Sequence record: NC_054934.1 | Direction: 5' to 3' (one strand) | Origin: Escherichia phage teqskov | Length of the DNA: 64,000 bases | Part shown: positions 1 to 64,000 of the stretch, one piece after another | How positions within the stretch are numbered: the stretch's first letter is position 1 | Layout of the letters: the number at the start of each line of letters is the position of its first letter | Translations under genes and position numbers: made by a program | Notes under the pieces: model-generated | Database searches by the model: none | Told to the model about the DNA's origin: nothing | The model's input: only the letters and a program-made list of their open reading frames with translations

Positions 1-70
1 TCGTATCGGTAGGATCAAATTTTACATAACGAGATTCATTAGAAACGTGTTGATATGTATTATTACTCAT
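1..70 (-). CDS. 12: short tail fiber gp12, N-terminal fragment (gene continues beyond window start)
   Basis: minus-strand ATG at 68-70 overlapping the gp11 stop; translation [23 protein letters not shown] matches remembered T-even gp12 N-terminus; synteny. Confidence 0.8.
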
Positions 71-726
71 GCTGTTCTCTCAAAATGATAAAGTACTGTA
101 GGAGTCTGCTGATTATCTAAAGTTACAGTTTGTGCGCCTAATAAATTCCATGTACCATAGCCAGGTTTAGACTCAGAAATAATTTCCTGCGAAATAGTTA
201 TTCCATATGTAGAATATGTGCTTAATACATGTTTTTGATTGTCTAAATAAGTAACTTCTAATTTACTACCATCTGTTGGATGGTCTTTATATGAATTGAT
301 AGCAGTAAATGACGCAATAGCTTCTTGTAGTGCAACACGAACTTTGGCAACAAACTCGATAGCTGTCATTCCGGTTGTTGCTGAAACTGGAAGACCAAAT
401 ACTAATACAGTAACAGGAGAACCAGGAGGAAGCGAATCATCTGTCACAGTTCCTGAAAATGCCCAATAATCAGTTTGAGAAACGCCCTCAGGAGAAACAC
501 CAGTTTTATTAGTAATAATTGTACCAACGTCTTTTATAGAAAAATTATGAACGTCATTAATAGCTGATTCTACGTTTGGTTCATAAAATCCTTTCGCTAA
601 TTGAGAAATTGTCACTGACCCAACTGATTGACGATTCATTACATCTATATTACCAGCTTTAGGTCTAAAACCAAGAAAATCGGCTAAGCGGGAAATAACT
701 CCCGCTTTATTATTAAGTAAACTCAT
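67..726 (-). CDS. 11: baseplate wedge protein gp11 (219 aa from internal Met MSLLNNKAG)
   Basis: ORF track 67..744; start set to ATG at 724-726, which overlaps the gp10 stop; length and sequence match T4 gp11. Confidence 0.9.
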
Positions 727-2534
727 TATGCAATCCTTATCCAACGATAAACTGTAATATATGGTTGAATGTTAGTTATTGATGTTGGCGGAGTGTGAGT
801 AGAGTTAGTAGATGCTTTAGCTTCACGGTATTTAGTGTAGATTGGACCGGATTCATCTGGATCGTATTGACACCCACCAACAATGACTGATCCATTTTCA
901 TCAACTATTAGAACTTCTTCATCTGTTTCAGTTGCAGGAAGATTAGCATTTTCCAATGTAACAGAAGTAGAACCACCTGTTCCACCTGCAGTATGTGAAG
1001 GATTTCCACCCGAATCTAAATCGTTGTTATTTAGAGCAAAGTTAGGGTCCGAAATATCTTCATTCCATCCAACTAAAACTTTTCCTTGCCCAAATAATTT
1101 CCATGAGCCGAATCCCATATATGTAACAGGGTTATTTGGATTAACAGCGTTTTCATATATAGTTCCAATAGGATAAATCGTATCAAAGATATTTGAAACA
1201 GCATTAAATTCGCGTTGGTAAGATTGAACTGCTTCTACATTTGGCCAACCAATTTTATCGAAGTCTGTTAAATTTACATCACCAGAAATATCTACTCCCG
1301 GTCCTTGCGATACATAAAGATTATCAGTTTCATCAATAATCTCATCTTTTGTTAATAATGTACCCAAATCATTATTAAACCAGGTGATATTGATAATGTC
1401 ACCATGCTCAAATACTCTATCGAAATGTAAAATTTCCGGTATGCCGTTTTCATCAGTTTCAACTGAATAATCGGTATGAGATTGTTCCCAAGTTCCACCT
1501 AAAACAGAGCATTCTACTTCATCGTCTGAATCGGCACCAACACAATGAAATAATGGCATTCCAACTGTTCCAGCCAATTCCTGCAAAATCCCGTTAAAAC
1601 GAACCTCAAGAGAATTAGGATTAATAGGTTCTCCTGGAATTAATCCAAAAGCAGAAAATGGAATTGATTTCATTGTTGATAAATCAGTAACGTAAATACT
1701 TCCTTCTAAAGAAGTTTTTGACGTTAATTTTGAATCTAACAATCTAATTTGACGTCTTGTATATGAACTTCTCCACTGCGATACACCATCCATAAATGTT
1801 TCAATTTGAACAGTGTCACCAATATTACAAGGCTGTCTTAATCGAATATTAAATCCATCAAGAGGAACTAGTTCTCCTTCATTTTCGCCCGGAGAGCCAA
1901 AATCGCTGTTTTCGCTAAACACATCGCCGTAATACAATTCGTTACCACGATGTTTTACTCTGATGTTATTTACATTATAACTGGTTCCACGGAAAACATC
2001 TAAAAAGTCTGTTTGTCCTTGGACTTCGACTAAAAATTCTTTACGAGCTACATTACTAATGTCTGAACTGGTAATTTTGTCAATTTGTTTATTTTTGACA
2101 TATTCCCAACGTCCTGGGGCACAATACACTAGTTCTAAATCGCTGAATTGAACATTAATTTCAACTGGTACTGCAGACCCTTTAATCGTATCGCCGGAAG
2201 CAGCTACTAGTGTAACTGGGTTGACGTTCCATGTAGCAAATACGTCTCTAGCTCTAATTACCTTGTTGTAATCATTAACTGTACCCTTTGGAAGATTTAT
2301 AGTCACTCTTCCAGAAGATGTATTAATAGCGTACGATTTTCCCCATTCTGCTGTTAATGTTTGTCCTGATGAAGCATTATAAGTTTTCCAGGCACCGGCT
2401 GAATATGGAACATCACCATCACCGAGTTCATAATAAAGCTCATCAAAGTTTTCATTTATTTTTATACCACCTTTACGCAGGTAGTCACCGGTACCATCAT
2501 CTACAACATTACCGATATTAATATTTTGTTTCAT
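726..2534 (-). CDS. 10: baseplate wedge protein gp10
   Basis: 602 aa ORF, same length as T4 gp10; synteny 9-10-11. Confidence 0.9.
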
Positions 2535-3400
2535 TATTGAGCCACCCCGATTTTCTGCGTAGCGATAACTTTAACTGCTGCTCTCATACCGACAGTTGAA
2601 GAACTTATAGTCGCCGTTACGTAATTTTCTTTAATACTAAATGCAATATTAGCGATTTCGTCTTCTTCGGTTTCATTCCCAACTTGCATGACAGCATATT
2701 CAGAAGAAATTACCTCTGAATTGACAGTATCCACAAGAATATTTATTTCTGCTGTTTTAATTTTTCTTCCATCTACCGATTGGCATGTAACTAGTAATTT
2801 AGCCATATTGTATTCAGTGCGATGAAATAGTGGAATATCAACTGATCCAGATGTAGAAATATTCCATGTACCTTCAGCTGGTGATTCCTTTTGTCCAAAC
2901 ATACTTTCAATAGAATAATTCCAAACCGACGTAGAATTATCAGATGAAATACAGCGTAAAGTAACTTTACTATATGGGCTAGTTACTACTAAATTACCTG
3001 AAACACCTTTAATTGAATCAATAGCTTGAATTGTCAAAGGATTAGTAACTGATATTGATCCGTTAGAATTAATGAATTCAACACAATCGCCGAGTTCGCC
3101 TCTTTCAATGATAACTTTAACACCTACAGTAGAGGTATCAATATCATGCCTAGTGCCAACTTTTACTGGAGTTGCATACTCTGCAATAGAGTGTTTTTGA
3201 TAATATCCAGTAGCATGGATAATTTGACCATCTGCTCCGGTGCCATTTGCTACTGCCATTTTACGTTGATCGCCAAACGCATTATAAATTGCGTTAAAAT
3301 CACTATTAATTTTATTACCACCGTCGAATAAGATATCACCAGTAGAAGCGTTACCAATTTCGCCGGTATCAATCAATTTCTTTGGTTCTTGAATGAACAT
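2534..3400 (-). CDS. 9: baseplate wedge protein gp9 (long tail fiber attachment)
   Basis: 288 aa ORF, same length as T4 gp9; preceded by late promoter. Confidence 0.9.
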   Translation of the reverse strand: MFIQEPKKLIDTGEIGNASTGDILFDGGNKINSDFNAIYNAFGDQRKMAVANGTGADGQIIHATGYYQKHSIAEYATPVKVGTRHDIDTSTVGVKVIIERGELGDCVEFINSNGSISVTNPLTIQAIDSIKGVSGNLVVTSPYSKVTLRCISSDNSTSVWNYSIESMFGQKESPAEGTWNISTSGSVDIPLFHRTEYNMAKLLVTCQSVDGRKIKTAEINILVDTVNSEVISSEYAVMQVGNETEEDEIANIAFSIKENYVTATISSSTVGMRAAVKVIATQKIGVAQ

Positions 3401-3424
3401 AGCGGTTTCCTTATGAGTTTATAG

Positions 3425-3432
3425 TATTTATA
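3425..3432 (-). promoter_or_regulatory. T4-type late promoter TATAAATA upstream of gene 9
   Basis: plus-strand text tatttata = TATAAATA on minus strand, about 25 nt upstream of gp9 ATG. Confidence 0.6.
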
Positions 3433-3458
3433 AAGAAAAAGGGAGCCCATGGGCTCCC
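3433..3458 (-). terminator. hairpin terminator after gene 8
   Basis: palindrome gggagcccatgggctccc followed on the minus strand by a T-run. Confidence 0.5.
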
Positions 3459-3463
3459 TTAAT

Positions 3464-4468
3464 TTAAAATGTAAACAGAATATTGATTTCTTCTGTCTGA
3501 TCCATTGCCATAATAATAGGTGGCCTATTTTCCATATAAATCATTTCGCCCGAATGCCTCATTAAATCTTCCGGATCATAATAATCCTTTTCAGCTTTAA
3601 CGTTTGGGTCATTTGGATGAGCTTTAGCTTCAAGAGGATTCGTGATTATTGATATTTGTCTAAATCCTTTATTTCCTGGCAATGCAGCTTCAGGAAAATA
3701 AACTGAATCTAAATATGCTTTAAAACGGATAGTATTTGCCTTAACACGGTAAATTAATCCAAAATCATCTTGCTGCCAAGTGAGATTATCTTCATACCCC
3801 CATCTAGTCGGGTCTTCTTTTAATTCCTCAGGCCAAGGAACCACGATATATTCATTCGTGCATCTATTTATAGATACATCAGGCGGAATCTCAAATAGAT
3901 ATTCCCACACATACCCGTCCCCAGGTTCAATTGTTCCTTCAGCATCTCCTCGACCTTCAGGAGGAGTCATTGACCTAGCAGAAGGAGTCCATTTTCCACC
4001 TAACTTAAGGCATTCATCCTTATCAGTTAAAGATGCGATTGAACACATTCCGGTATCAGGAACATCTAAACAACGATATACTAACCAGCCTGCGCCTGAT
4101 TCAGTAGCGTTGTAAGGAGCTGAGTTACACACTACAATATCGTTAATTCTAAATGTGTATGGATCCGGATATCTAGTATCTCCCCAATCTCTGCGAGGAA
4201 TAACAGCATCAAGCATTGATGGAAGAACTTTTACTGTTCCCATCATATGAGTCCACATGTCAGTTACACCTAATACAGAATCGGTAGGATAAGGTGGGGC
4301 AAAGCCCACCTCATTTTCATTTGATGACCACGGTTCTGATCTTCCAAATGTGATAAAGATAGTGTTTTTATCCGGACCACTTCCAATTGAATTATAAAAA
4401 TTCAACATTTTTTCTGTTCTAAATTTTGAAGTAACTATCGCACGATAGATAACACTTGAATCATTCAT
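3464..4468 (-). CDS. 8: baseplate wedge protein gp8
   Basis: 334 aa ORF, same length as T4 gp8; synteny. Confidence 0.9.
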   Translation of the reverse strand: MNDSSVIYRAIVTSKFRTEKMLNFYNSIGSGPDKNTIFITFGRSEPWSSNENEVGFAPPYPTDSVLGVTDMWTHMMGTVKVLPSMLDAVIPRRDWGDTRYPDPYTFRINDIVVCNSAPYNATESGAGWLVYRCLDVPDTGMCSIASLTDKDECLKLGGKWTPSARSMTPPEGRGDAEGTIEPGDGYVWEYLFEIPPDVSINRCTNEYIVVPWPEELKEDPTRWGYEDNLTWQQDDFGLIYRVKANTIRFKAYLDSVYFPEAALPGNKGFRQISIITNPLEAKAHPNDPNVKAEKDYYDPEDLMRHSGEMIYMENRPPIIMAMDQTEEINILFTF

Positions 4469-7400
4469 CTATTTTAACCTGTGTTGGATTTTCAGGGTCT
4501 CTTGGATTTCCTATATTATCTTTTAGACGTTTATTAACTAAATCTCTAAATTGCGCAAATGTTGTTCCAGATGCATCAAATAAAGGACTCATTAATTTAC
4601 GTCGTTCAGACGGCAATTGACCTTGAAATATTGAATTATTATTTTCAGCATTATAGTCATCAGGAAGAGGATATTCTACACCAGCCATTGGGCCAGGCTC
4701 ATAAATTGCTTCGCCTGTTACCGAATCATGCTCAATTTCACCAGTTGGAGTCAATTTAGCTACTCTATCAGCATATTCAGTAGGCAATCCAGAATCCCAT
4801 TTATAGTTTTTGTATTTATTAATTATAGTCTCTGTGTGTTTAAGAGTTAAACCAACATTAATAAACATCGTTAAAAGGGTAATTGCTATAAATCCAAATC
4901 CTACTGGATGAACAAAACGAATAACGTCAGATTTCCAACGAGAAGAAGGTAAATTGGATTTAATTTTCATTACATAATATGATCGACTTCTATTAATATA
5001 GTCTATATTATTTTGAAGCAAATCCTTTCCTTTAACCCCACGAATAATTTCGCCTTCAAAACTAGGAAGTCTTTCTGCTTTAACTTCTTGGCCAGCAATT
5101 AATCGTCCCAAAAGATTATGAATAGTTACGGTCCATTGCAATTTACCATTAGAATAGCTTCTTTCTATATAAGTAACATTACATCTTCCTGTAGCTGTAT
5201 AAATCGTTTGTCCTACTAAGTCTTCAGTCAAAGAATCAGATTGAACGATTATATCATATTCAGTACCAGCCCCAGATTCAATTTCAATTTCAACCTCTTC
5301 ATTATAAAGAACTTTAAAAAGAAATTTGTATGATGCTTCAATTCCTTTAGTAGAATAAAAATCATAGCTACGTGATTCGAAAAATCTTGCAACAGCATCA
5401 CGTTTGTCAGCATTTAAATAAATGTTTCTTTTATATATCTCTGACCACAAATATTCCCATGCATGCTCTTCTCGTGGATATTTGTTACGAATTAAATTTC
5501 GTAAATTGTTATACTGAGTTCCATATCCATCAGAAAGATACTGAATATATGCTTCGCAAAATGCCTCAAAATTCGAATCCTGCAACAAATAAGAATCAGG
5601 CATCATTGTGCCAATCAATGGTCTTAAATCAGGGTCAGCCAATCCACGCTCTTCTTCAGGCGACCAAGGAGTTTCATGCTCTTGGTTTTGTAAAAATGCT
5701 TTTAAAAATACTTCAGTTGGCTTCCAAATAATTTCTACTGTATCTCTCACGCGATAGTTAAAATCATAGTAAGAAATTATTTCACCAGAGGCTTTATAGA
5801 AAAGCATCCCAGATGCATATTTTTTAAATCCAGTGAATTTAACATTTGGCATTACTATAGTGCAATCGCCATCATCCCAGTATTCATGAACTAATCTATC
5901 TGGTGATGTTTCCGGAATATTTTCTATAACTTTAGTGTATTTTAAATCAGCATAAACTACTACAACCCTATCAGAGTTGTTTATCCAACAACGTGTGTTA
6001 GATTTTTTAGACCAGTTAAAGAATGGTTCTGCATAGTATTTCATCGGCTGAGGAGTAAAAGTTTCCCAATCAGACTTTTCATCTGCTATAAATGCCATCA
6101 TATGATAATGCTTATCAGCTAACCATTCACGAGGAAATTCATATTTAACAGCACCGATTAACTGATATTTTGCTGCAGTTTCAGGGTCATTAACAACATT
6201 ATCACTTAAAAATTTAAAATTACTCGAAGACAGAGAAACTAATTTACCGTCAGTTGACATATTCGCATATCCGGGTTGAATACGTCTTCTTTCTTCTTCG
6301 GTATTACCAAAAACTCTTTTCCATGTTTTTTCGTCATGATTTAAAACATATATTCCTTTATCAGCGGAATCAATTATTTTTGATGTTCTAGGATTAGCAT
6401 TTAATGTTTCAACTTCACCAATAATAAGAGCAAAAACTTTATCACCGATAGAATCCATTTTATAGCATACTGCTTTAGGATTTCCGGTTATAGTCATTGT
6501 ATCAGGCTCAAAAAGCCTTTCCGAATATGTTGGAGATAATGGATCAGAATCTATAGGTGCATTACTCGTTTTTATGTATCTAACTTTGTCTCTGGCGACA
6601 ACGTAAATGTAATCATCGGTGCAAGTAATAGCTTCTGCAATGCGATATACATTCGCTGGCAAAGTTGCGTAAGTTGCAAAAATTTCTACATCAAATCCTA
6701 AATGTAATTGGTCGCCAAGTTTAGCGAATGTTATATCCTGAGAACTAAATCTGACATCGTCAGCTGACCATCTAACATCAGTCGATTTGCGGCCATAGAA
6801 AATCTTGTCGTATCCTAGAACGTATGTTGTGTTCGCAGATTGGTAATATACTGTCTTAGATAAAGGATATCCTACGCGGTCATTGAAGAGCTTTACAGCT
6901 TTCCAAGTTTGTCCTTTATCATTGGATACTTTAACTACAGGTTGATAACGCTCAAAAAGATATAGAATTCCTTCTGATTCCATCAAATAAACTCGGTTAA
7001 TATCCTTACATACTTGCTGAATAGAACCTTGTATTTCATGATACTCATTTTCACCAATAATAAAATTACTTATTGATGAAACATCAACATATGATGGGCT
7101 GAATTGAAATGATTCATTCATCAATGCAGCCATTATAGTGTCATTATTAAAATTAACATAATCAGAATTATTAAGAGTAAATTTTTCCTGAATGAATTTA
7201 TTGGCTAATTGCATTTCAATCATGTTTTGAAATGTATAAGCATTTGTAGCAAAAGTTTCAAACTCTTCGGTATAAATCCAATCAGACTGCTCAAAATCTT
7301 GTGCAGCTGTAGCTACTCTAATAACGTATGATGTCAATGGGTCAGCATCATCAAAAAAGAAGCTGTTATTTGCAGTATATCCTAAGTTAATCCATCTGTA

Positions 7401-7559
7401 TTGATTACTCGGGAGATTTTCCCCCGAGTTTGTTTTTGTCTCAGCGATTTCTACAAAATAGTAGAAATTAGCACCAACGTCATCCCAGCGTACTTGCACC
7501 TGATTTGCGGATAACTTGGAAATTCTGAGACTAGTGACTGAAGGTGCTTTTACTGTCAT
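4461..7559 (-). CDS. 7: baseplate wedge protein gp7
   Basis: 1032 aa ORF, same length as T4 gp7; synteny. Confidence 0.9.
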   Translation of the reverse strand: MTVKAPSVTSLRISKLSANQVQVRWDDVGANFYYFVEIAETKTNSGENLPSNQYRWINLGYTANNSFFFDDADPLTSYVIRVATAAQDFEQSDWIYTEEFETFATNAYTFQNMIEMQLANKFIQEKFTLNNSDYVNFNNDTIMAALMNESFQFSPSYVDVSSISNFIIGENEYHEIQGSIQQVCKDINRVYLMESEGILYLFERYQPVVKVSNDKGQTWKAVKLFNDRVGYPLSKTVYYQSANTTYVLGYDKIFYGRKSTDVRWSADDVRFSSQDITFAKLGDQLHLGFDVEIFATYATLPANVYRIAEAITCTDDYIYVVARDKVRYIKTSNAPIDSDPLSPTYSERLFEPDTMTITGNPKAVCYKMDSIGDKVFALIIGEVETLNANPRTSKIIDSADKGIYVLNHDEKTWKRVFGNTEEERRRIQPGYANMSTDGKLVSLSSSNFKFLSDNVVNDPETAAKYQLIGAVKYEFPREWLADKHYHMMAFIADEKSDWETFTPQPMKYYAEPFFNWSKKSNTRCWINNSDRVVVVYADLKYTKVIENIPETSPDRLVHEYWDDGDCTIVMPNVKFTGFKKYASGMLFYKASGEIISYYDFNYRVRDTVEIIWKPTEVFLKAFLQNQEHETPWSPEEERGLADPDLRPLIGTMMPDSYLLQDSNFEAFCEAYIQYLSDGYGTQYNNLRNLIRNKYPREEHAWEYLWSEIYKRNIYLNADKRDAVARFFESRSYDFYSTKGIEASYKFLFKVLYNEEVEIEIESGAGTEYDIIVQSDSLTEDLVGQTIYTATGRCNVTYIERSYSNGKLQWTVTIHNLLGRLIAGQEVKAERLPSFEGEIIRGVKGKDLLQNNIDYINRSRSYYVMKIKSNLPSSRWKSDVIRFVHPVGFGFIAITLLTMFINVGLTLKHTETIINKYKNYKWDSGLPTEYADRVAKLTPTGEIEHDSVTGEAIYEPGPMAGVEYPLPDDYNAENNNSIFQGQLPSERRKLMSPLFDASGTTFAQFRDLVNKRLKDNIGNPRDPENPTQVKIDE

Positions 7560-9538
7560 TGTGATATAGGCTCCAAATCGATAGTTAAGTATTGTGGACG
7601 TAAGTCATTTTCAAATACAATCAGTGAACCGTCGCGAGTAAAGATAACATCATCGGTTGGGTCAGAATATAATTCGATGGTCTGAACTTCAAATTTTTCA
7701 GATGTTAAATTAATTTTAGCGATATTCCAATAAATCACATCAGCTGGATAATTTATTTCACCGATAACATAGTATTTGTCGCGTCCATCAGAATTTGCTA
7801 ATTTGTTAAAATCGTTGCCTGTATACGGCTGAATGTTTTCATTTTCTGTAACATCGCCAGAAGCAAATGGACCAATAATAACTTTACCAATTCCTTTAGA
7901 ATCTCGGTCTGTTGATACTATACGAACGTCATATAATACATCTTCTTCTAAACCAGTATCAGGATTTACAACCTTTCGTCCAGAATTAAATGAAAACGTA
8001 TTAGATTCCATAGAACGATCTTTTATTTGATTATTGTATTTAATACCTGCTTCAGGTGTTTTATAGAAGTTTTGTACTTCACGAACAATTTGAATTGTCG
8101 CTGATGAACCAATGATAGAATGATCTGCATCATCTACATATGTCAACATCTTAGACTTGGCAAAAGACGAGTTAAAAATTTCTACATCTTCGGTATAATA
8201 ACGATCAATTTTATCAATTATTTGACCTTCGAGCCACTGTTCGGATTCTTGCAGCTTATTTAAAGCATATGTGACTTTTAAATTAGTCTTAATAAAAAGA
8301 TAATTAGGAGAAATAATTGATGGCGTAATAGGAGCTAAATTATAGTCTTTGAGATAATTTTTAATATCTTCACGTTGCACAGTAGTTAAATACAATCCTG
8401 ATTTAGGTTTAGCAGCAATAAATGCATACCCAGGTTTAGTAGAATCAGTGAAAGTCTGAACAGCTTGAATAATAGAACCAAATCTCTCTGAAACGAATGT
8501 ATCGTAGTCAGTCGCAGTTACGCAGCGTTGCTGGGTTTCGCGTTTAATAGTACCCAATTCGCGAATACGCTCAATATCTTCTGGATCACCGCCGCCATCT
8601 GCTCCGACAAAATCTGGGTCGTCGTTTGGATTTTCATTAATATTGATGACAGTTATATTTGTTAATGTATCTGCATATGAAAATCCGACTGCGCCATTCG
8701 CATCTGCACCGTTAGTACTGATGTACTCAATAACAATCGTAGAGTTCTGGGTAGGTTTAAGACCTCCGATATAATTAGCGGTCAAAGCTCCTTCAGAAGC
8801 ATTAACAGAAATTTCACCTTCGCCAAAATAGAATTCAGTGTTTCCATCAATAGTTTCACGCATATAGTAAATCGTTGATGTTGAACCAGCATGAACCATT
8901 GACTTTCTTGTCCAGTTAATCCATTCCGCTCCATCAACATATAATTTAACCTGGTTTCTATCAATATTTTTATCATAAATGATAATAGGTGTTAATTTAT
9001 CATAAATGATTTCAGTTCTTACTATACGTCCCTGGGCCAATTTTAAACGTGGAAAATATTGGTTATTTTTATCACGAATAGCAATAACGTCTTCGGTAGA
9101 AACGAAGTTATATGGATTAACAGAAGTATCTTTTGCATATGCTAAAAAGCGAGTTCCGCGAGGAATTGTAATGTAATTCCTATTCAATGCGTCGGTGCAT
9201 GTTAACATAATTTCGGTCTGCGCAGCGGATTTTGAAGTAGGTAAATATCCGTTATCTTGTGCAGCTTGAACAACTGAACTTCGTAAGTTAGCAGTACGCA
9301 TAAAGCTTTCATACACAGCAGCATTACCAAACTGTTGAATGTACAACGTATTATAAGCCAAAAGGTCACACAGAACGTTTAATCTTGAGCCTTCAAAATC
9401 ATAATCCAAAAATTCATTTTGGCCATTAAGCCATTCAATGAGGTTTTGTTTTATTTCAGCAAACGTACCCCCGACGAATATCTCGGGAATAGCATTTGCT
9501 GTTCTTGTTAATTGATAATTTACAGGGGTATTTGCCAT
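7556..9538 (-). CDS. 6: baseplate wedge protein gp6
   Basis: 660 aa ORF, same length as T4 gp6; synteny. Confidence 0.9.
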   Translation of the reverse strand: MANTPVNYQLTRTANAIPEIFVGGTFAEIKQNLIEWLNGQNEFLDYDFEGSRLNVLCDLLAYNTLYIQQFGNAAVYESFMRTANLRSSVVQAAQDNGYLPTSKSAAQTEIMLTCTDALNRNYITIPRGTRFLAYAKDTSVNPYNFVSTEDVIAIRDKNNQYFPRLKLAQGRIVRTEIIYDKLTPIIIYDKNIDRNQVKLYVDGAEWINWTRKSMVHAGSTSTIYYMRETIDGNTEFYFGEGEISVNASEGALTANYIGGLKPTQNSTIVIEYISTNGADANGAVGFSYADTLTNITVININENPNDDPDFVGADGGGDPEDIERIRELGTIKRETQQRCVTATDYDTFVSERFGSIIQAVQTFTDSTKPGYAFIAAKPKSGLYLTTVQREDIKNYLKDYNLAPITPSIISPNYLFIKTNLKVTYALNKLQESEQWLEGQIIDKIDRYYTEDVEIFNSSFAKSKMLTYVDDADHSIIGSSATIQIVREVQNFYKTPEAGIKYNNQIKDRSMESNTFSFNSGRKVVNPDTGLEEDVLYDVRIVSTDRDSKGIGKVIIGPFASGDVTENENIQPYTGNDFNKLANSDGRDKYYVIGEINYPADVIYWNIAKINLTSEKFEVQTIELYSDPTDDVIFTRDGSLIVFENDLRPQYLTIDLEPISQ

Positions 9539-9546
9539 TTTAAATC

Positions 9547-9840
9547 CTATTTAATGAATACTTTAGATGATGCCTGAGCCACAGTATCACCGCATGATAT
9601 TGGATCAGCCATTTGAACAGCTTTCTTTCCAGTGACATATACCTTAGAAGTTCTGGGTTGTGTCACTCCGCCATGTGTTTCATATGGCTTTTTAATTTCT
9701 GTATGTTCTGTAATTGGATCGCCTGCTACTAGAACAGCAATTCCTCCAGTGAATACTTTGCTTTGTGTAGCATTCACAACTGTTGGAGGCCACGCTTCAT
9801 GGCCAGCAGTAACACACTTATCATAACTTAATCCTGACAT
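9547..9840 (-). CDS. 5.4: gp5.4 PAAR-repeat spike tip protein
   Basis: 97 aa ORF directly downstream of gene 5; position and size as T4 gp5.4. Confidence 0.8.
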
Positions 9841-10398
9841 TTATGGCCTCTCATACACATAGCTTCTCAATTTATTAGCCCAACGACTCCAATTTCCAAC
9901 TATAGTTTTAGTATAATTTTTAACGAGAGTTTTTCTTACTGGAGCAGGAGGATCCGTCGGTTCAGTAGTATCAGAAGATGACCTAGAATTACTGCCAGAA
10001 CCTCCAGATTCACTTTGTTCTTGGTAGTCATATATTAATGTTACTTCGTAAGTGAATGTCTTCTGGAGATTTTGAGGAGCTTTCCACAAATACAACTGAG
10101 TATCAGAATCAGTAGGAAGTTCTTCCCATGAAGCAGCAGTTTTAAATTCATCGCCTAAACGATATTTCAACGCGTCATTTCCGAAACCAAATACAGATTC
10201 ATATGTTCCATATAAGCGATTTTCTTCTACTAAAACCCCAGGAGTTTCTTCGTAACTAGTTATATTTATAGATACTAACGTTTCACCTGTTTCTAATTGA
10301 GCGGTAAAGGTGACGTCGATAGAAGAACCTTCCATGGATTCTCCTAAATCAGCGCTCATTGGAAGTATATTAGCCAATGTCAATCCTCGATCCATCAA
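9841..10398 (-). CDS. 5.1: gene 5.1-like protein
   Basis: 185 aa ORF between gene 5 and 5.4; overlaps the gene 5 stop region, so the true start may be further downstream. Confidence 0.6.
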
Positions 10399-12097
10399 TT
10401 GTGTATTGACCAGATGAAATAGAACTCATAGATGCAATTTTTTCTGTCCAATCACCACCAACGTCCCAATCAACTGTCCCAGCAACTTTCCAAGAAAGAT
10501 TTCCATTTACTGTATTAGTCTGATTTCCTTCAACTAAAGTGGTAGCATCTCCTTTAACTGTAATGTCAGCATTACCTTCAACTACAATAGTAACATTACC
10601 TTTAACTAGGATAGTTCCATTACCTTCAACCGTCTTAGTTTCATCGCCTCGAACAAATATCGTATTGCTTCCATCTATTTGGTGAAGACGATTATCCATG
10701 TTGTAATAAATTTCTGATCCACCGACGTTAGTCTTTTTATCACCGGCTACCAAAAAATTACCATCAGCGTTGGTTATATCATACAAATTATCAACAGTTT
10801 TTCTTGTTCTTCTCCCTGACGGTGATACTTCTTCATAAGTTCCAGTTGGATGAACTAATCTATATCGTTCTTGCCCAGGGGTATCATCAAATTCCTGAAT
10901 ATGTCCACTTTCAGTTTCCATTGTATGCACATAAGGATATTCGCCTTTATATGAAGAAACTGGTTCTTTGAATAAAATTCTCGAGTCATTTGGAATAGGA
11001 GGGTCAGCAGGGTCAGAAGATTTAGTTACAGTCGCAGCCATTGCCGATAAAGACCTAGCTGGAGTTTTCACTTCAACACCATATGATTCCAAATTCCCCG
11101 TAAGAATAATCATGGTAACACGGGATGCACGGCCTTTTGTTTGTTGATACCACAATGAATCACGACCGGCTTTATATGCTTTTTCCCAATCTCCTGCTAA
11201 CATAGCAGTTAACATTGTGTTAAATTTAGCTACACCGCCAACCCCCATCTGAAATGCCATATTTTCTAATGCCATTTGACGAGAACGGTTGACAGCTTGC
11301 CAGACTGGTCCTACTTTAGAATGCGATTTAATGTCACGTTGCATATCAGCCAAATCACGCTCAAATAAAGTCGTCGCCTCTTCCATTGTAATAGAACCTG
11401 GATTTCCTGTAATTTCACGACCAACTTGTTTTGATAAAACTTTATTAATTTGAGCCATATCACGAACTGGCTGCTTCATGATAAGATGACCAATACCAAT
11501 TGTCGGATATCCTTCGGTATCCCAATAAACTTTTAATCTTAATCCTTCATCACGGCGAAGCATTTCAGCCATTGACATATTTGGATTATCATCAGTTGGA
11601 ATCTCTGATAGTGGTCTATCATCGGGATTTATTGCGGTGTCTAAGTTACTATCTTGAATAACATTAGAAGAGGAATCATATCCTACTTCTCCGCCTTGGT
11701 TTAATACGTTAGTATCATTTCCTAAACGTCTAGGATACTGCCCAGTTGGGTCAGAAAATCCTTCAAGTCTATTCGGTTTTTCGCGAACTATTCCACCATA
11801 CGTGCCAAGGACAATTCCGTTAGTTTTCCATTTGTCTAAAAAATGACCGTAAACTCTAGTTCCTTCTACCGGTCCAGTAACAGAACCTCCAATTCCTGAC
11901 ATTGCTGCAGAAGTTATAGGTTGAATAACTGACATCCATGGTAATTTTTCAGTTGGAATACCCATTACATCACCTTGTGCTCTTTGAGGTGGATGCAGAC
12001 CAACAACACGAACACGAACACGACCTAATTTTAATGGGTCCATTCTATCTTCAACAACACCAACAAACCAATTAAGGTTATTACTTATCATTTCCAT
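10370..12097 (-). CDS. 5: baseplate hub and tail lysozyme gp5
   Basis: 575 aa as in T4 gp5; internal T4-lysozyme-like segment EGLRLKVYWDTEGYPTIGIGHLI; C-terminal beta-helix repeats (VEGN, VKGD). Confidence 0.95.
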   Translation of the reverse strand: MEMISNNLNWFVGVVEDRMDPLKLGRVRVRVVGLHPPQRAQGDVMGIPTEKLPWMSVIQPITSAAMSGIGGSVTGPVEGTRVYGHFLDKWKTNGIVLGTYGGIVREKPNRLEGFSDPTGQYPRRLGNDTNVLNQGGEVGYDSSSNVIQDSNLDTAINPDDRPLSEIPTDDNPNMSMAEMLRRDEGLRLKVYWDTEGYPTIGIGHLIMKQPVRDMAQINKVLSKQVGREITGNPGSITMEEATTLFERDLADMQRDIKSHSKVGPVWQAVNRSRQMALENMAFQMGVGGVAKFNTMLTAMLAGDWEKAYKAGRDSLWYQQTKGRASRVTMIILTGNLESYGVEVKTPARSLSAMAATVTKSSDPADPPIPNDSRILFKEPVSSYKGEYPYVHTMETESGHIQEFDDTPGQERYRLVHPTGTYEEVSPSGRRTRKTVDNLYDITNADGNFLVAGDKKTNVGGSEIYYNMDNRLHQIDGSNTIFVRGDETKTVEGNGTILVKGNVTIVVEGNADITVKGDATTLVEGNQTNTVNGNLSWKVAGTVDWDVGGDWTEKIASMSSISSGQYTIDGSRIDIG

Positions 12098-12671
12098 AAG
12101 ATTTCTCCATTATACGTATAAGGTCGTTCATAAATGAATTAATGTCTGATTTTGCTATTATTTTTATTTGACGAAGTTTTTCATTTTCAAGAACAGCCGC
12201 TTCATACGTATCGACCGCAGCAAGTGCTCCTTCATATTGAGGATATTTTCTAGCTTTATCGCCTTTGTCATACCAAACATATGGATTATCATCGTATGAT
12301 ATTAAATTATAAAATTTTTCACCGTTCTCATTCACATGATATACTATCTGGTCTCCACCCACATTTTTGTATTTTTGTATAGATGCTTGATAAGCAGCTT
12401 CTTGTGAAGTAATCCATCCATAATACGGATCATAATTATCATTACACATCAATAAAACCCAATACAACTGTGGATTTCCGTATATAGTATTTGCTAATTC
12501 TTCCGGGCGTGGTGAACCTTTAATATAATAAGTACGTAAGCGGTATCCCGCAAGAGCACGTTTGAAATAGTCTTTATAGTTTCTAAAAATATCTGTCATA
12601 GGAATAGTCGGCGCGTTTTTATTCACCGTTTTGGCCGCATATTCAATCGGATCAAAAAATGTAAAGAGCAT
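12081..12671 (-). CDS. 53: baseplate wedge protein gp53
   Basis: 196 aa ORF, size and position as T4 gp53; overlaps gene 5 start. Confidence 0.85.
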   Translation of the reverse strand: MLFTFFDPIEYAAKTVNKNAPTIPMTDIFRNYKDYFKRALAGYRLRTYYIKGSPRPEELANTIYGNPQLYWVLLMCNDNYDPYYGWITSQEAAYQASIQKYKNVGGDQIVYHVNENGEKFYNLISYDDNPYVWYDKGDKARKYPQYEGALAAVDTYEAAVLENEKLRQIKIIAKSDINSFMNDLIRIMEKSYGNDK

Positions 12672-12684
12672 GGGCCCTCCTGTT

Positions 12685-12692
12685 TATAAATA
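12685..12692 (+). promoter_or_regulatory. late promoter TATAAATA for gene 4
   Basis: exact TATAAATA about 27 nt upstream of gp4 ATG. Confidence 0.6.
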
Positions 12693-12699
12693 TATTATC

Positions 12700-12707
12700 T
12701 ATTTATA
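12700..12707 (-). promoter_or_regulatory. late promoter TATAAATA for gene 53 (divergent)
   Basis: tatttata on plus strand = TATAAATA on minus, about 30 nt upstream of gp53 ATG. Confidence 0.6.
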
Positions 12708-12718
12708 AGGAGAATCCA

Positions 12719-13171
12719 ATGGCATATTCTGGAAAATGGGTTCCTAAAAATATATCAAAATATAGAGGTGACCCTAAAAAAATTACGTATAGATCAAATT
12801 GGGAAAAATTCTTTTTTGAATGGTTAGATAAAAATCCAGAAATTATTGCATGGGGTAGTGAAACAGCAGTAATTCCTTATTTTTGTAATGCAGAAGGGAA
12901 AAAACGTAGATACTTCATGGATATTTGGATGAAAGATTCTTCTGGACAAGAATTTTTTATTGAAATAAAACCTAAAAAAGAAACACAACCACCAGTTAAA
13001 CCAGCACATCTAACAACTGCAGCGAAGAAAAGATTTATGAATGAAATTTATACATATTCCGTTAATACCGACAAATGGAAAGCAGCGCAAGCTTTAGCTG
13101 AAAAGCGTGGAATAAAATTTAGAATTCTAACAGAAGATGGATTACGAGCTCTTGGCTTTAAGGGGGCATAA
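12719..13171 (+). CDS. 4: head completion protein gp4
   Basis: 150 aa ORF, size and position as T4 gp4. Confidence 0.9.
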
Positions 13172-13995
13172 TGGCTATTTTTCAAATAATTAATGAAAGC
13201 ACTCCCCAAGTTCCAAAGGTTAAGCAATCATTAAACGAAAAGAAATGGATTCAAATAGGTCTTGAATATAAAAAGGCCAAAGCAAAAGGAATGACAGGAA
13301 AGCAATTTGCTGAAGAAAGAGGAATCAAATACTCTACGTTTACTTCAGCAATGTCAAAATATGCTTCAGGAATTAAAACAGCTGAAAAGATTCAAAAGCT
13401 TGAATCAAAACCAATGAATAAACTCAATAAGCAAGAAAGACAACTGCTTATGATAAATTCATTCAGACAAACATTGCGCGATAAAATTCGTAATGAAGGT
13501 GCAGCAATTAATAATAAAACCAGAAAATGGTTTGCTGAAACTATTAAGCAAGTAAAAGGACATAAAGTTGTTCGCCCGCAGCCGGGACGAATATATGCTT
13601 TTGCTTATGACGCTAAACACAAGGAAACTCTTCCTTACTGGGATAAATTTCCTTTGATAATTTATCTTGGTTTAGGTAAGCATAACTTAATGTACGGATT
13701 AAACTTGCACTATATTCCACCTAAAGCTCGTCAGCAATTCCTAGAAGAGCTTTTAAAGCAATATGCAAATACACCTACTATTACTAATAAAACGAAATTA
13801 AAAATTGATTGGAGTCAAGTGAAAGGATTTAGGGGTGCAGACCAAATGATTAAGGCATATATACCTGGTAATATTATGGGTAGCCTTGTTGAAATCGCCC
13901 CGAAAGACTGGGCGAACGTTGTGTTGATGCCACTTCAGCAGTTCGTTTCAAAAGGAAAACGTTTCTCTGCAAACAAAGTCTGGTCAAATATCTAA
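13171..13995 (+). CDS. 2: DNA end protector protein gp2
   Basis: 274 aa ORF, size and position as T4 gp2. Confidence 0.9.
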
Positions 13996-14101
13996 TTCTA
14001 TTATCTTCCATTCTTTTCTGTTGTTTGTTCTAAATGGAATTGAATGGAAGGAACTTAGACCCATTATACCACCAACAGTTATAAAGCATTATGAGGAATA
14101 T

Positions 14102-14632
14102 ATGTCGCAAGCTCTGCAGCAAATTTTTAACCAAGCAAATACAACTAATTTTGTAGTATCAATACCACATAGTAATACTACATCTGCTTTTACTTTAAAT
14201 GCTCAGTCAGTTCCTATTCCAGGAATTAGAATACCTGTTACTGATACCGTGACTGGGCCGTTTGGACTAGGCCGAGCACAACGTCCAGGTGTTACATTTG
14301 AGTACGACCCACTCATCGTGAGATTTATAGTTGATGAAGAGCTTAAGTCATGGATAGGAATGTATGAATGGATGCTAGGAACTAGTAACTATCTTACAGG
14401 CGAAAATACTGCCCAAAAAACAGGTCCTGAGTACATTACGCTTTACATTTTAGATAATAGCAAAACTGAAATCGTGATGTCAATAAATTTTTATAAGCCT
14501 TGGGTTTCTGACCTGTCTGAAGTAGAATTTAGCTACACAGAAGATTCAGACCCAGCCTTAGTATGCACAGCAACGATTCCTTATACGTATTTTCAAGTAG
14601 AAAAAGATGGAAAAATTATAGCAGAAGTTTAA
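14102..14632 (+). CDS. 3: tail completion / sheath stabilizer gp3
   Basis: 176 aa from in-frame ATG (MSQALQQ); ORF track start 14021 appears to be a non-ATG upstream extension. Confidence 0.8.
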   Translation: MSQALQQIFNQANTTNFVVSIPHSNTTSAFTLNAQSVPIPGIRIPVTDTVTGPFGLGRAQRPGVTFEYDPLIVRFIVDEELKSWIGMYEWMLGTSNYLTGENTAQKTGPEYITLYILDNSKTEIVMSINFYKPWVSDLSEVEFSYTEDSDPALVCTATIPYTYFQVEKDGKIIAEV

Positions 14633-14656
14633 TGCTTCAGTTTCATGTGTTATAAT
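14627..14656 (+). promoter_or_regulatory. sigma70-type early promoter upstream of gene 1
   Basis: GTTTAA -35-like box, extended -10 TGtTATAAT, then SD GAGGAG before the ATG. Confidence 0.5.
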
Positions 14657-14681
14657 CTTAACTAAATTTGAGGAGAAACAT

Positions 14682-15406
14682 ATGAAACTAATCTTTTTAA
14701 GTGGTGTAAAGCGTAGTGGAAAAGATACTACTGCAGATTTTATTATGAATAATTATTCTGCAGTTAAATATCAACTTGCTGGTCCTATTAAGGATGCATT
14801 GGCTTATGCATGGGGTGTATTTGCAGCAAACACTGACTATCCTTGTTTAACTCGTAAAGAGTTTGAAGGAATTGACTATGATCGTGAAACTAATTTAAAT
14901 CTGACTAAATTAGAAGTAATTACGATTATGGAACAAGCATTTTGCTATCTTAATAGTAAAAGCCCAATTAAAGGTGTGTTTGTTTTTGATGACGAAGGAA
15001 AAGAATCAGTTACTTTCGTAGCATTTAATAAGATTGCTGACGTTATAAATAATATTGAAGATCAATGGTCAGTCCGTCGTCTGATGCAAGCCCTAGGTAC
15101 GGATTTGATTGTTAATAACTTCGACCGCATGTATTGGGTAAAATTATTTGCTTTAGATTATCTTGATAAATTTAACTCAGGTTATGATTATTATATCGTT
15201 CCTGATACTCGTCAAGATCATGAAATGGATGCGGCTAGGGCGATGGGTGCTACAGTAATTCATGTAGTTCGTCCTGGTCAAAAATCCAATGATACACATA
15301 TTACAGAAGCTGGATTGCCAATTCGTGATGGCGATTTAGTAATTACAAACGATGGTTCTCTTGAAGAACTTTTTTCTAAAATTAAAAATACACTAAAGGT
15401 ACTATA

Positions 15407-15407
<1 letters not shown>
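14682..15407 (+). CDS. 1: deoxynucleoside monophosphate kinase gp1
   Basis: 241 aa ORF; P-loop GVKRSGKDT near N-terminus; size and position as T4 gp1. Confidence 0.9.
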
Positions 15408-16104
<697 letters not shown>

Positions 16105-16116
16105 CTTCATAAAGTT

Positions 16117-16156
16117 GTTTACACGCTGATGAGGTAGTGATACTATTACCTCATCA
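16117..16156 (+). promoter_or_regulatory. early promoter cassette with inverted repeat (PeSL-like)
   Basis: GTTTAC box followed by 10-bp inverted repeat tgatgaggta/tacctcatca flanking gtgatactat. Confidence 0.5.
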
Positions 16157-16176
16157 AAATTAATTAGGAAAATAAA

Positions 16177-16434
16177 ATGAAAACTTATAAAGAGTTTGCT
16201 ACAGAAACTATTATCACTGAATCTTCTCATGGTATGGAAGTAAAGCTTGGAATGGCTTTAGCTGAAGCTGAGCGTCTTTTTTCTCGTATTAAAGAACTTG
16301 CTGCTGCAGTCGATCCTTCATCTTTTAAAGGAGACCAAACTAAAGTTAAAGCACTTTTAGCATTATGCTCTGATGCAGGAGAAATCGCTAAGAACGGTTC
16401 TAAGATGAAGAAACGATTAGAAGATTTAAAATAA
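16177..16434 (+). CDS. internal-protein-like small protein with capsid-targeting-type N-terminus
   Basis: 85 aa; N-terminus MKTYKEFATE resembles the T-even internal protein leader MKTYQEFIAEA. Confidence 0.6.
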   Translation: MKTYKEFATETIITESSHGMEVKLGMALAEAERLFSRIKELAAAVDPSSFKGDQTKVKALLALCSDAGEIAKNGSKMKKRLEDLK

Positions 16435-16446
16435 TTTCACAAAGTT

Positions 16447-16490
16447 GTTTACACGGGGTTTTAGTAGTGATACTATTACCCTATCAAAAC
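16447..16490 (+). promoter_or_regulatory. early promoter cassette (second copy)
   Basis: aaagttgtttacac plus gtagtgatactattaccctatc, near-identical to the copies at 16111 and 16741. Confidence 0.5.
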
Positions 16491-16512
16491 AAATGTGAAA
16501 TTGGAGAATAAA

Positions 16513-16746
16513 ATGAAAACGTATCAAGAATTTATTGCTGAAGCTGCTGATGTAAAAGTTGAGTTTATTTACATTGGCAAGAAAGATAAAATGGGCGAAA
16601 TGCCTCATGGAGTTCTTCGTGATGCATTAGATAATTTCGGTCAACTCGGTGGTGAAGAGTTTGGTGATTATTTTGTTATCTATGGACCAGAAAAAGTCAT
16701 CGAGAAATGGGCTGATAAATATAAATCAATTTTTCGTAAAAAATAA
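16513..16746 (+). CDS. internal-protein-like small protein
   Basis: 77 aa from ATG (MKTYQEFIAEA); track start 16495 is a GTG extension. Confidence 0.6.
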   Translation: MKTYQEFIAEAADVKVEFIYIGKKDKMGEMPHGVLRDALDNFGQLGGEEFGDYFVIYGPEKVIEKWADKYKSIFRKK

Positions 16747-16786
16747 GTTTACTTTTAGATAGGGTAGTGATACTATTACCCTATCT
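16747..16786 (+). promoter_or_regulatory. early promoter cassette (third copy)
   Basis: GTTTAC followed by perfect 10-bp inverted repeat agatagggta/taccctatct. Confidence 0.5.
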
Positions 16787-16804
16787 ACTACTGAGGAGAA
16801 TAAA

Positions 16805-16990
16805 ATGAAACGTTGTGAATTAATTCGAAATGTTGCTATTGCAATTTCTGCTTCCGCTTTTAGTTTTTCAATGTTTGTTGGATTTATATGCGGATTATTA
16901 ACTACAGCAGAAAATGTGTTTTCACTTGTAGTAGCATTTTTAATTGGTTTAATCGCTATCGTTATGGATAAAATTTCTAAAGGTGAATAG
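16805..16990 (+). CDS. small membrane protein
   Basis: 61 aa, two hydrophobic segments. Confidence 0.5.
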   Translation: MKRCELIRNVAIAISASAFSFSMFVGFICGLLTTAENVFSLVVAFLIGLIAIVMDKISKGE

Positions 16991-17401
16991 ATGAGTATTA
17001 ACGAATATTATGTTTATGCCGGGGATTATGCAAATCCTTCTCATTTTGAAGGTAATTTAATACCTGATAAAGTTTTTAATACTCCTTTTGAAGCGTGGAG
17101 TTGGATTGAAAGTAAAAATGGATTTTCTTACCGTTATGTTGAAGTAACTGATTGGAGAGGAACTAAATATCCTAAAGACCATTATTACGTAAATCCATCT
17201 AAGGTAAATTTTCTTTTATTCGCAGGTGATAATTATTATCCTTGTGGCGGATATGATGATTTAATTGCGTATGCTGAAACAGAAGATAAACTGCGTGATA
17301 TCATTAAAGAAAATGAAAATAAACCAGATTATGGTTCCAATCGTTTCGACTGGTGGCAAATCGTAAATGCCCATACTCATGCTATCGTTGATAGAGGCTG
17401 A
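16991..17401 (+). CDS. hypothetical protein
   Basis: 136 aa ORF immediately after the previous stop. Confidence 0.5.
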   Translation: MSINEYYVYAGDYANPSHFEGNLIPDKVFNTPFEAWSWIESKNGFSYRYVEVTDWRGTKYPKDHYYVNPSKVNFLLFAGDNYYPCGGYDDLIAYAETEDKLRDIIKENENKPDYGSNRFDWWQIVNAHTHAIVDRG

Positions 17402-17403
17402 TA

Positions 17404-17697
17404 ATGATTCTTTATGCTAAAGTATCATCCATTGAAAATGGATATAAATATGATCAAGAAGCAGCTAAAGCCTTGATTGATGATTATGGCATTTTAACAT
17501 GTTTTGAAGTTGAAAAGGTTTACATTGACCGTTCATCTTCTCAGGTTAAATTAGTGAAGGAAGACCGTAAATTTAATACAGTAAATTTTGATTTCTTTAT
17601 TGAAACGGAAAAAGGTCCTCTTGAATATGATATTTTCAAGAATCCTTTGGGTCTTGAATGTATTGAATATACTTACATTAATATGGTGAGCAAATGA
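17404..17697 (+). CDS. hypothetical protein
   Basis: 97 aa ORF, tight spacing. Confidence 0.5.
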   Translation: MILYAKVSSIENGYKYDQEAAKALIDDYGILTCFEVEKVYIDRSSSQVKLVKEDRKFNTVNFDFFIETEKGPLEYDIFKNPLGLECIEYTYINMVSK

Positions 17698-18209
17698 ATA
17701 TTTGTTTAGGTACTACAATTCCACAGGGTTACGTAATTGATGTCACTACCTGGGAAAATGATGGTGACAACTATAAAACTAAAACACTGTTTGGCGTAGA
17801 AGAGCATGAAATCTTACAATTCCAATATCTTTTAAAGAAGTTTAAAAGCAGACATTCTAGTACTAAAGCTGAACGTTATTGTGGTAATGGCTTGTTCAGC
17901 GAGCAATCGCTTTTTATTTATGAATACTTGGTTGAAGGACTGTTCTCAGAACAACTTTATCCAGAATTCATTAAAAAGGTCTTTGATATAGAAGTTGACC
18001 TTGGTAATAAATCCGAAGAAGACGAAGAACGCATATTTGACTTATTCTTTGTGAATGGTAATAAAGTGCTTGAAGGACTTATTAATATTTTAGGTAATGC
18101 TTCTGAGTATTATGATTATGATTTTTTGCGTGTAGTTGAGAGTGTTAAATACTCTTATATAGAAGAAGAAATTGTTTTGCCGACCGTTAAAATGTTTAAT
18201 TTGCTTTAA
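17694..18209 (+). CDS. hypothetical protein
   Basis: 171 aa ORF overlapping previous stop. Confidence 0.5.
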   Translation: MNICLGTTIPQGYVIDVTTWENDGDNYKTKTLFGVEEHEILQFQYLLKKFKSRHSSTKAERYCGNGLFSEQSLFIYEYLVEGLFSEQLYPEFIKKVFDIEVDLGNKSEEDEERIFDLFFVNGNKVLEGLINILGNASEYYDYDFLRVVESVKYSYIEEEIVLPTVKMFNLL

Positions 18210-18295
18210 GAATTATTTGTTATTATTAACTCATACCGCACTGATTAATACCCTCTATCATCAAGGGTTCTTGTTTGAGAGCCTTTGTTAATAAT

Positions 18296-18368
18296 TGGGA
18301 ATTAGCCAAGTTGGTAAGGCATAGCACTTTGACTGCTAGATGCAAAGGTTCGAGTCCTTTATTCCCAG
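18296..18368 (+). tRNA. tRNA-Gln (anticodon UUG)
   Basis: cloverleaf read by hand: acceptor tgggaat/attccca, anticodon loop cTTTGac, T-loop ttcgagt. Confidence 0.8.
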
Positions 18369-18369
18369 C

Positions 18370-18456
18370 GCGAGAATGGTCAAATTGGTAAAGGCACAGC
18401 ACTTAAAATGCTGCGGAATGATTTCCTTGTGGGTTCGAGTCCCACTTCTCGCACCA
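18370..18456 (+). tRNA. tRNA-Leu (anticodon UAA), long variable arm, CCA encoded
   Basis: acceptor gcgagaa/ttctcgc, anticodon loop cTTAAaa, T-loop gggttcgagtccc. Confidence 0.8.
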
Positions 18457-18461
18457 AATTT

Positions 18462-18535
<74 letters not shown>

Positions 18536-18545
18536 ATTTAATTTA

Positions 18546-18619
18546 CTCCGTGTAGCTCAGTTTGGTAGAGCGTCTGCTTTGGGAGCAGAATGTCGTAGGT
18601 TCAAATCCTGCCGCGGAGA
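18546..18619 (+). tRNA. tRNA-Pro (anticodon UGG)
   Basis: acceptor ctccgtg/cgcggag (one G-U), anticodon loop tTTGGga. Confidence 0.75.
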
Positions 18620-18621
18620 CT

Positions 18622-18711
18622 GGAGGCGTGGCAGAGTGGTTTAATGCACCGGTCTTGAAAACCGGCAGTCGCTCCGGCGACTCATAGGTTCAAATCCTAT
18701 CGCCTCCGCCA
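18622..18711 (+). tRNA. tRNA-Ser (anticodon UGA), long variable arm, CCA encoded
   Basis: acceptor ggaggcg/cgcctcc, anticodon loop cTTGAaa. Confidence 0.8.
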
Positions 18712-18716
18712 GTTTT

Positions 18717-18792
18717 GCTGATTTAGCTCAGTAGGTAGAGCAGTTGACTGTTAATCAATTGGTCCATGGTTCGAATCCATGCATGTCCGCCA
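18717..18792 (+). tRNA. tRNA-like gene, probably chimeric or defective (anticodon position reads GUU)
   Basis: normal D, anticodon and T arms, but 5' acceptor gctgatt pairs with 3' catgtcc at only 3 of 7 positions. Confidence 0.5.
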
Positions 18793-18918
18793 AACTTGTG
18801 ACAGTTGTCACATTAATATCTACTTGACGCGATTATAGGGGTTGAACTGATCACACTTCTCTTAATTTCGTGTGAAGACATCTTGATTGTTGGAGTAGGT
18901 ATTGCTGTGAACTAATTA

Positions 18919-18995
18919 CGGGGTGTAACTCAATTGTATAGAGTAGCGGTCCTCTAAACCGCAGGTTAAAGGTTAGAATCCTTTCACCCTGACCA
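18919..18995 (+). tRNA. tRNA-Arg (anticodon UCU), CCA encoded
   Basis: acceptor cggggtg/caccctg, anticodon stem gcggt/accgc with loop ccTCTaa. Confidence 0.75.
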
Positions 18996-19016
18996 AATTA
19001 TTGAGAGAATAATATT

Positions 19017-19571
19017 ATGAGAAGTGATGTAGACTGGGACCAAATTAATTTGGCTATAAAAGCTGGATTAATATACCATGGTAATTTTGAAATAACACAA
19101 GAACTAATTGAAAATGTTGCTTTTCTTAAAATAACAGATAAGAAAAAATTCTTTTCTATGACTGAAGCCAAACGCTTGTCAAAATGGAAAGTATTTTGTA
19201 GGACTGCCGCCCTAAATCTTTTGAAATTTAAAGATGAATTTGATATAGAAAAAAGCTATCGACAGGCTTTCGTATACATAATGGTAGATACTACAAATCC
19301 TAATTATTATAAAATAGGAAGAAGTATAGAACCTGATGTTAGAGTTATAACAGCAAATACATTTTCACCGTTTAAAAGTTTTAAAATAGTATCATTTAGA
19401 TATTCCCAGGATGCAGTAGAACTTGAAAAATATATGCACAGCATTTATAATCAGGACCATATAAATGGTGAATGGTTTTTCTTTCATGACATAAGTTCCA
19501 TAGTTAAAAAATTAGATACTAAATCTACACAATTTGAAATACCAAATGAGAAACCGGGTCGCTACCGGTAA
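19017..19571 (+). CDS. T5orf172 / GIY-YIG-related domain protein
   Basis: 184 aa; segment VYIMVDTTNPNYYKIGRS ... R ... E..Y.H ... GEWFFF fits the T5orf172 pattern; no N-terminal GIY-YIG as in segB. Confidence 0.55.
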   Translation: MRSDVDWDQINLAIKAGLIYHGNFEITQELIENVAFLKITDKKKFFSMTEAKRLSKWKVFCRTAALNLLKFKDEFDIEKSYRQAFVYIMVDTTNPNYYKIGRSIEPDVRVITANTFSPFKSFKIVSFRYSQDAVELEKYMHSIYNQDHINGEWFFFHDISSIVKKLDTKSTQFEIPNEKPGRYR

Positions 19572-19859
19572 GTCGTCGGACTGATGTTCCCTGAGTAAGG
19601 AATTGCGTTAATAATCTTTGCGTTTATTGATGCCCTCTTACATCACAGCAGAAACGGCGCACCGAATTATCGATTCGAGGAAATATCTTTGCCGTAAGCC
19701 GAGTAGCGTTTTTGACGGAACGTTCGGATATGGTCGAGATATGGCCTTTTAAAAATATTGAGTAGCGTCAACTACTTAATAACCGGGTTCAAGTCCCGGC
19801 GTTTCGTACAAACACTTGCCTTAGCAGGTGGAACCCCGACAAGGTTGCCGCAAGGCTTA
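19572..19859 (+). ncRNA. probable stable RNA region (T4 species 1/2-like), boundaries not resolved
   Basis: non-coding, GC-richer, contains tRNA-like T-arm ccgggTTCAAGTcccgg; same position relative to tRNA-Arg as the T4 stable RNAs. Confidence 0.35.
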
Positions 19860-19886
19860 GCCCCGACCGAAAGGTTGGGGCTTTTT
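19860..19886 (+). terminator. rho-independent terminator
   Basis: 9-bp stem with GAAA loop (gccccgacc gaaa ggttggggc) followed by TTTTT. Confidence 0.7.
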
Positions 19887-19888
19887 AG

Positions 19889-19896
19889 TATAAATA
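19889..19896 (+). promoter_or_regulatory. late promoter TATAAATA
   Basis: exact TATAAATA about 35 nt upstream of the ATG at 19933. Confidence 0.5.
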
Positions 19897-19932
19897 AGTA
19901 TATTAAAACCACGAATTAAAACAGGAAATAAG

Positions 19933-20406
19933 ATGAAATCATATGCTCAATTTTTAAATGAAGCGGTGTTAAATGAAGCATCTAGCACTGAAATTCAAGC
20001 TGTTGCAAAAGCTGCCATTGCCGCGGGTAAATATTCCTATAAAGATGCTTCCGATGAATCACGATTCCAATTTGCTCGTGATATGAAAGCCGAAGGATTT
20101 ACAGGGAATGCAGTTAGTATGGCTTGGAAAAGTTTAGTTGCTACTGGAGCTGCTTTTGCAAAGGCTTCAGGTAAACCTGCTCCTAAGGCTGATCCTAAAG
20201 CAGCACAAGAAAAAAATATTGCTAAAGGAATTATCTCTAGGTATGAAGCAATTCTTAAAGAACTTTTGATAATCAAAACTGAAGGCCAAAAGCTAGCTCG
20301 TGCTTATAGTTTCAAAGATAACCCACATGTTCACTCTCTTGAATATGTTGAAGACATCCAAAAAATTATTAAAGACCGCATTTGGTCTGCTAAACAAATC
20401 AAATAA
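19933..20406 (+). CDS. internal-protein-like protein, Ala/Lys-rich
   Basis: 157 aa; N-terminus MKSYAQFLNEA resembles the internal protein leader. Confidence 0.55.
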   Translation: MKSYAQFLNEAVLNEASSTEIQAVAKAAIAAGKYSYKDASDESRFQFARDMKAEGFTGNAVSMAWKSLVATGAAFAKASGKPAPKADPKAAQEKNIAKGIISRYEAILKELLIIKTEGQKLARAYSFKDNPHVHSLEYVEDIQKIIKDRIWSAKQIK

Positions 20407-20414
20407 CATTCTTA

Positions 20415-20441
20415 GCCCCAGCCGAAAGGTTGGGGCTTTTT
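20415..20441 (+). terminator. rho-independent terminator (near-duplicate of 19860-19886)
   Basis: gccccagcc gaaa ggttggggc followed by TTTTT. Confidence 0.7.
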
Positions 20442-20575
20442 GGTATCTAGGCCTTTCCGGGCCTCTCTGGGCATCATTTAGTTTATACCCTTTATAATAT
20501 ATTATCCTACCTTTTAATTGTCCCTCCTGACCCTAGAATTCCCTAAAACTTTTTAAAAAATTTTTTCACAAAACT

Positions 20576-20605
20576 GTTTACATCCCTGTTCTTCCATGGT
20601 ACTAT
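20576..20605 (+). promoter_or_regulatory. early promoter cassette (PeSL-like)
   Basis: ttttcacaaaactGTTTACa ... tgGTACTATacaactatcaactactgatacag; near-identical copy at 61825-61890. Confidence 0.55.
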
Positions 20606-20648
20606 ACAACTATCAACTACTGATACAGAAAACAATTTGGAGAATGAA

Positions 20649-20912
20649 ATGGATAATTACGGCGAACTGTTCAACTTCTTTATGAAATGTGTTTCAGAAG
20701 ATTTCGGTCGTACAGTGAATGATATTAAAGTTATCGGTCCTGATCATCCGATGTTTGAAACTTACGCAGTAATGGGTAATGAAGACGGTCAGTGGTATAC
20801 TGTAAAGGTTGTGATTAACATGTTCACGGCAGAAGGTTATGTTAAACTGTCTTCTAAAGTTTACCATGATAACGACGAAATCGCAGAAGAATATTTCAAT
20901 AATATGAAATAA
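20649..20912 (+). CDS. hypothetical protein
   Basis: 87 aa from ATG with SD GGAG 6 nt upstream; track start 20637 is TTG. Confidence 0.5.
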   Translation: MDNYGELFNFFMKCVSEDFGRTVNDIKVIGPDHPMFETYAVMGNEDGQWYTVKVVINMFTAEGYVKLSSKVYHDNDEIAEEYFNNMK

Positions 20913-20981
20913 TTGTGTACAAACACCAAGGACGGTGTTATTATAGACTTATCAAAAACAAATACAGAAACGGAGAAATAA

Positions 20982-21194
20982 ATGACTACTTTAATTATTT
21001 GGTTCGACGAAAATGAAGAAACATACTGCGTGAACATTGGCGAAAGCCCAATGCCAGAATTTGAATCTTCAGATAAAAACTCGGTTGTATCTTGGGCTGA
21101 AGGTTATAAAGCAGCAAAAGGCGATGTTGAAATAGTTTACAAACTCTTGGGAGTAGAGTATAATACTCCCACGGATTATAAAACCCTTAATTAA
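20982..21194 (+). CDS. hypothetical protein
   Basis: 70 aa ORF with SD GGAGAA. Confidence 0.5.
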
Positions 21195-21208
21195 CTAAAG
21201 GAAATGCT

Positions 21209-21802
21209 ATGAACATGCTGAAGAAAATTGTTGAGTTTATTCGCACTAAACTTGGTTCTGCTATGGCTAAAAATTTATCTGTTGAAGAACAGTATACTGC
21301 TGCGGCAGCAAAACTACTTGATAAGATTAAAGATCTAAAAACTGCTTCTGTTAAATCTATTAATGAAGAAAAACGTATTCGTGAACTTATTGTCGAAAAG
21401 AATCGACAGGCCGAATCAAAAGAGCGTGAAATTCGCAAGCTTCTTTCTGAAGGTCAAGATGTAACAATGCATGCTAAACTCGGCTTGCTATATCGTCGAA
21501 CAGCTGAACAGTTGACTACTAAAGCTGATGGTTATGCTGAAATGCGAATTGAAATCGCCAAGAAAGTAGTTGAATTGGATGATGCTCGCCAAGAACTTGC
21601 AGTTAAATTGGAATATATCCGTGAAACTCGTGCAGCAAATGCCCTTGGAATTAGTACTGCTGATGATGTAGTTGAAATTGCAGCGCTAACTAAAGTTGAT
21701 ATTGAAGATACTCTCGCCCGAGTTGAAACCTTTAATGGTAATATTTCTGGGGTTGAAACTACCTCTGCCGATGTTCAGGAATATATTAATTCTCTGAAAT
21801 AA
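21209..21802 (+). CDS. coiled-coil protein, possibly PspA/IM30-like
   Basis: 197 aa, almost entirely heptad-like helical sequence; PspA resemblance is weak and from memory. Confidence 0.5.
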
Positions 21803-21807
21803 TGATA

Positions 21808-21823
21808 AGGGGCTTCGGCCCCT
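21808..21823 (+). terminator. hairpin (aggggcTTCGgcccct), weak T-run
   Basis: GC stem with TTCG loop directly after the stop codon. Confidence 0.45.
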
Positions 21824-21849
21824 ATTACTTGGAGTAAGTAGGAATGAAA

Positions 21850-22449
21850 ATGCAAAGTGATTTCAATTCAATGTTTGAAGAGTTCCAAAGACAGGTTGAT
21901 GTTCCAGACCAATTACTAAATGCTCTTAAACGCATGGCAGAAGGACGTAATTACTATTGGGGGTCTTCATATGAAACTGATGAAAGTCTTTCTGGATTTT
22001 ATAAAGGTAAAAAGTCTTTAATACGTCCTGGAATACTTATTAACAGTATTGAATCAATTCATTTATTAACATGCGATTTTGACGTTGAATTTACTGATTT
22101 TGTTTCTCCTGAATGGACGGTCTGTTATTTAAACGACGATTATGATTATCTTGGCGTTTATAGTTTAAGTGATGCATGGTTTAAACGTAATTTACAAAAG
22201 TCAAATTTATTCTATATTGATACTACTGTAAAATTTCAGGGCAAGAAATATTTCTTTACTCTTATAGTTGATTCTGAAACGAAGCATGAAAATAAACGTA
22301 TTCTTAGTAAAAAGAATATCTTAACTATTGTCGATGTTCTTTTTGATAAATTCGTAGAAAATCCTAATTTTGAAAGCGATTTATTATTAGAAAAATTTGT
22401 TAAGGAATGTAGAGAATATGTCAAAGCCATCACTATACCTTCCAAGTAA
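21850..22449 (+). CDS. hypothetical protein
   Basis: 199 aa from second ATG (better SD spacing). Confidence 0.5.
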   Translation: MQSDFNSMFEEFQRQVDVPDQLLNALKRMAEGRNYYWGSSYETDESLSGFYKGKKSLIRPGILINSIESIHLLTCDFDVEFTDFVSPEWTVCYLNDDYDYLGVYSLSDAWFKRNLQKSNLFYIDTTVKFQGKKYFFTLIVDSETKHENKRILSKKNILTIVDVLFDKFVENPNFESDLLLEKFVKECREYVKAITIPSK

Positions 22450-22810
22450 ACCCTTAAAGTATGAATTAAAGCGTCAGATAATTTCTACTGATGTGTTAAT
22501 AGGTCCTGTGGTAGCTGTATCATTTGTGATTCTGCTGATTGCTGGAATGGTTATAGACGTTATGACTGATATTGAATCTGGTGCAATATTTGGAGCAACA
22601 CTAATTCTTCCATTGGTAGTTCCGCTTTTATTAGTACCTATAAATTGGATAGGATATTGGTATCAAGGAAGACACTATCGTAAACGTGTACGTGATTGGA
22701 AAGCTCAGTGTAAAAAGATTAAAAAGGAACATCAGCTTAAACTTGCTGCGCATGAATTTGATGAAATTATGAAATTTGTTAAGGAATCACGATGCAAAAG
22801 CCAAAACTAA
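22418..22810 (+). CDS. membrane protein, member of tandem triplet with C-terminal CRK motif
   Basis: 130 aa; central hydrophobic helices; C-terminus FVKESRCKSQN. Confidence 0.45.
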   Translation: MSKPSLYLPSKPLKYELKRQIISTDVLIGPVVAVSFVILLIAGMVIDVMTDIESGAIFGATLILPLVVPLLLVPINWIGYWYQGRHYRKRVRDWKAQCKKIKKEHQLKLAAHEFDEIMKFVKESRCKSQN

Positions 22811-23154
22811 ATAAAGTCAAATATTCTCTTCCTGAGGCACTATTAATTCTTGCCGTATCAGCATTTGCAGCTCTTGCAGGTAGTCTTATTGGATTGTTAA
22901 TTGACTGTTTTATTTTAAACATCGACGGCACAGTAATTATAACAGAGGTTTGGAGTGAACTTCGTTTTACTATAGCGATTTCATTATTTTCATTCTTTGG
23001 TACAATGTTATATTTTCATTATGATAATTTTAAAATAAATTGGCAAAGAAAAAAGGATTACAAAATACAATTAAAGGAATATAATAGCTACATGTCTTAT
23101 ATTGAAAAAGAATCAATGGAAGAGTTTGTGAGTGATTGTAGGAAAATTAAATGA
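22792..23154 (+). CDS. membrane protein, second member of tandem triplet
   Basis: 120 aa; hydrophobic N-terminal half; C-terminus FVSDCRKIK. Confidence 0.5.
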   Translation: MQKPKLNKVKYSLPEALLILAVSAFAALAGSLIGLLIDCFILNIDGTVIITEVWSELRFTIAISLFSFFGTMLYFHYDNFKINWQRKKDYKIQLKEYNSYMSYIEKESMEEFVSDCRKIK

Positions 23155-23639
23155 TTTTAAAAACTCGCTGGTATGATTTAGATGATGGGGACGATGGCAT
23201 TTCAGTTGATAGAGTTGATTGGAGTGGCTGTTCTGAAGATACAAAGAAACGATTAATTAGGGAGTTTAGAATGGGATATCAAGCAGCTAAGCCATCTACT
23301 GTAACAGATGATAAATTCGTGTGTATTCAAAATGGTCGTGCTAAGTTAACGAACGCTGATTGGTTCACAGATAAGAAGGTTATTCTGTGGTATATTATTA
23401 GTTTTCCTGTGACATCATTTGTATTTTGCTTCTTTGGAGAAAGTCCAGTAGGCAGAACGGAAGATTGGATTCTTTTAATTATACTTGTTAATATTTTTAC
23501 AGCAACAGTACTATCAGGAATATGGTGCGTGTTCATTGAAATGCCATGGCGGTTACGTAGGCAGCAAAAGATTTTTGATGAAAAGAAATATACTCAAAAT
23601 TTAAATAATTTTATCACTGAATGCAGGAAATTAAAATGA
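23151..23639 (+). CDS. membrane protein, third member of tandem triplet
   Basis: 162 aa; hydrophobic segments; C-terminus FITECRKLK. Confidence 0.5.
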   Translation: MILKTRWYDLDDGDDGISVDRVDWSGCSEDTKKRLIREFRMGYQAAKPSTVTDDKFVCIQNGRAKLTNADWFTDKKVILWYIISFPVTSFVFCFFGESPVGRTEDWILLIILVNIFTATVLSGIWCVFIEMPWRLRRQQKIFDEKKYTQNLNNFITECRKLK

Positions 23640-24076
23640 AAACATTATCAGCTGGTATTATCTTTATGACAGAAGATAAAGATTTATTTATGGGACGAGT
23701 TACTGGTTCTCGTAAGCCTGGAATGATGGCACATCGCTGGGATATTCCAAAGGGGCGTGTAGAAAATTCTGATTTAAGCGCATTAGATGCAGCACGAAGA
23801 GAATGCTCAGAAGAGACTGGTTTTAACAATTATAATCCAGACCTTCTAGAAGACCTAGGTGTATTTAAATATTCTAGTAATAAAGACTTACAGTTATTTT
23901 ATTATACGATTCCAGTAGAGCATGAGATGTTCAGAAATTGCCATTGCGAGTCTTATTTTGAAAATAAAGATGGTGTTATGATTCCAGAGATGGATGCTTT
24001 TGCCCTTATTCCTCGTACTCAGTGGCAATATGTGATGGGTCCTTCACTTTACCGAATAATGAACAGCCTCTTTTAA
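23636..24076 (+). CDS. nudE: Nudix hydrolase (T4 e.1/NudE-like)
   Basis: Nudix-box-like segment GRVENSDLSALDAARRECSEETGF; start chosen at the ATG with SD AGGA; alternative ATG at 23621. Confidence 0.7.
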   Translation: MKTLSAGIIFMTEDKDLFMGRVTGSRKPGMMAHRWDIPKGRVENSDLSALDAARRECSEETGFNNYNPDLLEDLGVFKYSSNKDLQLFYYTIPVEHEMFRNCHCESYFENKDGVMIPEMDAFALIPRTQWQYVMGPSLYRIMNSLF

Positions 24077-24607
<531 letters not shown>

Positions 24608-24611
24608 AGTT

Positions 24612-24645
24612 GTTTACTTTCTCCTAGAATTGTGATAGTATATTC
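24612..24645 (+). promoter_or_regulatory. early promoter upstream of denV
   Basis: GTTTAC box followed by tgtgatagtatatt -10-like region with flanking inverted repeat. Confidence 0.45.
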
Positions 24646-24666
24646 ACAGTTACTTGGAGGGATAAA

Positions 24667-25083
24667 ATGACTCGTATTAATTTGACTTTAGTATCTGAAC
24701 TTGCTGATCAACATTTAATCGCAGAATACCGTGAATTGCCACGTGTTTTTGGTATAGTTCGTAAGCATGTGGCAAACGGTAAGCGCGTTAAAGATTTTAA
24801 AATATCTTCCGAGTTTATTTTAGGTTCTGGTCATGTTACGTTCTTTTACGATAAGTTAGAATTTTTGCGAAAGCGTCAATTAGACATTATAACGGAATGC
24901 TTAAAACGAGGGTTCAGTATAAAAGATACTGAAGTTCCTGACATCAGCGATATTCCAGTAGAATGGAAAAATGATTATAATCCATGCAAATCAGCTATTA
25001 AATTGAGTCAACAACGACTTGATGAAAAAATTTTAATGAAACCACATTGGTATAAGTATTACGGTAAAAATATTTACATTTAA
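24667..25083 (+). CDS. denV: endonuclease V (pyrimidine dimer glycosylase) denV
   Basis: 138 aa; N-terminus [17 protein letters not shown] and overall pattern match remembered T4 endoV, with divergence in the C-terminal third. Confidence 0.9.
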
Positions 25084-25092
25084 AGGAAACAT

Positions 25093-25566
25093 ATGAAAAC
25101 ATATCAAGAATTTATCACTGAAGCAGCTATTAATTCTCAAATTATTGCTGAATCTTTTACCGATCTTTTGAAATTTAAAAAAGGTCAAAAAATCACTGCT
25201 GTATTGGATGATGGTACAGAAGTTGAGATGGATGTACAGGGATATAATTATGCAGTAGATGGAAAACTGTATAATAAATCTCATGCTAAATTTGATTCAT
25301 TTGACGACTTTGTTAATACAGTTGAAGATGAAAAAACTCGTAGATCCATTGCAACTGGTGATGCTAAGGTTCTTATGGCACATGGTCATGAACGCATTCG
25401 CGCTAAACAGAATAAAATGGGTGAAGATAATTTTGCATTAGTTGGTTATCAATCTGGTAAACAAACTTATGGCTATCAACGTACTGCTACCATGTATAAT
25501 AAAAATGGTAAAATCGCTTTCGTGAATAGTAAAGGTTCTATTCAGTACGTTAAATCGTTCAAATAA
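25093..25566 (+). CDS. internal-protein-like protein
   Basis: 157 aa; N-terminus MKTYQEFITEA matches the internal protein leader. Confidence 0.6.
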   Translation: MKTYQEFITEAAINSQIIAESFTDLLKFKKGQKITAVLDDGTEVEMDVQGYNYAVDGKLYNKSHAKFDSFDDFVNTVEDEKTRRSIATGDAKVLMAHGHERIRAKQNKMGEDNFALVGYQSGKQTYGYQRTATMYNKNGKIAFVNSKGSIQYVKSFK

Positions 25567-25706
25567 TATGGGAACAACCTGGACCTCATGATTCTATGAG
25601 GGATTCCCGCCAACCTGTAATAAGGTCGAGCCTGAGTGCGGTAATGGGTAAATACAGAAATGGACAATTCATGCGCCACGGAATGGCCCAAATTTAGAGA
25701 GAATAA

Positions 25707-26247
25707 AATGAGAACATTTTTAACTGGTCCTTATCTATCCCTGATGAATGCTTTTACACACCATTCTGACGCTAGAGTAGAAGAAATTTGTAAAAACGAA
25801 TATATCCCGCCATTTGAAGAATTACTTAAACAGTACTGCACACTTCGACTAGATGGTGGACGTCAATCTGGTAAATCAACTGCAGTAACTAATTTTGCCG
25901 CTAATTGGTTGTATGACGGTGGAACAGTTATTGTTCTTTCTAATACTTCAGCTTACGCTAAAATTTCTGCAAATAACATTAAAAAGGAATTTTCGCGTTA
26001 TTCTAATGATGATATACGTTTTCGTTTATTTACTGATTCTGTACGCAGTTTTATTGGTAATAAAGGAAGTAAGTTCAGAGGTTTATCGCTTTCGCGAATT
26101 TTGTATATAATTGACGAGCCTGTCAAATCTCCTGATATGGATAAGATTTATAGTGTCCATATTGACACTGTACACTGCTGCTGTAATATTAAATGTTGTA
26201 TTGGTGGTATTACTCGTCCACAGTTTTTCGTAATCGGAATGCAATGA
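25707..26247 (+). CDS. small P-loop NTPase-like protein
   Basis: 180 aa from ATG with SD; Walker A GGRQSGKST and Walker B-like ILYIIDEP. Confidence 0.5.
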
Positions 26248-26573
26248 TGACAGACACTCAGCTTTTCGAATATCTTTATTTTTCGCCAAAAACTATTAAA
26301 AATAAATTGGTGAATCATTTTGAAATTTTGGCAAATAATAACACTTTGAGCGAATTTTATCCCAAGCAATACAAATTACAAAAAGGTATATTCAAAGGAT
26401 GCAGAGTTTTGTGCACTGCTCCTAATGCACGGCTAATGAATAAAATTCCATATTTTACCATGGAATTTATTGATGGACCTTTTAAAGGATTAATTACCCA
26501 AAGTTTAATGGCATATGATTCTGAGCCATTTTTAATTAAAGAACAATCTTGGATAAATTTATTTTCTAATTGA
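26244..26573 (+). CDS. hypothetical protein
   Basis: 109 aa, ATG overlapping the upstream stop. Confidence 0.45.
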
Positions 26574-26580
26574 GGTTTAT

Positions 26581-26943
26581 ATGAAAGCATATCAAATTCT
26601 TGAAGGCACACATAAAGGCACTATTTATTTTGAAGATGGTATTCAAGCACGAATTATTGTCTCTAAAACCTTTAAAGAGGACTCTTTTGTAGACCCAGAA
26701 ATTTTCTACGGTTTGCATGCCCGTGAAATTGAAATTGAGCCACAGCCTACAGTTAAAATTGAAGGTGGTCAACACCTGAACGTTAACGTTCTGCGTCGTG
26801 AAACTCTGGAAGATGCAGTTAAGCATCCGGAAAAATATCCGCAGCTGACCATCCGTGTATCCGGTTATGCAGTTCGCTTTAACTCTCTGACTCCGGAACA
26901 GCAGCGCGACGTTATCGCTCGTACCTTCACCGAGAGTTTGTAA
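26581..26943 (+). CDS. autonomous glycyl radical cofactor (GrcA/YfiD-like)
   Basis: 120 aa; C-terminal about 60 aa ([60 protein letters not shown]) carries the RVSGY glycyl-radical motif. Confidence 0.8.
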
Positions 26944-27164
26944 TGGCAAAGATAATTATTGAAGGTTCTAAAGATGTGCTAAATGCTTTCGCCGAGTGGT
27001 TTAGTAATTCAGGCGAACAGCAATTTAACGAAGCGTGGAATATGGGTGATATTGATGGAATTTATCCTACTACAGAAATTTCTGTTCAGGGATATGGCAT
27101 TCATGAACCTATTCGTTTAGTTGAATACGATTTATGTACTGGTGAGGAAGTCAAATATGATTGA
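26943..27164 (+). CDS. hypothetical protein
   Basis: 73 aa ORF overlapping upstream stop. Confidence 0.5.
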   Translation: MAKIIIEGSKDVLNAFAEWFSNSGEQQFNEAWNMGDIDGIYPTTEISVQGYGIHEPIRLVEYDLCTGEEVKYD

Positions 27165-27453
27165 AGATATTAAAGGTTATAAGCCACATACCGACGAAAA
27201 AATCGGTAAAGTAAATGCTATTAAAGACGCTGAAGTTCGTTTAGGACTTATCTTTGATGCTTTATACGATGAATTTTGGGAAGCATTTGATAGCTGTGAA
27301 GATGATGAACTCGCGAAGAATTACGCCGAAAGCCTCGATCAGTTAACTATTGCTAAACGAAACTCAAAGAAGCCAGTATGTGGGCTTGTCGTGCAGTGTT
27401 CCAACCAGAGGAAAAATACTAATGGCTCAATTAAGTGCAGGGTTTGGTTATGA
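27157..27453 (+). CDS. hypothetical protein
   Basis: 98 aa from ATG overlapping previous stop; 3' end overlaps the next ORF in another frame. Confidence 0.4.
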
Positions 27454-27700
27454 GTATTATACTGCCCCTCGTCGTGTATCTGTCGCTCCTAAGAAAATTC
27501 AAAGTCTTGATGACTTCCAGGAAGTAGTCCGTAAAGCTTTCCAGGACTATGCACGTTATCTTAAAGAAGATTCACAGGACTGTCTCGAAGAAGATGAAAT
27601 TGCTTACTATGAGCAGCGTCTTGAACAGCTTAAAAACTTACATGAGGTTCGTGCAGAAGTTTCAAAGTCTATGAATAAATTGATTAGATTTAAAGAATAA
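27422..27700 (+). CDS. hypothetical protein
   Basis: 92 aa from ATG with purine-rich SD. Confidence 0.45.
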
Positions 27701-27702
27701 CT

Positions 27703-27732
27703 GTTTACTTTTCCTCTTGACTGTGGTATAAT
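27703..27732 (+). promoter_or_regulatory. early promoter upstream of regB
   Basis: GTTTAC, 18-nt spacer, TGgTATAAT. Confidence 0.55.
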
Positions 27733-27759
27733 TTTTCTATCAGTTAAGAGGAGAATAAC

Positions 27760-28221
27760 ATGACTATCAATACAGAAGTTTTTATCCGTCGAAATAAGCT
27801 TCGTCGTCACTTTGAGTCGGAGTTTCGTCAAATTAACAATGAGATTCGTGAGGCATCAAAAGCAGCAGGAGTCTCATCGTTTCATCTAAAATATTCTCAA
27901 CATCTTCTTGATCGTGCAATTCAACGGGAGATTGATGAGACATATGTTTTTGAATTATTCCATAAAATAAAAGACCATGTTTTAGAAGTTAATGAATTCC
28001 TGAGTATGCCTCCGCGTCCTGACATTGACGAGGATTTTATTGATGGGGTTGAATATCGTCCTGGACGTTTAGAAATCACAGATGGAAATCTTTGGCTTGG
28101 ATTTACGGTTTGTAAGCCTAATGAGAAGTTCAAAAACCCGTCACTTCAATGCAGGATGGCAATTATCAACAGTCGTCGTTTACCAGGAAAGGCTTCTAAA
28201 GCAGTAATTAAAACTCAATGA
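27760..28221 (+). CDS. regB: probable RegB site-specific endoribonuclease
   Basis: 153 aa (T4 RegB size), located upstream of vs.1/tk as in T4. Confidence 0.65.
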   Translation: MTINTEVFIRRNKLRRHFESEFRQINNEIREASKAAGVSSFHLKYSQHLLDRAIQREIDETYVFELFHKIKDHVLEVNEFLSMPPRPDIDEDFIDGVEYRPGRLEITDGNLWLGFTVCKPNEKFKNPSLQCRMAIINSRRLPGKASKAVIKTQ

Positions 28222-28228
28222 GGTAAGC

Positions 28229-28774
28229 ATGAGAAAAGCACTACTCGCTGGTCTATTGGCCATTTCAATGATGGCACATAGCTCCGAGCATACTTTCAGT
28301 AATGTCCAACTCGATAACATGCGTTACGCGTATCAATTCGGGGAACAATTTTCTAAGGATGGAAAATATAAAACACACAAAAATATCCACAAGAGCGGAT
28401 TAGGTCATATAATGGCTGCTATTTTATGGCAAGAAAGCTCTGGCGGAGTTAATTTAAAATCTAAACCAAAGCATCACGCCTACGGAATGTTCCAAAATTA
28501 TTTGCCTACTATGCGAGCAAGAGTTAAGGAACTTGGTTATAATATGACCGATGCTGAAATAAAAAGAATGTTGAATAAACGGTCCAATTCAGCTTCCTGG
28601 GCGTACATTGAACTTTCTTATTGGTTAAATATACATAAGGGCGATATAAGAAAAGCAATATCCTCTTATAATTCGGGATGGAATGTTAAAGCAGGTTCTA
28701 AATATGCTTCTGAAGTCCTAGAAAAGGCTAATTACCTTAAAAATAATAAACTTTTGGAAATAGTAAATGACTAA
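28229..28774 (+). CDS. secreted lytic transglycosylase-like protein (T4 vs.1-like)
   Basis: 181 aa; N-terminal signal-like segment; SLT motifs ILWQESSGG, YGMFQN, SSYNSGW. Confidence 0.65.
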   Translation: MRKALLAGLLAISMMAHSSEHTFSNVQLDNMRYAYQFGEQFSKDGKYKTHKNIHKSGLGHIMAAILWQESSGGVNLKSKPKHHAYGMFQNYLPTMRARVKELGYNMTDAEIKRMLNKRSNSASWAYIELSYWLNIHKGDIRKAISSYNSGWNVKAGSKYASEVLEKANYLKNNKLLEIVND

Positions 28775-29108
28775 AATTTTGGTTTTATGTATAGGATTAA
28801 TTTCATTTTCTGCGTTAGCAGATACATCATATACTGAAATTAGAGAGTATGTAAACCGTACTGCCGCGGATTATTGTGGGAAAAATAAAGCATGCCAAGC
28901 TGAATTTGCGCAGAAATTAATATATGCATATAAAGACGGAGAAAGAGATAAATCAAGCAGATACAAAAATGATACATTGTTAAAACGATATGCTAAAAAG
29001 TGGAATACCTTAGAATGTTCAGTTGCGGAGGAGAAAGATAAAGCCGCTTGTCATTCAATGGTTGACCGTTTAGTAGATTCTTATAATCGAGGATTGAGTA
29101 CTAGATGA
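28767..29108 (+). CDS. small secreted protein (vs-locus)
   Basis: 113 aa; N-terminal hydrophobic signal-like segment; four Cys. Confidence 0.5.
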   Translation: MTKILVLCIGLISFSALADTSYTEIREYVNRTAADYCGKNKACQAEFAQKLIYAYKDGERDKSSRYKNDTLLKRYAKKWNTLECSVAEEKDKAACHSMVDRLVDSYNRGLSTR

Positions 29109-29584
29109 TTGTAAAATATATCAAGGGCGATATTGTCGCCCTATTTCTTCAAGGTAATATTATTGCGCATGGGTGCAATTGCTTCCACACAATGGACTCT
29201 GGCGTAGCAGGTCAATTAGCAAGAGCCTATCCTAAAATTTTGGAAATAGATAAAACCACTACCGAGTACGGTTCTCGTGATAAATTAGGCGATATGTCTA
29301 TTGTTTTTAAACATAATCCTACAGGATTTGGTATATGCTATAACCTGTATACGCAATATGAACCGGGTCCTAATCTTGATTATGGTGCTTTAGTAAACTG
29401 CATGATAGAATTAAATCTACAGGCAGAAACCCTTTTGTTTAAACCAGTAATTTACATTCCACGCATAGGTTGCGGTATTGCTGGCGGCGATTGGGATAAG
29501 GTTTCTAAATTAATCGACATGTTTACTCCTGATATTGATTTAATAGTGGTGGATTATGAAAGTACATTACCCGCATCCGTTTGA
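29105..29584 (+). CDS. macro-domain-like protein
   Basis: 159 aa; KGDIVALFLQGNIIAHGCNCFHTMDSGVAGQLARAYP and C-terminal IYIPRIGCGIAGGDWDKV fit macro-domain nucleotide-binding loops. Confidence 0.55.
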   Translation: MIVKYIKGDIVALFLQGNIIAHGCNCFHTMDSGVAGQLARAYPKILEIDKTTTEYGSRDKLGDMSIVFKHNPTGFGICYNLYTQYEPGPNLDYGALVNCMIELNLQAETLLFKPVIYIPRIGCGIAGGDWDKVSKLIDMFTPDIDLIVVDYESTLPASV

Positions 29585-29768
29585 TCCTAAAAACAAAGTG
29601 GAAATTATTCGTCAATGGGAACGCATTTGCCGTACTAAATGTCCAATTAATAGTCCGCATGATGTAGATAAAGACTATATTGGAACATTCGTTGAATATA
29701 CCTTTATTGATAAGAAAGGTCGTAAACAGCACGTAGAAGAATATTGCTTAAAGGTTACATGGTTATGA
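29556..29768 (+). CDS. hypothetical Cys/His-containing small protein
   Basis: 70 aa ORF, overlaps upstream gene. Confidence 0.45.
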   Translation: MKVHYPHPFDPKNKVEIIRQWERICRTKCPINSPHDVDKDYIGTFVEYTFIDKKGRKQHVEEYCLKVTWL

Positions 29769-29971
29769 GCCAAACAAGTATTCTTAAAAATGCCCACTGC
29801 GAAAAGTGTGAATGGCCGGTTGTTTTTGCTTTATGTAATGATGAAATGGCTTGTGATTTCGATTATTGGTGCTATTGTTCTAATAAAGGATGCATCAATC
29901 ATAAAGGTGAAGGATTTTATTCAGGATTTTATCCTTATCCTGATTTCGTTAAAGAAGGTAAACCAAAATGA
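29765..29971 (+). CDS. hypothetical Cys-rich small protein
   Basis: 68 aa, Cys-rich, possible zinc-binding. Confidence 0.45.
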   Translation: MSQTSILKNAHCEKCEWPVVFALCNDEMACDFDYWCYCSNKGCINHKGEGFYSGFYPYPDFVKEGKPK

Positions 29972-30141
29972 ATAGTTTTGAGTTACAATATGAAGTGTTA
30001 CGTGAGCTTGATAATTTAATTGAACTCGCTGTCAATAAAGGTTTTGCCATTGGAATCGGTCAAAAAGATACTGGTCATTTAACCATGGAAATATTTAAGC
30101 AAAAGCGAATTATTTTAAAACTCCTGGAAATTAATATATGA
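29968..30141 (+). CDS. hypothetical small protein
   Basis: 57 aa ORF found by hand; both ends overlap neighbours by ATGA. Confidence 0.4.
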   Translation: MNSFELQYEVLRELDNLIELAVNKGFAIGIGQKDTGHLTMEIFKQKRIILKLLEINI

Positions 30142-30323
30142 GTCTGAGTAAAGAACAAAAAGATAAATTGTTTGAGCTTATCCATGAACTTCTAGATGAG
30201 CATACAGAAGCAAACACCTTTTATGATGAATACGGCCCGCTATCTCCCGAACAACAGGAAGAATTTGCTGATCGGTTTGATAAGAAAGAAAACGAATTAA
30301 TAGCTTATGTGAATACGCTTTAA
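30138..30323 (+). CDS. hypothetical acidic small protein
   Basis: 61 aa ORF. Confidence 0.5.
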   Translation: MSLSKEQKDKLFELIHELLDEHTEANTFYDEYGPLSPEQQEEFADRFDKKENELIAYVNTL

Positions 30324-30332
30324 GAAGGTGAT

Positions 30333-30914
30333 ATGGCGAGTTTAATTTTTACTTATGCAGCAATGAATGCTGGAAAATCTGCTTCTCTTTTGACTGCTGC
30401 GCATAATTATAAAGAACGCGGAATGGGTGTATTAGTTCTTAAGCCTGCTATTGATACTCGCGATTCTGTCTGTGAAGTCGTTTCTCGCATTGGAATTAAA
30501 CAGGAAGCGAATATTATTACGGATGATATGGATATTTTTGAGTTCTATAAATGGGCTGAAGCACAAAAAGATATTCATTGCGTATTTGTAGATGAAGCCC
30601 AATTTTTAAAAACTGAACAAGTGCATCAATTGAGCCGAATTGTTGATACATATAATGTTCCTGTTATGGCTTATGGATTAAGGACTGATTTCGCTGGAAA
30701 ATTGTTTGAAGGTTCTAAAGAACTTTTAGCGATTGCAGATAAACTTATTGAACTAAAAGCAGTTTGTCATTGTGGTAAAAAAGCGATTATGACAGCTCGA
30801 TTAATGGAAGATGGAACACCAGTTAAAGAAGGTAATCAAATCTGTATTGGTGATGAAATTTATGTTTCTTTGTGTAGAAAACACTGGAATGAATTAACTA
30901 AAAAGCTCGGTTAG
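30333..30914 (+). CDS. tk: thymidine kinase
   Basis: 193 aa; P-loop AMNAGKS; C-terminal zinc-ribbon cysteines; T4 tk size. Confidence 0.9.
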   Translation: MASLIFTYAAMNAGKSASLLTAAHNYKERGMGVLVLKPAIDTRDSVCEVVSRIGIKQEANIITDDMDIFEFYKWAEAQKDIHCVFVDEAQFLKTEQVHQLSRIVDTYNVPVMAYGLRTDFAGKLFEGSKELLAIADKLIELKAVCHCGKKAIMTARLMEDGTPVKEGNQICIGDEIYVSLCRKHWNELTKKLG

Positions 30915-30956
30915 TGCAAAAGTTATAAATAGGTTTATCTAACTAAAGGGGTATAT

Positions 30957-31169
30957 ATGCTACAATTAACTGAAAAGCAACTTCGCAATCTTACTGTTCT
31001 TCAATTAGATGAAATTCGTAGGGAAGTTGGAAATGTTATTTCAGCTTTGCGTCGAGAAGTATCACTCAACCAATCTCCGGCAGACTATACTAGATTGCGA
31101 AATTTTGAAAAATACCTTGATAAAGTTAAGGCCGTGCATCGGCATAAAGTAAATACAGGACAAAAATGA
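30957..31169 (+). CDS. hypothetical protein (rI.1 position)
   Basis: 70 aa ORF between tk and rI. Confidence 0.5.
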
Positions 31170-31181
31170 TAGGAGGCCTTT

Positions 31182-31475
31182 ATGGCCTTAAAAGCAACGG
31201 CACTATTTGCCATGCTAGGATTGTCATTTGTTTTATCTCCATCGATTGAAGCGAATGTCGATCCTCATTTTGATAAATTTATGGAATCTGGTATTAGGCA
31301 CGTTTATATGCTTTTTGAAAATAAAAGCGTAGAATCGTCTGAACAATTCTATAGTTTTATGAGAACGACCTATAAAAATGACCCGTGCTCTTCTGATTTT
31401 GAATGTATAGAACGAGGCGCGGAGATGGCACAATCATACGCTAGAATTATGAACATTAAATTGGAGACTGAATGA
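31182..31475 (+). CDS. rI: lysis inhibition regulator RI
   Basis: 97 aa; N-terminal signal-anchor MALKATALFAMLGLSFVLSPSIEA; matches remembered T4 RI. Confidence 0.8.
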   Translation: MALKATALFAMLGLSFVLSPSIEANVDPHFDKFMESGIRHVYMLFENKSVESSEQFYSFMRTTYKNDPCSSDFECIERGAEMAQSYARIMNIKLETE

Positions 31476-31858
31476 AATTCAGCGACTTTTCACAAAGTGG
31501 AAAACCTTCAAAGGCAGATGAATACTTAGGTTTATTAATGGCTGCACAAGCTTATTTTCATTCTGCACATTTTGAAACTAAAAGTTATGCTAGACACAAA
31601 GCATACGATTTTATTTTCTCCGAGTTGCCAGATTTGATTGATAAATTTGGTGAGCAATATTTGGGGTATTCTGGTAGAAAATACACACCTTCAATTCCAG
31701 ATGCCAGTAAACTTCCTACCGACACAATTAAAATGATTGATCGCATACTAGACCAATCTAACAGCATTTATAAAGAAATGCCTCCAGCCATTCAAAGCAC
31801 GATAGATGATATTACTGGAATGTTTTACCAGAGTAAGTATCTTCTTTCCCTCGAATAA
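31472..31858 (+). CDS. hypothetical protein (rI.-1 position)
   Basis: 128 aa ORF overlapping rI stop. Confidence 0.55.
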
Positions 31859-31862
31859 CATT

Positions 31863-31886
31863 AGTCTCCTTCGGGAGACTTTTTTC
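31863..31886 (+). terminator. rho-independent terminator
   Basis: agtctccTTCGggagact followed by TTTTTT. Confidence 0.7.
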
Positions 31887-31895
31887 ATTTTACCG

Positions 31896-31925
31896 GTTTA
31901 CTTTCCGTTTGAGCTGTGGTACTAT
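31896..31925 (+). promoter_or_regulatory. early promoter cassette
   Basis: GTTTAC ... tgGTACTATacaac. Confidence 0.5.
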
Positions 31926-31953
31926 ACAACCATCGGATAAAGAGGAGAACATC

Positions 31954-32142
31954 ATGAAAATTGAAGCACTCAATCAAGAAGGAAATATCTACGTCATCAT
32001 TAATGGTGATTTTTTCGTCGACATGGATGAAGTTACTAGTGAAGAACTTGTAGAATTTCTTAAGAAACGTTATAATATGTGTGATGAAGTTGCAACTCAC
32101 ATGGCGTGTGCAATATTCTCTCTTTCATATGTGGTGGAATAA
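31954..32142 (+). CDS. hypothetical small protein
   Basis: 62 aa from ATG with SD GAGGAG. Confidence 0.45.
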
Positions 32143-32345
32143 TGATTAGTATCGAACAAGCGGATAAAATTAAGGAATTGGTAGCTTTAATTCGTAAAGC
32201 AGACGAGGAACGCATTAACTTTGCTTGGTATTCATCGGGTATTTCGAATAAAGGCATTAAAGACTTTGAAGCTAAAGTTGATAATGCTTTAGAAGCGTTA
32301 GATATGTTTCTTGATGAAATTATCGATCATAATACGAGAGTTTAA
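32142..32345 (+). CDS. hypothetical small protein
   Basis: 67 aa ORF. Confidence 0.45.
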   Translation: MISIEQADKIKELVALIRKADEERINFAWYSSGISNKGIKDFEAKVDNALEALDMFLDEIIDHNTRV

Positions 32346-32347
32346 GT

Positions 32348-32542
32348 ATGCTAACACGCGAACAGTTTGAAAAAATCATTAAATTAGCACGTGATATTGA
32401 AATAGATTCATATCAATTAGCAGTTGAGCATTGTGAAGGATATTCATACGACGGTATAGAAGCAGCTAAAAAGGATTTGGATAAATCCAAAGCTAAGTTA
32501 GTTCAATATCTTGAAATGATTAGGTGGAATAATGAAAACTGA
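32348..32542 (+). CDS. hypothetical small protein
   Basis: 64 aa ORF. Confidence 0.45.
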   Translation: MLTREQFEKIIKLARDIEIDSYQLAVEHCEGYSYDGIEAAKKDLDKSKAKLVQYLEMIRWNNEN

Positions 32543-32869
32543 AAAGCAGATGTTTTTAATGAAGCTAATTGAAGAATATGCTAATGCAGTTTCTGACTAT
32601 GAGTATTCTGCTCGGGAAAGAGGTACAGCTTTCGCAAAGGAAGAAATGAAAATCATGGTTGATGCTCATACAAAGCTTCAGAATTTTATCGAAAACGTCA
32701 TTTAATGGTTTACAAGTTGGCAAGGTTATGGTATAGTAATCTTGTCAACTGCCAAGGAGAAGAGAATGAAAGTTTTGTTTGTTGTGTATGTGATGATTCA
32801 ATATAATTACCCAATGTTTACTTATAATCTGGTGAACAACATTATTGATATGATTCAGAGGAGTATGTA

Positions 32870-33415
32870 ATGATGGGCGAGGCGAAACGATTAGTATTAG
32901 AAGTTAGTTCACTTTTTGGTGAATTGGCTATAGAAAAAGTAAATAATATGTATCGTTTGACACAAGAAGACGATATGCTATATTTTACTCCTAACGAAAT
33001 TATTCATTTAACCCAAATTGAAAATTCTTATACTGATAAAATTGTAAGCATTAATGATGAGCATAAAATTCATTTTTATTCTTTATGCCCAGGATTTAAC
33101 ATTGAAAGCGAGTCAATATGCTTATCAATTAATAATTGGGATAATTTTATAACTAAGATTAAATATTTTTATTATTCTAATGAAAGAAAACACAGTTTAA
33201 AATGGCTTAAAAATTGCAATGCTATTATTACTAACGCTTGCGATCAGAATGATGAAACTGTTTTAAATGTATCAAAATGTTATGAAGATGGAGATGTCTT
33301 AACTATTCGTCAAATTGATGATTTTCGAGCGCATATTGTCACATTTACCAAAGACGAAGCTATTGCACTAAAGACTTATCTTGATTCTGTTATTCCAACT
33401 ATGATTTCAAAGTGA
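32870..33415 (+). CDS. hypothetical protein, paralog A
   Basis: 181 aa; shares GFNIE[SD]E and C-terminal IRQ...KxEA.A...YL..V.P.M with the next ORF. Confidence 0.5.
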   Translation: MMGEAKRLVLEVSSLFGELAIEKVNNMYRLTQEDDMLYFTPNEIIHLTQIENSYTDKIVSINDEHKIHFYSLCPGFNIESESICLSINNWDNFITKIKYFYYSNERKHSLKWLKNCNAIITNACDQNDETVLNVSKCYEDGDVLTIRQIDDFRAHIVTFTKDEAIALKTYLDSVIPTMISK

Positions 33416-33421
33416 GGAAAT

Positions 33422-33943
33422 ATGTTTATTTCAAGTGGAAGCGGTTTAATTCGTGTTGAATTTAAAAATGACATCTTCCTTAGTCAAGGAGATGATATTA
33501 TTAAAATGAGTTATGACGAAATCAAGAAAATTTGTCATGCTCTTGAAAGTCATGGAAAAGTGAACGCTGTTATTGATATTGGCGATTTATGGGTGACACT
33601 TTATGAAGTATCCGAAGGATTTAACATTGAAGATGAAAATAACATTTTAGCTATTGATAAAAGAAGTGATTTGTTTGATGTATTAAAAGTTTATGAACAG
33701 TCAAATGGCGGAAGAAAAGCTGCATTGATTTATCAAAAACCGCATTCATGTGGAACTGCTTCAATCATTTCAAATATTGAAGATGAAGTTGATACTTATA
33801 TGTGTGTTTTAAAAGCTGGTGGTGACCGTCATCCGGATTTTATTTCTATTCGTCAAAACAATGGAGAAATTTCATTATCAAAATCAGAAGCTGAAGCTAT
33901 GATTAAGTATTTAACAACTGTTACGCCTTCAATGAAAGGATAA
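33422..33943 (+). CDS. hypothetical protein, paralog B
   Basis: 173 aa; same motifs as 32870..33415. Confidence 0.5.
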   Translation: MFISSGSGLIRVEFKNDIFLSQGDDIIKMSYDEIKKICHALESHGKVNAVIDIGDLWVTLYEVSEGFNIEDENNILAIDKRSDLFDVLKVYEQSNGGRKAALIYQKPHSCGTASIISNIEDEVDTYMCVLKAGGDRHPDFISIRQNNGEISLSKSEAEAMIKYLTTVTPSMKG

Positions 33944-33945
33944 TT

Positions 33946-34407
33946 ATGATTATTAATGAAAACTCTTGGCACTATAAATTATTCAAATTGTTTAACGATG
34001 AATGGCAACGACCTAAGACACTATGCGCATATTTTTGGTCTATTGCCATTCCTACATTTTTCGTTTCTATTTTTGGATGTGCTATACTCGTAGGGCTAAC
34101 AATTATTTGTGCAGAAAGCCTACAACGTTGGCTTATTTTTGGTAGTTTATGGACTTTGCTTCCATCAGCATTTATACTTGCGCTTTTGGTTGTTTTACTT
34201 ATTATCGGTTCATTTGTTATTCCTGCACATTTGCGTGAAAAATATAAAGATTATAAATGGAAAAAGGATTATGCTTTACACGTAGAAAATATTGATAGGG
34301 CGTATAAAGGTTTACCTCCTATTCAACCTAAGAAATCGATTATCGTCGAATTTTTAAAAGCTCGTAAAGCTAAAGTATGTCCTGTTATTGAATATAAGGC
34401 TGAATGA
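33946..34407 (+). CDS. membrane protein
   Basis: 153 aa with hydrophobic helices; stop overlaps next ATG. Confidence 0.5.
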   Translation: MIINENSWHYKLFKLFNDEWQRPKTLCAYFWSIAIPTFFVSIFGCAILVGLTIICAESLQRWLIFGSLWTLLPSAFILALLVVLLIIGSFVIPAHLREKYKDYKWKKDYALHVENIDRAYKGLPPIQPKKSIIVEFLKARKAKVCPVIEYKAE

Positions 34408-35417
34408 TGAAAACAGTAATGAAAAGCTATTTTGGTAGTCATCTTTATGGAACTTCTACCCCAGAATCTGATGTAGATTTTAAAGAAATCTTTGTTCCTC
34501 CTGCTCGCGATATTCTTATCGGAAATGTCAAAGAGCACATGAGTAAAAACACTAACAATACATCATCTAAAAACACTAAAGATGATATTGACCATGAACT
34601 ATACAGTCTTAAATATTTCTTTAAATTAGCAGCAGATGGTGAAACTGTAGCATTGGATATGCTTCACACTCCACCTGAACTAGTGGTTAAATCTGATTTG
34701 CCTGATGTGTGGAAGTTTATTCAAGACAACCGTTCTCGTTTTTATACGACTAACATGAAATCCTATTTAGGATATGTCCGCAAGCAAGCTTCTAAATACG
34801 GTGTCAAGGGTTCTCGTTTGGCTGCATTACGCGATGTATTGAAAGTAGTTAATCAAATCCCTGAGCAATGGGTTGATTACCAAGAAGACGGTTCCATTAA
34901 GCAGCGTCGTACTAAAGTTGAAGATATTAAGCATCGTCTTCCAGAAAACGAATTCTGTGAATGGGTGTTCCATAATCATGAGAAAACAGGCCCACAGACG
35001 TTTTACACAGTGTTGGGTCGTAAATATCAGACAACGCTTTCTCTTATTGAGCTTAAGCAGTCACTGAACAAATTAGATGCTGAATACGGTGAACGTGCTC
35101 GTAAGGCTGAAGCCAATGAAGGTATTGATTGGAAAGCACTAAGTCATGCTTGTCGTGGTGGACTTCAACTATTGGAAATTTACAAAACTGGCGACTTGAT
35201 TTATCCACTCCAAGATGCTCCATTTATTCTCGACGTGAAGTTGGGTAAACATCCATTTAAAACAGTTCAAGAGTTTTTGGAAGATGTGGTCGATCAAGTA
35301 GAAGCAGCATCTACTGAAGCTTCTAAGAACGGTATGCAGCAAAAAGTAGACATGAGTTTCTGGGATGACTTCCTTGAGAAGGTCTATCTTGAAAACCACC
35401 GAAGTTATTATAAATGA
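34404..35417 (+). CDS. predicted Pol-beta-superfamily nucleotidyltransferase
   Basis: 337 aa; N-terminal GSHLYGTSTPESDVDF fits G[SG]-x9-13-DxD. Confidence 0.55.
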   Translation: MMKTVMKSYFGSHLYGTSTPESDVDFKEIFVPPARDILIGNVKEHMSKNTNNTSSKNTKDDIDHELYSLKYFFKLAADGETVALDMLHTPPELVVKSDLPDVWKFIQDNRSRFYTTNMKSYLGYVRKQASKYGVKGSRLAALRDVLKVVNQIPEQWVDYQEDGSIKQRRTKVEDIKHRLPENEFCEWVFHNHEKTGPQTFYTVLGRKYQTTLSLIELKQSLNKLDAEYGERARKAEANEGIDWKALSHACRGGLQLLEIYKTGDLIYPLQDAPFILDVKLGKHPFKTVQEFLEDVVDQVEAASTEASKNGMQQKVDMSFWDDFLEKVYLENHRSYYK

Positions 35418-35419
35418 TA

Positions 35420-35444
35420 GGGAGCCTTCGGGCTCCCTTTTTTA
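35420..35444 (+). terminator. rho-independent terminator
   Basis: gggagccTTCGggctccc followed by TTTTTT. Confidence 0.7.
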
Positions 35445-35465
35445 TTTAAATTTTTTCACAAAATG

Positions 35466-35500
35466 GTTTACAAGCATAAAGCTTTGTGGTACTATACAAC
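35466..35500 (+). promoter_or_regulatory. early promoter cassette (PeSL-like)
   Basis: ttttcacaaaatgGTTTACa ... tgGTACTATacaactatcaactgatac. Confidence 0.55.
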
Positions 35501-35529
35501 TATCAACTGATACGGATTTGGAGAATAAA

Positions 35530-36498
35530 ATGAAAACTGTAACTATCAATAAGGGTATCTACTTCGGTAAAGAAATCTCTGGAACTTTTGAGCTCTTAGG
35601 CGAATGGTTCCCAGATAATGCTCCGGTAGATGCACAAGGAGATGGTAAAGTTTTTGTTGAAATTGACGGTAAGCGTCGCGGTGTTTGGGTTTACAAATCA
35701 GACATTTCATATGATGGTGTAAAAGTTGAAGAAGTTAAAGAATCGTATGAAGATATGAAAACCCGCATTAATAAAAGATTTAATGTTATGGGAATGATGA
35801 CGAATGGTATTATTAATGGAAATATTCGTTCATTAATTATCTCTGGCGCAGCAGGTATCGGTAAAACGTATTCTTTAGATAAAGCTTTAAATAAAGCAAA
35901 TGATATTGGATACATTGAATATAAAAGCATTAACGGTAAAATCTCCGGTATCGGTCTTTATGAACAGCTTTGGAATAATCGTGAAGAGAATTCTGTCCTT
36001 TTGATTGATGATGTGGATGTTTTCTCTGATATGGACATTCTTAATCTTCTGAAAGCTGCTCTGGACACTGGAGAGACCCGTAAAGTCTGCTGGAGCACTG
36101 CATCTTCTTACTTGGAAGAAAAAGGCATTGACCGTGAGTTTGAATTTAAAGGAACGATTGTTTTTATCACAAACGTTGACATTGACCGCGAATTAGACCG
36201 TGGTACTAAACTTGCTCCACATTTACAAGCATTAGTGTCCCGCTCGGTTTATTTGGATTTGGGTGTTCACACTAATGAAGAAATTATGGTCAGGGTTGAA
36301 GATGTTATTCTTTCAACTGACATGATGCAAAAGCGCGGTCTTTCTGATGAAGAAACTTATAAAGCATTATCATGGATGAAAGTCAATGTTAATCGTTTAC
36401 GCAATGTTTCACTGCGTACTGCTCTTTATCTTGCTGACTTTATTATGACCGACAAAAATGGTTGGGAAGAAATTGCTGAGGTTACTCTTCTGAAATAA
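35530..36498 (+). CDS. P-loop ATPase (AAA-like)
   Basis: 322 aa from ATG after SD GGAG; Walker A GAAGIGKT, Walker B VLLIDDVD, sensor-like TIVFITN. Confidence 0.55.
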   Translation: MKTVTINKGIYFGKEISGTFELLGEWFPDNAPVDAQGDGKVFVEIDGKRRGVWVYKSDISYDGVKVEEVKESYEDMKTRINKRFNVMGMMTNGIINGNIRSLIISGAAGIGKTYSLDKALNKANDIGYIEYKSINGKISGIGLYEQLWNNREENSVLLIDDVDVFSDMDILNLLKAALDTGETRKVCWSTASSYLEEKGIDREFEFKGTIVFITNVDIDRELDRGTKLAPHLQALVSRSVYLDLGVHTNEEIMVRVEDVILSTDMMQKRGLSDEETYKALSWMKVNVNRLRNVSLRTALYLADFIMTDKNGWEEIAEVTLLK

Positions 36499-36599
36499 TT
36501 CATAAGAGGCCTTCTATGACAAAAAGGCAGTTCAGAAATAGATTATATGGACTGCCATCAAAAAGATGACTAGAATTAAACTGGTAAATGGAGGTAATG

Positions 36600-36902
36600 A
36601 TGTTATACTCAAAGGCTCGTGAAATTTACGAAACTAAAATTAAAGAAGCAGTATTTCAGTTCGCAACGACAATGCGTTGGACAAATGACTGGGAGTATTC
36701 AAAAAATCATAAGAAGCCCATGGTGACAAGAAAGGCTCATATGTTAGTGTTAATAGACCGTGAGCAGATTAAAGCCCGAGAAGCCCTCCAGAATCATAAA
36801 AAGGCTGCCTTTGAATGGTTTATGGATAACACTGCTCCTGAGACTAAGAAAGCGGTAAGTGCATGGTTCAGTGGAAAAAATTGTGAAAGAAGTTTCTTTT
36901 AG
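36600..36902 (+). CDS. hypothetical protein
   Basis: 100 aa from ATG 5 nt after GGAGG. Confidence 0.45.
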   Translation: MLYSKAREIYETKIKEAVFQFATTMRWTNDWEYSKNHKKPMVTRKAHMLVLIDREQIKAREALQNHKKAAFEWFMDNTAPETKKAVSAWFSGKNCERSFF

Positions 36903-36904
36903 TG

Positions 36905-36940
36905 GTTTACAAGACTGTTCCTCTGTGGTACTATACAACT
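36905..36940 (+). promoter_or_regulatory. early promoter cassette
   Basis: GTTTACaagactgttcctctgtgGTACTATacaactatcaactac, same core as 61842-61890. Confidence 0.55.
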
Positions 36941-36962
36941 ATCAACTACGGAGGAACACAAA

Positions 36963-37490
36963 ATGAACGCTAAAGATATTTTCAACCTGGTAAATTACAA
37001 CGATGGTAAATTTAAATCAGAAGCACAAAGAAAGTTCTTTAATGACATCTCAATCGGAGGTGAAATCACTGTTGATGGAGGACAAATTTACAAATCTCGT
37101 TGGAATTGGATCGTTATTATCGATGAGATTGGTATTGTAGAAATTTACAAGAATACGAATAAAAATCGTACATTACACTGGTCTCGTGATACTAACGAAC
37201 AGTACAAAAAGGATAAAGCATCTAAATTATCTCGTGTAACTCAAGAAGATATTGAGTTCATCAAGAAAGATATTTTGATGTATGATAACTTAATTGCTGA
37301 AGAGCAAGCTGTTATTGATAAATTTGACGAGATTAAAGCTTCTCGTGAAATTCCTGATTTTATGAAAGAATCAGTAAATGAACGATACACTCTCATTTCA
37401 GAGCGTATTGAAACTTACAAAAAGCAAAGAGCTGAACGCCAAAATACTCTTCGGAAGTTTGAAGAACGGTTAAAGACGGTACTCGCATAA
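36963..37490 (+). CDS. hypothetical protein with C-terminal coiled coil
   Basis: 175 aa ORF. Confidence 0.5.
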   Translation: MNAKDIFNLVNYNDGKFKSEAQRKFFNDISIGGEITVDGGQIYKSRWNWIVIIDEIGIVEIYKNTNKNRTLHWSRDTNEQYKKDKASKLSRVTQEDIEFIKKDILMYDNLIAEEQAVIDKFDEIKASREIPDFMKESVNERYTLISERIETYKKQRAERQNTLRKFEERLKTVLA

Positions 37491-37545
37491 CCGCTTTATA
37501 CCAAGGATGGTATAATGGTTCTAAGCCCTTTTAATTGAGATTATT

Positions 37546-37953
37546 ATGAAACAGTTGATAATTAAAAGATTGAATTTATTGATATGTTGTTTATGTATAG
37601 TAATTGCATATGGTTATTACGCAATTAATGATTATATGCATTATAAAGATTATGATGTTACTGTAGTTAATACCCTTACAGGAACTCAAGGAAAGGGGTC
37701 TAGTTTATCGTTTATTGCTGTATATGAACTCAAAGACGGTTATAGATTTAGTGAATATATTTCCCCAGAGATGTATTCATCAATAGAAAAAGGCGATAAT
37801 ATTACTGTAAGTTTACGTCCTTTCGACGTAAAACAGACATTGTTTGATAATATTGTTTGGTTCTTTGGAATGGTATTAGTTCAATCTGTGTGTGGTGCTT
37901 ATATAGTCTGTTCTATCTTATTCTGTATATTTAGTAAAATTGAAATTGAGTGA
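37546..37953 (+). CDS. membrane protein
   Basis: 135 aa, N- and C-terminal hydrophobic helices. Confidence 0.5.
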   Translation: MKQLIIKRLNLLICCLCIVIAYGYYAINDYMHYKDYDVTVVNTLTGTQGKGSSLSFIAVYELKDGYRFSEYISPEMYSSIEKGDNITVSLRPFDVKQTLFDNIVWFFGMVLVQSVCGAYIVCSILFCIFSKIEIE

Positions 37954-37960
37954 GGAAAAT

Positions 37961-38851
37961 ATGTCAGTAGTAATTAATAATGTCAATGCAGTAATTAAAT
38001 CTTTAGTTAATAAGAAAATGATGAATGAATGGACTGTACTTCGTCGTGGAGAGCCAGATAAATTTTTTCATAGATTTAACCCAACTTTGGATTTGAATGT
38101 TATTGATAAAGATGTTCATGCAGAAATTTTAGATAAGTTTAAAGTTGATATTGGATTTGGATTAGAAAAACATTTACAGCGAACAAACGGATCTGGAATG
38201 AGTTTATCTAATCGCATTATGAAAGCACTTAATAAAATTGGAGCATTGTCTCGTATTAACGCGAGTGAAATCCTTCGCAATTATAATAAAGGATACGACC
38301 TTTATGGTCGACTAATGCCGAAATTATCATTTGACCAAATGATTGCGGATTTGTGGGAAAATCAACGACGATTATTAGCATTAGGCGCTCGATTAGCTAA
38401 AGGTCTAGATAAACAAATGATTTTTAAGACCAATAATACAGAAGACCTTAAATGCTTTAAATTTAGTATTCGCGGAGATGATTATTACATCAGAGCTCGC
38501 TCTACAGATTATGTTAATATGGGGCATCATCTCTGTTTAGCTTTTGAAGTTTTAAAAGAAGTCGGAACATTAGAATATTCATCTGGTGCAAAATGTCCAA
38601 TTGGTTCAAGTTGTATTTTAATTTATCGCCCGGATGAATCCAGTTCAACTAAATTGCCTACAAAACCTGTACCAGTTCGTAGTAACGAAAAACATTCTGA
38701 ACAAATTGATTATTTTAATAAGCAAATTGAAGAGCTGAATATTTCTATTCAACAGTATGACGATGAAATTTTCAGACTATCTGGATTGAGTAGTAAAGCT
38801 AAATCTGAGCGTGAAAAATTAATTAAAATTGTTGATTTACTTAAATCTTAA
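37961..38851 (+). CDS. hypothetical protein with C-terminal coiled coil (tandem set 1 of 4)
   Basis: 296 aa from ATG after SD GAGGAAAA; track start 37940 is TTG. Confidence 0.5.
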   Translation: MSVVINNVNAVIKSLVNKKMMNEWTVLRRGEPDKFFHRFNPTLDLNVIDKDVHAEILDKFKVDIGFGLEKHLQRTNGSGMSLSNRIMKALNKIGALSRINASEILRNYNKGYDLYGRLMPKLSFDQMIADLWENQRRLLALGARLAKGLDKQMIFKTNNTEDLKCFKFSIRGDDYYIRARSTDYVNMGHHLCLAFEVLKEVGTLEYSSGAKCPIGSSCILIYRPDESSSTKLPTKPVPVRSNEKHSEQIDYFNKQIEELNISIQQYDDEIFRLSGLSSKAKSEREKLIKIVDLLKS

Positions 38852-38859
38852 GGAACACT

Positions 38860-39885
38860 ATGAAAACTCGTTCTCAAATTGAAGATATGGTTCGTAATGC
38901 CAGCTATACTCGTGATGTTATGACATTTTTGTGCCAAAATAATTTAGACCCTGATAAAGTTAATCGTGATATTCACTTTAAGTATATGAATAGCAGTGAA
39001 TGGTTACGTCATTTTGATAAAGCTGGATATATTACACAAATGACTGCTCGTGAGCAGCTCACCGATTTCTGTAAAACTATTGATTATAAAAATCCTCTAT
39101 TTGTTCAAGGCGTCGGTCAGAGTAAGGTTGATTTATCAACAGGATTTTTTAATCCAAATCATTATCGTCTTGAATGGAGATTTATTGCTCTATTCCGTAA
39201 ACAATTAAAGCAAATTTTGTCTACTGCTAGTCGATTAAAAGGCTCTGATATTAACTTAAAGAATTTGAAATTTGATGGTTATACTCTTCAGATGGAAGTA
39301 AGACCGTTAAAAGAAAATAATAGAACTGCACGAATTAGCTTTAAACCTAATACAAAAAATTCTCTTTCAATTTGTGAATGTCTTAAATCACAGTTGACAG
39401 AAGCATTTAAGTATATGGATGTTGTTGCTGCTGTTCAATCTAAGATTTTACCTCGTTTTGAACGATTTAAATTAGACACAACAACATATGAACTTGATAT
39501 GGTTGTTTCATTTAAATATGATTTTTTGAGAAAGGACGAAGTCCCGCAAGAGAAAAAGCAGGAAGTACAAGATAACTTAAATTTAAATTTATCCAATTAC
39601 TTATCAAACGATCCTAAATTTTGGATGTATAGTTCAGGTAATAAAGATGCATGGAAATTTAATAAAGTGAATTTTCTTCCTATTGAAAATCCGAGTCTTA
39701 AACCTGTTGAAAAATGGCACGCGGATGCGATTGAGAAGTCTATCAAGGCAGTAGATGATGAACTCGTTAAAGCTACCAATGAAGTGTTAGAAGCTGAAAA
39801 GATGCTAGAAAAAGCACAAGAAAAAGTCAAAAATCTGACAAAGCAACGTTCTAAACTGAACAATGCACTAAATGCACTAAACTAG
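38860..39885 (+). CDS. hypothetical protein with C-terminal coiled coil (set 2 of 4)
   Basis: 341 aa; N-terminus MKTR; C-terminal 60 aa heptad-rich. Confidence 0.5.
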   Translation: MKTRSQIEDMVRNASYTRDVMTFLCQNNLDPDKVNRDIHFKYMNSSEWLRHFDKAGYITQMTAREQLTDFCKTIDYKNPLFVQGVGQSKVDLSTGFFNPNHYRLEWRFIALFRKQLKQILSTASRLKGSDINLKNLKFDGYTLQMEVRPLKENNRTARISFKPNTKNSLSICECLKSQLTEAFKYMDVVAAVQSKILPRFERFKLDTTTYELDMVVSFKYDFLRKDEVPQEKKQEVQDNLNLNLSNYLSNDPKFWMYSSGNKDAWKFNKVNFLPIENPSLKPVEKWHADAIEKSIKAVDDELVKATNEVLEAEKMLEKAQEKVKNLTKQRSKLNNALNALN

Positions 39886-39914
39886 TTTACTTTGCCACAA
39901 GGATGTGGTATAAT
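39885..39914 (+). promoter_or_regulatory. early promoter
   Basis: GTTTAC, spacer, TGgTATAAT. Confidence 0.55.
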
Positions 39915-39942
39915 GTTCTTACTTTCTACTGAGGAGATTATT

Positions 39943-40944
39943 ATGACTCGTAACGAATATATCAAATCATTCAATAGCGTTATTGATGATAAAGCTATAC
40001 CGATGTTTGGTCAAAATATCATTCTTTCTATTATCAATCAATGGCTCAATAGTGTTGATGCAAGTATTGTTTCTTCTACTAAATTTATTCATGAAATTCG
40101 TAAAATTTCTAGCCGTGTAGATAAAGATGTTATCAAGAAAACTTTTAAAGAGTCTCGTCTTCTTTCATATTTGGTTAATCGGGATATTCTTGGTAATTTT
40201 GGGAAAGAAATTAAACGAACCAAAGATGTAGTAGGATATAATTGGTTCGGTGATGTTAATTCTTATCATCTTAATAATAAAGAAGACCCTGAGAATATTT
40301 TTACTCGTCGTTGGATTAGTAATTTCAGACTTTTCAAAGGACAAATTCTAAAATCAGCTTCTAAATTATGTTATGGCGATTATCGTCAAATTCATCCTTT
40401 GGCTTCTGATATGATTATCGTAAAAGAATATGAGCTTGATGAAAATAAAGTAGCTATTTTTGTGAATTATGGATTTTTTACACCAAACGCTAACCAAAAG
40501 AATATTAATAAATTTTTCTCAATTGCTAGCACTATAACTCGTCAGTTAGAGACTGCATTACTTTGTATGGAAACAGTAGAAAATATTCATACATATCCTT
40601 TTAAGAATATATGCGGATGGGAAGGATATAAAATTGTAATTAGTCTTCGTGAAGTGAAATGTGCTTATTCACCTACTGATAAAGAAATTTATCAACAAAA
40701 ATGTGAGGAAATTGTGAATACTCCTAAAGAAGAAACTACTCTTGAGGAACTAATGGATAATCTTGATGATTCGCCTGAACCGGTAGAAATTCGTCCAGAA
40801 GTTATTGCATTAGAAAAAGCTTATAAAGAAGTTCTAGAAATTTCTAATAAAGCGCAGAAAGAATATGAGCAGGCTAAAAAGATTTGGGAAGAATCCGTTA
40901 ATCGTCTTGATCGTCTTGAACAAGCTTTACAGTTAATTAAGTAA
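39943..40944 (+). CDS. hypothetical protein with C-terminal coiled coil (set 3 of 4)
   Basis: 333 aa from ATG after SD GAGGAG; track start is TTG inside the promoter. Confidence 0.5.
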   Translation: MTRNEYIKSFNSVIDDKAIPMFGQNIILSIINQWLNSVDASIVSSTKFIHEIRKISSRVDKDVIKKTFKESRLLSYLVNRDILGNFGKEIKRTKDVVGYNWFGDVNSYHLNNKEDPENIFTRRWISNFRLFKGQILKSASKLCYGDYRQIHPLASDMIIVKEYELDENKVAIFVNYGFFTPNANQKNINKFFSIASTITRQLETALLCMETVENIHTYPFKNICGWEGYKIVISLREVKCAYSPTDKEIYQQKCEEIVNTPKEETTLEELMDNLDDSPEPVEIRPEVIALEKAYKEVLEISNKAQKEYEQAKKIWEESVNRLDRLEQALQLIK

Positions 40945-40996
40945 TTTAAAGCCAAGGATGGCTCGGAGTATAAATCATTAACCAAGTGAGAAGAAC

Positions 40997-41923
40997 ATGA
41001 AAACTCGTAAACATTATATTGATTATTTTGACAGTCTTATTACTAAACATCGTGATTATCAGAAAGGACATAGAGAAGTAATCAATAATATTCTTCGTGA
41101 TTTTTTAGACTATATTGGATGGGAAAACCATATTTGTAAAGATACACAAAATGCGTATTCACATTCTCTTGGTTCTTTGCTCGAGTGGTTCAAACGTTCC
41201 CGATTACTATCTTCTGTGATAGCTGTTAATAATGTTAAAAAATTTATGTATCCAAGCTACATTGAGACTAATGTATCAAATGCTAGTGTTGTTACATTTA
41301 ATATTATTAACGACGTGAAAAGAACTTATTTAGAAGAATGGTTTTCTAAAGATAGTAAAGAAAAATTTGCTAGTGAATTTTCACACGAATTCAATAATAA
41401 CGTGAATATGCTTTTTAAGCATTCTCGTAGACTGTTTTGTCATGGTGATAACCGTACTATTAATGTGAATGTAAAAGACTGGGTTACGGCTAAATTCACT
41501 CCATCGTCCCAGAATGGACAATTTGAATTGTCAATTATCGTTTGCGCTCCGCACGAGATATATAAAAATCTTCCGTATATGAAACCACGCGAAGCTAATA
41601 AACACAATGAAACTATTAGTTCTTTGGCTTATAATTTGCGCGTGTTATTATCTGATATGGATGTAGTCAAATCCTTTGATGATAATACGAATTATGGTCT
41701 TTCACTGTTTGAAACTAAATTTGTTATTAAATTAAAGGACCCTAGTGAATTTAAACCTACGCCAAAATTCAATCATGGGAATGATACTATGAAAGAAGAA
41801 CGCGAATATCTCAATGCTCGTTTGATTGAAGTTGAAAAACAAATTGAAGAGCATACTAAAGTTCTTAAGGTTTTAACCGCCAAAGCAAATGGTTTACGTA
41901 ATGCTATTGAGGTATTGAAATGA
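40997..41923 (+). CDS. hypothetical protein with C-terminal coiled coil (set 4 of 4)
   Basis: 308 aa; N-terminus MKTR as in 38860. Confidence 0.5.
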   Translation: MKTRKHYIDYFDSLITKHRDYQKGHREVINNILRDFLDYIGWENHICKDTQNAYSHSLGSLLEWFKRSRLLSSVIAVNNVKKFMYPSYIETNVSNASVVTFNIINDVKRTYLEEWFSKDSKEKFASEFSHEFNNNVNMLFKHSRRLFCHGDNRTINVNVKDWVTAKFTPSSQNGQFELSIIVCAPHEIYKNLPYMKPREANKHNETISSLAYNLRVLLSDMDVVKSFDDNTNYGLSLFETKFVIKLKDPSEFKPTPKFNHGNDTMKEEREYLNARLIEVEKQIEEHTKVLKVLTAKANGLRNAIEVLK

Positions 41924-42216
41924 AAAAGCGTCTATTAGAAGACATTGCAGAAGCTTCAGATTTTCCTGAATGGACTCCATGCGCCGGGTTTGATAAAGGA
42001 CTGCTAGTTACTGACGATTTAGATTTTAAACCTCCAGCATGGGATGCCATTATGGCTATGGTTAAACGTCGCGAAAGGGCTTCTAAAAACGTTCCTAATT
42101 GCCCTGAATGTGGAACTGAACAGGTGCAATTGGTCCATTGGCAGACTAGTAATCTTCGTTATAAATGCCGCCATTGTAAACACCGATTTGACCGAGAAGA
42201 AAATGACAAAGCGTAA
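41920..42216 (+). CDS. zinc-ribbon protein
   Basis: 98 aa; CPECG ... CRHCKH four-Cys motif. Confidence 0.5.
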
Positions 42217-42445
42217 AGAATATATGGAGACTGCTGAAAAGGCAGTCCGTGAATTAGCAATAGCGTATTATAATGAACATGGTAAATTTCCTGATAGATA
42301 CAGCGTGCTTAAATCTGCTTTAACTCGTTCATATAAAAATATGCTATCAGAAGTAAGTGATATTATATACAAACATAAAGAACAAACGGGCCAAAGTCTT
42401 GATTACGATGAGACTTTTAAACAAGTACTAGGAATTAAGGAATAA
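42203..42445 (+). CDS. hypothetical protein
   Basis: 80 aa from in-frame ATG (MTKRKEY). Confidence 0.45.
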
Positions 42446-42446
42446 T

Positions 42447-42710
42447 ATGTTTAAAGTATATGGTTATGATAGCAACATCCATAAATGCGTGTATTGCGAT
42501 AATGCAAAACGTCTTTTGACTGTAAAGAAACAGCCATTTGAATTTATCAACATTATGCCGGAAAAAGGTGTTTTTGATGATGAGAAAATCGCTGAGCTTC
42601 TAACGAAACTAGGTCGTGATACTCAAATTGGTTTGACGATGCCACAAGTATTTGCTCCTGATGGAAGTCATATTGGTGGATTTGACCAATTGCGGGAATA
42701 CTTTAAATGA
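42447..42710 (+). CDS. nrdC: thioredoxin/glutaredoxin NrdC
   Basis: 87 aa; CVYC active site; T4 NrdC size. Confidence 0.85.
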   Translation: MFKVYGYDSNIHKCVYCDNAKRLLTVKKQPFEFINIMPEKGVFDDEKIAELLTKLGRDTQIGLTMPQVFAPDGSHIGGFDQLREYFK

Positions 42711-42922
42711 TTCTCGAAGGAACTGATTATATCCATGATTATCGCGGAAGCGCGGTATATGTAGGTGATGAAGTTGCAGTTTACTATGGGTATGGAACTT
42801 TGATGACAGCCAAGGTTATTCAAATTAAAAATAATCGTGCTAAACTCGAAGTTTATTATTCTAACGGCGAAAAGTCTATTTCTAAATGGAAATACGGCGA
42901 TTGCATGGTCAAACTGGGGTAA
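42707..42922 (+). CDS. hypothetical protein
   Basis: 71 aa ORF. Confidence 0.45.
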   Translation: MILEGTDYIHDYRGSAVYVGDEVAVYYGYGTLMTAKVIQIKNNRAKLEVYYSNGEKSISKWKYGDCMVKLG

Positions 42923-42924
42923 AT

Positions 42925-43095
42925 ATGATTTACGATATTAGTGCAGCAAGAGCTCCATCAATGGTTACTATTCCAGCTGAAGAATTAGATCGTCTTCATA
43001 AAATTGAAGAACTTCTTTGGGAAATTGAATCTGATTTGCCATCAGGATTAGAATCCTGGATTGATTATGAAGAACTTAATAAATTGCGAAATTAA
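42925..43095 (+). CDS. hypothetical small protein
   Basis: 56 aa from ATG (MIYDISAAR). Confidence 0.4.
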   Translation: MIYDISAARAPSMVTIPAEELDRLHKIEELLWEIESDLPSGLESWIDYEELNKLRN

Positions 43096-43106
43096 TTGGT
43101 GAAAAA

Positions 43107-43427
43107 ATGAATACTGAAAATAAATTAGATGTTGATGCAGTTCTGAGCGAAATCATTGAAGACCATGATGCATTTTCGGAAAACTATGATTTCGATTTTT
43201 CCGATTATCTTAAACCTGTCGAAATAGAAGACTGGGTGCAAGATGGTAAATGTCAATATCGTCAGTGTGTTTACTTTAGTCCAAAACATAATGTACATGT
43301 GGCTGTAAATGAATCTCGTTCAGGTTCTTACCATTCTGACTGGTATTATGCAGTTCCTACCGTTGAACTGGTTGAGCTTCGAGAACGCGTAGTAACTCAG
43401 ACAGTAAGAGAATGGATTACGTTATAA
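43107..43427 (+). CDS. hypothetical acidic protein
   Basis: 106 aa ORF. Confidence 0.5.
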   Translation: MNTENKLDVDAVLSEIIEDHDAFSENYDFDFSDYLKPVEIEDWVQDGKCQYRQCVYFSPKHNVHVAVNESRSGSYHSDWYYAVPTVELVELRERVVTQTVREWITL

Positions 43428-43550
43428 AACCTTGGTGGGCGGCTAGATGGGAAACTGTAGAGCCAGAGCCGGAAGAACCGGTTTACACTGATGAAGAAAC
43501 AGTATATAATGAACCAACGATAAATGACTTAATTGATATGGAGATGGGAC

Positions 43551-44036
43551 ATGATTACAGTAGATAAGTGGTTTAGAATTAATCGTGTTGATACAGGGCT
43601 ATGTAATTACTGGCCGGAACTTAGTGCAGGTACTGTCTTTAAAGTTCGTGAACTTGCAAAAGAATGTGAAGATGATATAGAACCTGATACTGGAATTATT
43701 GAAATTGAACTTTCTGATGGAAAGATTATTAACATCTACGATAAGCCAATTACGTATTGGTGTTTGTGGAATACTGAATCAGTAGAAAATGGCGAAATTG
43801 AAGAAGTTGTAGAGCGAACTAATCAAGTTGTTCAGAAGCCTAAAGCCGATTTTCAAGGTGAACGTATTTCATACGCATTAGCTAAATTAGCTGCACAAGA
43901 AAATAACGATGGCTATGAAGGAAATTTGATGCAAGCTGCGGCAGAATATATTGAATGGCTTGAAACCCAAATTTCTTTTTCTGACCAAAAGATTCGGCAA
44001 TATAAGCGATTGAATCAAATGTTTTACAATACTTGA
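43551..44036 (+). CDS. pin: probable Pin (inhibitor of host Lon protease)
   Basis: 161 aa from ATG after SD GGAG; size and position upstream of gene 49 as T4 pin. Confidence 0.6.
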   Translation: MITVDKWFRINRVDTGLCNYWPELSAGTVFKVRELAKECEDDIEPDTGIIEIELSDGKIINIYDKPITYWCLWNTESVENGEIEEVVERTNQVVQKPKADFQGERISYALAKLAAQENNDGYEGNLMQAAAEYIEWLETQISFSDQKIRQYKRLNQMFYNT

Positions 44037-44078
44037 AAAATAATAAATACCCTTATCTATTTAAGGTAAGGGTTTATT

Positions 44079-44552
44079 ATGTTATTGACTGGCAAATTAT
44101 ATAAAGAAGAAAAACAAAAATTTTATAATGCACAAAACGGTAAATGCTTAATTTGCCAACGAGAACTAAATCCTGATGTTCAAGCTAATCACCTCGATCA
44201 TGACCATGAATTAAATGGACCAAAAGCAGGAAAGGTACGTGGATTGCTTTGTAATCTCTGCAATGCTGCAGAAGGTCAAATGAAGCACAAATTTAATCGT
44301 TCTGGCTTAAAGGGACAAGGTGTTGATTATCTTGAATGGTTAGAAAATTTACTTACTTATTTAAAATCCGATTACACCCAAAATAATATTCACCCTAACT
44401 TTGTTGGAGATAAATCAAAGGAATTTTCTCGTTTAGGAAAAGAGGAAATGATGGCCGAGATGCTTCAAAGAGGATTTGAATATAATGAATCTGACACCAA
44501 AACACAATTAATAGCTTCATTCAAGAAGCAGCTTAGAAAGAGTTTAAAATGA
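44079..44552 (+). CDS. 49: endonuclease VII (Holliday junction resolvase) gp49
   Basis: 157 aa; zinc motif CLICQ ... HLDHDH; matches remembered T4 gp49. Confidence 0.85.
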   Translation: MLLTGKLYKEEKQKFYNAQNGKCLICQRELNPDVQANHLDHDHELNGPKAGKVRGLLCNLCNAAEGQMKHKFNRSGLKGQGVDYLEWLENLLTYLKSDYTQNNIHPNFVGDKSKEFSRLGKEEMMAEMLQRGFEYNESDTKTQLIASFKKQLRKSLK

Positions 44553-46366
44553 CAATTGAAAAAGAAATTGAAGGATTGATTCATAAAACTAATAAAGACC
44601 TTTTAAACGAGAATGCTAATAAAGATTCTCGTGTTTTTCCAACTCAACGGGACCTTATGGCTGGTATTGTGTCTAAACACATTGCCAAAAATATGGTCCC
44701 GTCTTTTATTATGAAAGCGCATGAAAGCGGAATTATTCATTTCCATGATATTGATTATTCCCCTGCTCTTCCATTTACTAATTGTTGTTTAGTAGATTTA
44801 AAAGGAATGCTTGAAAACGGATTTAAGCTAGGTAATGCGCAGATTGAAACTCCTAAATCAATTGGAGTTGCTACTGCAATTATGGCACAAATTACTGCGC
44901 AAGTTGCTTCTCACCAATACGGCGGAACGACTTTTGCGAATGTAGATAAAGTACTTTCTCCTTATGTTAAACGCACCTATGCAAAACATATTGAGGATGC
45001 AGAAAAATGGCAAATCGCTGATGCGTTGAATTATGCTCAATCTAAAACAGAAAAAGACGTATACGATGCATTTCAAGCTTATGAATATGAAGTAAATACT
45101 CTCTTTAGTTCAAACGGACAAACGCCTTTTGTAACAATTACATTTGGTACAGGAACTGACTGGACTGAACGAATGATTCAGAAAGCAATTCTGAAAAATC
45201 GTATTAAAGGTCTTGGTCGTGATGGGATAACTCCTATTTTCCCTAAGCTTGTTATGTTTGTTGAAGAAGGTGTTAATCTTTATAAAGACGATCCGAACTA
45301 TGATATTAAACAGCTTGCTCTAGAGTGCGCAAGCAAAAGAATGTATCCTGATATTATTTCAGCTAAGAACAATAAAGCTATCACTGGTTCATCTATTCCT
45401 GTTTCTCCGATGGGATGCCGTAGTTTCTTGAGCGTATGGAAAGATTCGACTGGTAATGAAATTCTTGATGGACGTAATAATCTTGGTGTTGTAACACTGA
45501 ATCTTCCTCGCATCGCGTTAGATTCTTATATTGGAACACAATTCAATGAACAGAAATTTATCGAATTGTTCAATGAACGAATGGATTTATGTTTTGAAGC
45601 ATTGATGTGTAGAATTAGTTCCTTAAAAGGAGTTAAAGCGACTGTTGCTCCTATTCTTTACCAAGAAGGTGCATTCGGGGTTCGTCTTAAACCTGATGAC
45701 GATATAATTGAGTTATTTAAAAACGGCAGAAGTTCAGTGTCTCTAGGATACATTGGTATTCACGAATTAAATATTCTTGTCGGTCGTGATATTGGACAAG
45801 AAATTTTAACTAAAATGAATGCTCATCTTAAGCAGTGGACTGAAAGAACCGGATTTGCTTTTAGTTTGTATTCTACTCCTGCTGAAAACCTTTGTTATCG
45901 CTTCTGTAAACTTGATACAGAAAAATATGGAAGTGTAAAGGATGTTACTGATAAAGGCTGGTACACTAACAGTTTTCATGTTTCAGTAGAAGAAAATATT
46001 ACTCCGTTTGAAAAGATTTCTCGTGAAGCGCCATATCATTTCATTGCGACAGGTGGTCACATTTCTTATGTTGAACTTCCTGATATGAAAAATAACTTAA
46101 AAGGTCTTGAGGCCGTGTGGGATTATGCTGCACAGCATTTAGATTATTTTGGTGTTAATATGCCAGTAGATAAGTGTTTTACATGCGGAAGCACCCATGA
46201 AATGACTCCTACTGAAAACGGATTTGTTTGTTCTATTTGTGGAGAAACTGATCCTAAAAAGATGAACACAATAAGAAGAACATGTGGTTATTTGGGAAAT
46301 CCGAACGAACGCGGATTTAATCTCGGTAAAAATAAAGAAATCATGCATAGGGTTAAACACCAATGA
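44549..46366 (+). CDS. nrdD: anaerobic ribonucleotide reductase NrdD, uninterrupted
   Basis: 605 aa; C-terminal glycyl radical region RTCGYLGN; continuous frame, no intron. Confidence 0.9.
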   Translation: MTIEKEIEGLIHKTNKDLLNENANKDSRVFPTQRDLMAGIVSKHIAKNMVPSFIMKAHESGIIHFHDIDYSPALPFTNCCLVDLKGMLENGFKLGNAQIETPKSIGVATAIMAQITAQVASHQYGGTTFANVDKVLSPYVKRTYAKHIEDAEKWQIADALNYAQSKTEKDVYDAFQAYEYEVNTLFSSNGQTPFVTITFGTGTDWTERMIQKAILKNRIKGLGRDGITPIFPKLVMFVEEGVNLYKDDPNYDIKQLALECASKRMYPDIISAKNNKAITGSSIPVSPMGCRSFLSVWKDSTGNEILDGRNNLGVVTLNLPRIALDSYIGTQFNEQKFIELFNERMDLCFEALMCRISSLKGVKATVAPILYQEGAFGVRLKPDDDIIELFKNGRSSVSLGYIGIHELNILVGRDIGQEILTKMNAHLKQWTERTGFAFSLYSTPAENLCYRFCKLDTEKYGSVKDVTDKGWYTNSFHVSVEENITPFEKISREAPYHFIATGGHISYVELPDMKNNLKGLEAVWDYAAQHLDYFGVNMPVDKCFTCGSTHEMTPTENGFVCSICGETDPKKMNTIRRTCGYLGNPNERGFNLGKNKEIMHRVKHQ

Positions 46367-46833
46367 ATTATGATAGATTTTATCCCTGTGATTTTGTGAA
46401 CGGCCCTGGATGCAGGGCCGTTCTTTTCGTTACAGGTTGTTTGCATAAATGCGAAGGGTGTTATAATAAATCAACATGGAATGCTAGAAATGGTATTCCA
46501 TTTACTGGTGAAACACTAGAACAATTGATTGAATGTTTGAATAATGATTATATAGAAGGATTGACTATAACTGGAGGTGACCCTCTCTATCCTGATAACC
46601 GAGATGTTATTCATTGCATTGTTCAAACTATTAAAAATCTTTATCCCAATAAAAGCATTTGGTTGTGGACAGGATATAAGTTTGAAGATATTAAACAACT
46701 AGAAATGCTTAAATATGTTGATGTTATTATTGATGGGAAGTATGAGAAAAATCTTCCGACCAAAAAGCTGTGGCGAGGATCAGATAATCAGCGACTTTGG
46801 TCAAATACCGATGGGGTGTGGACACATGATTAA
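46363..46833 (+). CDS. nrdG: anaerobic RNR activating protein NrdG
   Basis: 156 aa; radical-SAM-type cysteines CLHKCEGC. Confidence 0.85.
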   Translation: MNYDRFYPCDFVNGPGCRAVLFVTGCLHKCEGCYNKSTWNARNGIPFTGETLEQLIECLNNDYIEGLTITGGDPLYPDNRDVIHCIVQTIKNLYPNKSIWLWTGYKFEDIKQLEMLKYVDVIIDGKYEKNLPTKKLWRGSDNQRLWSNTDGVWTHD

Positions 46834-46948
46834 ATTGAATTACATTATGGATACTATAAATGATATGATTTTTCATTTTGGTCCAGAATTTTATTCGCAA
46901 TATAGTTTAGTGCTTATCAATGCTTGGTTAATCAATTAAGGGTAAAAT

Positions 46949-47161
46949 ATGTATAAATTTCGTAAAGGTTTAGCTGATTTTCTTACAACTGTAACATTCT
47001 TTCTGTTTATGGCAGTTGGAGCTATTTTCCTTATTCCTTTTATTGCTATATTTTTCGTGATTAGTTTAATTTCTCCAGAAAAGGGCTTATCTTCTAGTGA
47101 GTTCAATGAGCGTCTGGATAAAATTACTAACAAGCTGAATGCTGCTCTTAGTAAGGAATAG
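46949..47161 (+). CDS. small membrane protein
   Basis: 70 aa, long hydrophobic segment. Confidence 0.45.
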   Translation: MYKFRKGLADFLTTVTFFLFMAVGAIFLIPFIAIFFVISLISPEKGLSSSEFNERLDKITNKLNAALSKE

Positions 47162-47163
47162 TT

Positions 47164-47472
47164 GTGAAACAAAATAAGATTGAAGTCTATGGAATTCCAG
47201 ATGAAGTAGGTCGTTGTCCTGGATGTCAATCAGTTACAAAACTTCTAAAGGAGCTCAATGCTCCTTTTACTTTCTATAAAGTTCTTACTAATAATGGTAA
47301 GATTGAGTATGATCGTCCACTGATTGTATCTCTTGCCAAACGCGCCGGATTCACATCTCTTAATATTCGGTATCCGGTCATTTTCATTAATGATTCTAGG
47401 CAAAAGAACATTAAACACTTCAAAGAAACTCTCATTTCACTTGGATATGATAGAGATATCATAGAAGATTAA
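47164..47472 (+). CDS. nrdH: glutaredoxin-like protein NrdH (GTG start)
   Basis: 102 aa; CPGC active site; no in-frame ATG near the start. Confidence 0.7.
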   Translation: MKQNKIEVYGIPDEVGRCPGCQSVTKLLKELNAPFTFYKVLTNNGKIEYDRPLIVSLAKRAGFTSLNIRYPVIFINDSRQKNIKHFKETLISLGYDRDIIED

Positions 47473-47475
47473 GAC

Positions 47476-47498
47476 GGGCCCTCTGGGCCTTTCTTTCT
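47476..47498 (+). terminator. hairpin plus T-rich tract
   Basis: ggccc tct gggcc followed by tttctttct. Confidence 0.4.
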
Positions 47499-47569
47499 CG
47501 CATTCTGTATATTACCATTCTAAGCTATCGTTCCCTTCTTGTCATTCCCTAAAATATTTTCACAAAGTT

Positions 47570-47599
47570 GTTTACAAGAAGTTCAAACCGTGGTATTAT
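47570..47599 (+). promoter_or_regulatory. early promoter cassette
   Basis: cattccctaaaatattttcacaaagttGTTTACaag ... tgGTATTATtaacat. Confidence 0.5.
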
Positions 47600-47629
47600 T
47601 AACATATGAATTACCTTTGAGGAATTGAT

Positions 47630-47806
47630 ATGGTTGATAAAGAGATTAAAATTGACCAGTACTATCGTGTTAACGGACATATCGTTATTGTTACAGCAGT
47701 CGATGATTTAGATGTTCATTATACTGTGATTAAATGGAACAAACGTATGATTTGTGATCGTGCTGTATTTAGTTCAGTTGCTAAGGAAATTAAACTCCAT
47801 GGGTAA
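47630..47806 (+). CDS. hypothetical small protein
   Basis: 58 aa ORF found by hand after SD GAGGAA. Confidence 0.4.
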   Translation: MVDKEIKIDQYYRVNGHIVIVTAVDDLDVHYTVIKWNKRMICDRAVFSSVAKEIKLHG

Positions 47807-48092
47807 AACGTATCGTCGTAAAGACTTAAAAGTGCGTGATTATGACTATTTCGGAAAGCGTAAAGCTCCTGATGGGGTAAGTCATAAAGATATGGTTGAA
47901 AACATTTTTCGCTCAGATAAATGGCGTAGAATGAAAGGTATTGATTCAGAAGTTAAAGATGAGTTAAATCGTCAATTACGTGGTGAAGTAAGAAAGTTGA
48001 AAAAATCAGTTTACATTGACGATGATTTTGATTATAATACTTCTCAACGAGTTGCTAAGCGCAAATCAAACGAATGTTATCGTTACAGCTGA
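47799..48092 (+). CDS. hypothetical basic protein
   Basis: 97 aa from ATG (MGKTYRRK); track start is GTG. Confidence 0.45.
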   Translation: MGKTYRRKDLKVRDYDYFGKRKAPDGVSHKDMVENIFRSDKWRRMKGIDSEVKDELNRQLRGEVRKLKKSVYIDDDFDYNTSQRVAKRKSNECYRYS

Positions 48093-48231
48093 GGAAAATA
48101 TGAATATCAAACGAATGCTTTTTAAGCAGGGGTTATACACTTTAAATGTTACTCCAAAAGGTGATACAACTAAGTGGTCAGTAAATGACTGGATTAAATT
48201 TATTGATGAAAACGGTAACTGGAAAATTTAA

Positions 48232-48432
48232 ATGAATCCTGAATCTATGTTATCGCAAAAGCTTCGTGAAGAACGCGCCAAATTTTTCCAGAACATGAAA
48301 CACAATGGTATTGAGGATGAAGTTTTTCTAAATTGGTTCTGGAATAATAAGTACACAGCATGTGAAGGAGCTTTGTTATTGTCAGTCGCAATGATGTACG
48401 AAGGCTGGAAGGGTGCCAAACAGTTTAGCTAA
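48232..48432 (+). CDS. hypothetical protein
   Basis: 66 aa ORF. Confidence 0.45.
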   Translation: MNPESMLSQKLREERAKFFQNMKHNGIEDEVFLNWFWNNKYTACEGALLLSVAMMYEGWKGAKQFS

Positions 48433-48450
48433 GGGCTTCGGCCCTTTTTT
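48432..48450 (+). terminator. rho-independent terminator
   Basis: agggcTTCGgccct followed by TTTTTT. Confidence 0.7.
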
Positions 48451-48485
48451 GGATAATAAAATTTTAATGCAATTGAGGATAATGT

Positions 48486-48812
48486 ATGACTATTCAAATT
48501 AAAAACGCCATCAATTCTTATGCATATGATAAAGTAGTTTCTTTGCTAGAAAAAGGCGATATTGTAACTCCTCAAAGTTTGGATAAATGGGAAAAAGAGC
48601 TTCATCAGACGATGAAACAGAATGATCAGAAGATTGGACGCAATACTGTCCGTGAATTGTTGGTTCAATATATCTTGTCAGAATTTGATGTTAAAGCTTT
48701 TGGCGTAGAATCTAAAGCTTATCAAAAGCATGAAATTTCCGATAAAACTATTCGTCGTATGAAAAATCAACGCAAGAAAAAATTTGCAGACCTGAAAATT
48801 ACTAAGGTATAA
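48486..48812 (+). CDS. hypothetical protein
   Basis: 108 aa ORF. Confidence 0.5.
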   Translation: MTIQIKNAINSYAYDKVVSLLEKGDIVTPQSLDKWEKELHQTMKQNDQKIGRNTVRELLVQYILSEFDVKAFGVESKAYQKHEISDKTIRRMKNQRKKKFADLKITKV

Positions 48813-48814
48813 TT

Positions 48815-49030
48815 ATGAACGAAGCTCTTATTAACGATTTACGTCTTGCTGGGTATGAAGTAAATACAAACGGCAATGGTTTAACTCAAATTGAAGGAAA
48901 TGGATTCATCCTTGAGTATGAATTTAGCCAATGGTGGTTATATGCCAATTACGGCGAATTGATTGAATATGTTGACCAATTTGATTCACTAGATGCAGCT
49001 CTTGGAGCGGCTAAGTTGATGAATGTATGA
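48815..49030 (+). CDS. hypothetical protein
   Basis: 71 aa ORF. Confidence 0.45.
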   Translation: MNEALINDLRLAGYEVNTNGNGLTQIEGNGFILEYEFSQWWLYANYGELIEYVDQFDSLDAALGAAKLMNV

Positions 49031-49296
49031 AATTTATTAATATTTCTATTACTATTGAAAATTATGGCATTTTCTATGTTGACCAATACATGAAAATTTC
49101 ATTTTTCCCAAATAAGACTGGTGTTGGATATTGGGAAAGCCATGTTTCTGAATTAAATGAAAGCGAATATGTTAGCACACATGAAAAGTTTTTAGACTTT
49201 TTATATCATGCTGATCTAACTAGTCATTATATAGATATTCATGAATTTAAAAAGATGATGGAGAAAGTATTCCAAGCATACTGCTTACTTAGATAA
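49027..49296 (+). CDS. hypothetical protein
   Basis: 89 aa ORF. Confidence 0.45.
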   Translation: MKFINISITIENYGIFYVDQYMKISFFPNKTGVGYWESHVSELNESEYVSTHEKFLDFLYHADLTSHYIDIHEFKKMMEKVFQAYCLLR

Positions 49297-49374
49297 CTGA
49301 TATCCTCTATGCTTTAAGATAGATCTTCAAATATTATGATATAATAGATCTATGAATTGAGCTAAGAGGTGAAA

Positions 49375-49932
49375 ATGTCAGAAACTAAGCCTAAATATAA
49401 TTACGTAAACAATAAAGAGCTTTTACAAGCTATTATTGATTGGAAAACAGAATTAGCAAATAATAAAGACCCAAATAAAGTAGTTCGTCAGAATGATACT
49501 ATCGGATTAGCCATTATGCTTATTGCAGAAGGCTTATCTAAGCGTTTCAACTTTTCAGGATACACCCAGTCTTGGAAACAAGAAATGATTGCAGATGGTA
49601 TAGAAGCTTCTATTAAGGGGCTTCACAATTTTGATGAAACGAAATATAAAAACCCACATGCATATATAACTCAAGCTTGTTTTAATGCATTCGTCCAACG
49701 TATTAAAAAAGAACGTAAGGAAGTTGCAAAGAAATATAGTTACTTCGTTCACAATGTCTATGACAGTCGTGACGACGATATGGTTGCGTTAGTAGATGAA
49801 ACTTTTATTCAAGACATCTACGATAAAATGACGCATTACGAAGAATCAACCTATAGAACACCGGGGGCTGAAAAGAAAAGTGTTGTAGACGATTCTCCTA
49901 GTTTGGATTTTTTATATGAGGCTAACGATTAA
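49375..49932 (+). CDS. 55: late-transcription sigma factor gp55
   Basis: 185 aa from [23 protein letters not shown]; matches remembered T4 gp55. Confidence 0.85.
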
Positions 49933-50134
49933 CCTCTCCGGATTCTTGGAAGAAATACCTGAAGTTGAAGCTATTCCCTATTTACTTAAAATGTATCTCA
50001 GGGAAGTTTTAGCTCTTGACATTGATATTGATCCAGAAAATCCGTATGATACCGCTTTTAAATCTAATGGTGTAGAATTAAATTACAGGTATCATTTAAC
50101 AGATGATGATTTTTATTTTATATTAGAGAAATAA
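49916..50134 (+). CDS. hypothetical protein
   Basis: 72 aa ORF. Confidence 0.45.
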
Positions 50135-50135
50135 T

Positions 50136-50453
50136 ATGACTGATAAACCCGAAATTAATGATGAAGTGGAAAAGCTTATTTCTTCTATTGAAGAAAAGAA
50201 CCGTCTTGAAGCAGAAAGAAAAGCAAATAAGTTATTGTCTAAAAACAAACGCGAACTGAATCGTCTTTATAAGCACGCTCAGACTGCAGCTGAAAACAAT
50301 AATTTTGCTCAATACGAATATGCTATCAAGAAAAGTCGGGATATTCTAAAACAGCCATATAACGATGAACTCATCAGTATTCTTTGGAAGACTACTAGAT
50401 CGCAAATTGAGGATATGATTGATGCTTACACACGTAAAATTCAAGCGTCTTAA
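50136..50453 (+). CDS. hypothetical coiled-coil protein
   Basis: 105 aa ORF. Confidence 0.5.
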   Translation: MTDKPEINDEVEKLISSIEEKNRLEAERKANKLLSKNKRELNRLYKHAQTAAENNNFAQYEYAIKKSRDILKQPYNDELISILWKTTRSQIEDMIDAYTRKIQAS

Positions 50454-50868
50454 AATTAATGCAGGATTTACTGAATCTTTGAATGGTCATCTTTGTGTGA
50501 AAATTTCTGAAAAAGAATACCATGATAGTTCAATTAAAGAAGTTAATCCTCCTATTGTAAGAGCAGACCCTAATATGAAAGTGTGGGTTGATTCTTATCA
50601 AGTCAAAAAATGGTGGCAGTTATGAAAGATGAACACCCAGACTTCTGAAATAGATTATAATAAAATTCGTTCCTCTAAAGAGGAAATGATGAGACTCTTT
50701 AAAGCGTCTCATGATAAAGCTAAAGCAGAAGGAACTATAAAATATAAGCGCATAAAATTTAAAAGTTCTAACGAGCCTCTGTATGGCGTATTATGTGGAT
50801 AGGAGCTTCGGCTCCTATATTGCTTTATAAATTTTTGGTAAAATAAACCAAAACAAAGAGGATATTAA

Positions 50869-52071
50869 ATGAAAGTATGTATTTTTATGGCTCGAGGTCT
50901 TGAAGGTTGTGGTGTAACTAAATTTTCTCTTGAGCAACGTGATTGGTTTATTAAGAATGGTCATGAAGTAACTTTGGTTTATGCTAAAGATAAATCATTT
51001 ACTCGTAATTGCGCGCATGATTATAAATCATTTTCAATTCCGGTTTTATTGGCAAAAGAATATGATAAAACACTTAAGCTGGTAAATGATTGTGATATTC
51101 TAATTATCAATTCAGTTCCTGCTACTTCGGTTGAAGAAGACACTATTAATAACTATAAAAAAATTATTGATAACATTAAACCTTCTGTTCGTGTTGTAGT
51201 TTATCAACATGACCATTCTTCTCTTTCTTTGCGCCGAAATTTGGGATTAGAAGAAACTGTTCGTCGAGCTGATGTTATTTTTAGCCATTCTGATAATGGT
51301 GATTTTAATAAAGTTCTGATGAAAGAATGGTATCCTGAAACAGTTTCTCTGTTTGATGATATTGAAGAAGCACCGACAGTATATAACTTTCAGCCTCCTA
51401 TGGATATTGCGAAGGTTCGGTCAACCTACTGGAAAGATGTTTCTGAAATTAACATGAATATCAACCGTTGGATTGGTCGTACGACTACATGGAAAGGTTT
51501 TTATCAGATGTTTGATTTTCATGAAAAACATCTTAAACCTGCAGGACTAAGTACTATTATGGAAGGTCTGGAACGTTCTCCAGCGTTCATTCCTATTAAA
51601 GAAAAAGGAATTCCATACGAGTATTATCGTCTTCATCAAGTAGACCAAATTAAAATTGCTCCTAATTTGCCAACGCAAATTCTTGACCGTTATGTAAATA
51701 GCGAAATGCTTGAACGTATGAGTAAATCCGGTTTTGGTTATCAGCTGAGTAAGTTGGATAAAAAATATCTACAGCGCTCTTTAGAATATACTCATCTCGA
51801 GCTTGGTGCATGTGGAACAATTCCGGTATTTTGGAAATCTACTGGCGAAAATTTAAAATTCCGTGTTGATAATACTCCTTTGACCTCGCATGATAGCGGT
51901 ATCATTTGGTTTGATGAAAATGACATGGAATCAACATTTGAACGTATTAAAGAACTGTCATCTGATCGAACTCTTTATGACCGCGAACGCGAAAAAGCTT
52001 ATGAATTTTTGTATCAGCATCAAGATTCAAGCTTCTGCTTTAAAGAACAGTTTGACATTATTACAAAATAA
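50869..52071 (+). CDS. agt: DNA alpha-glucosyltransferase
   Basis: 400 aa; near-identical to remembered T4 alpha-gt (FMARGLEGCGVTKFSLEQRDWFIKNGHEVTLVYAKDKSF). Confidence 0.9.
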   Translation: MKVCIFMARGLEGCGVTKFSLEQRDWFIKNGHEVTLVYAKDKSFTRNCAHDYKSFSIPVLLAKEYDKTLKLVNDCDILIINSVPATSVEEDTINNYKKIIDNIKPSVRVVVYQHDHSSLSLRRNLGLEETVRRADVIFSHSDNGDFNKVLMKEWYPETVSLFDDIEEAPTVYNFQPPMDIAKVRSTYWKDVSEINMNINRWIGRTTTWKGFYQMFDFHEKHLKPAGLSTIMEGLERSPAFIPIKEKGIPYEYYRLHQVDQIKIAPNLPTQILDRYVNSEMLERMSKSGFGYQLSKLDKKYLQRSLEYTHLELGACGTIPVFWKSTGENLKFRVDNTPLTSHDSGIIWFDENDMESTFERIKELSSDRTLYDREREKAYEFLYQHQDSSFCFKEQFDIITK

Positions 52072-52087
52072 AGGGCTTCGGCCCTTT
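52071..52087 (+). terminator. hairpin aagggcTTCGgccctt
   Basis: GC stem with TTCG loop immediately after agt stop. Confidence 0.5.
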
Positions 52088-52110
52088 AGCTTTATACGGA
52101 GTTTGATATA

Positions 52111-52251
52111 ATGATATTTCTTGGATATGTGATACTTTTTCTCGCATTTTATCTATTCACTAGAGCATGTTGGATTGGATTCTTTAGCACTCCAGATGGA
52201 TTTATTTCAATAATTTTATTTTGCATTTCAATGACGGTTCTTGATATATGA
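52111..52251 (+). CDS. small membrane protein
   Basis: 46 aa hydrophobic ORF found by hand; stop overlaps gp47 start. Confidence 0.4.
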   Translation: MIFLGYVILFLAFYLFTRACWIGFFSTPDGFISIILFCISMTVLDI

Positions 52252-53267
52252 AAATTTTAAATTTAGGTGATTGGCATTTAGGCGTTAAAGCCGATGATGA
52301 GTGGGTTCAATCTATTCAGTTGGATGGAATTAAACAAGCAATAGAATATTCTAAGAAAAATGGAATTACTACATGGATTCAATATGGTGATATTTTTGAT
52401 GTGCGAAAAGCAATCACACATAAAACTATGGAGTTCGCTCGTGAAATAGTTCAAATGCTTGATGATGTTGGTATTACCCTGCATACTGTTGTAGGAAACC
52501 ATGATATGCACTTTAAAAATACTTTAACTCCAAATGCCTCTACTGAGCTTTTGGCTAAATATCCTAATGTTAAAGTATATGATAAGCCTACTACAGTAGA
52601 TTTTGACGGATGTTTAATTGATTTAATTCCTTGGATGTGTGAAGAAAATACTGGTGAAATTCTCGAGCACATAAAAACTTCTTCTGCTTCTTTTTGTGTT
52701 GGTCACTGGGAACTGAATGGATTTTATTTTTATAAAGGAATGAAATCTCACGGTCTTGAACCTGATTTCCTTAAGACTTATAAAGAGGTGTGGTCTGGTC
52801 ACTTCCATACTATTTCTGAGGCTGCAAACGTCAGATATATTGGGACACCATGGACACTAACTGCAGGTGACGAGAATGACCCTCGCGGGTTCTGGATGTT
52901 TGATACAGAAACAGAACGAATGGAATTTATTCCAAACAACACTACCTGGCATCGTAGAATTCATTATCCATTTAAAGGAAAAATTGACTATAAAGATTTT
53001 ACAAATCTATCAGTACGTGTTATAGTAACTGAAGTAGACAAAAATCTAACGAAGTTCGAATCTGAACTAGAAAAAGTTGTGCATTCGTTACGAGTTGTGT
53101 CAAAGATTGATAACTCTGTCGAGTCAGATGACAGCGAAGAGGTTGAAGTTCAATCGCTTCAGACATTGATGGAAGAATACATTAATGCAATTCCAGACAT
53201 CACTGATTCTGACCGTGAAGCACTTATTCAATATGCAAATCAGCTATATGTAGAGGCAACACAATGA
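52248..53267 (+). CDS. 47: recombination endonuclease subunit gp47 (Mre11-like)
   Basis: 339 aa; phosphoesterase motifs GDWHLG, GDIFD, GNHD, GHWE. Confidence 0.9.
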   Translation: MKILNLGDWHLGVKADDEWVQSIQLDGIKQAIEYSKKNGITTWIQYGDIFDVRKAITHKTMEFAREIVQMLDDVGITLHTVVGNHDMHFKNTLTPNASTELLAKYPNVKVYDKPTTVDFDGCLIDLIPWMCEENTGEILEHIKTSSASFCVGHWELNGFYFYKGMKSHGLEPDFLKTYKEVWSGHFHTISEAANVRYIGTPWTLTAGDENDPRGFWMFDTETERMEFIPNNTTWHRRIHYPFKGKIDYKDFTNLSVRVIVTEVDKNLTKFESELEKVVHSLRVVSKIDNSVESDDSEEVEVQSLQTLMEEYINAIPDITDSDREALIQYANQLYVEATQ

Positions 53268-53527
53268 CTTTTGATGAATTTAAAAATGTTATGATGAGTC
53301 AGCATTTTGAATGCGAAGTAAAAGATGATATTGGTCATAAAGAAATTATTGAATATTGGTTTGAACCGCTAGAGGTTGAAGATAATTGTATTAAAAAGGT
53401 TACAGTCTGCACTGACTGGGCTGTATCTTTTAACTTCAACATTTTAGATAATGACACACCTAAATCATTACGAGATATGGCTGTATCTTGTATTAAGGAT
53501 GCATACTGTGAAGTTTTCGACATTTGA
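53264..53527 (+). CDS. hypothetical protein
   Basis: 87 aa ORF. Confidence 0.5.
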   Translation: MTFDEFKNVMMSQHFECEVKDDIGHKEIIEYWFEPLEVEDNCIKKVTVCTDWAVSFNFNILDNDTPKSLRDMAVSCIKDAYCEVFDI

Positions 53528-53714
53528 CATTAATGATGAATTCATAGCAAACATTGATTATACCGAAGAAGATTCTAGATATGTTGGAATAATTTATATT
53601 ACATCAAAAACAGCACAAGGTGTTGTTTGCATGGCTGAATTTGATGAATACTTTTTAGATTATGATGATATGATAGAATGGTCTAAAAGATACATTAAAA
53701 GGAATCTTTTGTGA
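53499..53714 (+). CDS. hypothetical protein
   Basis: 71 aa from internal ATG. Confidence 0.4.
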   Translation: MHTVKFSTFDINDEFIANIDYTEEDSRYVGIIYITSKTAQGVVCMAEFDEYFLDYDDMIEWSKRYIKRNLL

Positions 53715-55393
53715 AGAATTTTAAACTAAACCGAGTTAGGTATCAAAATATAATGTCAGTAGGTGGAAATCCTATTGACATTCAATTAGATAAGGTTCAA
53801 AAAACTCTTATTACTGGCCGAAATGGCGGTGGTAAGTCTACTATGTTAGAAGCCATCACATTTGGGCTTTTTGGCAAGCCATTTCGTGATGTAAAGAAAG
53901 GTCAATTAATAAACAGCACAAATAAGAAAGAACTTTTAGTTGAATTGTGGATGGAATATGATGAGAAAAAGTACTATATCAAAAGAGGACAAAAACCAAA
54001 CGTTTTCGAAATCACCGTTAACGGTACACGTCTTAATGAATCTGCCAGCAGTAAAGATTTCCAAGCAGAATTTGAACAGCTTATCGGAATGTCATATGCC
54101 AGTTTCAAGCAGATTGTTGTTCTTGGTACAGCAGGGTATACCCCTTTCATGGGTTTGTCTACCCCTGCGCGAAGAAAGCTTGTGGAAGACCTGCTTGAGG
54201 TAGGAACATTAGCTGAAATGGATAAGCTTAATAAAGCACTAATACGTGAATTAAATTCACAAAACCAAGTGCTTGATGTTAAAAAAGATAGTATTATCCA
54301 ACAGATTAAAATATATAATGATAACGTTGAACGCCAGAAAAAATTAACTGGTGACAATCTTACTCGTCTGCAAAATATGTATGATGATTTGGCAAAAGAA
54401 GCTAGAACGCTAAAATCGGAAATAGAAGAAGCTAATGAAAGATTAGTTAATATTGTTTTAGACGAAGACCCGACTGATGCATTTAATAAAATCGGTCAAG
54501 AAGCAGTTTTAATTAAATCAAAAATTGACTCGTACAATAAAGTCATTAATATGTATCACGAAGGTGGATTATGTCCAACCTGTTTGTCACAATTAAGTTC
54601 CGGTGATAAAGTTGTTTCTAAAATTAAAGATAAAGTTTCTGAATGTACGCATTCGTTTGAACAGCTTTCAACACATCGTGATAATTTAAAAGTTCTTGTT
54701 GATGAATACCGAGATAATATTAAAACCCAACAGTCGTTGGCAAATGATATTCGCAATAAAAAGCAATCTCTAATCACGACGGTAGATAAAGCCAAAAAAG
54801 TTAAAGCAGCTATAGAAAAAGCATCTTCTGAGTTTATTGACCATGCTGATGAAATAGCACTGCTTCAAGAAGAACTTGATAAAATTGTTAAGACAAAAAC
54901 TAATTTAGTAATGGAAAAATACCACCGAGGAATTTTGACTGATATGCTCAAAGATTCTGGTATTAAAGGTGCTATTATTAAAAAGTACATTCCATTATTT
55001 AATAAGCAGATTAACCATTATCTTAAAATAATGGAAGCGGATTATGTGTTTACATTAGATGAAGAATTTAATGAGACAATTAAATCCCGTGGTCGTGAAG
55101 ATTTTAGTTATGCTTCATTCAGTCAAGGTGAAAAAGCACGAATTGATATTGCTCTTTTATTTACTTGGCGTGATATTGCTGAAAAAGTTTCAGGTGTTAA
55201 AATAAACACGTTAATTCTTGACGAAGTTTTTGATTCAGCGACCGATGTTGAAGGTGTAAAAGCTATTTCAACTATTTTAGATAGTTTAAAAAATACTAAT
55301 GTTTTTGTTATTTCGCATAGAGACCATGACCCACAAGCATATGGTCAGCACCTTCAAATGAAGAAAGTTGGTCGATTTACTGTAATGGTTTAA
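53711..55393 (+). CDS. 46: recombination endonuclease subunit gp46 (Rad50/SbcC-like), GTG start
   Basis: 560 aa; Walker A GRNGGGKST, central coiled coil with CPTC zinc hook, Walker B LILDEVFD. Confidence 0.9.
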   Translation: MKNFKLNRVRYQNIMSVGGNPIDIQLDKVQKTLITGRNGGGKSTMLEAITFGLFGKPFRDVKKGQLINSTNKKELLVELWMEYDEKKYYIKRGQKPNVFEITVNGTRLNESASSKDFQAEFEQLIGMSYASFKQIVVLGTAGYTPFMGLSTPARRKLVEDLLEVGTLAEMDKLNKALIRELNSQNQVLDVKKDSIIQQIKIYNDNVERQKKLTGDNLTRLQNMYDDLAKEARTLKSEIEEANERLVNIVLDEDPTDAFNKIGQEAVLIKSKIDSYNKVINMYHEGGLCPTCLSQLSSGDKVVSKIKDKVSECTHSFEQLSTHRDNLKVLVDEYRDNIKTQQSLANDIRNKKQSLITTVDKAKKVKAAIEKASSEFIDHADEIALLQEELDKIVKTKTNLVMEKYHRGILTDMLKDSGIKGAIIKKYIPLFNKQINHYLKIMEADYVFTLDEEFNETIKSRGREDFSYASFSQGEKARIDIALLFTWRDIAEKVSGVKINTLILDEVFDSATDVEGVKAISTILDSLKNTNVFVISHRDHDPQAYGQHLQMKKVGRFTVMV

Positions 55394-55448
55394 TTTATAA
55401 GAGATTATGCTTTAATTTATTAGAGTATAATCTCTATGGAGGAAAAAC

Positions 55449-55637
55449 ATGGAATATTCAACTGGACAGCATCTATTAACTATTCCTGAAATAAAACGAT
55501 ATATTCTGAGAAATAATTTTTCTAATGAAGAGCATATAGTTACTGAATCTATGCTTAGGAATGCATTTAAAGCAGAATATACAAAAATAATGTCCAATAG
55601 AAATGAAGCTTGGACTGTTACTGATTATTATGACTAA
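55449..55637 (+). CDS. hypothetical protein (45.2 position)
   Basis: 62 aa ORF. Confidence 0.5.
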   Translation: MEYSTGQHLLTIPEIKRYILRNNFSNEEHIVTESMLRNAFKAEYTKIMSNRNEAWTVTDYYD

Positions 55638-55646
55638 AGGTGTATT

Positions 55647-56036
55647 ATGACTAAAATTACTGTGAATTATACTGTTGATGTAAAAGATATTCAGCCAAAA
55701 CACGTGCGTTCTGAATCAAATCCACAAAACCAAAATAAAATCCGTCGAGCATGGGTTTTGTCTCTTTCTGATAACGCAATGGAAGTTATTCAGAACAAAA
55801 TTAAATCTGCACCTGCTCGTCATGCGTATTATGAAGCTATCGATCGTGAAGTAAGTAATAAATGGATTGAACTAATGCGCAAACATACTACAGAATCCCT
55901 AAACGCCGGTGCTAAATTTATTATGACTTCATGCGGTGAACGTCTTGAAGATGATTATTGCGGTAATGCAGATGAACGTCTAATTGTTGCTGCTCAAATT
56001 GTTGCGGAAACAATTGCGGCTGATTTTAATCGTTAA
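55647..56036 (+). CDS. rpbA: RNA polymerase binding protein RpbA
   Basis: 129 aa ORF between 45.2 and 45 positions. Confidence 0.65.
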
Positions 56037-56091
56037 TTGCTTTATTAAATTAGTTATAAAATTAAATCTCATTTGAATTGAAGGAAATTAC

Positions 56092-56778
56092 ATGAAACTG
56101 TCTAAAGATACTACTGCTCTGCTTAAAAATTTCGCTACTATTAACTCCGGTATTATGCTTAAATCCGGTCAATTTATTATGACTCGCGCAGTTAATGGTA
56201 CAACTTATGCGGAAGCAAATATTTCTGACGTTATTGATTTTGATGTAGCAATTTACGATTTGAACGGTTTTCTCGGTATTCTGTCTCTAGTTAATGATGA
56301 TGCAGAAATTTCCCAGTCAGAAGATGGAAATATTAAAATTGCTGATGCTCGTTCAACAATTTTTTGGCCAGCAGCCGATCCGAGTACAGTAGTTGCTCCT
56401 AATAAACCAATTCCATTCCCGGTAGCATCTGTTGTTACTGAAATTAAAGCTGAAGACCTTCAACAACTGTTGCGTGTATCTCGTGGTCTGCAAATTGATA
56501 CAATTGCTATCACGGTAAAAGAAGGTAAAATCGTAATTAACGGTTTTAATAAAGTAGAAGATTCTGCTCTGACCCGTGTTAAATATTCTTTGACTCTTGG
56601 TGATTATGATGGTGAAAATACATTTAATTTCATTATCAATATGGCAAATATGAAAATGCAACCAGGAAATTATAAACTTCTGCTTTGGGCAAAAGGTAAA
56701 CAAGGCGCTGCTAAATTTGAAGGTGAACATGCGAATTATGTAGTAGCTCTTGAAGCTGATTCTACCCACGATTTTTAA
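56092..56778 (+). CDS. 45: sliding clamp gp45
   Basis: 228 aa (T4 gp45 size); synteny with 44/62. Confidence 0.9.
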   Translation: MKLSKDTTALLKNFATINSGIMLKSGQFIMTRAVNGTTYAEANISDVIDFDVAIYDLNGFLGILSLVNDDAEISQSEDGNIKIADARSTIFWPAADPSTVVAPNKPIPFPVASVVTEIKAEDLQQLLRVSRGLQIDTIAITVKEGKIVINGFNKVEDSALTRVKYSLTLGDYDGENTFNFIINMANMKMQPGNYKLLLWAKGKQGAAKFEGEHANYVVALEADSTHDF

Positions 56779-56780
56779 TA

Positions 56781-56800
56781 AAGGGCTTCGGCCCTTTATA
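56781..56800 (+). terminator. rho-independent terminator
   Basis: aagggcTTCGgcccttt after gene 45 stop. Confidence 0.6.
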
Positions 56801-56829
56801 ATTTACACTAAAACTTGAATGAGGAAATT

Positions 56830-57789
56830 ATGATTACCGTAAATGAAAAAGAACACATTCTTGAACAGAAATATCGTCCATCTACTATCGATGAATGTAT
56901 TCTTCCCGCCTTTGATAAAGAAACCTTTAAATCTATTACAAGTAAAGGTAAGATTCCACATATTATTCTTCATTCTCCTTCTCCAGGAACAGGTAAAACA
57001 ACTGTAGCGAAAGCATTGTGTCATGATGTAAATGCTGATATGATGTTTGTGAATGGGTCAGATTGTAAAATTGATTTCGTTCGTGGTCCTTTGACTAATT
57101 TTGCCAGTGCAGCTTCATTTGATGGTCGTCAAAAAGTAATCGTTATTGATGAATTTGACCGCTCAGGGTTAGCAGAGTCTCAGCGACATCTTCGTTCCTT
57201 TATGGAAGCTTATAGTTCAAACTGTAGTATTATTATTACTGCTAACAATATTGATGGTATTATTAAACCGCTTCAGTCACGCTGCCGAGTTATTACATTC
57301 GGTCAACCGACCGATGAAGATAAAATTGAAATGATGAAGCAGATGATTCGTCGATTGACTGAAATCTGCAAGCATGAAGGAATTGCTATAGCTGATATGA
57401 AAGTTGTAGCAGCTTTAGTTAAAAAGAATTTTCCTGATTTTCGTAAAACTATTGGCGAGCTCGATAGTTATTCATCTAAAGGTGTTTTGGATGCTGGTAT
57501 TTTATCATTGGTTACTAACGATCGTGGTGCTATTGATGATGTTCTTGAGTCTCTCAAAAATAAAGATGTTAAACAACTCAGAGCTTTAGCACCAAAATAT
57601 GCAGCTGATTATTCGTGGTTCGTGGGTAAACTTGCCGAAGAAATCTATTCACGTGTAACTCCACAAAGTATTATTCGTATGTACGAAATTGTTGGTGAAA
57701 ATAATCAGTATCATGGTATTGCAGCTAATACTGAATTGCATTTAGCTTATCTTTTCATTCAATTAGCATGTGAAATGCAGTGGAAGTGA
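56830..57789 (+). CDS. 44: clamp loader large subunit gp44
   Basis: 319 aa from ATG; Walker [11 protein letters not shown]; Walker B IVIDEFD; SRC motif. Confidence 0.9.
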
Positions 57790-57790
57790 T

Positions 57791-58354
57791 ATGAGCTTAT
57801 TTCAAGATGATATTCAATTAAACGAGCATCAAGTTGCTTGGTATTCTAAAGATTGGACAGCTGTCCAATCTGCTGCTGATACTTTTAAAGAAAAAGCTGA
57901 AAATGAATTTTTTGAAATAATTGGAGCTATTAATAATAAAACTAAATGCTCTATTGCTCAAAAAGATTATTCAAAATTCATGGTTGAAAATGCATTATCA
58001 CAATTTCCAGAGTGCATGTCAGCTGTATATGCTATGAATTTAATTGGATCAGGCTTAAGTGATGAAGCTCATTTTAATTATCTAATGGCTGCAGTTCCTC
58101 GTGGTAAAAGATATGGTAAATGGGCAAAACTAGTTGAAGATTCCACCGAAGTATTGATTATTAAGTTACTTGCTAAGCGGTATCAAGTTAATACAAATGA
58201 TGCAATTAACTATAAATCAATTCTTACTAAAAATGGAAAACTACCTTTAGTATTAAAAGAACTTAAAGGATTAGTCACGGATGATTTTTTGAAAGAAGTG
58301 ACTAAGAACGTAAAAGAACAGAAACAACTCAAAAAACTAGCATTGGAATGGTAA
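57791..58354 (+). CDS. 62: clamp loader small subunit gp62
   Basis: 187 aa from MSLFQDD; overlaps gene 44 stop. Confidence 0.85.
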
Positions 58355-58355
58355 A

Positions 58356-58724
58356 ATGATTGAAATTACTCTTAAAAAACCTGAAGATTTTCTGAAAGTA
58401 AAAGAAACTTTGACTCGTATGGGAATTGCTAATAATAAAGATAAAGTTCTGTATCAGTCCTGTCATATTCTTCAGAAAAAAGGACTATACTATATCGTTC
58501 ATTTTAAAGAAATGCTTCGTATGGATGGTCGCCAGGTTGAAATGACAGAAGAAGATGAAGTTCGTCGTGATTCGATTGCATGGCTATTAGAAGATTGGGG
58601 ACTGATTGAAATCGTCCCTGGTCAAAGAACTTTTATGAAAGATTTAACTAATAACTTCCGAGTTATTTCTTTTAAACAAAAACATGAATGGAAACTCGTT
58701 CCTAAATATACGATTGGTAATTAA
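58356..58724 (+). CDS. regA: translational repressor RegA
   Basis: 122 aa; size and position between 62 and 43. Confidence 0.85.
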   Translation: MIEITLKKPEDFLKVKETLTRMGIANNKDKVLYQSCHILQKKGLYYIVHFKEMLRMDGRQVEMTEEDEVRRDSIAWLLEDWGLIEIVPGQRTFMKDLTNNFRVISFKQKHEWKLVPKYTIGN

Positions 58725-58725
58725 T

Positions 58726-58947
58726 ATGACTGCTATAACTCCACAAGAATACATGGCGTCTCTTAAAGAAAAATATAATCTTTCTGCAACAGAAACACTT
58801 TTTGATTTACCAGAAAACCTCCAACTAAAATTTCAGGTAGAATTTCAAAAATTAATTCATCCAGAACAAAAACACTTTACCGCAGTCGTTAAGTCAATTA
58901 ATGCAGATGGAATGACAATTTTTCACCGACAAATAGTACTAATTTAA
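58726..58947 (+). CDS. hypothetical protein
   Basis: 73 aa ORF between regA and gene 43. Confidence 0.45.
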   Translation: MTAITPQEYMASLKEKYNLSATETLFDLPENLQLKFQVEFQKLIHPEQKHFTAVVKSINADGMTIFHRQIVLI

Positions 58948-58949
58948 GC

Positions 58950-58970
58950 AAGGGGCTTCGGCCCCTTATT
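58950..58970 (+). terminator. hairpin aaggggcTTCGgcccctt
   Basis: GC stem with TTCG loop, then ATTT. Confidence 0.5.
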
Positions 58971-59027
58971 TGGAGTATAATATATATCAAGAGCCTAATA
59001 ACTCGGGCTATAAACTAAGGAATATCT

Positions 59028-61724
59028 ATGAAAGAATTTTATATCTCTATTGAAACAGTCGGAAATAACATTGTTGAACGTTATATTGATGAAAACGGAA
59101 AGGAACGTACCCGTGAAGTAGAATATCTTCCGACTATGTTTAGGCATTGTAAGGAAGAGTCAAAATACAAAGACATCTATGGTAAAAACTGCGCTCCTCA
59201 AAAATTTCCATCAATGAAAGATGCTCGAGATTGGATGAAGCGAATGGAAGACATCGGTCTCGAAGCTCTCGGTATGAACGATTTTAAACTCGCTTATATC
59301 AGTGATACATATGGTTCAGAAATTGTTTATGACCGAAAATTTGTTCGTGTAGCTAACTGTGACATTGAGGTTACTGGTGATAAATTTCCTGACCCAATGA
59401 AAGCTGAATATGAAATTGATGCTATCACTCATTACGATTCAATTGATGACCGTTTTTATGTTTTCGACCTTTTGAATTCAATGTACGGTTCAGTATCAAA
59501 ATGGGATGCAAAGTTAGCTGCTAAGCTTGACTGTGAAGGTGGTGATGAAGTTCCTCAAGAAATTCTTGACCGAGTAATTTATATGCCATTCGATAATGAG
59601 CGTGATATGCTCATGGAATATATCAATCTCTGGGAACAGAAACGACCTGCTATTTTTACTGGTTGGAATATTGAGGGATTTGACGTTCCGTATATCATGA
59701 ATCGCGTTAAAATGGTTCTCGGTGAACGTAGTATGAAACGCTTCTCTCCAATCGGTCGAGTAAAATCTAAACTAATTCAAAATATGTACGGTAGCAAAGA
59801 AATTTATTCTATTGATGGCGTATCTATTCTTGATTATTTAGATTTGTACAAGAAATTCGCTTTTACTAATTTGCCGTCATTCTCTTTGGAATCAGTTGCT
59901 CAACATGAAACCAAAAAAGGTAAATTACCATACGACGGTCCTATTAATAAACTTCGTGAGACTAATCATCAACGATACATTAGTTATAACATCATTGACG
60001 TAGAATCAGTTCAAGCAATTGATAAAATTCGCGGGTTTATCGATCTAGTTTTAAGTATGTCTTATTACGCTAAAATGCCTTTTTCCGGTGTAATGAGTCC
60101 TATTAAAACCTGGGATGCCATTATTTTTAACTCATTGAAAGGTGAACATAAGGTTATTCCTCAACAAGGTTCGCACGTTAAACAGAGTTTTCCGGGTGCA
60201 TTCGTATTTGAACCTAAACCAATTGCTCGTCGATATATTATGAGTTTTGACTTGACGTCTCTGTATCCGAGCATTATTCGTCAGGTTAACATTAGTCCTG
60301 AGACTATTCGTGGTCAGTTTAAAGTTCATCCAATTCATGAATATATCGCAGGAACAGCTCCTAAACCGAGTGATGAATATTCTTGTTCTCCGAATGGATG
60401 GATGTACGATAAGCATCAAGAAGGTATCATTCCAAAGGAAATCGCTAAAGTATTTTTCCAGCGTAAAGATTGGAAAAAGAAAATGTTCGCTGAAGAAATG
60501 AATGCCGAAGCTATTAAAAAGATTATTATGAAAGGCGCAGGGTCTTGTTCAACTAAACCTGAAGTTGAACGATATGTTAAGTTCAGTGATGATTTCTTAA
60601 ATGAACTATCGAATTATACTGAATCTGTTCTCAATAGTTTGATTGAAGAATGTGAAAAAGCGGCTACACTTGCTAACACAAATCAGCTGAACCGTAAAAT
60701 TCTTATTAACAGCCTTTACGGTGCTCTTGGTAATATTCATTTCCGTTACTATGATTTGCGAAATGCTACTGCTATCACAATTTTCGGCCAAGTTGGTATT
60801 CAGTGGATTGCTCGTAAAATTAATGAGTATCTGAATAAAGTATGTGGAACTAATGGCGAAGATTTCATCGCAGCAGGTGATACTGATTCGGTATATGTTT
60901 GTGTAGATAAAGTTATTGAAAAAGTTGGTCTTGACCGATTCAAAGAGCAGAACGATTTAGTTGAATTCATGAATCAGTTCGGTAAGAAAAAGATGGAACC
61001 TATGATTGATGTTGCATATCGTGAGTTATGTGATTATATGAATAACCGCGAGCATCTGATGCATATGGACCGTGAAGCTATTTCTTGCCCTCCACTTGGT
61101 TCAAAGGGCGTTGGTGGATTTTGGAAAGCGAAAAAGCGTTATGCTCTGAACGTATATGATATGGAAGATAAGCGATTTGCTGAACCGCATTTAAAAATCA
61201 TGGGTATGGAAACTCAGCAGAGTTCAACGCCTAAAGCGGTCCAAGAAGCTCTCGAAGAAAGTATTCGTCGTATTCTTCAGGAAGGTGAAGAGTCTGTCCA
61301 AGAATATTACAAGAACTTCGAGAAAGAATATCGTCAACTTGACTATAAAGTTATTGCTGAAGTAAAAACTGCGAACGATATAGCGAAATATGATGATAAA
61401 GGTTGGCCAGGATTTAAATGTCCGTTCCATATTCGTGGTGTGCTAACTTATCGTCGAGCTGTTAGCGGTTTAGGTGTAGCTCCAATTTTGGATGGAAATA
61501 AAGTAATGGTTCTTCCATTGCGTGAAGGAAATCCATTTGGTGACAAATGCATTGCTTGGCCGTCGGGTACAGAACTTCCAAAAGAAATTCGTTCTGACGT
61601 ACTGTCTTGGATTGACTACTCAACTTTGTTCCAAAAATCGTTTGTTAAACCGCTTGCAGGCATGTGTGAATCGGCTGGTATGGACTATGAAGAAAAAGCT
61701 TCGTTAGACTTCCTGTTTGGCTGA
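59028..61724 (+). CDS. 43: DNA polymerase gp43 (family B)
   Basis: 898 aa; exo motif FDIE, polymerase motifs DLTSLYPS and AAGDTDSVY; near-identical to remembered T4 gp43. Confidence 0.95.
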   Translation: MKEFYISIETVGNNIVERYIDENGKERTREVEYLPTMFRHCKEESKYKDIYGKNCAPQKFPSMKDARDWMKRMEDIGLEALGMNDFKLAYISDTYGSEIVYDRKFVRVANCDIEVTGDKFPDPMKAEYEIDAITHYDSIDDRFYVFDLLNSMYGSVSKWDAKLAAKLDCEGGDEVPQEILDRVIYMPFDNERDMLMEYINLWEQKRPAIFTGWNIEGFDVPYIMNRVKMVLGERSMKRFSPIGRVKSKLIQNMYGSKEIYSIDGVSILDYLDLYKKFAFTNLPSFSLESVAQHETKKGKLPYDGPINKLRETNHQRYISYNIIDVESVQAIDKIRGFIDLVLSMSYYAKMPFSGVMSPIKTWDAIIFNSLKGEHKVIPQQGSHVKQSFPGAFVFEPKPIARRYIMSFDLTSLYPSIIRQVNISPETIRGQFKVHPIHEYIAGTAPKPSDEYSCSPNGWMYDKHQEGIIPKEIAKVFFQRKDWKKKMFAEEMNAEAIKKIIMKGAGSCSTKPEVERYVKFSDDFLNELSNYTESVLNSLIEECEKAATLANTNQLNRKILINSLYGALGNIHFRYYDLRNATAITIFGQVGIQWIARKINEYLNKVCGTNGEDFIAAGDTDSVYVCVDKVIEKVGLDRFKEQNDLVEFMNQFGKKKMEPMIDVAYRELCDYMNNREHLMHMDREAISCPPLGSKGVGGFWKAKKRYALNVYDMEDKRFAEPHLKIMGMETQQSSTPKAVQEALEESIRRILQEGEESVQEYYKNFEKEYRQLDYKVIAEVKTANDIAKYDDKGWPGFKCPFHIRGVLTYRRAVSGLGVAPILDGNKVMVLPLREGNPFGDKCIAWPSGTELPKEIRSDVLSWIDYSTLFQKSFVKPLAGMCESAGMDYEEKASLDFLFG

Positions 61725-61736
61725 TAGAATAAATCT

Positions 61737-61758
61737 AGGGACCTCCGGGTCCCTTTTT
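61737..61758 (+). terminator. rho-independent terminator
   Basis: agggaccTCCGggtccct followed by TTTTT. Confidence 0.7.
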
Positions 61759-61841
61759 CATACAAGTAATATAAATCTATACTTATGAAAAACAGATGAT
61801 TCTGGACCTTTAGAATTCCCTAAAAAATTTTTCACAAAACT

Positions 61842-61871
61842 GTTTACAAGACTGTTCCTCTGTGGTATTAT
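61842..61871 (+). promoter_or_regulatory. early promoter cassette (PeSL-like)
   Basis: tagaattccctaaaaaattttttcacaaaactGTTTACaag ... tgGTATTATacaactatcaactactgatacag. Confidence 0.55.
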
Positions 61872-61908
61872 ACAACTATCAACTACTGATACAGATTTGG
61901 AGAATAAA

Positions 61909-62145
61909 ATGAAAATTGTTATGGGATGCTTAGCAGTTTGTTTAGTTGCATTAGCAGCAGTTCCATTTGTTAGTGTTGAAAATGATACTCAACCTGTGAT
62001 TGAATCTAGCACCGTTATTCACACTAATGGTAAAATATCAGTTAAAATTGATGATAATCTTCATGTGAATACAAATGGATCTTTAGGTGTGCAAATGGGT
62101 AATACCTGCATAAGCACTACTGGAGTAATTACTACTTGCATTTGA
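61909..62145 (+). CDS. small secreted protein
   Basis: 78 aa from ATG after SD GGAG; N-terminal signal-like MKIVMGCLAVCLVALAAVPF. Confidence 0.5.
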   Translation: MKIVMGCLAVCLVALAAVPFVSVENDTQPVIESSTVIHTNGKISVKIDDNLHVNTNGSLGVQMGNTCISTTGVITTCI

Positions 62146-62155
62146 GGAAATTATT

Positions 62156-62536
62156 ATGAAAATCGCTATTTTGGTTATTGCATTAGGTCTTACTGGTTGT
62201 GTAGCTCAAGGACCGGTAGTAAATCAGTCTGATGTAGGAAAAATTGTAAACTGTTCAAGCAAATTTTATAATCCTAATGTCAAGTGTTATAAAGAAGCTC
62301 CAAAGCAAACAGTCGAACAAATGCAGGCGAATTTTGACGAAGCTATTCGTCCAGATGAATCTGCTCAAGCATATCGTAATTCTGATGTAATTACACGCGA
62401 AGAAAAAATTGAAAACTACTGCGCCGAAATTTGGGCTAATTGGGCTAATAATTACCAATGGCGTACTGGTAAAAATGCTCCGATGGAGTATGTAGTGAAT
62501 TCTTATAATTCATGTGTAAAAAATTTGACTAAGTGA
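62156..62536 (+). CDS. predicted lipoprotein
   Basis: 126 aa; signal peptide with lipobox LTGC; several Cys in mature part. Confidence 0.55.
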   Translation: MKIAILVIALGLTGCVAQGPVVNQSDVGKIVNCSSKFYNPNVKCYKEAPKQTVEQMQANFDEAIRPDESAQAYRNSDVITREEKIENYCAEIWANWANNYQWRTGKNAPMEYVVNSYNSCVKNLTK

Positions 62537-62543
62537 GGAAAAC

Positions 62544-62795
62544 ATGGAAACTTTAGTAGCAGGTTCAATTTTTATGGTTTTAGTTTCAGGCGTGTTGGCT
62601 ATTATTATATACATGCTTCCATGGTTTATCGCCTTGATGCGTGGGTCAAAATCGACAGTAGGAATCTTTTTCACATCTTTACTGTTTAACTGGTCAATTA
62701 TTGGTTGGTTTATTACATTTATTTGGTCAATTGCGGGTGAAACTAAAAAATCTGTACAGCAAAATCAAGTAATTATCATCAGAGAGAAGGAATGA
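62544..62795 (+). CDS. imm: superinfection immunity protein Imm
   Basis: 83 aa two-TM protein; size and position upstream of gene 42. Confidence 0.75.
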   Translation: METLVAGSIFMVLVSGVLAIIIYMLPWFIALMRGSKSTVGIFFTSLLFNWSIIGWFITFIWSIAGETKKSVQQNQVIIIREKE

Positions 62796-62941
62796 AAAGC
62801 AAAATTTTAGCAGTATTGCTTTTAATCTTGATGATTATAATAAGTATATACTATAGCGTAACAGTTCCTCTTATGATTCCGCCACTTATTATAGGTTGGA
62901 GTTTATTACTGTTACAAGTTAAATATGAATGCATCAATTGA
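62792..62941 (+). CDS. small membrane protein
   Basis: 49 aa hydrophobic ORF found by hand; ATG overlaps imm stop. Confidence 0.4.
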   Translation: MKSKILAVLLLILMIIISIYYSVTVPLMIPPLIIGWSLLLLQVKYECIN

Positions 62942-62948
62942 GGTTTAA

Positions 62949-63689
62949 ATGATTAACGATTATATGACAGTTGAAGAAATCCGTCTTGATTTGGGTCTTG
63001 CATTAAAGGAAAAAGATTTCGTAATTGATAAAACCGGTGTTAAAACTATTGAAATTATTGGTGCATCATTTGTAGCAGATGAACCTTTTATTTTTGGCGC
63101 TCTTAATGATGAATACATTCAGCGTGAACTTGAATGGTATAAATCTAAGAGCTTGTTTGTTAAAGATATTCCAGGTGAAACACCAAAGATTTGGCAGCAG
63201 GTAGCATCTTCTAAAGGCGAAATTAATTCGAATTATGGTTGGGCCATCTGGTCAGAAGATAACTATGCCCAATATGATATGTGTTTAGCTGAACTTGGTC
63301 AAAATCCTGATTCTCGACGTGGTATCATGATTTATACTCGTCCATCTATGCAGTTTGACTACAACAAAGACGGCATGTCAGATTTCATGTGTACGAATAC
63401 AGTACAGTACCTGATTCGTGATAAGAAAGTTAATGCAGTAGTAAGCATGCGTTCAAATGACGTGGTCTTCGGATTCCGTAATGATTATGCATGGCAAAAA
63501 TACGTATTAGATAAATTAGTATCTGATTTGAATGCAGGCGATTCAACTCGTCAGTATAAAGCAGGTTCTATTATATGGAATGTTGGAAGTCTTCATGTAT
63601 ATTCTCGTCATTTTTACTTGGTTGATCATTGGTGGAATACTGGCGAAACTCATATTGTGAAAAAAGATTATAACGGTGAGTGGAAATGA
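62949..63689 (+). CDS. 42: dCMP hydroxymethylase gp42
   Basis: 246 aa; thymidylate-synthase-like fold; matches remembered T4 gp42. Confidence 0.9.
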   Translation: MINDYMTVEEIRLDLGLALKEKDFVIDKTGVKTIEIIGASFVADEPFIFGALNDEYIQRELEWYKSKSLFVKDIPGETPKIWQQVASSKGEINSNYGWAIWSEDNYAQYDMCLAELGQNPDSRRGIMIYTRPSMQFDYNKDGMSDFMCTNTVQYLIRDKKVNAVVSMRSNDVVFGFRNDYAWQKYVLDKLVSDLNAGDSTRQYKAGSIIWNVGSLHVYSRHFYLVDHWWNTGETHIVKKDYNGEWK

Positions 63690-64000
63690 TTCAATTCGTA
63701 ATTCCGAGCTATCAACGTGTAGGGGCAGTTTCTGCCCTTGATATGTTTCCGACTGATTATGAACCTCATATCGTAGTACGTGAACATGAAGAAAAAGCTT
63801 ATTATGACGCCTATGGGTCTAGAGCTAAAATTATAACTATTCCTGATGATGTAAACGGAATTGCCGGTACTCGTAAAGCAATTACTGATATGTATGCAGG
63901 TCAACGAATCTGGATGATTGACGATGATACTACTATTCGTATGAGTTCAATGCGAAAAAGAGATGATCGTCGTTGCGTAGATAAAGTCAATCAATTGACT
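63686..64000 (+). CDS. glycosyltransferase, N-terminal fragment (runs off window end); not T4 beta-gt-like
   Basis: ATG overlaps gp42 stop; DXD-type motif WMIDDDT; sits in the beta-gt position but N-terminus unlike remembered T4 beta-gt. Confidence 0.6.
   Translation, partial: MIQFVIPSYQRVGAVSALDMFPTDYEPHIVVREHEEKAYYDAYGSRAKIITIPDDVNGIAGTRKAITDMYAGQRIWMIDDDTTIRMSSMRKRDDRRCVDKVNQLT

Follow-up and report, generated by a model that had tools for sequence, protein, structure and literature searches.

Four consecutive genes of Escherichia phage teqskov apparently form a tandem array of diverged paralogs that descend from one ancestral gene, a conclusion supported by profile and structure comparisons, and we favor, at a probability of about 0.55, the reading that this array encodes early, stoichiometric inhibitors of host immune sensors. 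The genes lie in the window analyzed here, a stretch of 64,000 nucleotides from the sequence record NC_054934.1, and one of them is the ortholog of T4 nrdC.5, which neutralizes the defense protein Dsr1 (Srikant et al. 2022, PMC9391042).

The window comes from a T4-like phage (Tequatrovirus); the region is 94–96% identical in nucleotide sequence to Tequatrovirus genomes, and the genes from nrdC.7 to nrdC.2 follow the T4 order. The four open reading frames (ORFs), whose boundaries are exactly those given in the preliminary description (Table 1), are orthologs of T4 nrdC.6, nrdC.5, nrdC.4, and nrdC.3, with amino acid identities of 93–98%: 98% for NrdC.6 (residues 1–259), 93% for NrdC.5, which occupies the same slot between nrdC.6 and nrdC.4, 96% for NrdC.4, and 93% for NrdC.3. 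T4 is the best-studied lytic phage, and the ORFs themselves are not new because they have long been annotated there. Full-length matches to PHROG profiles were obtained for NrdC.6 (phrog_2257, 4.1e-152), NrdC.4 (phrog_1435, 2.6e-169), and NrdC.3 (phrog_1435, 5.2e-99), and NrdC.5 matches DUF7235 (PF23882) over residues 1–341 and the whole model (1.2e-122; 409.7 bits, the gathering score being 30). PF26899 is present on all 105 NrdC.6 homologs, and the assignment of NrdC.4 to PF26897 rests on close homologs that bear PF26897. The peptides quoted in the preliminary description were found in the proteins, and the shared MKTR start and MDVV segment pointed out there belong to NrdC.5 and NrdC.3 (YMDVV and DMDVV, respectively).

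Table 1. Genes, helical tails, and promoter-like site of the nrdC.6–nrdC.3 array (positions in the window)
Feature	Coordinates	Strand	Length, assignment, or basis
nrdC.6 ortholog	37961..38851	+	296 aa; Pfam PF26899 Phage_T4_Y05B; phrog_2257
NrdC.6 helical tail, residues 241–296	38681..38848	+	heptad score; AF2 helices 242–272, 278–295
nrdC.5 ortholog	38860..39885	+	341 aa; Pfam PF23882 DUF7235
NrdC.5 helical tail, residues 283–341	39706..39882	+	heptad score
Early-type promoter-like site, upstream of nrdC.4	39886..39914	+	(G)TTTACT-17-TG-n-TATAAT
nrdC.4 ortholog	39943..40944	+	333 aa; PF26897 Phage_T4_Y04OP; phrog_1435
NrdC.4 helical tail, residues 285–333	40795..40941	+	AF2 helix 285–332; heptad score
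nrdC.3 ortholog	40997..41923	+	308 aa; phrog_1435
NrdC.3 helical tail, residues 263–308	41783..41920	+	high heptad scores, windows starting at 263–281

No enzymatic motif had been recognized initially, and this holds: Pfam, NCBIfam, and PADLOC searches with the four proteins yielded nothing significant beyond DUF-type families, PDB sequence-profile searches with three family alignments produced only coiled-coil or designed-repeat noise, and the alignments contain no polar residue conserved across all four. Judging from their sequences, the array proteins are non-enzymatic. Many GenBank records call these four proteins thioredoxin or glutaredoxin, a label transferred from the gene name nrdC.N. 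We reject this label: none of the four proteins contains CxxC or matches a thioredoxin family in Pfam or NCBIfam, and the fold predicted by AlphaFold2 for NrdC.4 and NrdC.6 is different.

Dsr1, the target of T4 nrdC.5, is a SIR2 NADase whose protection nrdC.5 cancels; a T4 deletion clone regains the ability to plate on dsr1-bearing cells when nrdC.5 is supplied on a plasmid (PMC9391042). The TPR sensor of Dsr1 is set off by the major capsid protein, a late product (PMC12803255), so that an inhibitor made early would fit the timing. Teqskov NrdC.5 presumably neutralizes Dsr1 in the same way as its close T4 ortholog, although the route from NrdC.5 to neutralization is possibly indirect. Literature searches returned nothing beyond genome annotation for nrdC.3, nrdC.4, and nrdC.6, and nothing beyond PMC9391042 for the DUF/Pfam names and 'anti-Dsr1'. 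Nevertheless, because their paralog is known to switch off Dsr1, the other three make good candidate inhibitors of other defenses. The suggestion in the preliminary description that these are possibly host-interaction or anti-defense proteins is, for the latter role, borne out experimentally for T4 nrdC.5 (PMC9391042), whereas NrdC.3, NrdC.4, and NrdC.6 would share this role by virtue of kinship.

The array genes belong to the early class, are dispensable, and vary to an unusual degree. The internal promoter that had been proposed to split the array corresponds to a putative site upstream of nrdC.4 (Table 1) that agrees with the consensus at 10 of 12 positions and has a G preceding TTTACT (GTTTAC) and a TG before the -10 hexamer. 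T4 and six other Tequatrovirus loci carry this site unchanged, and at the equivalent position Dhakavirus, Gaprivervirus, and Mosigvirus have a GTTTAC-N-TATAAT site; such conservation supports a putative promoter that divides the array between transcription units. A pattern search for a small AGGA-loop hairpin beside the -10 boxes was uninformative.

The dN/dS ratio is 0.19–0.29 for NrdC.5, NrdC.4, and NrdC.3 and 0.11 for NrdC.6; the neighboring genes nrdC.11 to nrdC.8, nrdC.1, nrdC, and gene 49 have values of 0.01–0.07, and those of NrdC.7, a membrane protein, and NrdC.2, a zinc-ribbon protein, are similar to the values of the array members. Between genera, the array proteins are 23–53% identical, compared to 78–85% for nrdC.11, nrdC.10, nrdC, and gene 49, with nrdC.8 and nrdC.1 being intermediate (62–79%). 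NrdC.3 exists as two allele types that are about 59% identical to each other; teqskov carries the minority type, that of T4, T2, and RB51, and the alleles of nrdC.2 assort independently of the adjoining NrdC.3 types. Within Tequatrovirus, NrdC.6 is far less variable than the other three proteins (94–99% identity). Comparison across T-even phages, which the preliminary description had called for, shows that members are lost singly by genus, NrdC.4 in Mosigvirus and NrdC.3 in Dhakavirus and Gaprivervirus. A frameshift splits NrdC.4 in one Tequatrovirus locus (L006), T4 itself carries a frameshift that truncates the NrdC.6 tail, and one phage encodes a chimera of NrdC.5 and NrdC.3. Intact ORFs of all four are retained in most of the approximately 550–740 sequenced phages. 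The raised dN and dN/dS, the divergent NrdC.3 types, the losses, the frameshifts, and the chimera all agree with the proposal of a diversifying family, show rapid and mosaic evolution, and would fit an arms race; however, the gene-wide dN/dS is below 1, so that relaxed constraint is as good an explanation of the variability as positive selection.

The strongest alternative, to which we give a minority but substantial chance, is that NrdC.5 is the only anti-defense protein of the four, the others having other early host-takeover roles (binding of host regulators or metabolic proteins would be examples) or being decaying duplicates of low function. The demonstrated function is indeed limited to nrdC.5, the dN/dS values are those that relaxed constraint gives, and the frameshifts in NrdC.4 and in the T4 NrdC.6 tail show that the phage survives the loss of these genes; yet this alternative has to be reconciled with the prevalence of the intact ORFs, with the tail and motifs that are conserved across genera in each ortholog group, which indicates function rather than decay, and with the precedent of similarly variable early T4 accessory genes that repeatedly proved to be counter-defense genes (PMC9391042).

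All four proteins have the same layout, which begins with a helical N-terminal part and continues through an alpha/beta core and a proline-rich linker to a C-terminal amphipathic helix of about 45–55 residues, and each ends in a stretch poor in proline and glycine. The heptad-rich tails noticed previously were recovered: the heptad a/d score, a crude custom measure and not COILS, exceeds that of same-protein shuffles in all four, with no more than 1% of 200 shuffles reaching the observed value. The best heptad window falls in the tail of NrdC.6, NrdC.5, and NrdC.4, and the NrdC.5 tail has the strongest score of the four (0.85 versus a null of 0.49); in NrdC.3, the top-scoring window lies inside the protein (residues 198–225), and a run of high-scoring windows extends from residue 263 to the end. 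The AlphaFold2 models, which cover NrdC.4 (pLDDT 83.8) and NrdC.6 (pLDDT 77), terminate in long helices (H285–332 in NrdC.4; H242–272 and H278–295 in NrdC.6), and the tails of every member end in a similar L-x-x-A/I-h-x-x-L-K motif. In all three ortholog groups compared, conservation is highest in the tail and, among the structured segments, lowest in the alpha/beta core; cross-genus identity of the tail is 65% for NrdC.6, 61% for NrdC.4, and 42% for NrdC.5, versus 13–35% in the rest of NrdC.5. NrdC.8 was considered as a fifth member and rejected; this protein ends in a charged helix, but its heptad score is not above shuffles, and there is no hhalign signal.

These tails could also be taken to mean that the four proteins are subunits of a single hetero-oligomeric complex that is held together by the C-terminal helices and acts jointly, as might befit adjacent, co-oriented genes for proteins of similar size, each with a conserved amphipathic helix and common terminal motif, and a slowly evolving tail, as expected of a shared interface. 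We deem this quite unlikely, given the loss of single members in three genera, the split NrdC.4 and the truncated T4 NrdC.6 tail, the rescue of the deletion phage by plasmid-borne nrdC.5 alone (a clone that may retain other nrdC genes), and the putative promoter within the array.

The common ancestry of the four is supported by profile comparisons. BLASTP among the proteins gives E values of 0.009–0.03, whereas hhalign aligns the NrdC.4 family with NrdC.3 (98% probability, E 9e-14) and with NrdC.5 (90%, E 1.5e-6) over 170–230 columns outside the tail; NrdC.4 and NrdC.3 share one PHROG, phrog_1435, and a whole-library profile search with NrdC.4 retrieved a 308-aa NrdC.3-like protein at 1.4e-7. 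The paralogs share less than 25% identity with NrdC.5. NrdC.6 is the most divergent member: its alignment with NrdC.5 is weak (E 2.6e-4) and its direct profile links reach probabilities of 1–42%. The register, however, is consistent among three independent pairwise alignments, with the chained NrdC.4–NrdC.5–NrdC.6 alignment agreeing with the direct NrdC.4–NrdC.6 one at 43 of 53 positions, and the motifs F-x-x-x-x-L-L-S..., A-S/R-K/R-L-x-x-G-D/S, and L-x-x-A-h-x-x-M-D/E-h-V align in all four.

Structure prediction for NrdC.4 and NrdC.6 gave a mixed outcome: the secondary structure of the two models is co-linear, and in Foldseek searches both match, over their full length and at probability 1.00, the same BFVD proteins (from IME523, PM2, Acj61, fHyAci03, Cronus, Mineola, and fHe-Yen9-01, and fPS-65 NrdC.3), which are uncharacterized 300–370 aa proteins of T4-like phages, but the TM-scores are low (0.4–0.5) owing to the flexible, multi-part form of the models. 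The link of NrdC.6 to the family is weak and comes from the low profile scores together with these common Foldseek targets. By sequence, an exhaustive NrdC.4-family profile search of 1.8 billion representatives yielded only 7 clusters and no bacterial or distant relatives, a search for related loci in viral contigs found only 5 close relatives, and the family HMMs detected no member in Acinetobacter phage Ac42; despite the latter, Foldseek revealed structural relatives in other Acinetobacter phages. We assign all four proteins and their structural relatives in T4-like phages of Acinetobacter, Klebsiella, Erwinia, Serratia, and Pectobacterium to one superfamily. That the four are unrelated and resemble one another by chance, through size and a low-complexity coiled-coil end, as the poor BLASTP values, the three separate Pfam families, and the direct NrdC.6 profile scores might suggest, is highly improbable and already largely refuted by the strong NrdC.4 alignments outside the tail, the shared register and motifs, and the common structural matches, all of which uphold the paralogous family that was originally proposed.

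Under the favored reading, an array of early inhibitors of immune sensors, each protein would consist of a fast-evolving globular head (the helical bundle and alpha/beta core) joined by a flexible proline-rich linker to the slowly evolving C-terminal amphipathic helix. The inhibitor would be made before the later phage trigger appears; the variable head would bind a host defense protein, probably directly, and keep it from firing once the late trigger arrives, and the conserved tail may provide for self-association or common docking. NrdC.3, NrdC.4, and NrdC.6 might each target other defense proteins or other variants of Dsr1/Avs7-type sensors. A bolder and rather unlikely version is that NrdC.3–NrdC.6 represent a modular anti-sensor platform, in which avidity from an oligomeric tail would be combined with a diversifying head that plugs the TPR-type sensor domains common to Dsr1, Avs7, and related defense proteins, perhaps by imitating a phage structural-protein surface, with each paralog and allele type tuned to a different sensor variant. 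If so, T4-like phages of Acinetobacter, Klebsiella, Erwinia, and Serratia would wield this same weapon in other hosts in the form of their structurally related 300–370 aa proteins.

The advance is incremental, given that the genes were known and the anti-defense activity of nrdC.5 has been published; the link at the family level is new. Through kinship with NrdC.5, three hypothetical proteins of T4 become concrete anti-defense candidates, the contrast between variable head and conserved tail points to the part that could be exchanged or shortened, and the occurrence of structural relatives in phages that infect Acinetobacter, Klebsiella, and other pathogens suggests relevance for the host range of therapeutic phages.

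Among known systems, a functional analog of NrdC.5 is DSAD1, with which phages inhibit the SIR2 NADase DSR2; it is reportedly a non-enzymatic phage protein acting against a sensor-plus-SIR2 NADase that is activated by a phage structural protein, and it differs from NrdC.5 in coming from other phages and targeting another defense protein (PMC10973363, PMC10981675, PMC11087589). DSAD1 was absent from all sequence and fold search matches of the array proteins. Tail terminator and tail completion proteins (lambda gpU, T5 p142, and Mu and SPP1 gp17-like) also count among the nearest known systems. A further comparison is with T4 NrdC.5 itself, of which the ORF at 38860–39885 is the ortholog and the other three ORFs are diverged paralogs. 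The four proteins already fall into families without an assigned function (PF26897, PF26899, and PHROGs 1435, 2351, and 2257), and NrdC.4 and NrdC.3 are combined in both PF26897 and phrog_1435; the databases keep NrdC.5 and NrdC.6 apart, whereas the present analysis joins all four.

The window belongs to a T-even phage genome; its region 37500-42300 shares 94-96% identity with Tequatrovirus genomes (545 records). Synteny with annotated records of PP01 and T4 identifies the array of four consecutive ORFs as nrdC.6, nrdC.5, nrdC.4 and nrdC.3, followed downstream by nrdC, endonuclease VII and nrdD; the ORF coordinates, sizes, quoted peptides, MKTR starts and MDVV segments reported in the preliminary description all match. 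Among the neighboring genes, the nrdC.11 product has a match (1.7e-11) to RlaP, a nucleotidyltransferase of the 'RNA repair pathway DNA polymerase beta family', and nrdC.11 is much commoner than the four-gene array, occurring in 1503 phage records, Vibrio and Sinorhizobium phages among them; nrdC.10 encodes a P-loop/AAA-type NTPase with weak STAND-like matches.

Features of the nrdC.11 to nrdC.2 region, with window coordinates
Feature	Coordinates	Protein length	Identity to T4 protein
nrdC.11	34404-35417		
Intergenic region with promoter-like cassette, before nrdC.10	35418-35529		
Terminator-like site	35419-35438		
nrdC.10	35530-36498		
Intergenic region with promoter-like cassette, before nrdC.8	36903-36962		
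Intergenic region with AGGA-loop hairpin, before nrdC.7	37491-37545		
nrdC.6	37961-38851	296 aa	98% (residues 1-259)
Equivalent of T4 frameshift region	38735-38851		
nrdC.5	38860-39885	341 aa	93%
Equivalents of P0056 chimera	39295-39670, 41400-41923		
Promoter-like site before nrdC.4	39886-39914		
Intergenic region with AGGA-loop hairpin, before nrdC.4	39886-39942		
nrdC.4	39943-40944	333 aa	96%
Intergenic region with AGGA-loop hairpin, before nrdC.3	40945-40996		
nrdC.3	40997-41923	308 aa	93%
nrdC.2	41920-42216		

The Pfam scan of the four proteins returned nothing but DUF7235, on NrdC.5; the NCBIfam and PADLOC scans gave no significant match, and profile searches of the PDB yielded noise alone. 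Thus, no enzymatic family was found in these searches, in agreement with the initial reading of the sequences. In many GenBank phage records, NrdC.3 to NrdC.6 bear the label 'thioredoxin', as do further nrdC.N ORFs. We reject this identity for NrdC.3 to NrdC.6: all four lack a CxxC motif and show no match to the thioredoxin family, so the label is a misannotation propagated from the locus name.

BLASTP comparison among the four proteins is almost blank (best E 0.009). Divergent orthologues of other genera start linking the paralogues (Bp7 NrdC.4 against NrdC.3, 1e-6), and NrdC.4 and NrdC.3 belong to a single PHROGs family. Comparison of family profiles connects NrdC.4 with NrdC.3 (probability 98%, E about 1e-13, 227 columns), NrdC.4 with NrdC.5 (90%, 1.5e-6, 168 columns), NrdC.5 with NrdC.6 (42%, 2.6e-4, 60 columns) and NrdC.4 with NrdC.6 (6%, 0.006, 163 columns, co-linear). 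The weak links to NrdC.6 are credible because, in a transitivity test, the residue pairing chained from NrdC.4 through NrdC.5 to NrdC.6 coincides with the direct NrdC.4 to NrdC.6 pairing at 43 of the 53 comparable positions; three motifs align across all four proteins. When searched with Foldseek against predicted viral structures (BFVD), the models of NrdC.4 and NrdC.6 share full-length targets with a probability of 1.00, namely, uncharacterised proteins of 300-370 aa from phages IME523, PM2, Acj61, fHyAci03, Cronus, Mineola and fHe-Yen9-01, as well as fPS-65 NrdC.3. This evidence from profile-profile alignment, register and structure prediction (NrdC.4 and NrdC.6) supports the proposed paralogous family and refutes the alternative that the four proteins are alike by chance only. 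Run exhaustively against 1.8 billion cluster representatives, the NrdC.4 family profile retrieved seven clusters only, one of them an NrdC.3-type protein (1.4e-7). Together with the Foldseek targets, this result separates two ranges of the family: at the sequence level, it is apparently confined to enterobacterial T-even phages; at the level of predicted structure, it would include T4-like phages of other hosts too.

The AlphaFold2 models of NrdC.4 (pLDDT 83.8) and NrdC.6 (pLDDT 77.2) have an identical order of elements: six N-terminal helices, a small sheet, two to three helices and a beta hairpin, followed by a long helix, a second hairpin, a low-confidence linker and a long terminal helix. 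In each of the four proteins, the helix-compatible C-terminal stretch (the tail) is preceded by a proline-rich linker (PTKPVPV, PSLKPVE, SPEPVEIRPE and KPTPK). By a crude score of our own, heptad a/d occupancy of the tail exceeds that of same-protein shuffles in all four, the observed value being reached by at most 1% of 200 shuffles; the top heptad window of NrdC.3 is internal (198-225), and a run of high-scoring windows spans its tail from residue 263. A common architecture with heptad-bearing C-terminal tails, as originally described, is thus evident from the score for all four proteins and from the models for two.

The content of the array, compared across T-even genomes, differs by genus: Dhakavirus, Gaprivervirus and one metagenomic relative possess NrdC.6, NrdC.5 and NrdC.4 and lack NrdC.3; Mosigvirus possesses NrdC.6, NrdC.5 and a C3-type gene and lacks NrdC.4; all four members are present in Tequatrovirus only. 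Between genera, the four array proteins are 23-53% identical, compared to 78-85% for nrdC.11, nrdC.10, nrdC and gene 49, with nrdC.8 and nrdC.1 intermediate (62-79%). Within Tequatrovirus, protein identity is 95-100% for the flanking genes nrdC.11 to nrdC.8, nrdC.1, nrdC and gene 49, and 88-97% for NrdC.5 and NrdC.4; NrdC.3 comes in two allele types with a mutual identity of only 59%, the window carrying the minority type (T4/T2/RB51). Mean dN/dS is 0.19-0.29 for NrdC.5, NrdC.4 and NrdC.3, 0.11 for NrdC.6, 0.20-0.24 for nrdC.7 and nrdC.2, and 0.01-0.07 for the same flanking genes. Wherever an orthologue group includes distant members, conservation peaks in the tail (61%, 65% and 42%) and, among structured segments, is lowest in the alpha/beta core (39%, 33% and 26%). 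Two allele types (63-67% identity) likewise exist within Tequatrovirus for the adjacent nrdC.2, whose product is a small zinc-ribbon protein; the nrdC.2 types segregate independently of the two nrdC.3 types, which implies recombination breakpoints between adjacent genes.

Several array genes carry lesions or rearrangements. In one Tequatrovirus locus (IMG/VR UViG 2974742932, L006 6971-8003), a frameshift breaks nrdC.4 into two ORFs; the same lesion is suggested for T2 and G8, from which BFVD holds NrdC.4 C-terminal fragments of 155-158 aa, the T2 tblastn match being in two pieces. In reference T4 (NC_000866, locus L009 7440-7700), nrdC.6 is frameshifted close to its 3' end and loses the tail: the annotated protein of 275 aa ends in ...EELIFLFNNMMMKFSDYLD, and the conserved tail ISIQQYDDEIFRLSGLSSKAKSEREKLIKIVDLLKS carries on in a different frame. 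This reflects either a tailless NrdC.6 in laboratory T4 or a sequencing error in the record. A 167,058-bp contig encodes a natural chimera (P0056), an in-frame fusion of NrdC.5 residues about 146-270 with the NrdC.3 C-terminal half; NrdC.4 is absent from this phage, and the chimera implies that nrdC.4 was deleted by recombination between paralogues. About 80 residues are tandemly duplicated within NrdC.6 of Shigella phage Sf25 (P0122, 378 aa). Diversification of the family, proposed in the preliminary description, is apparent in the raised dN/dS, the NrdC.3 allele types, the changes of array content and these lesions.

The promoter-like site before nrdC.4, (G)TTTACT-17-TG-n-TATAAT, is invariant in T4 and six Tequatrovirus loci, and three other genera have GTTTAC-N-TATAAT with a diverged spacer in the corresponding position, ahead of the final gene of the array; this conservation supports the putative internal promoter suspected previously. 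Short AGGA-loop hairpins (ACCA-AGGA-TGGT, CCACA-AGGA-TGTGG, GCCA-AGGA-TGGC) lie just upstream of a TATAAT/TATAAA box before nrdC.7, nrdC.4 and nrdC.3, and also in comparison loci L010 (14458), L007 (6944) and L008 (6944); stem differences from copy to copy and from genus to genus seem to be compensatory. The nrdC.7 hairpin follows a GCTTTA sequence that we take to resemble the MotA box characteristic of T4 middle promoters. A near-identical promoter-like cassette (TGGTTTACAAG...TGTGGTACTATACAACTATCAAC) occurs in the intergenic regions upstream of both nrdC.10 and nrdC.8, and the terminator-like site after nrdC.11 consists of a strong hairpin with a T-run behind it.

A T4 clone that lost nrdC.5 in a deletion failed to plate both on ECOR17 and on MG1655 with the dsr1 gene of ECOR17, and plating was regained by expression of nrdC.5 alone (PMC9391042). 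According to a 2026 preprint (PMC12803255), Dsr1 and Avs7 have a TPR sensor domain in common, and Dsr1 is triggered by the phage major capsid protein. The anti-defence function originally considered possible for the array thus holds for T4 NrdC.5, against Dsr1; by extension from T4, we infer the same role for NrdC.5 of the window. A literature search on NrdC.3, NrdC.4 and NrdC.6 found nothing. Most likely, the four proteins form a family of early products that inhibit host immune proteins in a stoichiometric, non-enzymatic manner, with NrdC.3, NrdC.4 and NrdC.6 presumably acting in this capacity as well, and with direct binding and oligomerisation as proposed features. The fast-evolving head (the N-terminal helical part and the alpha/beta core) would confer target specificity, and a conserved role, for example in self-association or docking, would fall to the tail. 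Alternatively, the anti-defence role may be limited to NrdC.5. An obligate hetero-complex of the four proteins is disfavoured because array members are lost independently and nrdC.5 alone rescues.

The one-family result nominates NrdC.3, NrdC.4 and NrdC.6 as three further counter-defence candidates. The four ORFs themselves are T4 genes known for long, and the anti-Dsr1 role of one of them, nrdC.5, is already published; the present analysis adds the demonstration that the four proteins and their structural relatives from further T4-like phages belong to a single diversifying family, whose tail is conserved and whose head varies.

What the first reader, a model, noticed from the sequence alone, without database searches (positions are those of the whole stretch)
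61737..62536. Secreted protein plus lipoprotein cassette inserted between DNA polymerase and imm
After gene 43 come a strong terminator, a full promoter cassette, then two genes: a 78-aa protein with a signal-like N-terminus and a 126-aa protein with a lipobox (LTGC) and several cysteines. They sit immediately upstream of imm, the membrane protein that blocks superinfecting DNA. Phage lipoproteins next to immunity genes are often superinfection-exclusion or receptor-masking factors.
Basis: inference. Interest (0 to 1): 0.55.

Follow-up and report, generated by a model that had tools for sequence, protein, structure and literature searches.

The report
T4 imm.1 lipoprotein plus accessory ORF
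The lipoprotein gene is the long-known but never-tested T4 gene imm.1, which always sits directly in front of the superinfection-immunity gene imm, and the small gene before it is an optional extra that many T4 relatives lack, so the finding is real but mostly ordinary, with one testable lead.

Summary
After gene 43 there is a strong terminator, an early-promoter cassette and two real genes. One encodes a 78-aa exported or anchored protein. The other encodes a 126-aa protein with an LTGC lipobox.

It is not a two-gene inserted cassette. The 126-aa gene is T4 imm.1 (Pfam DUF5481, 98% identical to T4). It is present in all about 500 Tequatrovirus and 155 Mosigvirus records, and is under very strong purifying selection (dN/dS 0.02-0.06).

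Only the 78-aa ORF (phrog_4189) is an indel. It is present in about 320 of 500 Tequatrovirus records and absent from T4. It sits behind a repeated promoter/stem-loop (PeSL-type) cassette. A Dhakavirus carries it at an unrelated position.

The main new point is linkage. In all 17 imm.1 loci examined, covering five lineages below about 55% identity and two genome neighbourhoods, imm.1 lies 7-64 nt upstream of imm.

Receptor masking is unlikely, because Imm.1 is 97.6-100% identical in T2, T4 and a Yersinia phage.

My best guess (about 0.4) is a periplasmic accessory of T-even superinfection exclusion. It is not essential: Imm works alone from a plasmid, and about 350 phage records carry imm without imm.1. 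The function is untested.

The parts
59028..61724 (+). Gene 43, DNA polymerase (context; upstream boundary)
   Evidence: 898-aa ORF. Annotated as DNA polymerase in every matching record.
61737..61759 (+). Intrinsic terminator: 7-bp stem GGGACCT/AGGTCCC-type hairpin followed by a T run. It is also the stem-loop part of a PeSL-type cassette.
   Evidence: Pattern scan. Fold of -13.9 kcal/mol, z = -4.1. Annotated as a terminator in phages NR1 and Lutter.
61822..61895 (+). T4-type early promoter cassette: A/T-rich upstream stretch, -35 TTTACA at 61843-61848, TG-extended -10 TATTAT at 61866-61871, and a conserved 5' leader.
   Evidence: Promoter scan, 10 of 12 matches. It is one of 5 copies of a 74-nt repeat family in this window (20556, 35446, 36885, 47550, 61822), 89% identical to the copy at 20556. 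BLAST finds 7-10 places per phage genome. The layout matches the PeSL description in PMC4122927.
61909..62145 (+). ORF78: accessory gene for a small exported or membrane-anchored beta-rich protein. Residues 3-23 are hydrophobic, with a conserved LVALAAVPF (A-L-A motif). The conserved C-terminus is GNTCxSTTGxxxTC, with C67 and C77 invariant.
   Evidence: phrog_4189 4e-30, no Pfam match. 324 phage records. dN/dS 0.17-0.3. Alignment conservation. AF2 model of low confidence: helix 5-16 followed by six short strands.
61909..61916 (+). ATGAAAAT, the first copy of the 8-nt direct repeat that brackets the ORF78 indel. The second copy is at 62156-62163, the imm.1 start.
   Evidence: Alignment with T4. 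T4 joins the same leader and SD directly to the imm.1 coding sequence at ATGAAAAT.
62156..62536 (+). imm.1 (T4 NP_049661 homologue, Pfam DUF5481): predicted lipoprotein precursor. Signal peptide at residues 1-14, lipobox LTGC at nt 62189-62200, and Val at +2. The mature part is a flexible tether followed by a helical domain with the C89-C120 pair.
   Evidence: PF17578 1.7e-71 and phrog_1754 3e-44. 98.4% identical to T4. Lipobox and cysteines. AF2 helices 81-104 and 110-125 at pLDDT 84-89.
62544..62795 (+). imm, the superinfection immunity inner-membrane protein. It is the invariant downstream partner of imm.1.
   Evidence: PF14373 7.8e-16 and phrog_1039. 96% identical to T4 Imm.
62792..62941 (+). 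ORF49 (called '42.1' in some records): a small protein with two hydrophobic segments. Its start overlaps the imm stop (ATGA).
   Evidence: phrog_3610 1.2e-24. 746 phage records. Intact but unannotated in RefSeq T4. Labelled 42.1 in T4T and RB32.
62949..63689 (+). Gene 42, dCMP hydroxymethylase (context; downstream boundary)
   Evidence: 246-aa ORF. 95-100% identical to annotated gp42.

Best explanation
The interval holds two independent things.

(1) imm.1. This is a conserved T-even early gene, read together with imm (and ORF49) from the early promoter at 61843-61871. Its product is exported, lipid-modified at Cys15 and, because residue +2 is Val rather than Asp, probably sent to the inner face of the outer membrane. 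There a flexible tether of about 16 residues would hold a small disulfide-stabilised helical domain in the periplasm. I propose that this domain is an accessory component of T-even superinfection exclusion, or of envelope protection against secondary adsorption. It would act in the periplasm on something invariant, most likely an exposed part of the incoming tail tip (gp5/gp27 hub, tube end, or the ejected tape-measure protein gp29). It would complement Imm, which blocks gp29 at the inner membrane, and Spackle, which blocks the gp5 lysozyme.

(2) ORF78. This is an optional cargo gene that sits directly behind a repeated terminator-promoter (PeSL-type) cassette. It was gained or lost by recombination at the short repeat ATGAAAAT. 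It encodes a small exported or N-terminally anchored beta-rich protein of unknown role, and it is not functionally tied to imm.1.

Shown here: gene identity, export signals, selection, linkage and distribution. Inferred: localisation, the target and any effect on exclusion. The confidence of 0.4 refers to the proposed exclusion-accessory function; the identity of the genes is near-certain.
For: Identity:
- PF17578 match at 1.7e-71.
- 98.4% identical to T4 Imm.1, at the same position between genes 43 and imm.

Export:
- Lipobox LTGC with K2 and C15.
- The lipobox is kept in 4 of 5 lineages below about 55% identity, with +2 = V, A, G or V. The fifth lineage (P0018) has a Sec-type signal, AHA|SD, instead. 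The periplasmic domain is therefore what is conserved.
- C89 and C120 are invariant. C33 and C44 are present or absent together, as expected for disulfides in an oxidising compartment.

Selection:
- dN/dS of 0.02-0.06 within Tequatrovirus.

Linkage:
- imm lies 7-64 nt downstream in 17 of 17 loci.
- These include the metagenomic lineages L006, L007/L008 and L009.
- They also include Mosigvirus, where the pair has moved to the dmd-sp region and lies next to spackle.
- The family is very narrow: 6 representatives among 1.84 billion proteins. No member was seen without imm.

Co-divergence:
- In backbones where the gp43 C-terminus and gp42 stay 80-91% identical, Imm.1 drops to 29-55% and Imm to 34-82%.

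Literature:
- Imm binds the tape-measure protein gp29 (bioRxiv 10.64898/2026.03.06.709160).
- A review states that Imm alone gives insufficient immunity and needs another membrane protein (PMC9952470).

ORF78 independence:
- Present in about 318-324 of roughly 500 Tequatrovirus records.
- Absent from T4.
- The slot is empty in L007 and L009, and holds an FRD3-like ORF in L006.
- A homologue, with the same leader, lies near e/denV in the Dhakavirus dhabil.
- The promoter cassette is repeated 5 times in the window.
Against: - No experiment on imm.1 was found.
- Plasmid-borne Imm alone excludes T4 (also Lu and Henning 1989, from memory), so Imm.1 is not required.
- About 350 phage records carry imm without imm.1 (1009 records against 655). 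In JS98, imm follows gene 43 directly.
- An outer-membrane anchor would keep Imm.1 away from inner-membrane Imm, so direct partnership is doubtful.
- Adjacency could reflect only a shared early promoter for envelope proteins.
- The structure model is mediocre (pLDDT 64.5) and has no informative fold match.
- There is no similarity to Spackle beyond the signal peptide.
- ORF49, an integral membrane protein translationally coupled to imm, is at least as good a candidate for the partner of Imm.
Confidence: 0.4

Rival explanations
1. Imm.1 has an envelope function unrelated to superinfection exclusion. Examples are tuning lysis timing or lysis inhibition, stabilising the envelope of the infected cell, or countering a host periplasmic or outer-membrane factor. 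On this view it sits next to imm only because T4 groups small early envelope proteins in one transcription unit.
For: - Four consecutive genes here (ORF78, imm.1, imm, ORF49) all encode predicted envelope proteins behind one early promoter.
- Imm works without Imm.1.
- Many phages carry imm alone.
- Imm.1 has no recognisable functional domain.
Against: - The pair stayed together when it moved to a different genome region in Mosigvirus, where it lies beside sp, the other exclusion gene.
- No imm.1 homologue was found without imm in 17 loci, or in any of the representative clusters of an exhaustive search.
Confidence: 0.3
2. Receptor masking. Imm.1 would be an Llp/Cor-like outer-membrane lipoprotein that binds the phage's own outer-membrane receptor from the periplasmic side. 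This would block adsorption of further phages and inactivation of progeny on cell debris.
For: - Predicted outer-membrane lipoprotein expressed early.
- This is the same general design as T5 Llp, whose mechanism is described in PMC9586334 (listed).
Against: - Imm.1 is 97.6% (T2), 98.4% (T4) and 100% (Yersinia phage phiD1) identical to the window protein. T2 and T4 use different receptors (FadL/OmpF against OmpC/LPS; textbook knowledge), so a receptor-specific binder should differ between them.
- It is not adjacent to any receptor-binding-protein gene, whereas llp lies next to the pb5 gene.
- It shows no sequence similarity to any named family other than DUF5481.
- One lineage has lost the lipid anchor.
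Confidence: 0.07
3. ORF78 and imm.1 form one functional two-gene cassette, a secreted protein plus a lipoprotein working together, inserted as a unit.
For: They are adjacent, 10 nt apart, behind the same promoter, and both products are exported.
Against: - T4, L007, L009 and Mosigvirus have imm.1 without ORF78.
- L006 has a different ORF in that slot.
- The Dhakavirus dhabil has ORF78 without imm.1 next to it.
- Evolutionary rates differ strongly: dN/dS 0.2-0.5 against 0.02-0.06.
Confidence: 0.04

Closest known systems
Bacteriophage T4 gene imm.1 (NP_049661; Pfam PF17578/DUF5481; UniProt-style name 'uncharacterized 14.1 kDa protein in Gp43-imm intergenic region')
   Same: Same gene. It is 98.4% identical at the protein level, in the same position between 43 and imm, and has the same leader and SD.
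   Different: In this phage an extra ORF (ORF78) separates the promoter from imm.1. T4 has LAGC rather than LTGC and lacks the last residue.
T4 Imm and Spackle, the two characterised T-even superinfection-exclusion proteins
   Same: They are early, small and envelope-located. imm is the invariant neighbour of imm.1. In Mosigvirus the order is imm.1-imm-sp. Like Spackle, mature Imm.1 is predicted to be a small helical periplasmic protein containing cysteines.
   Different: There is no sequence or profile similarity to either: Imm.1 does not match PF14373, and hhalign against Sp aligns only the signal peptide. No exclusion phenotype has been reported for imm.1.
T5 Llp and T1/phi80 Cor lipoproteins (receptor-blocking superinfection exclusion)
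   Same: They are phage-encoded outer-membrane lipoproteins made early in infection.
   Different: Imm.1 has no homology to them, no linkage to a receptor-binding-protein gene, and no variation that tracks receptor usage.
PeSL (promoter-early stem-loop) mobile regulatory cassettes of T4-type phages (PMC2839356, PMC4122927)
   Same: The stem-loop, A/T-rich stretch, -35/-10, SD and ATG have the described layout. There are multiple near-identical copies per genome. An ORF indel sits directly at the cassette.
   Different: The indel junction here is at the shared ATGAAAAT start-codon repeat. There is only one PeSL upstream of ORF78, not one on each side.

Membership tests
Pfam DUF5481 / T4 Imm.1 | Match to the family HMM above the gathering score, over its full length | tested here: met
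   237.6 bits against a cutoff of 27. Residues 22-124 match profile positions 1-103 of 103.
Pfam DUF5481 / T4 Imm.1 | Position immediately upstream of imm | tested here: met
   8-nt gap in the window. 17 of 17 related loci show the same arrangement.
Bacterial lipoprotein (signal peptidase II substrate) | Lipobox [LVI][ASTVI][GAS]C, with Cys at position 15-35 and K/R within the first 7 residues | tested here: met
   LTGC, C15, K2. Kept in 4 of 5 divergent lineages; one lineage has a Sec-type signal instead.
Bacterial lipoprotein (signal peptidase II substrate) | Actual lipid modification, globomycin-sensitive cleavage and outer-membrane sorting | not testable with these tools
   Only inferred, from the +2 rule (Val at +2).
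Sec signal peptide, cleaved (ORF78) | n-, h- and c-regions with small residues at -3 and -1 | tested here: inconclusive
   K2, a hydrophobic stretch at 3-23 and a conserved A14-L-A16 motif are present. The 21-residue apolar stretch, and variants with 7-aa duplications, fit an uncleaved anchor equally well. No SignalP was available.
Imm_superinfect (PF14373); many GenBank records label Imm.1 'immunity protein' | Match to the Imm HMM or a multi-pass membrane core | tested here: not met
   No PF14373 hit for the 126-aa protein at E <= 1. It has no hydrophobic segment after the signal peptide.
Llp/Cor-type receptor-blocking lipoproteins | Homology, linkage to a receptor-binding-protein gene, and specificity for the phage's own receptor | tested here: not met
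   No family match. Neighbours are gene 43 and imm. The sequence is near-identical in T2, T4 and phiD1.
Spackle (gp61.3) | Sequence or profile similarity of the mature domain | tested here: not met
   hhalign aligns only 17 signal-peptide residues, probability 28%. There is no Spackle hit in the PDB fold search.
Iduronate sulfatase (the RefSeq T4 label for imm.1) | Sulfatase domain | tested here: not met
   No sulfatase family in Pfam or NCBIfam at E <= 1. The label appears.
PeSL cassette | Stem-loop followed by an early promoter, SD and ATG; repeated in the genome; located at ORF indels | tested here: met
   The definition is quoted from PMC4122927.

The most novel reading that the evidence does not exclude
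Imm.1, possibly together with the overlooked 49-aa membrane protein ORF49/42.1, is the long-postulated 'other phage protein' that makes Imm-mediated exclusion fast and complete in infected cells. It would form a third, periplasmic arm of T-even superinfection exclusion that captures or mis-directs the ejected tape-measure or tail-tip complex before it reaches the inner membrane.
Probability: 0.2. Interest if true: 0.6.

Novelty: already known. Interest (0 to 1): 0.33.

Why it matters
T4 superinfection exclusion is a textbook system, and its mechanism is only now being resolved: Spackle-gp5 in 2020, and Imm-gp29 in a 2026 preprint. Reviews still repeat that Imm needs an unidentified partner. 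imm.1 is the one gene that never separates from imm in the T4 and RB69 groups. It encodes an exported protein under very strong selection, and it has never been tested. A simple deletion and co-expression experiment could close or open that question. Otherwise the region is a routine example of T4-type genome plasticity at a promoter/stem-loop cassette.

Tried and rejected
- **Fold recognition for Imm.1.** The AF2 model from a 6-sequence alignment has pLDDT 64.5. Foldseek against the PDB gave nothing below E = 2.5. BFVD returned only its own family.
- **Profile against PDB sequences.** Nothing for Imm.1 or ORF78.
- **ORF78 structure.** pLDDT 52.9, too poor for a fold search.
- **Other family libraries.** NCBIfam and PADLOC gave only noise.
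- **Rfam on 61500-63000.** Only a sub-threshold snoRNA chance hit.
- **Homology searches for Imm.1.**
  - The word-indexed search gave only near-identical hits.
  - The exhaustive search showed that the family really is tiny.
  - IMG/VR gave 7 loci, all of the two known types.
- **Literature.** 'DUF5481' gave 0 papers. 'imm.1' gave one phage paper, which merely lists it as a T4-group marker. Lu and Henning 1989 and Lu et al. 1993 are not held. The supplement of the PST/T4 comparison is not held either.
- **Remote homology of Imm.1 to Spackle.** Rejected.
- **ORF78 as a lipoprotein.** Rejected. Its cysteines at positions 7 and 11 lie too close to the N-terminus and have no proper lipobox. Only duplication variants create an LAAC motif.

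Full report
**What the window is.** The region is 99.8% identical to many Tequatrovirus (T4-like) coliphage genomes. On the + strand the order is as follows:
- gene 43, DNA polymerase, 59028-61724
- ORF78, 61909-62145
- a 126-aa ORF, 62156-62536
- imm, 62544-62795
- a 49-aa ORF, 62792-62941
- gene 42, 62949-63689

**Checking the observation.**
- Terminator: a 7-bp G+C-rich hairpin at 61737-61754 with a T run. It folds at -13.9 kcal/mol, z = -4.1, with no shuffle folding as well.
- Promoter: TTTACA, 17 nt, TATTAT with an extended-10 TG, at 61843-61871.
- Both ORFs have Shine-Dalgarno sequences.
- ORF78 has K2 followed by a 21-residue uncharged stretch.
- The 126-aa protein has lipobox LTGC with Cys15, plus four more cysteines.
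- Both are real genes. They have PHROG families and hundreds of homologues, and both are under purifying selection:
  - ORF78: dN/dS 0.17-0.3, with dS up to 1.6 against the Dhakavirus copy.
  - The 126-aa gene: dN/dS 0.02-0.06 at dS of about 0.16-0.2.

**What the 126-aa gene is.** It is T4 gene imm.1.
- It matches Pfam DUF5481 at 1.7e-71 over the whole profile.
- It is 98.4% identical to the T4 protein, which lies in the same place between 43 and imm.
- It is therefore not an insertion.
- Database labels for it are unreliable. RefSeq T4 calls it 'iduronate sulfatase', and many records call it 'immunity protein'.
- It has no sulfatase domain and does not match the Imm family.
- No paper in the library reports a function. 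The only mention lists it as a gene that distinguishes the T4 group from the RB69 group.

**How wide the family is.**
- tblastn finds it in 655 phage records: 500 at 95% identity or more (Tequatrovirus type) and 155 at about 33% (Mosigvirus, the RB69 group).
- An exhaustive HMMER scan of 1.84 billion representative proteins found six clusters. Two are fragments of the T4 type. The other four are 32-46% identical to the window protein.
- IMG/VR added nothing new.
- It is therefore a very narrow family, specific to the Tevenvirinae.

**Conserved features of Imm.1 (alignment A1).**
- A YNPxxKxY motif and a YRxS motif are invariant.
- C89 and C120 are invariant.
- C33 and C44 are present together (T4 type, P0018) or absent together. 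That is what disulfide partners in an oxidising compartment would show.
- The lipobox is kept in four lineages (LTGC, LVGC, LTGC, TTGC). Residue +2 is V, A, G or V, never Asp. By the enterobacterial +2 rule (established knowledge) this predicts outer-membrane sorting.
- One lineage (P0018) has an ordinary Sec signal...SAHA|SDK, and no lipobox. The periplasmic domain, not the anchor, is the constant.
- The AF2 model is only moderate (pLDDT 64.5). Residues 1-31 are disordered. A helical hairpin at 81-125 is confident (pLDDT 84-89) and brings C89 and C120 together.
- No informative fold or sequence match to solved or predicted structures was found.
- There is no similarity to Spackle beyond the signal peptide.

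**Linkage to imm: the main result.** In all 17 loci I could examine, an Imm_superinfect gene follows imm.1 within 7-64 nt.
- This holds for the divergent metagenomic lineages L006, L007/L008 and L009.
- It also holds in Mosigvirus. There the pair is not next to gene 43 at all. It sits between dmd and sp in the 41-61 region, giving the order imm.1-imm-sp.
- The pair therefore moved as a unit.
- The reverse does not hold. Imm is found in 1009 phage records against 655 for Imm.1, and in the Dhakavirus JS98 imm follows gene 43 directly.
- In backbones where the gp43 C-terminus and gp42 remain 80-91% identical to the window, Imm.1 falls to 29-55% and Imm to 34-82%. The module evolves much faster than its surroundings between lineages, yet is almost frozen within Tequatrovirus.

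**What ORF78 is.** It is an optional gene.
- It is present in about 318-324 of roughly 500 Tequatrovirus-type records and absent from T4, RB3, RB55 and RB68.
- Alignment with T4 shows that the 184-nt terminator-promoter-leader stretch is shared. In T4 the same leader and SD run straight into imm.1.
- The 247-nt difference is bracketed by ATGAAAAT, the start of both ORF78 and imm.1.
- The slot is empty in L007 and L009, and holds an unrelated FRD3-like 70-aa ORF in L006.
- A 60%-identical ORF78 homologue, with part of the same leader, lies in a different region (near e and denV) in the Dhakavirus dhabil.
- The promoter cassette is one of five copies of a 74-nt repeat in this window, up to 89% identical. 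BLAST finds 7-10 places per genome.
- This is the PeSL arrangement described for T4-type phages: stem-loop, A/T-rich stretch, -35/-10, SD and ATG, mediating ORF shuffling (PMC4122927; PMC2839356).
- The conserved parts of the protein are LVALAAVPF and the C-terminal NLHxNxNGxLGVQxGNTCxSTTGxxxTC, with C67 and C77 invariant.
- The N-terminal cysteines are not conserved.
- Variants carry 7-residue tandem duplications of the hydrophobic segment.
- I cannot decide whether the N-terminus is cleaved after A-L-A16 or stays as an anchor.
- The structure model is poor: pLDDT 52.9, one helix followed by six short strands.
- No Pfam, NCBIfam, PADLOC or PDB relative was found.

**Mechanism.**
- Shown: imm.1 and imm form a conserved two-gene unit behind an early promoter, and Imm.1 carries an export signal and features typical of a periplasmic protein.
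- From the literature: Imm binds the helical-bundle domain of the T4 tape-measure protein gp29 and blocks genome translocation at the inner membrane, and it works from a plasmid on its own (bioRxiv 10.64898/2026.03.06.709160).
- From the literature: Spackle inhibits the gp5 lysozyme in the periplasm (PMC7677548).
- From the literature: one review states that Imm alone gives insufficient immunity and needs another membrane protein (PMC9952470).
- Inferred: Imm.1 is a periplasmic accessory of this exclusion or envelope-protection system, acting on an invariant target such as the incoming tail tip. I put this at about 0.4.
- Receptor masking is unlikely (about 0.07). The protein is 97.6-100% identical in T2, T4 and Yersinia phage phiD1, although T2 and T4 use different receptors (textbook knowledge). 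It is also not linked to an adhesin gene.
- A function unrelated to exclusion, with adjacency due only to operon organisation, remains a serious rival (about 0.3).
- The idea of a joint ORF78+imm.1 cassette is contradicted by their independent distribution.

**Verdict.**
The link to immunity is plausible. The 'inserted cassette' and receptor-masking readings are not supported.
- The genes themselves are already known and annotated in hundreds of genomes, so novelty is low.
- The useful output is a sharpened, cheap-to-test hypothesis about imm.1, and about ORF49, as partners of Imm.

Noticed in passing
window 62792-62941 (+); T4 NC_000866.4 26230-26376 (-): A conserved 49-aa ORF with two hydrophobic segments (phrog_3610) starts at an ATGA overlap with the imm stop codon. 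It is intact in T4 (90% identical), but RefSeq T4 annotates that stretch as intergenic; T4T and RB32 records call it 42.1. It follows imm in divergent lineages at 50-53% identity and occurs in 746 phage records. It is a candidate membrane partner of Imm.
   Followed up: partly
window 20556-20629, 35446-35519, 36885-36958, 47550-47623, 61822-61895: Five copies of a 74-nt early-promoter and leader cassette (62-89% identical to the reference copy). Two of them (35506-35540 and 61885-61919) share a near-identical leader, SD and ATGAAAA start at 94% identity. These are PeSL-type recombination substrates.
   Followed up: partly
ORF78 homologues P0008, P0014, P0015 (window equivalent about 61939-61960): Natural variants carry one or two 7-residue (21-bp) tandem duplications of the hydrophobic segment CLVALAA. 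In the HY01 group this creates an L-A-A-C lipobox-like motif, and UniRef names that cluster 'Lipoprotein'.
   Followed up: no
L006 450-662 (metagenomic contig SRR30535852_365571): In one T4-like lineage the slot between the gene 43 terminator and imm.1 holds a 70-aa FRD3-family ORF instead of ORF78. In the same lineage Imm.1 has a Sec-type signal instead of a lipobox.
   Followed up: partly
T4 RefSeq NC_000866.4 26636-27013 and derived records: imm.1 is labelled 'iduronate sulfatase' in RefSeq T4, and the label has spread to RB3, fPS-2 and JLBYU24. Other records call it 'immunity protein'. Neither label has domain support.
   Followed up: yes
window 63686-64000 (+), runs off the window end: The gene after 42 overlaps its stop codon. 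In close relatives it is an approximately 280-aa glucosyltransferase (Pfam TAGT in L009), followed directly by uvsX. T4 has beta-gt plus segA at this position, so the DNA-glucosylation module differs from T4.
   Followed up: no
L004 4237-4530 (Mosigvirus moha spackle): The Mosigvirus Spackle signal peptide ends in A-V-S-C, a lipobox-like motif. In this genus imm.1, imm and sp lie side by side as a single exclusion cluster.
   Followed up: no

Follow-up and report, generated by a model that had tools for sequence, protein, structure and literature searches.

What occupies the slot behind gene 42 in this phage, where T4 carries its β-glucosyltransferase gene β-gt, and what would the encoded enzyme do to the phage DNA? 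The window, by which we mean the whole 64-kb stretch of DNA that was analysed, comes from the genome of a T4-like (Tequatrovirus) phage. At its right-hand end an ATG at 63686, lying inside GGAAATGA, shares a 4-base overlap (ATGA) with the TGA stop of gene 42, an arrangement that suggests translational coupling of the two genes. The frame then runs through 105 sense codons (63686-64000) without a stop, and it is missing from the program-made list of open reading frames because it runs off the end of the window. Its translation begins MIQFVIPSYQRVGAV, includes the stretches MIQFVIPSYQRVGAVSALDMF...RIWMIDDDTTIRM...VNQLT, and contains WMIDDDT at residues 76-82 (63911-63931); judged from its sequence, such an open reading frame is far beyond chance. 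In relatives the gene measures 843 bases or 280 codons, and about 175 codons lie beyond the window end. The first-pass annotation had described this start and the WMIDDDT stretch behind gene 42 accurately in every detail, with roughly one third of the gene in view. We are highly confident that the frame is the beginning of the ba-gt (ggt) gene of T2/T6-like Tequatrovirus phages and belongs to the pathway that makes gentiobiosyl-hydroxymethylcytosine (gentiobiosyl-hmC). The features on which the argument draws are collected in Table 1.

Table 1. Genes, motifs and the homology boundary discussed in the text (positions in the window).
Feature	Position	Strand	Basis or remark
a-gt, DNA α-glucosyltransferase	50869-52071	+	PF11440, E 4.3e-237
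Gene 43, DNA polymerase	59028-61724	+	Name from relatives' annotation
Small ORF, 82 codons	61897-62145	+	Between gene 43 and imm.1
imm.1	62156-62536	+	Name from relatives' annotation
imm	62544-62795	+	Name from relatives' annotation
Hydrophobic ORF, 49 codons	62792-62941	+	Between imm and gene 42
Gene 42, dCMP hydroxymethylase	62949-63689	+	PF00303, E 1e-15; gp42 in T2, AdolfPortmann, T6
Left boundary of T4-unlike segment	63671-63672		blastn of window against T4 region
ba-gt/ggt, first 105 of about 280 codons	63686-64000	+	β-glucosyl-HMC-α-glucosyltransferase, TAGT family; 3' end cut by window end
IPSYQR motif, residues 6-11	63701-63718	+	Family-invariant positions, profile alignment and model
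DDD, residues 79-81 (DXD motif)	63920-63928	+	Family-invariant; end of predicted strand 74-77

First, the surroundings of the frame place it among the ba-gt genes. The locus is arranged in T2, T6 and EH2 as it is in the window; in T2 and T6 ba-gt likewise follows gene 42 with an ATGA overlap, belongs to the Pfam and PHROG families found here, and shares its genome with an α-gt. The product of the gene 42 frame is a thymidylate-synthase-family protein (PF00303). The α-gt gene that the first-pass annotation had placed at 50869-52071 is indeed there and is full length, covering positions 1-354 of the 355 in the PF11440 profile. At the nucleotide level the window is homologous to T4 across genes 43, imm.1, imm and 42; the last base in the blastn alignment is 63671, 18 bases ahead of the gene 42 stop. 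In the genome of phage AdolfPortmann, which served as a proxy, homology to T4 is back 12 bases into uvsX; therefore a ba-gt cassette of about 0.9 kb replaces about 1.9 kb of T4 DNA comprising β-gt and segA. The T4 β-gt gene fills the same slot between gene 42 and uvsX, where it has the homing endonuclease gene segA as a neighbor; relatives lack segA at this locus. On the upstream side this synteny is seen in the window itself, where the start of ba-gt overlaps the gene 42 stop; on the uvsX side it is seen in relatives only. That the TAGT gene takes the site of the T4 β-GT gene has also been reported (PMC13390438).

Two small frames in the neighborhood deserve mention in their own right. The 82-codon frame behind gene 43 starts MENKMKIVMGCLAVCLVALAAVPF, with a signal-peptide-like N-terminus, and lies in a segment (about 61923-62155) without a nucleotide counterpart in T4; the annotations of T2 (T2_046) and AdolfPortmann call its product a hypothetical protein. 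The 49-codon frame ahead of gene 42 overlaps the imm stop. The AdolfPortmann and EH2 records list it as a hypothetical protein or phage protein; it is unannotated in T2 and T4 despite homologous DNA there.

Second, the visible part of the gene is nearly identical to known ba-gt genes. A search with its 315 bases gave 473 phage records that share at least 90% identity. Nine of these agree at every position (100%, 315/315 nt), including AdolfPortmann (Bas44), KAW1E185, Ozark, 303Ecol101PP, KMB22/23 and EH2, and all T2 records match at 99.7%. Where the matching records name the gene, they call it β-glucosyl-HMC-α-glucosyltransferase, ba-gt or ggt. At the protein level 104 of 105 residues are identical to T2 ba-gt, as the first-pass assignment to the T2/T6 arrangement had led one to expect, and 102 of 105, one gap included, to the T6 record AP018814. 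The fragment also matches PHROG 842 (E 3e-37), and it scores 29.7 bits against PF20691 (TAGT), whose Pfam gathering cut-off is 27.5; a full-length proxy reaches 38.9 bits over positions 2-205 of the 205 in the profile. No NCBIfam model was found for the ba-gt protein. The enzyme is a glucosyl-DNA β-glucosyltransferase, which we take to be EC 2.4.1.28.

The closeness of this one gene does not extend to the genome around it. No phage record covers window positions 39001-64000 at 99% identity or more over the 25 kb, and the best full-length matches to that stretch (RB18, Phaginator, fPS-65, 303Ecol101PP and KAW1E185) reach 96.5-97.5%. Thus 303Ecol101PP and KAW1E185 are identical to the window throughout the ba-gt fragment, yet are only 96.5-97.5% identical to it over the 25-kb stretch, a contrast typical of mosaic Tequatrovirus genomes.

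Third, it must be asked whether the gene might be a divergent T4-type β-glucosyltransferase, which would place a single β-glucose directly on hmC. The case for this reading is one of position, in that the gene sits after gene 42 as T4 β-gt does. The two enzymes are also alike in their UDP-glucose donor, their β-linked product and their role in DNA modification, whereas the acceptor of the T4 enzyme is hmC itself and that of ba-gt is α-glucosyl-hmC. All other lines of evidence point away from a T4-type enzyme. The nucleotide homology to T4 stops short of the gene, as described above. BLASTP against T4 β-gt returned chance matches for both the fragment (E 0.84) and the full-length proxy (E 0.56); the ba-gt protein has no match to PF09198, against which T4 β-gt scores 322 bits, and belongs to PF20691 instead. 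A tblastn search with T4 β-gt found no match at E<=10 anywhere in the 64-kb window. The first-pass annotation had described the frame as unlike T4 β-gt and had staked its reading on there being no full-length alignment between the two; none was obtained, either for the visible part or for the full-length gene of the relatives that are 100% identical over it. Chemical analysis points the same way, as the Durham Tequatrovirus phages that carry ba-gt show no β-glucosyl-hmC (PMC13390438).

The predicted fold separates the two enzymes further. A homologue search with the 105-residue fragment yielded only four fragmentary proteins, and usable homologues came from the search with the full-length proxy; the resulting family alignment holds nine full-length sequences at 32-99% identity. 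From this nine-sequence alignment a structure model was built for P0005, a protein 98% identical to the window fragment (mean pLDDT 71.8, pTM 0.74). Its C-terminal half is of low confidence, and residues 1-80, which lie inside the window, are modelled at pLDDT 85-95 as alternating strands and helices. A single-sequence AF2 model of a 156-residue fragment, P0001, had a pLDDT of 44.5 and was too poor for fold comparison. With the P0005 model, Foldseek returned TarP, WrtF and TarS at E values of about 2-4e-4, and the scores in the other fold search were 9.6 for cellulose synthase BcsA, 9.4 for GalNAc-T1, 9.1 for WrtF, 8.9 for both GnT-I and AvpGT, and 8.3 for TarP. Neither search returned a GT-B enzyme: every glycosyltransferase match was GT-A, and the rest were nucleotidyltransferases. 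In the model a single Rossmann-like domain, as in GT-A enzymes, carries the DXD motif behind its fourth strand, and the fold searches gave no sign of the two-domain GT-B fold to which T4 β-gt (PF09198; PDB 1JG7) belongs. Sequence comparison found no similarity between α-gt and the ba-gt fragment. The ba-gt protein belongs to the TAGT family and is a glycosyltransferase of GT-A fold with a DXD motif; it is not related to α-gt and T4 β-gt, which are GT-B enzymes, and we consider a T4-type enzyme at this locus to be extraordinarily improbable. The same assignment has been published for the T2/T6 enzyme, which was placed in PF20691/TAGT with a GT-A fold (AF3 model), as a sister to GT2 and with no similarity to α-GT or β-GT (NAR 2026, PMC13216743).

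Fourth, the conserved residues allow a provisional picture of how the enzyme may work. Across the nine homologues the invariant positions within the window include I6-P7-S8-Y9, R11, R32, G58-I59, T62-R63 and D79-D80-D81, and beyond it D121, D175, G206-G207, R212, E250 and R256. In the P0005 model IPSYQR forms strand 3-7 and the following loop (pLDDT about 85), and DDD comes directly after strand 74-77. The ba-gt protein has in common with the PF20691 TAGT family, which lies near CAZy GT2 (TarP, TarS, AvpGT), a DXD motif and, at the N-terminus, the motif IPxY(N/Q)R. Sequence similarity to enzymes of known structure is low: ba-gt is 8-18% identical to solved GT-A enzymes, and the PDB yielded no significant match to either the full-length protein or the family profile; the best was AvpGT at E 0.25, and the others were chance matches. 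In that weak match (9jma) the family profile aligns IPSYQR with IPTYNR, the nucleotide-binding motif of GT2, and the DDD stretch with LDDDD of the GT2 enzyme. By analogy with GT2 enzymes, then, D79-D81 may hold Mg2+ or Mn2+ together with the UDP diphosphate, the IPSYQR loop may contact the nucleotide, and the catalytic base may be an acidic residue past the window end, for which E174-D175, with its invariant D175, is the candidate. The stereochemistry can be put more firmly. The UDP-glucose donor is α-linked and the gentiobiose product is β-1,6; therefore ba-gt must be an inverting transferase.

How would such an enzyme fit into the modification of the phage DNA? In the proposed pathway gp42 would make hydroxymethyl-dCMP, which replication would incorporate as hmC; α-gt would then place an α-linked glucose on hmC in duplex DNA, and ba-gt would use UDP-glucose to add another glucose in β linkage at the 6-OH of the one already present, giving gentiobiosyl-hmC. 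The acceptor of ba-gt would be a sugar already on DNA, unlike the lipid, teichoic acid or protein acceptors of GT2 enzymes. A TET/JBP dioxygenase does not accompany the enzyme, since it is gp42 that supplies hmC, and does so at the level of the nucleotide. The outcome of this pathway is known from published work on close relatives. Deletion of ba-gt from T6 leaves only α-glucosyl-hmC and abolishes gentiobiosyl-hmC (Nature 2024, PMC11078745), and HPLC/MS of EH2 DNA found about one third hmC and two thirds α-gentiobiosyl-hmC, with little α-glucosyl-hmC (PMC13390438).

The EH2 result bears on a further possibility, namely that the enzyme is a TAGT with a specificity other than that of T2/T6 ba-gt, using another sugar or linkage or acting directly on hmC. 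The TAGT family is functionally heterogeneous, and it includes homologues paired with β-GT or standing alone (PMC13216743). That heterogeneity, however, concerns distant homologues at 28-50% identity rather than near-identical ones, and the gene at hand is, in its visible third, identical in DNA to that of EH2, where α-gentiobiosyl-hmC has been shown chemically, and 99% identical in protein to T2 ba-gt. A different specificity is therefore very improbable, and transfer of a second glucose onto α-glucosyl-hmC remains the preferred reading.

Fifth, the window stops at codon 105, and one may ask whether the gene is broken further on, in which case the DNA would carry only α-glucosyl-hmC and hmC. 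Damaged alleles are indeed on record, among them a TAG at codon 10 in the T6 record MH550421 and the frameshifted proteins P0003 and P0004. Against a pseudogene, no lesion is seen in the first 105 codons, where every family-invariant residue is retained, and the two genomes inspected among the nine records that are 100% identical over the fragment, AdolfPortmann and EH2, both hold an intact frame of 280 codons. We infer that the roughly 175 codons past the window end are likewise intact and regard a pseudogene as quite unlikely, allowing a small chance that this phage carries a lesion in the two-thirds of ba-gt beyond the window end.

The irregular alleles merit a description of their own. P0003, a "glucosyl transferase" of 87 residues from Enterobacter phage vB-EclM_KMB17, loses the reading frame precisely where the DXD motif lies (...GQRIWYCWYTSSYY). 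P0004, from a Logan assembly, begins only at M69, and past residue 200 or so its C-terminal tail is unrelated; frameshifted or misassembled ba-gt alleles therefore occur. In the T6 record MH550421 (L004:4951-4953, minus strand) the TAG at codon 10 is unique among 471 records, and ggt is annotated there as a shorter frame from M20, which would be without the first strand of the fold. The other T6 record, AP018814 (L005, about 1145-1153), has CAG at codon 10 and a 3-base deletion that turns DDD into DD (WMIDDTT). These are odd features for a phage famed for 72% gentiobiosylation; mutations in the stock, an amber marker and errors of sequencing are all conceivable sources. M20 was considered as the true start, following MH550421, and was rejected: the TAG of that record is private to it, and residues 1-11 hold family-invariant positions and the first strand of the fold. 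Also set aside was a hairpin at 63720-63740 (+ strand; GGGGCAG-TTT-CTGCCC), within ba-gt codons 12-18, which emerged from a terminator scan and at which a "terminator" is annotated in DalCa (MH992510). Its folding z-score is only -2.07 in a 101-nt context and its U-tract is poor, and it is probably not significant.

Sixth, the comparison with T2 raises the matter of its unusually low gentiobiosylation, classically about 5% in T2 against about 72% in T6, levels restated in a 2026 preprint (10.64898/2026.02.25.707755). The ba-gt proteins of T2 and EH2 differ at two residues only, R11H and P251S (in T2 LC348380, codon 11 at L002:4031-4033 and codon 251 at L002:4751-4753). R11, part of the IPSYQR loop, does not vary among the nine diverse homologues, and P251 adjoins the invariant E250. 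Over the first 105 codons T2 has H11, whereas the window (codon 11 CGT, 63716-63718), T6 and the family consensus have R11; the T2 form of the 91-base stretch with codon 11 occurs only in the seven T2 records and SV76 among 460 matching records. As EH2 is a high and T2 a low gentiobiosylator, R11H and P251S are therefore candidates for the classical 5% phenotype of T2. On sequence comparison we would tentatively assign the window, EH2 and T6 to a "high-activity" R11 form and attribute the difference between T2 and T6 to the two substitutions, an explanation that we find possible and rather doubtful. Differences in expression or in α-gt offer an alternative account of the low level in T2; the 86 bases 5' of the ba-gt start are identical in T2 and the window.

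Finally, what does the presence of ba-gt mean for the phage? Most Tequatrovirus phages combine α-gt with TAGT, and T4 is exceptional in this respect: phages typically pair TAGT with α-GT or β-GT, and the T4 combination of α-GT and β-GT occurs in 6 of 753 genomes (PMC13216743). The DNA of a phage with α-gt and ba-gt is expected to carry hmC, α-glucosyl-hmC and gentiobiosyl-hmC and no β-glucosyl-hmC. Gentiobiosylation would act as a counter-defence that masks α-glucosyl-hmC from glycosylases such as Brig1 and BapA; in T6, deletion of ba-gt raises the sensitivity of both phage and DNA to Brig1 (PMC11078745), and the same kind of effect has been described for BapA (10.64898/2026.02.25.707755). The predicted defence profile is thus one in which mature DNA would be less sensitive to Brig1/BapA-type glycosylases and sensitive to GmrSD-type enzymes. 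The ba-gt gene is here an ordinary, well-characterised gene at its usual site, already known and published, and since both the modification pattern and the defence behavior have been reported for T2, T6 and close relatives, they carry little weight as a discovery. The one forward-looking point is why T2 gentiobiosylates poorly: if the two substitutions are indeed the cause, the R11 found in the window would predict a gentiobiosylation pattern like that of T6 and EH2.
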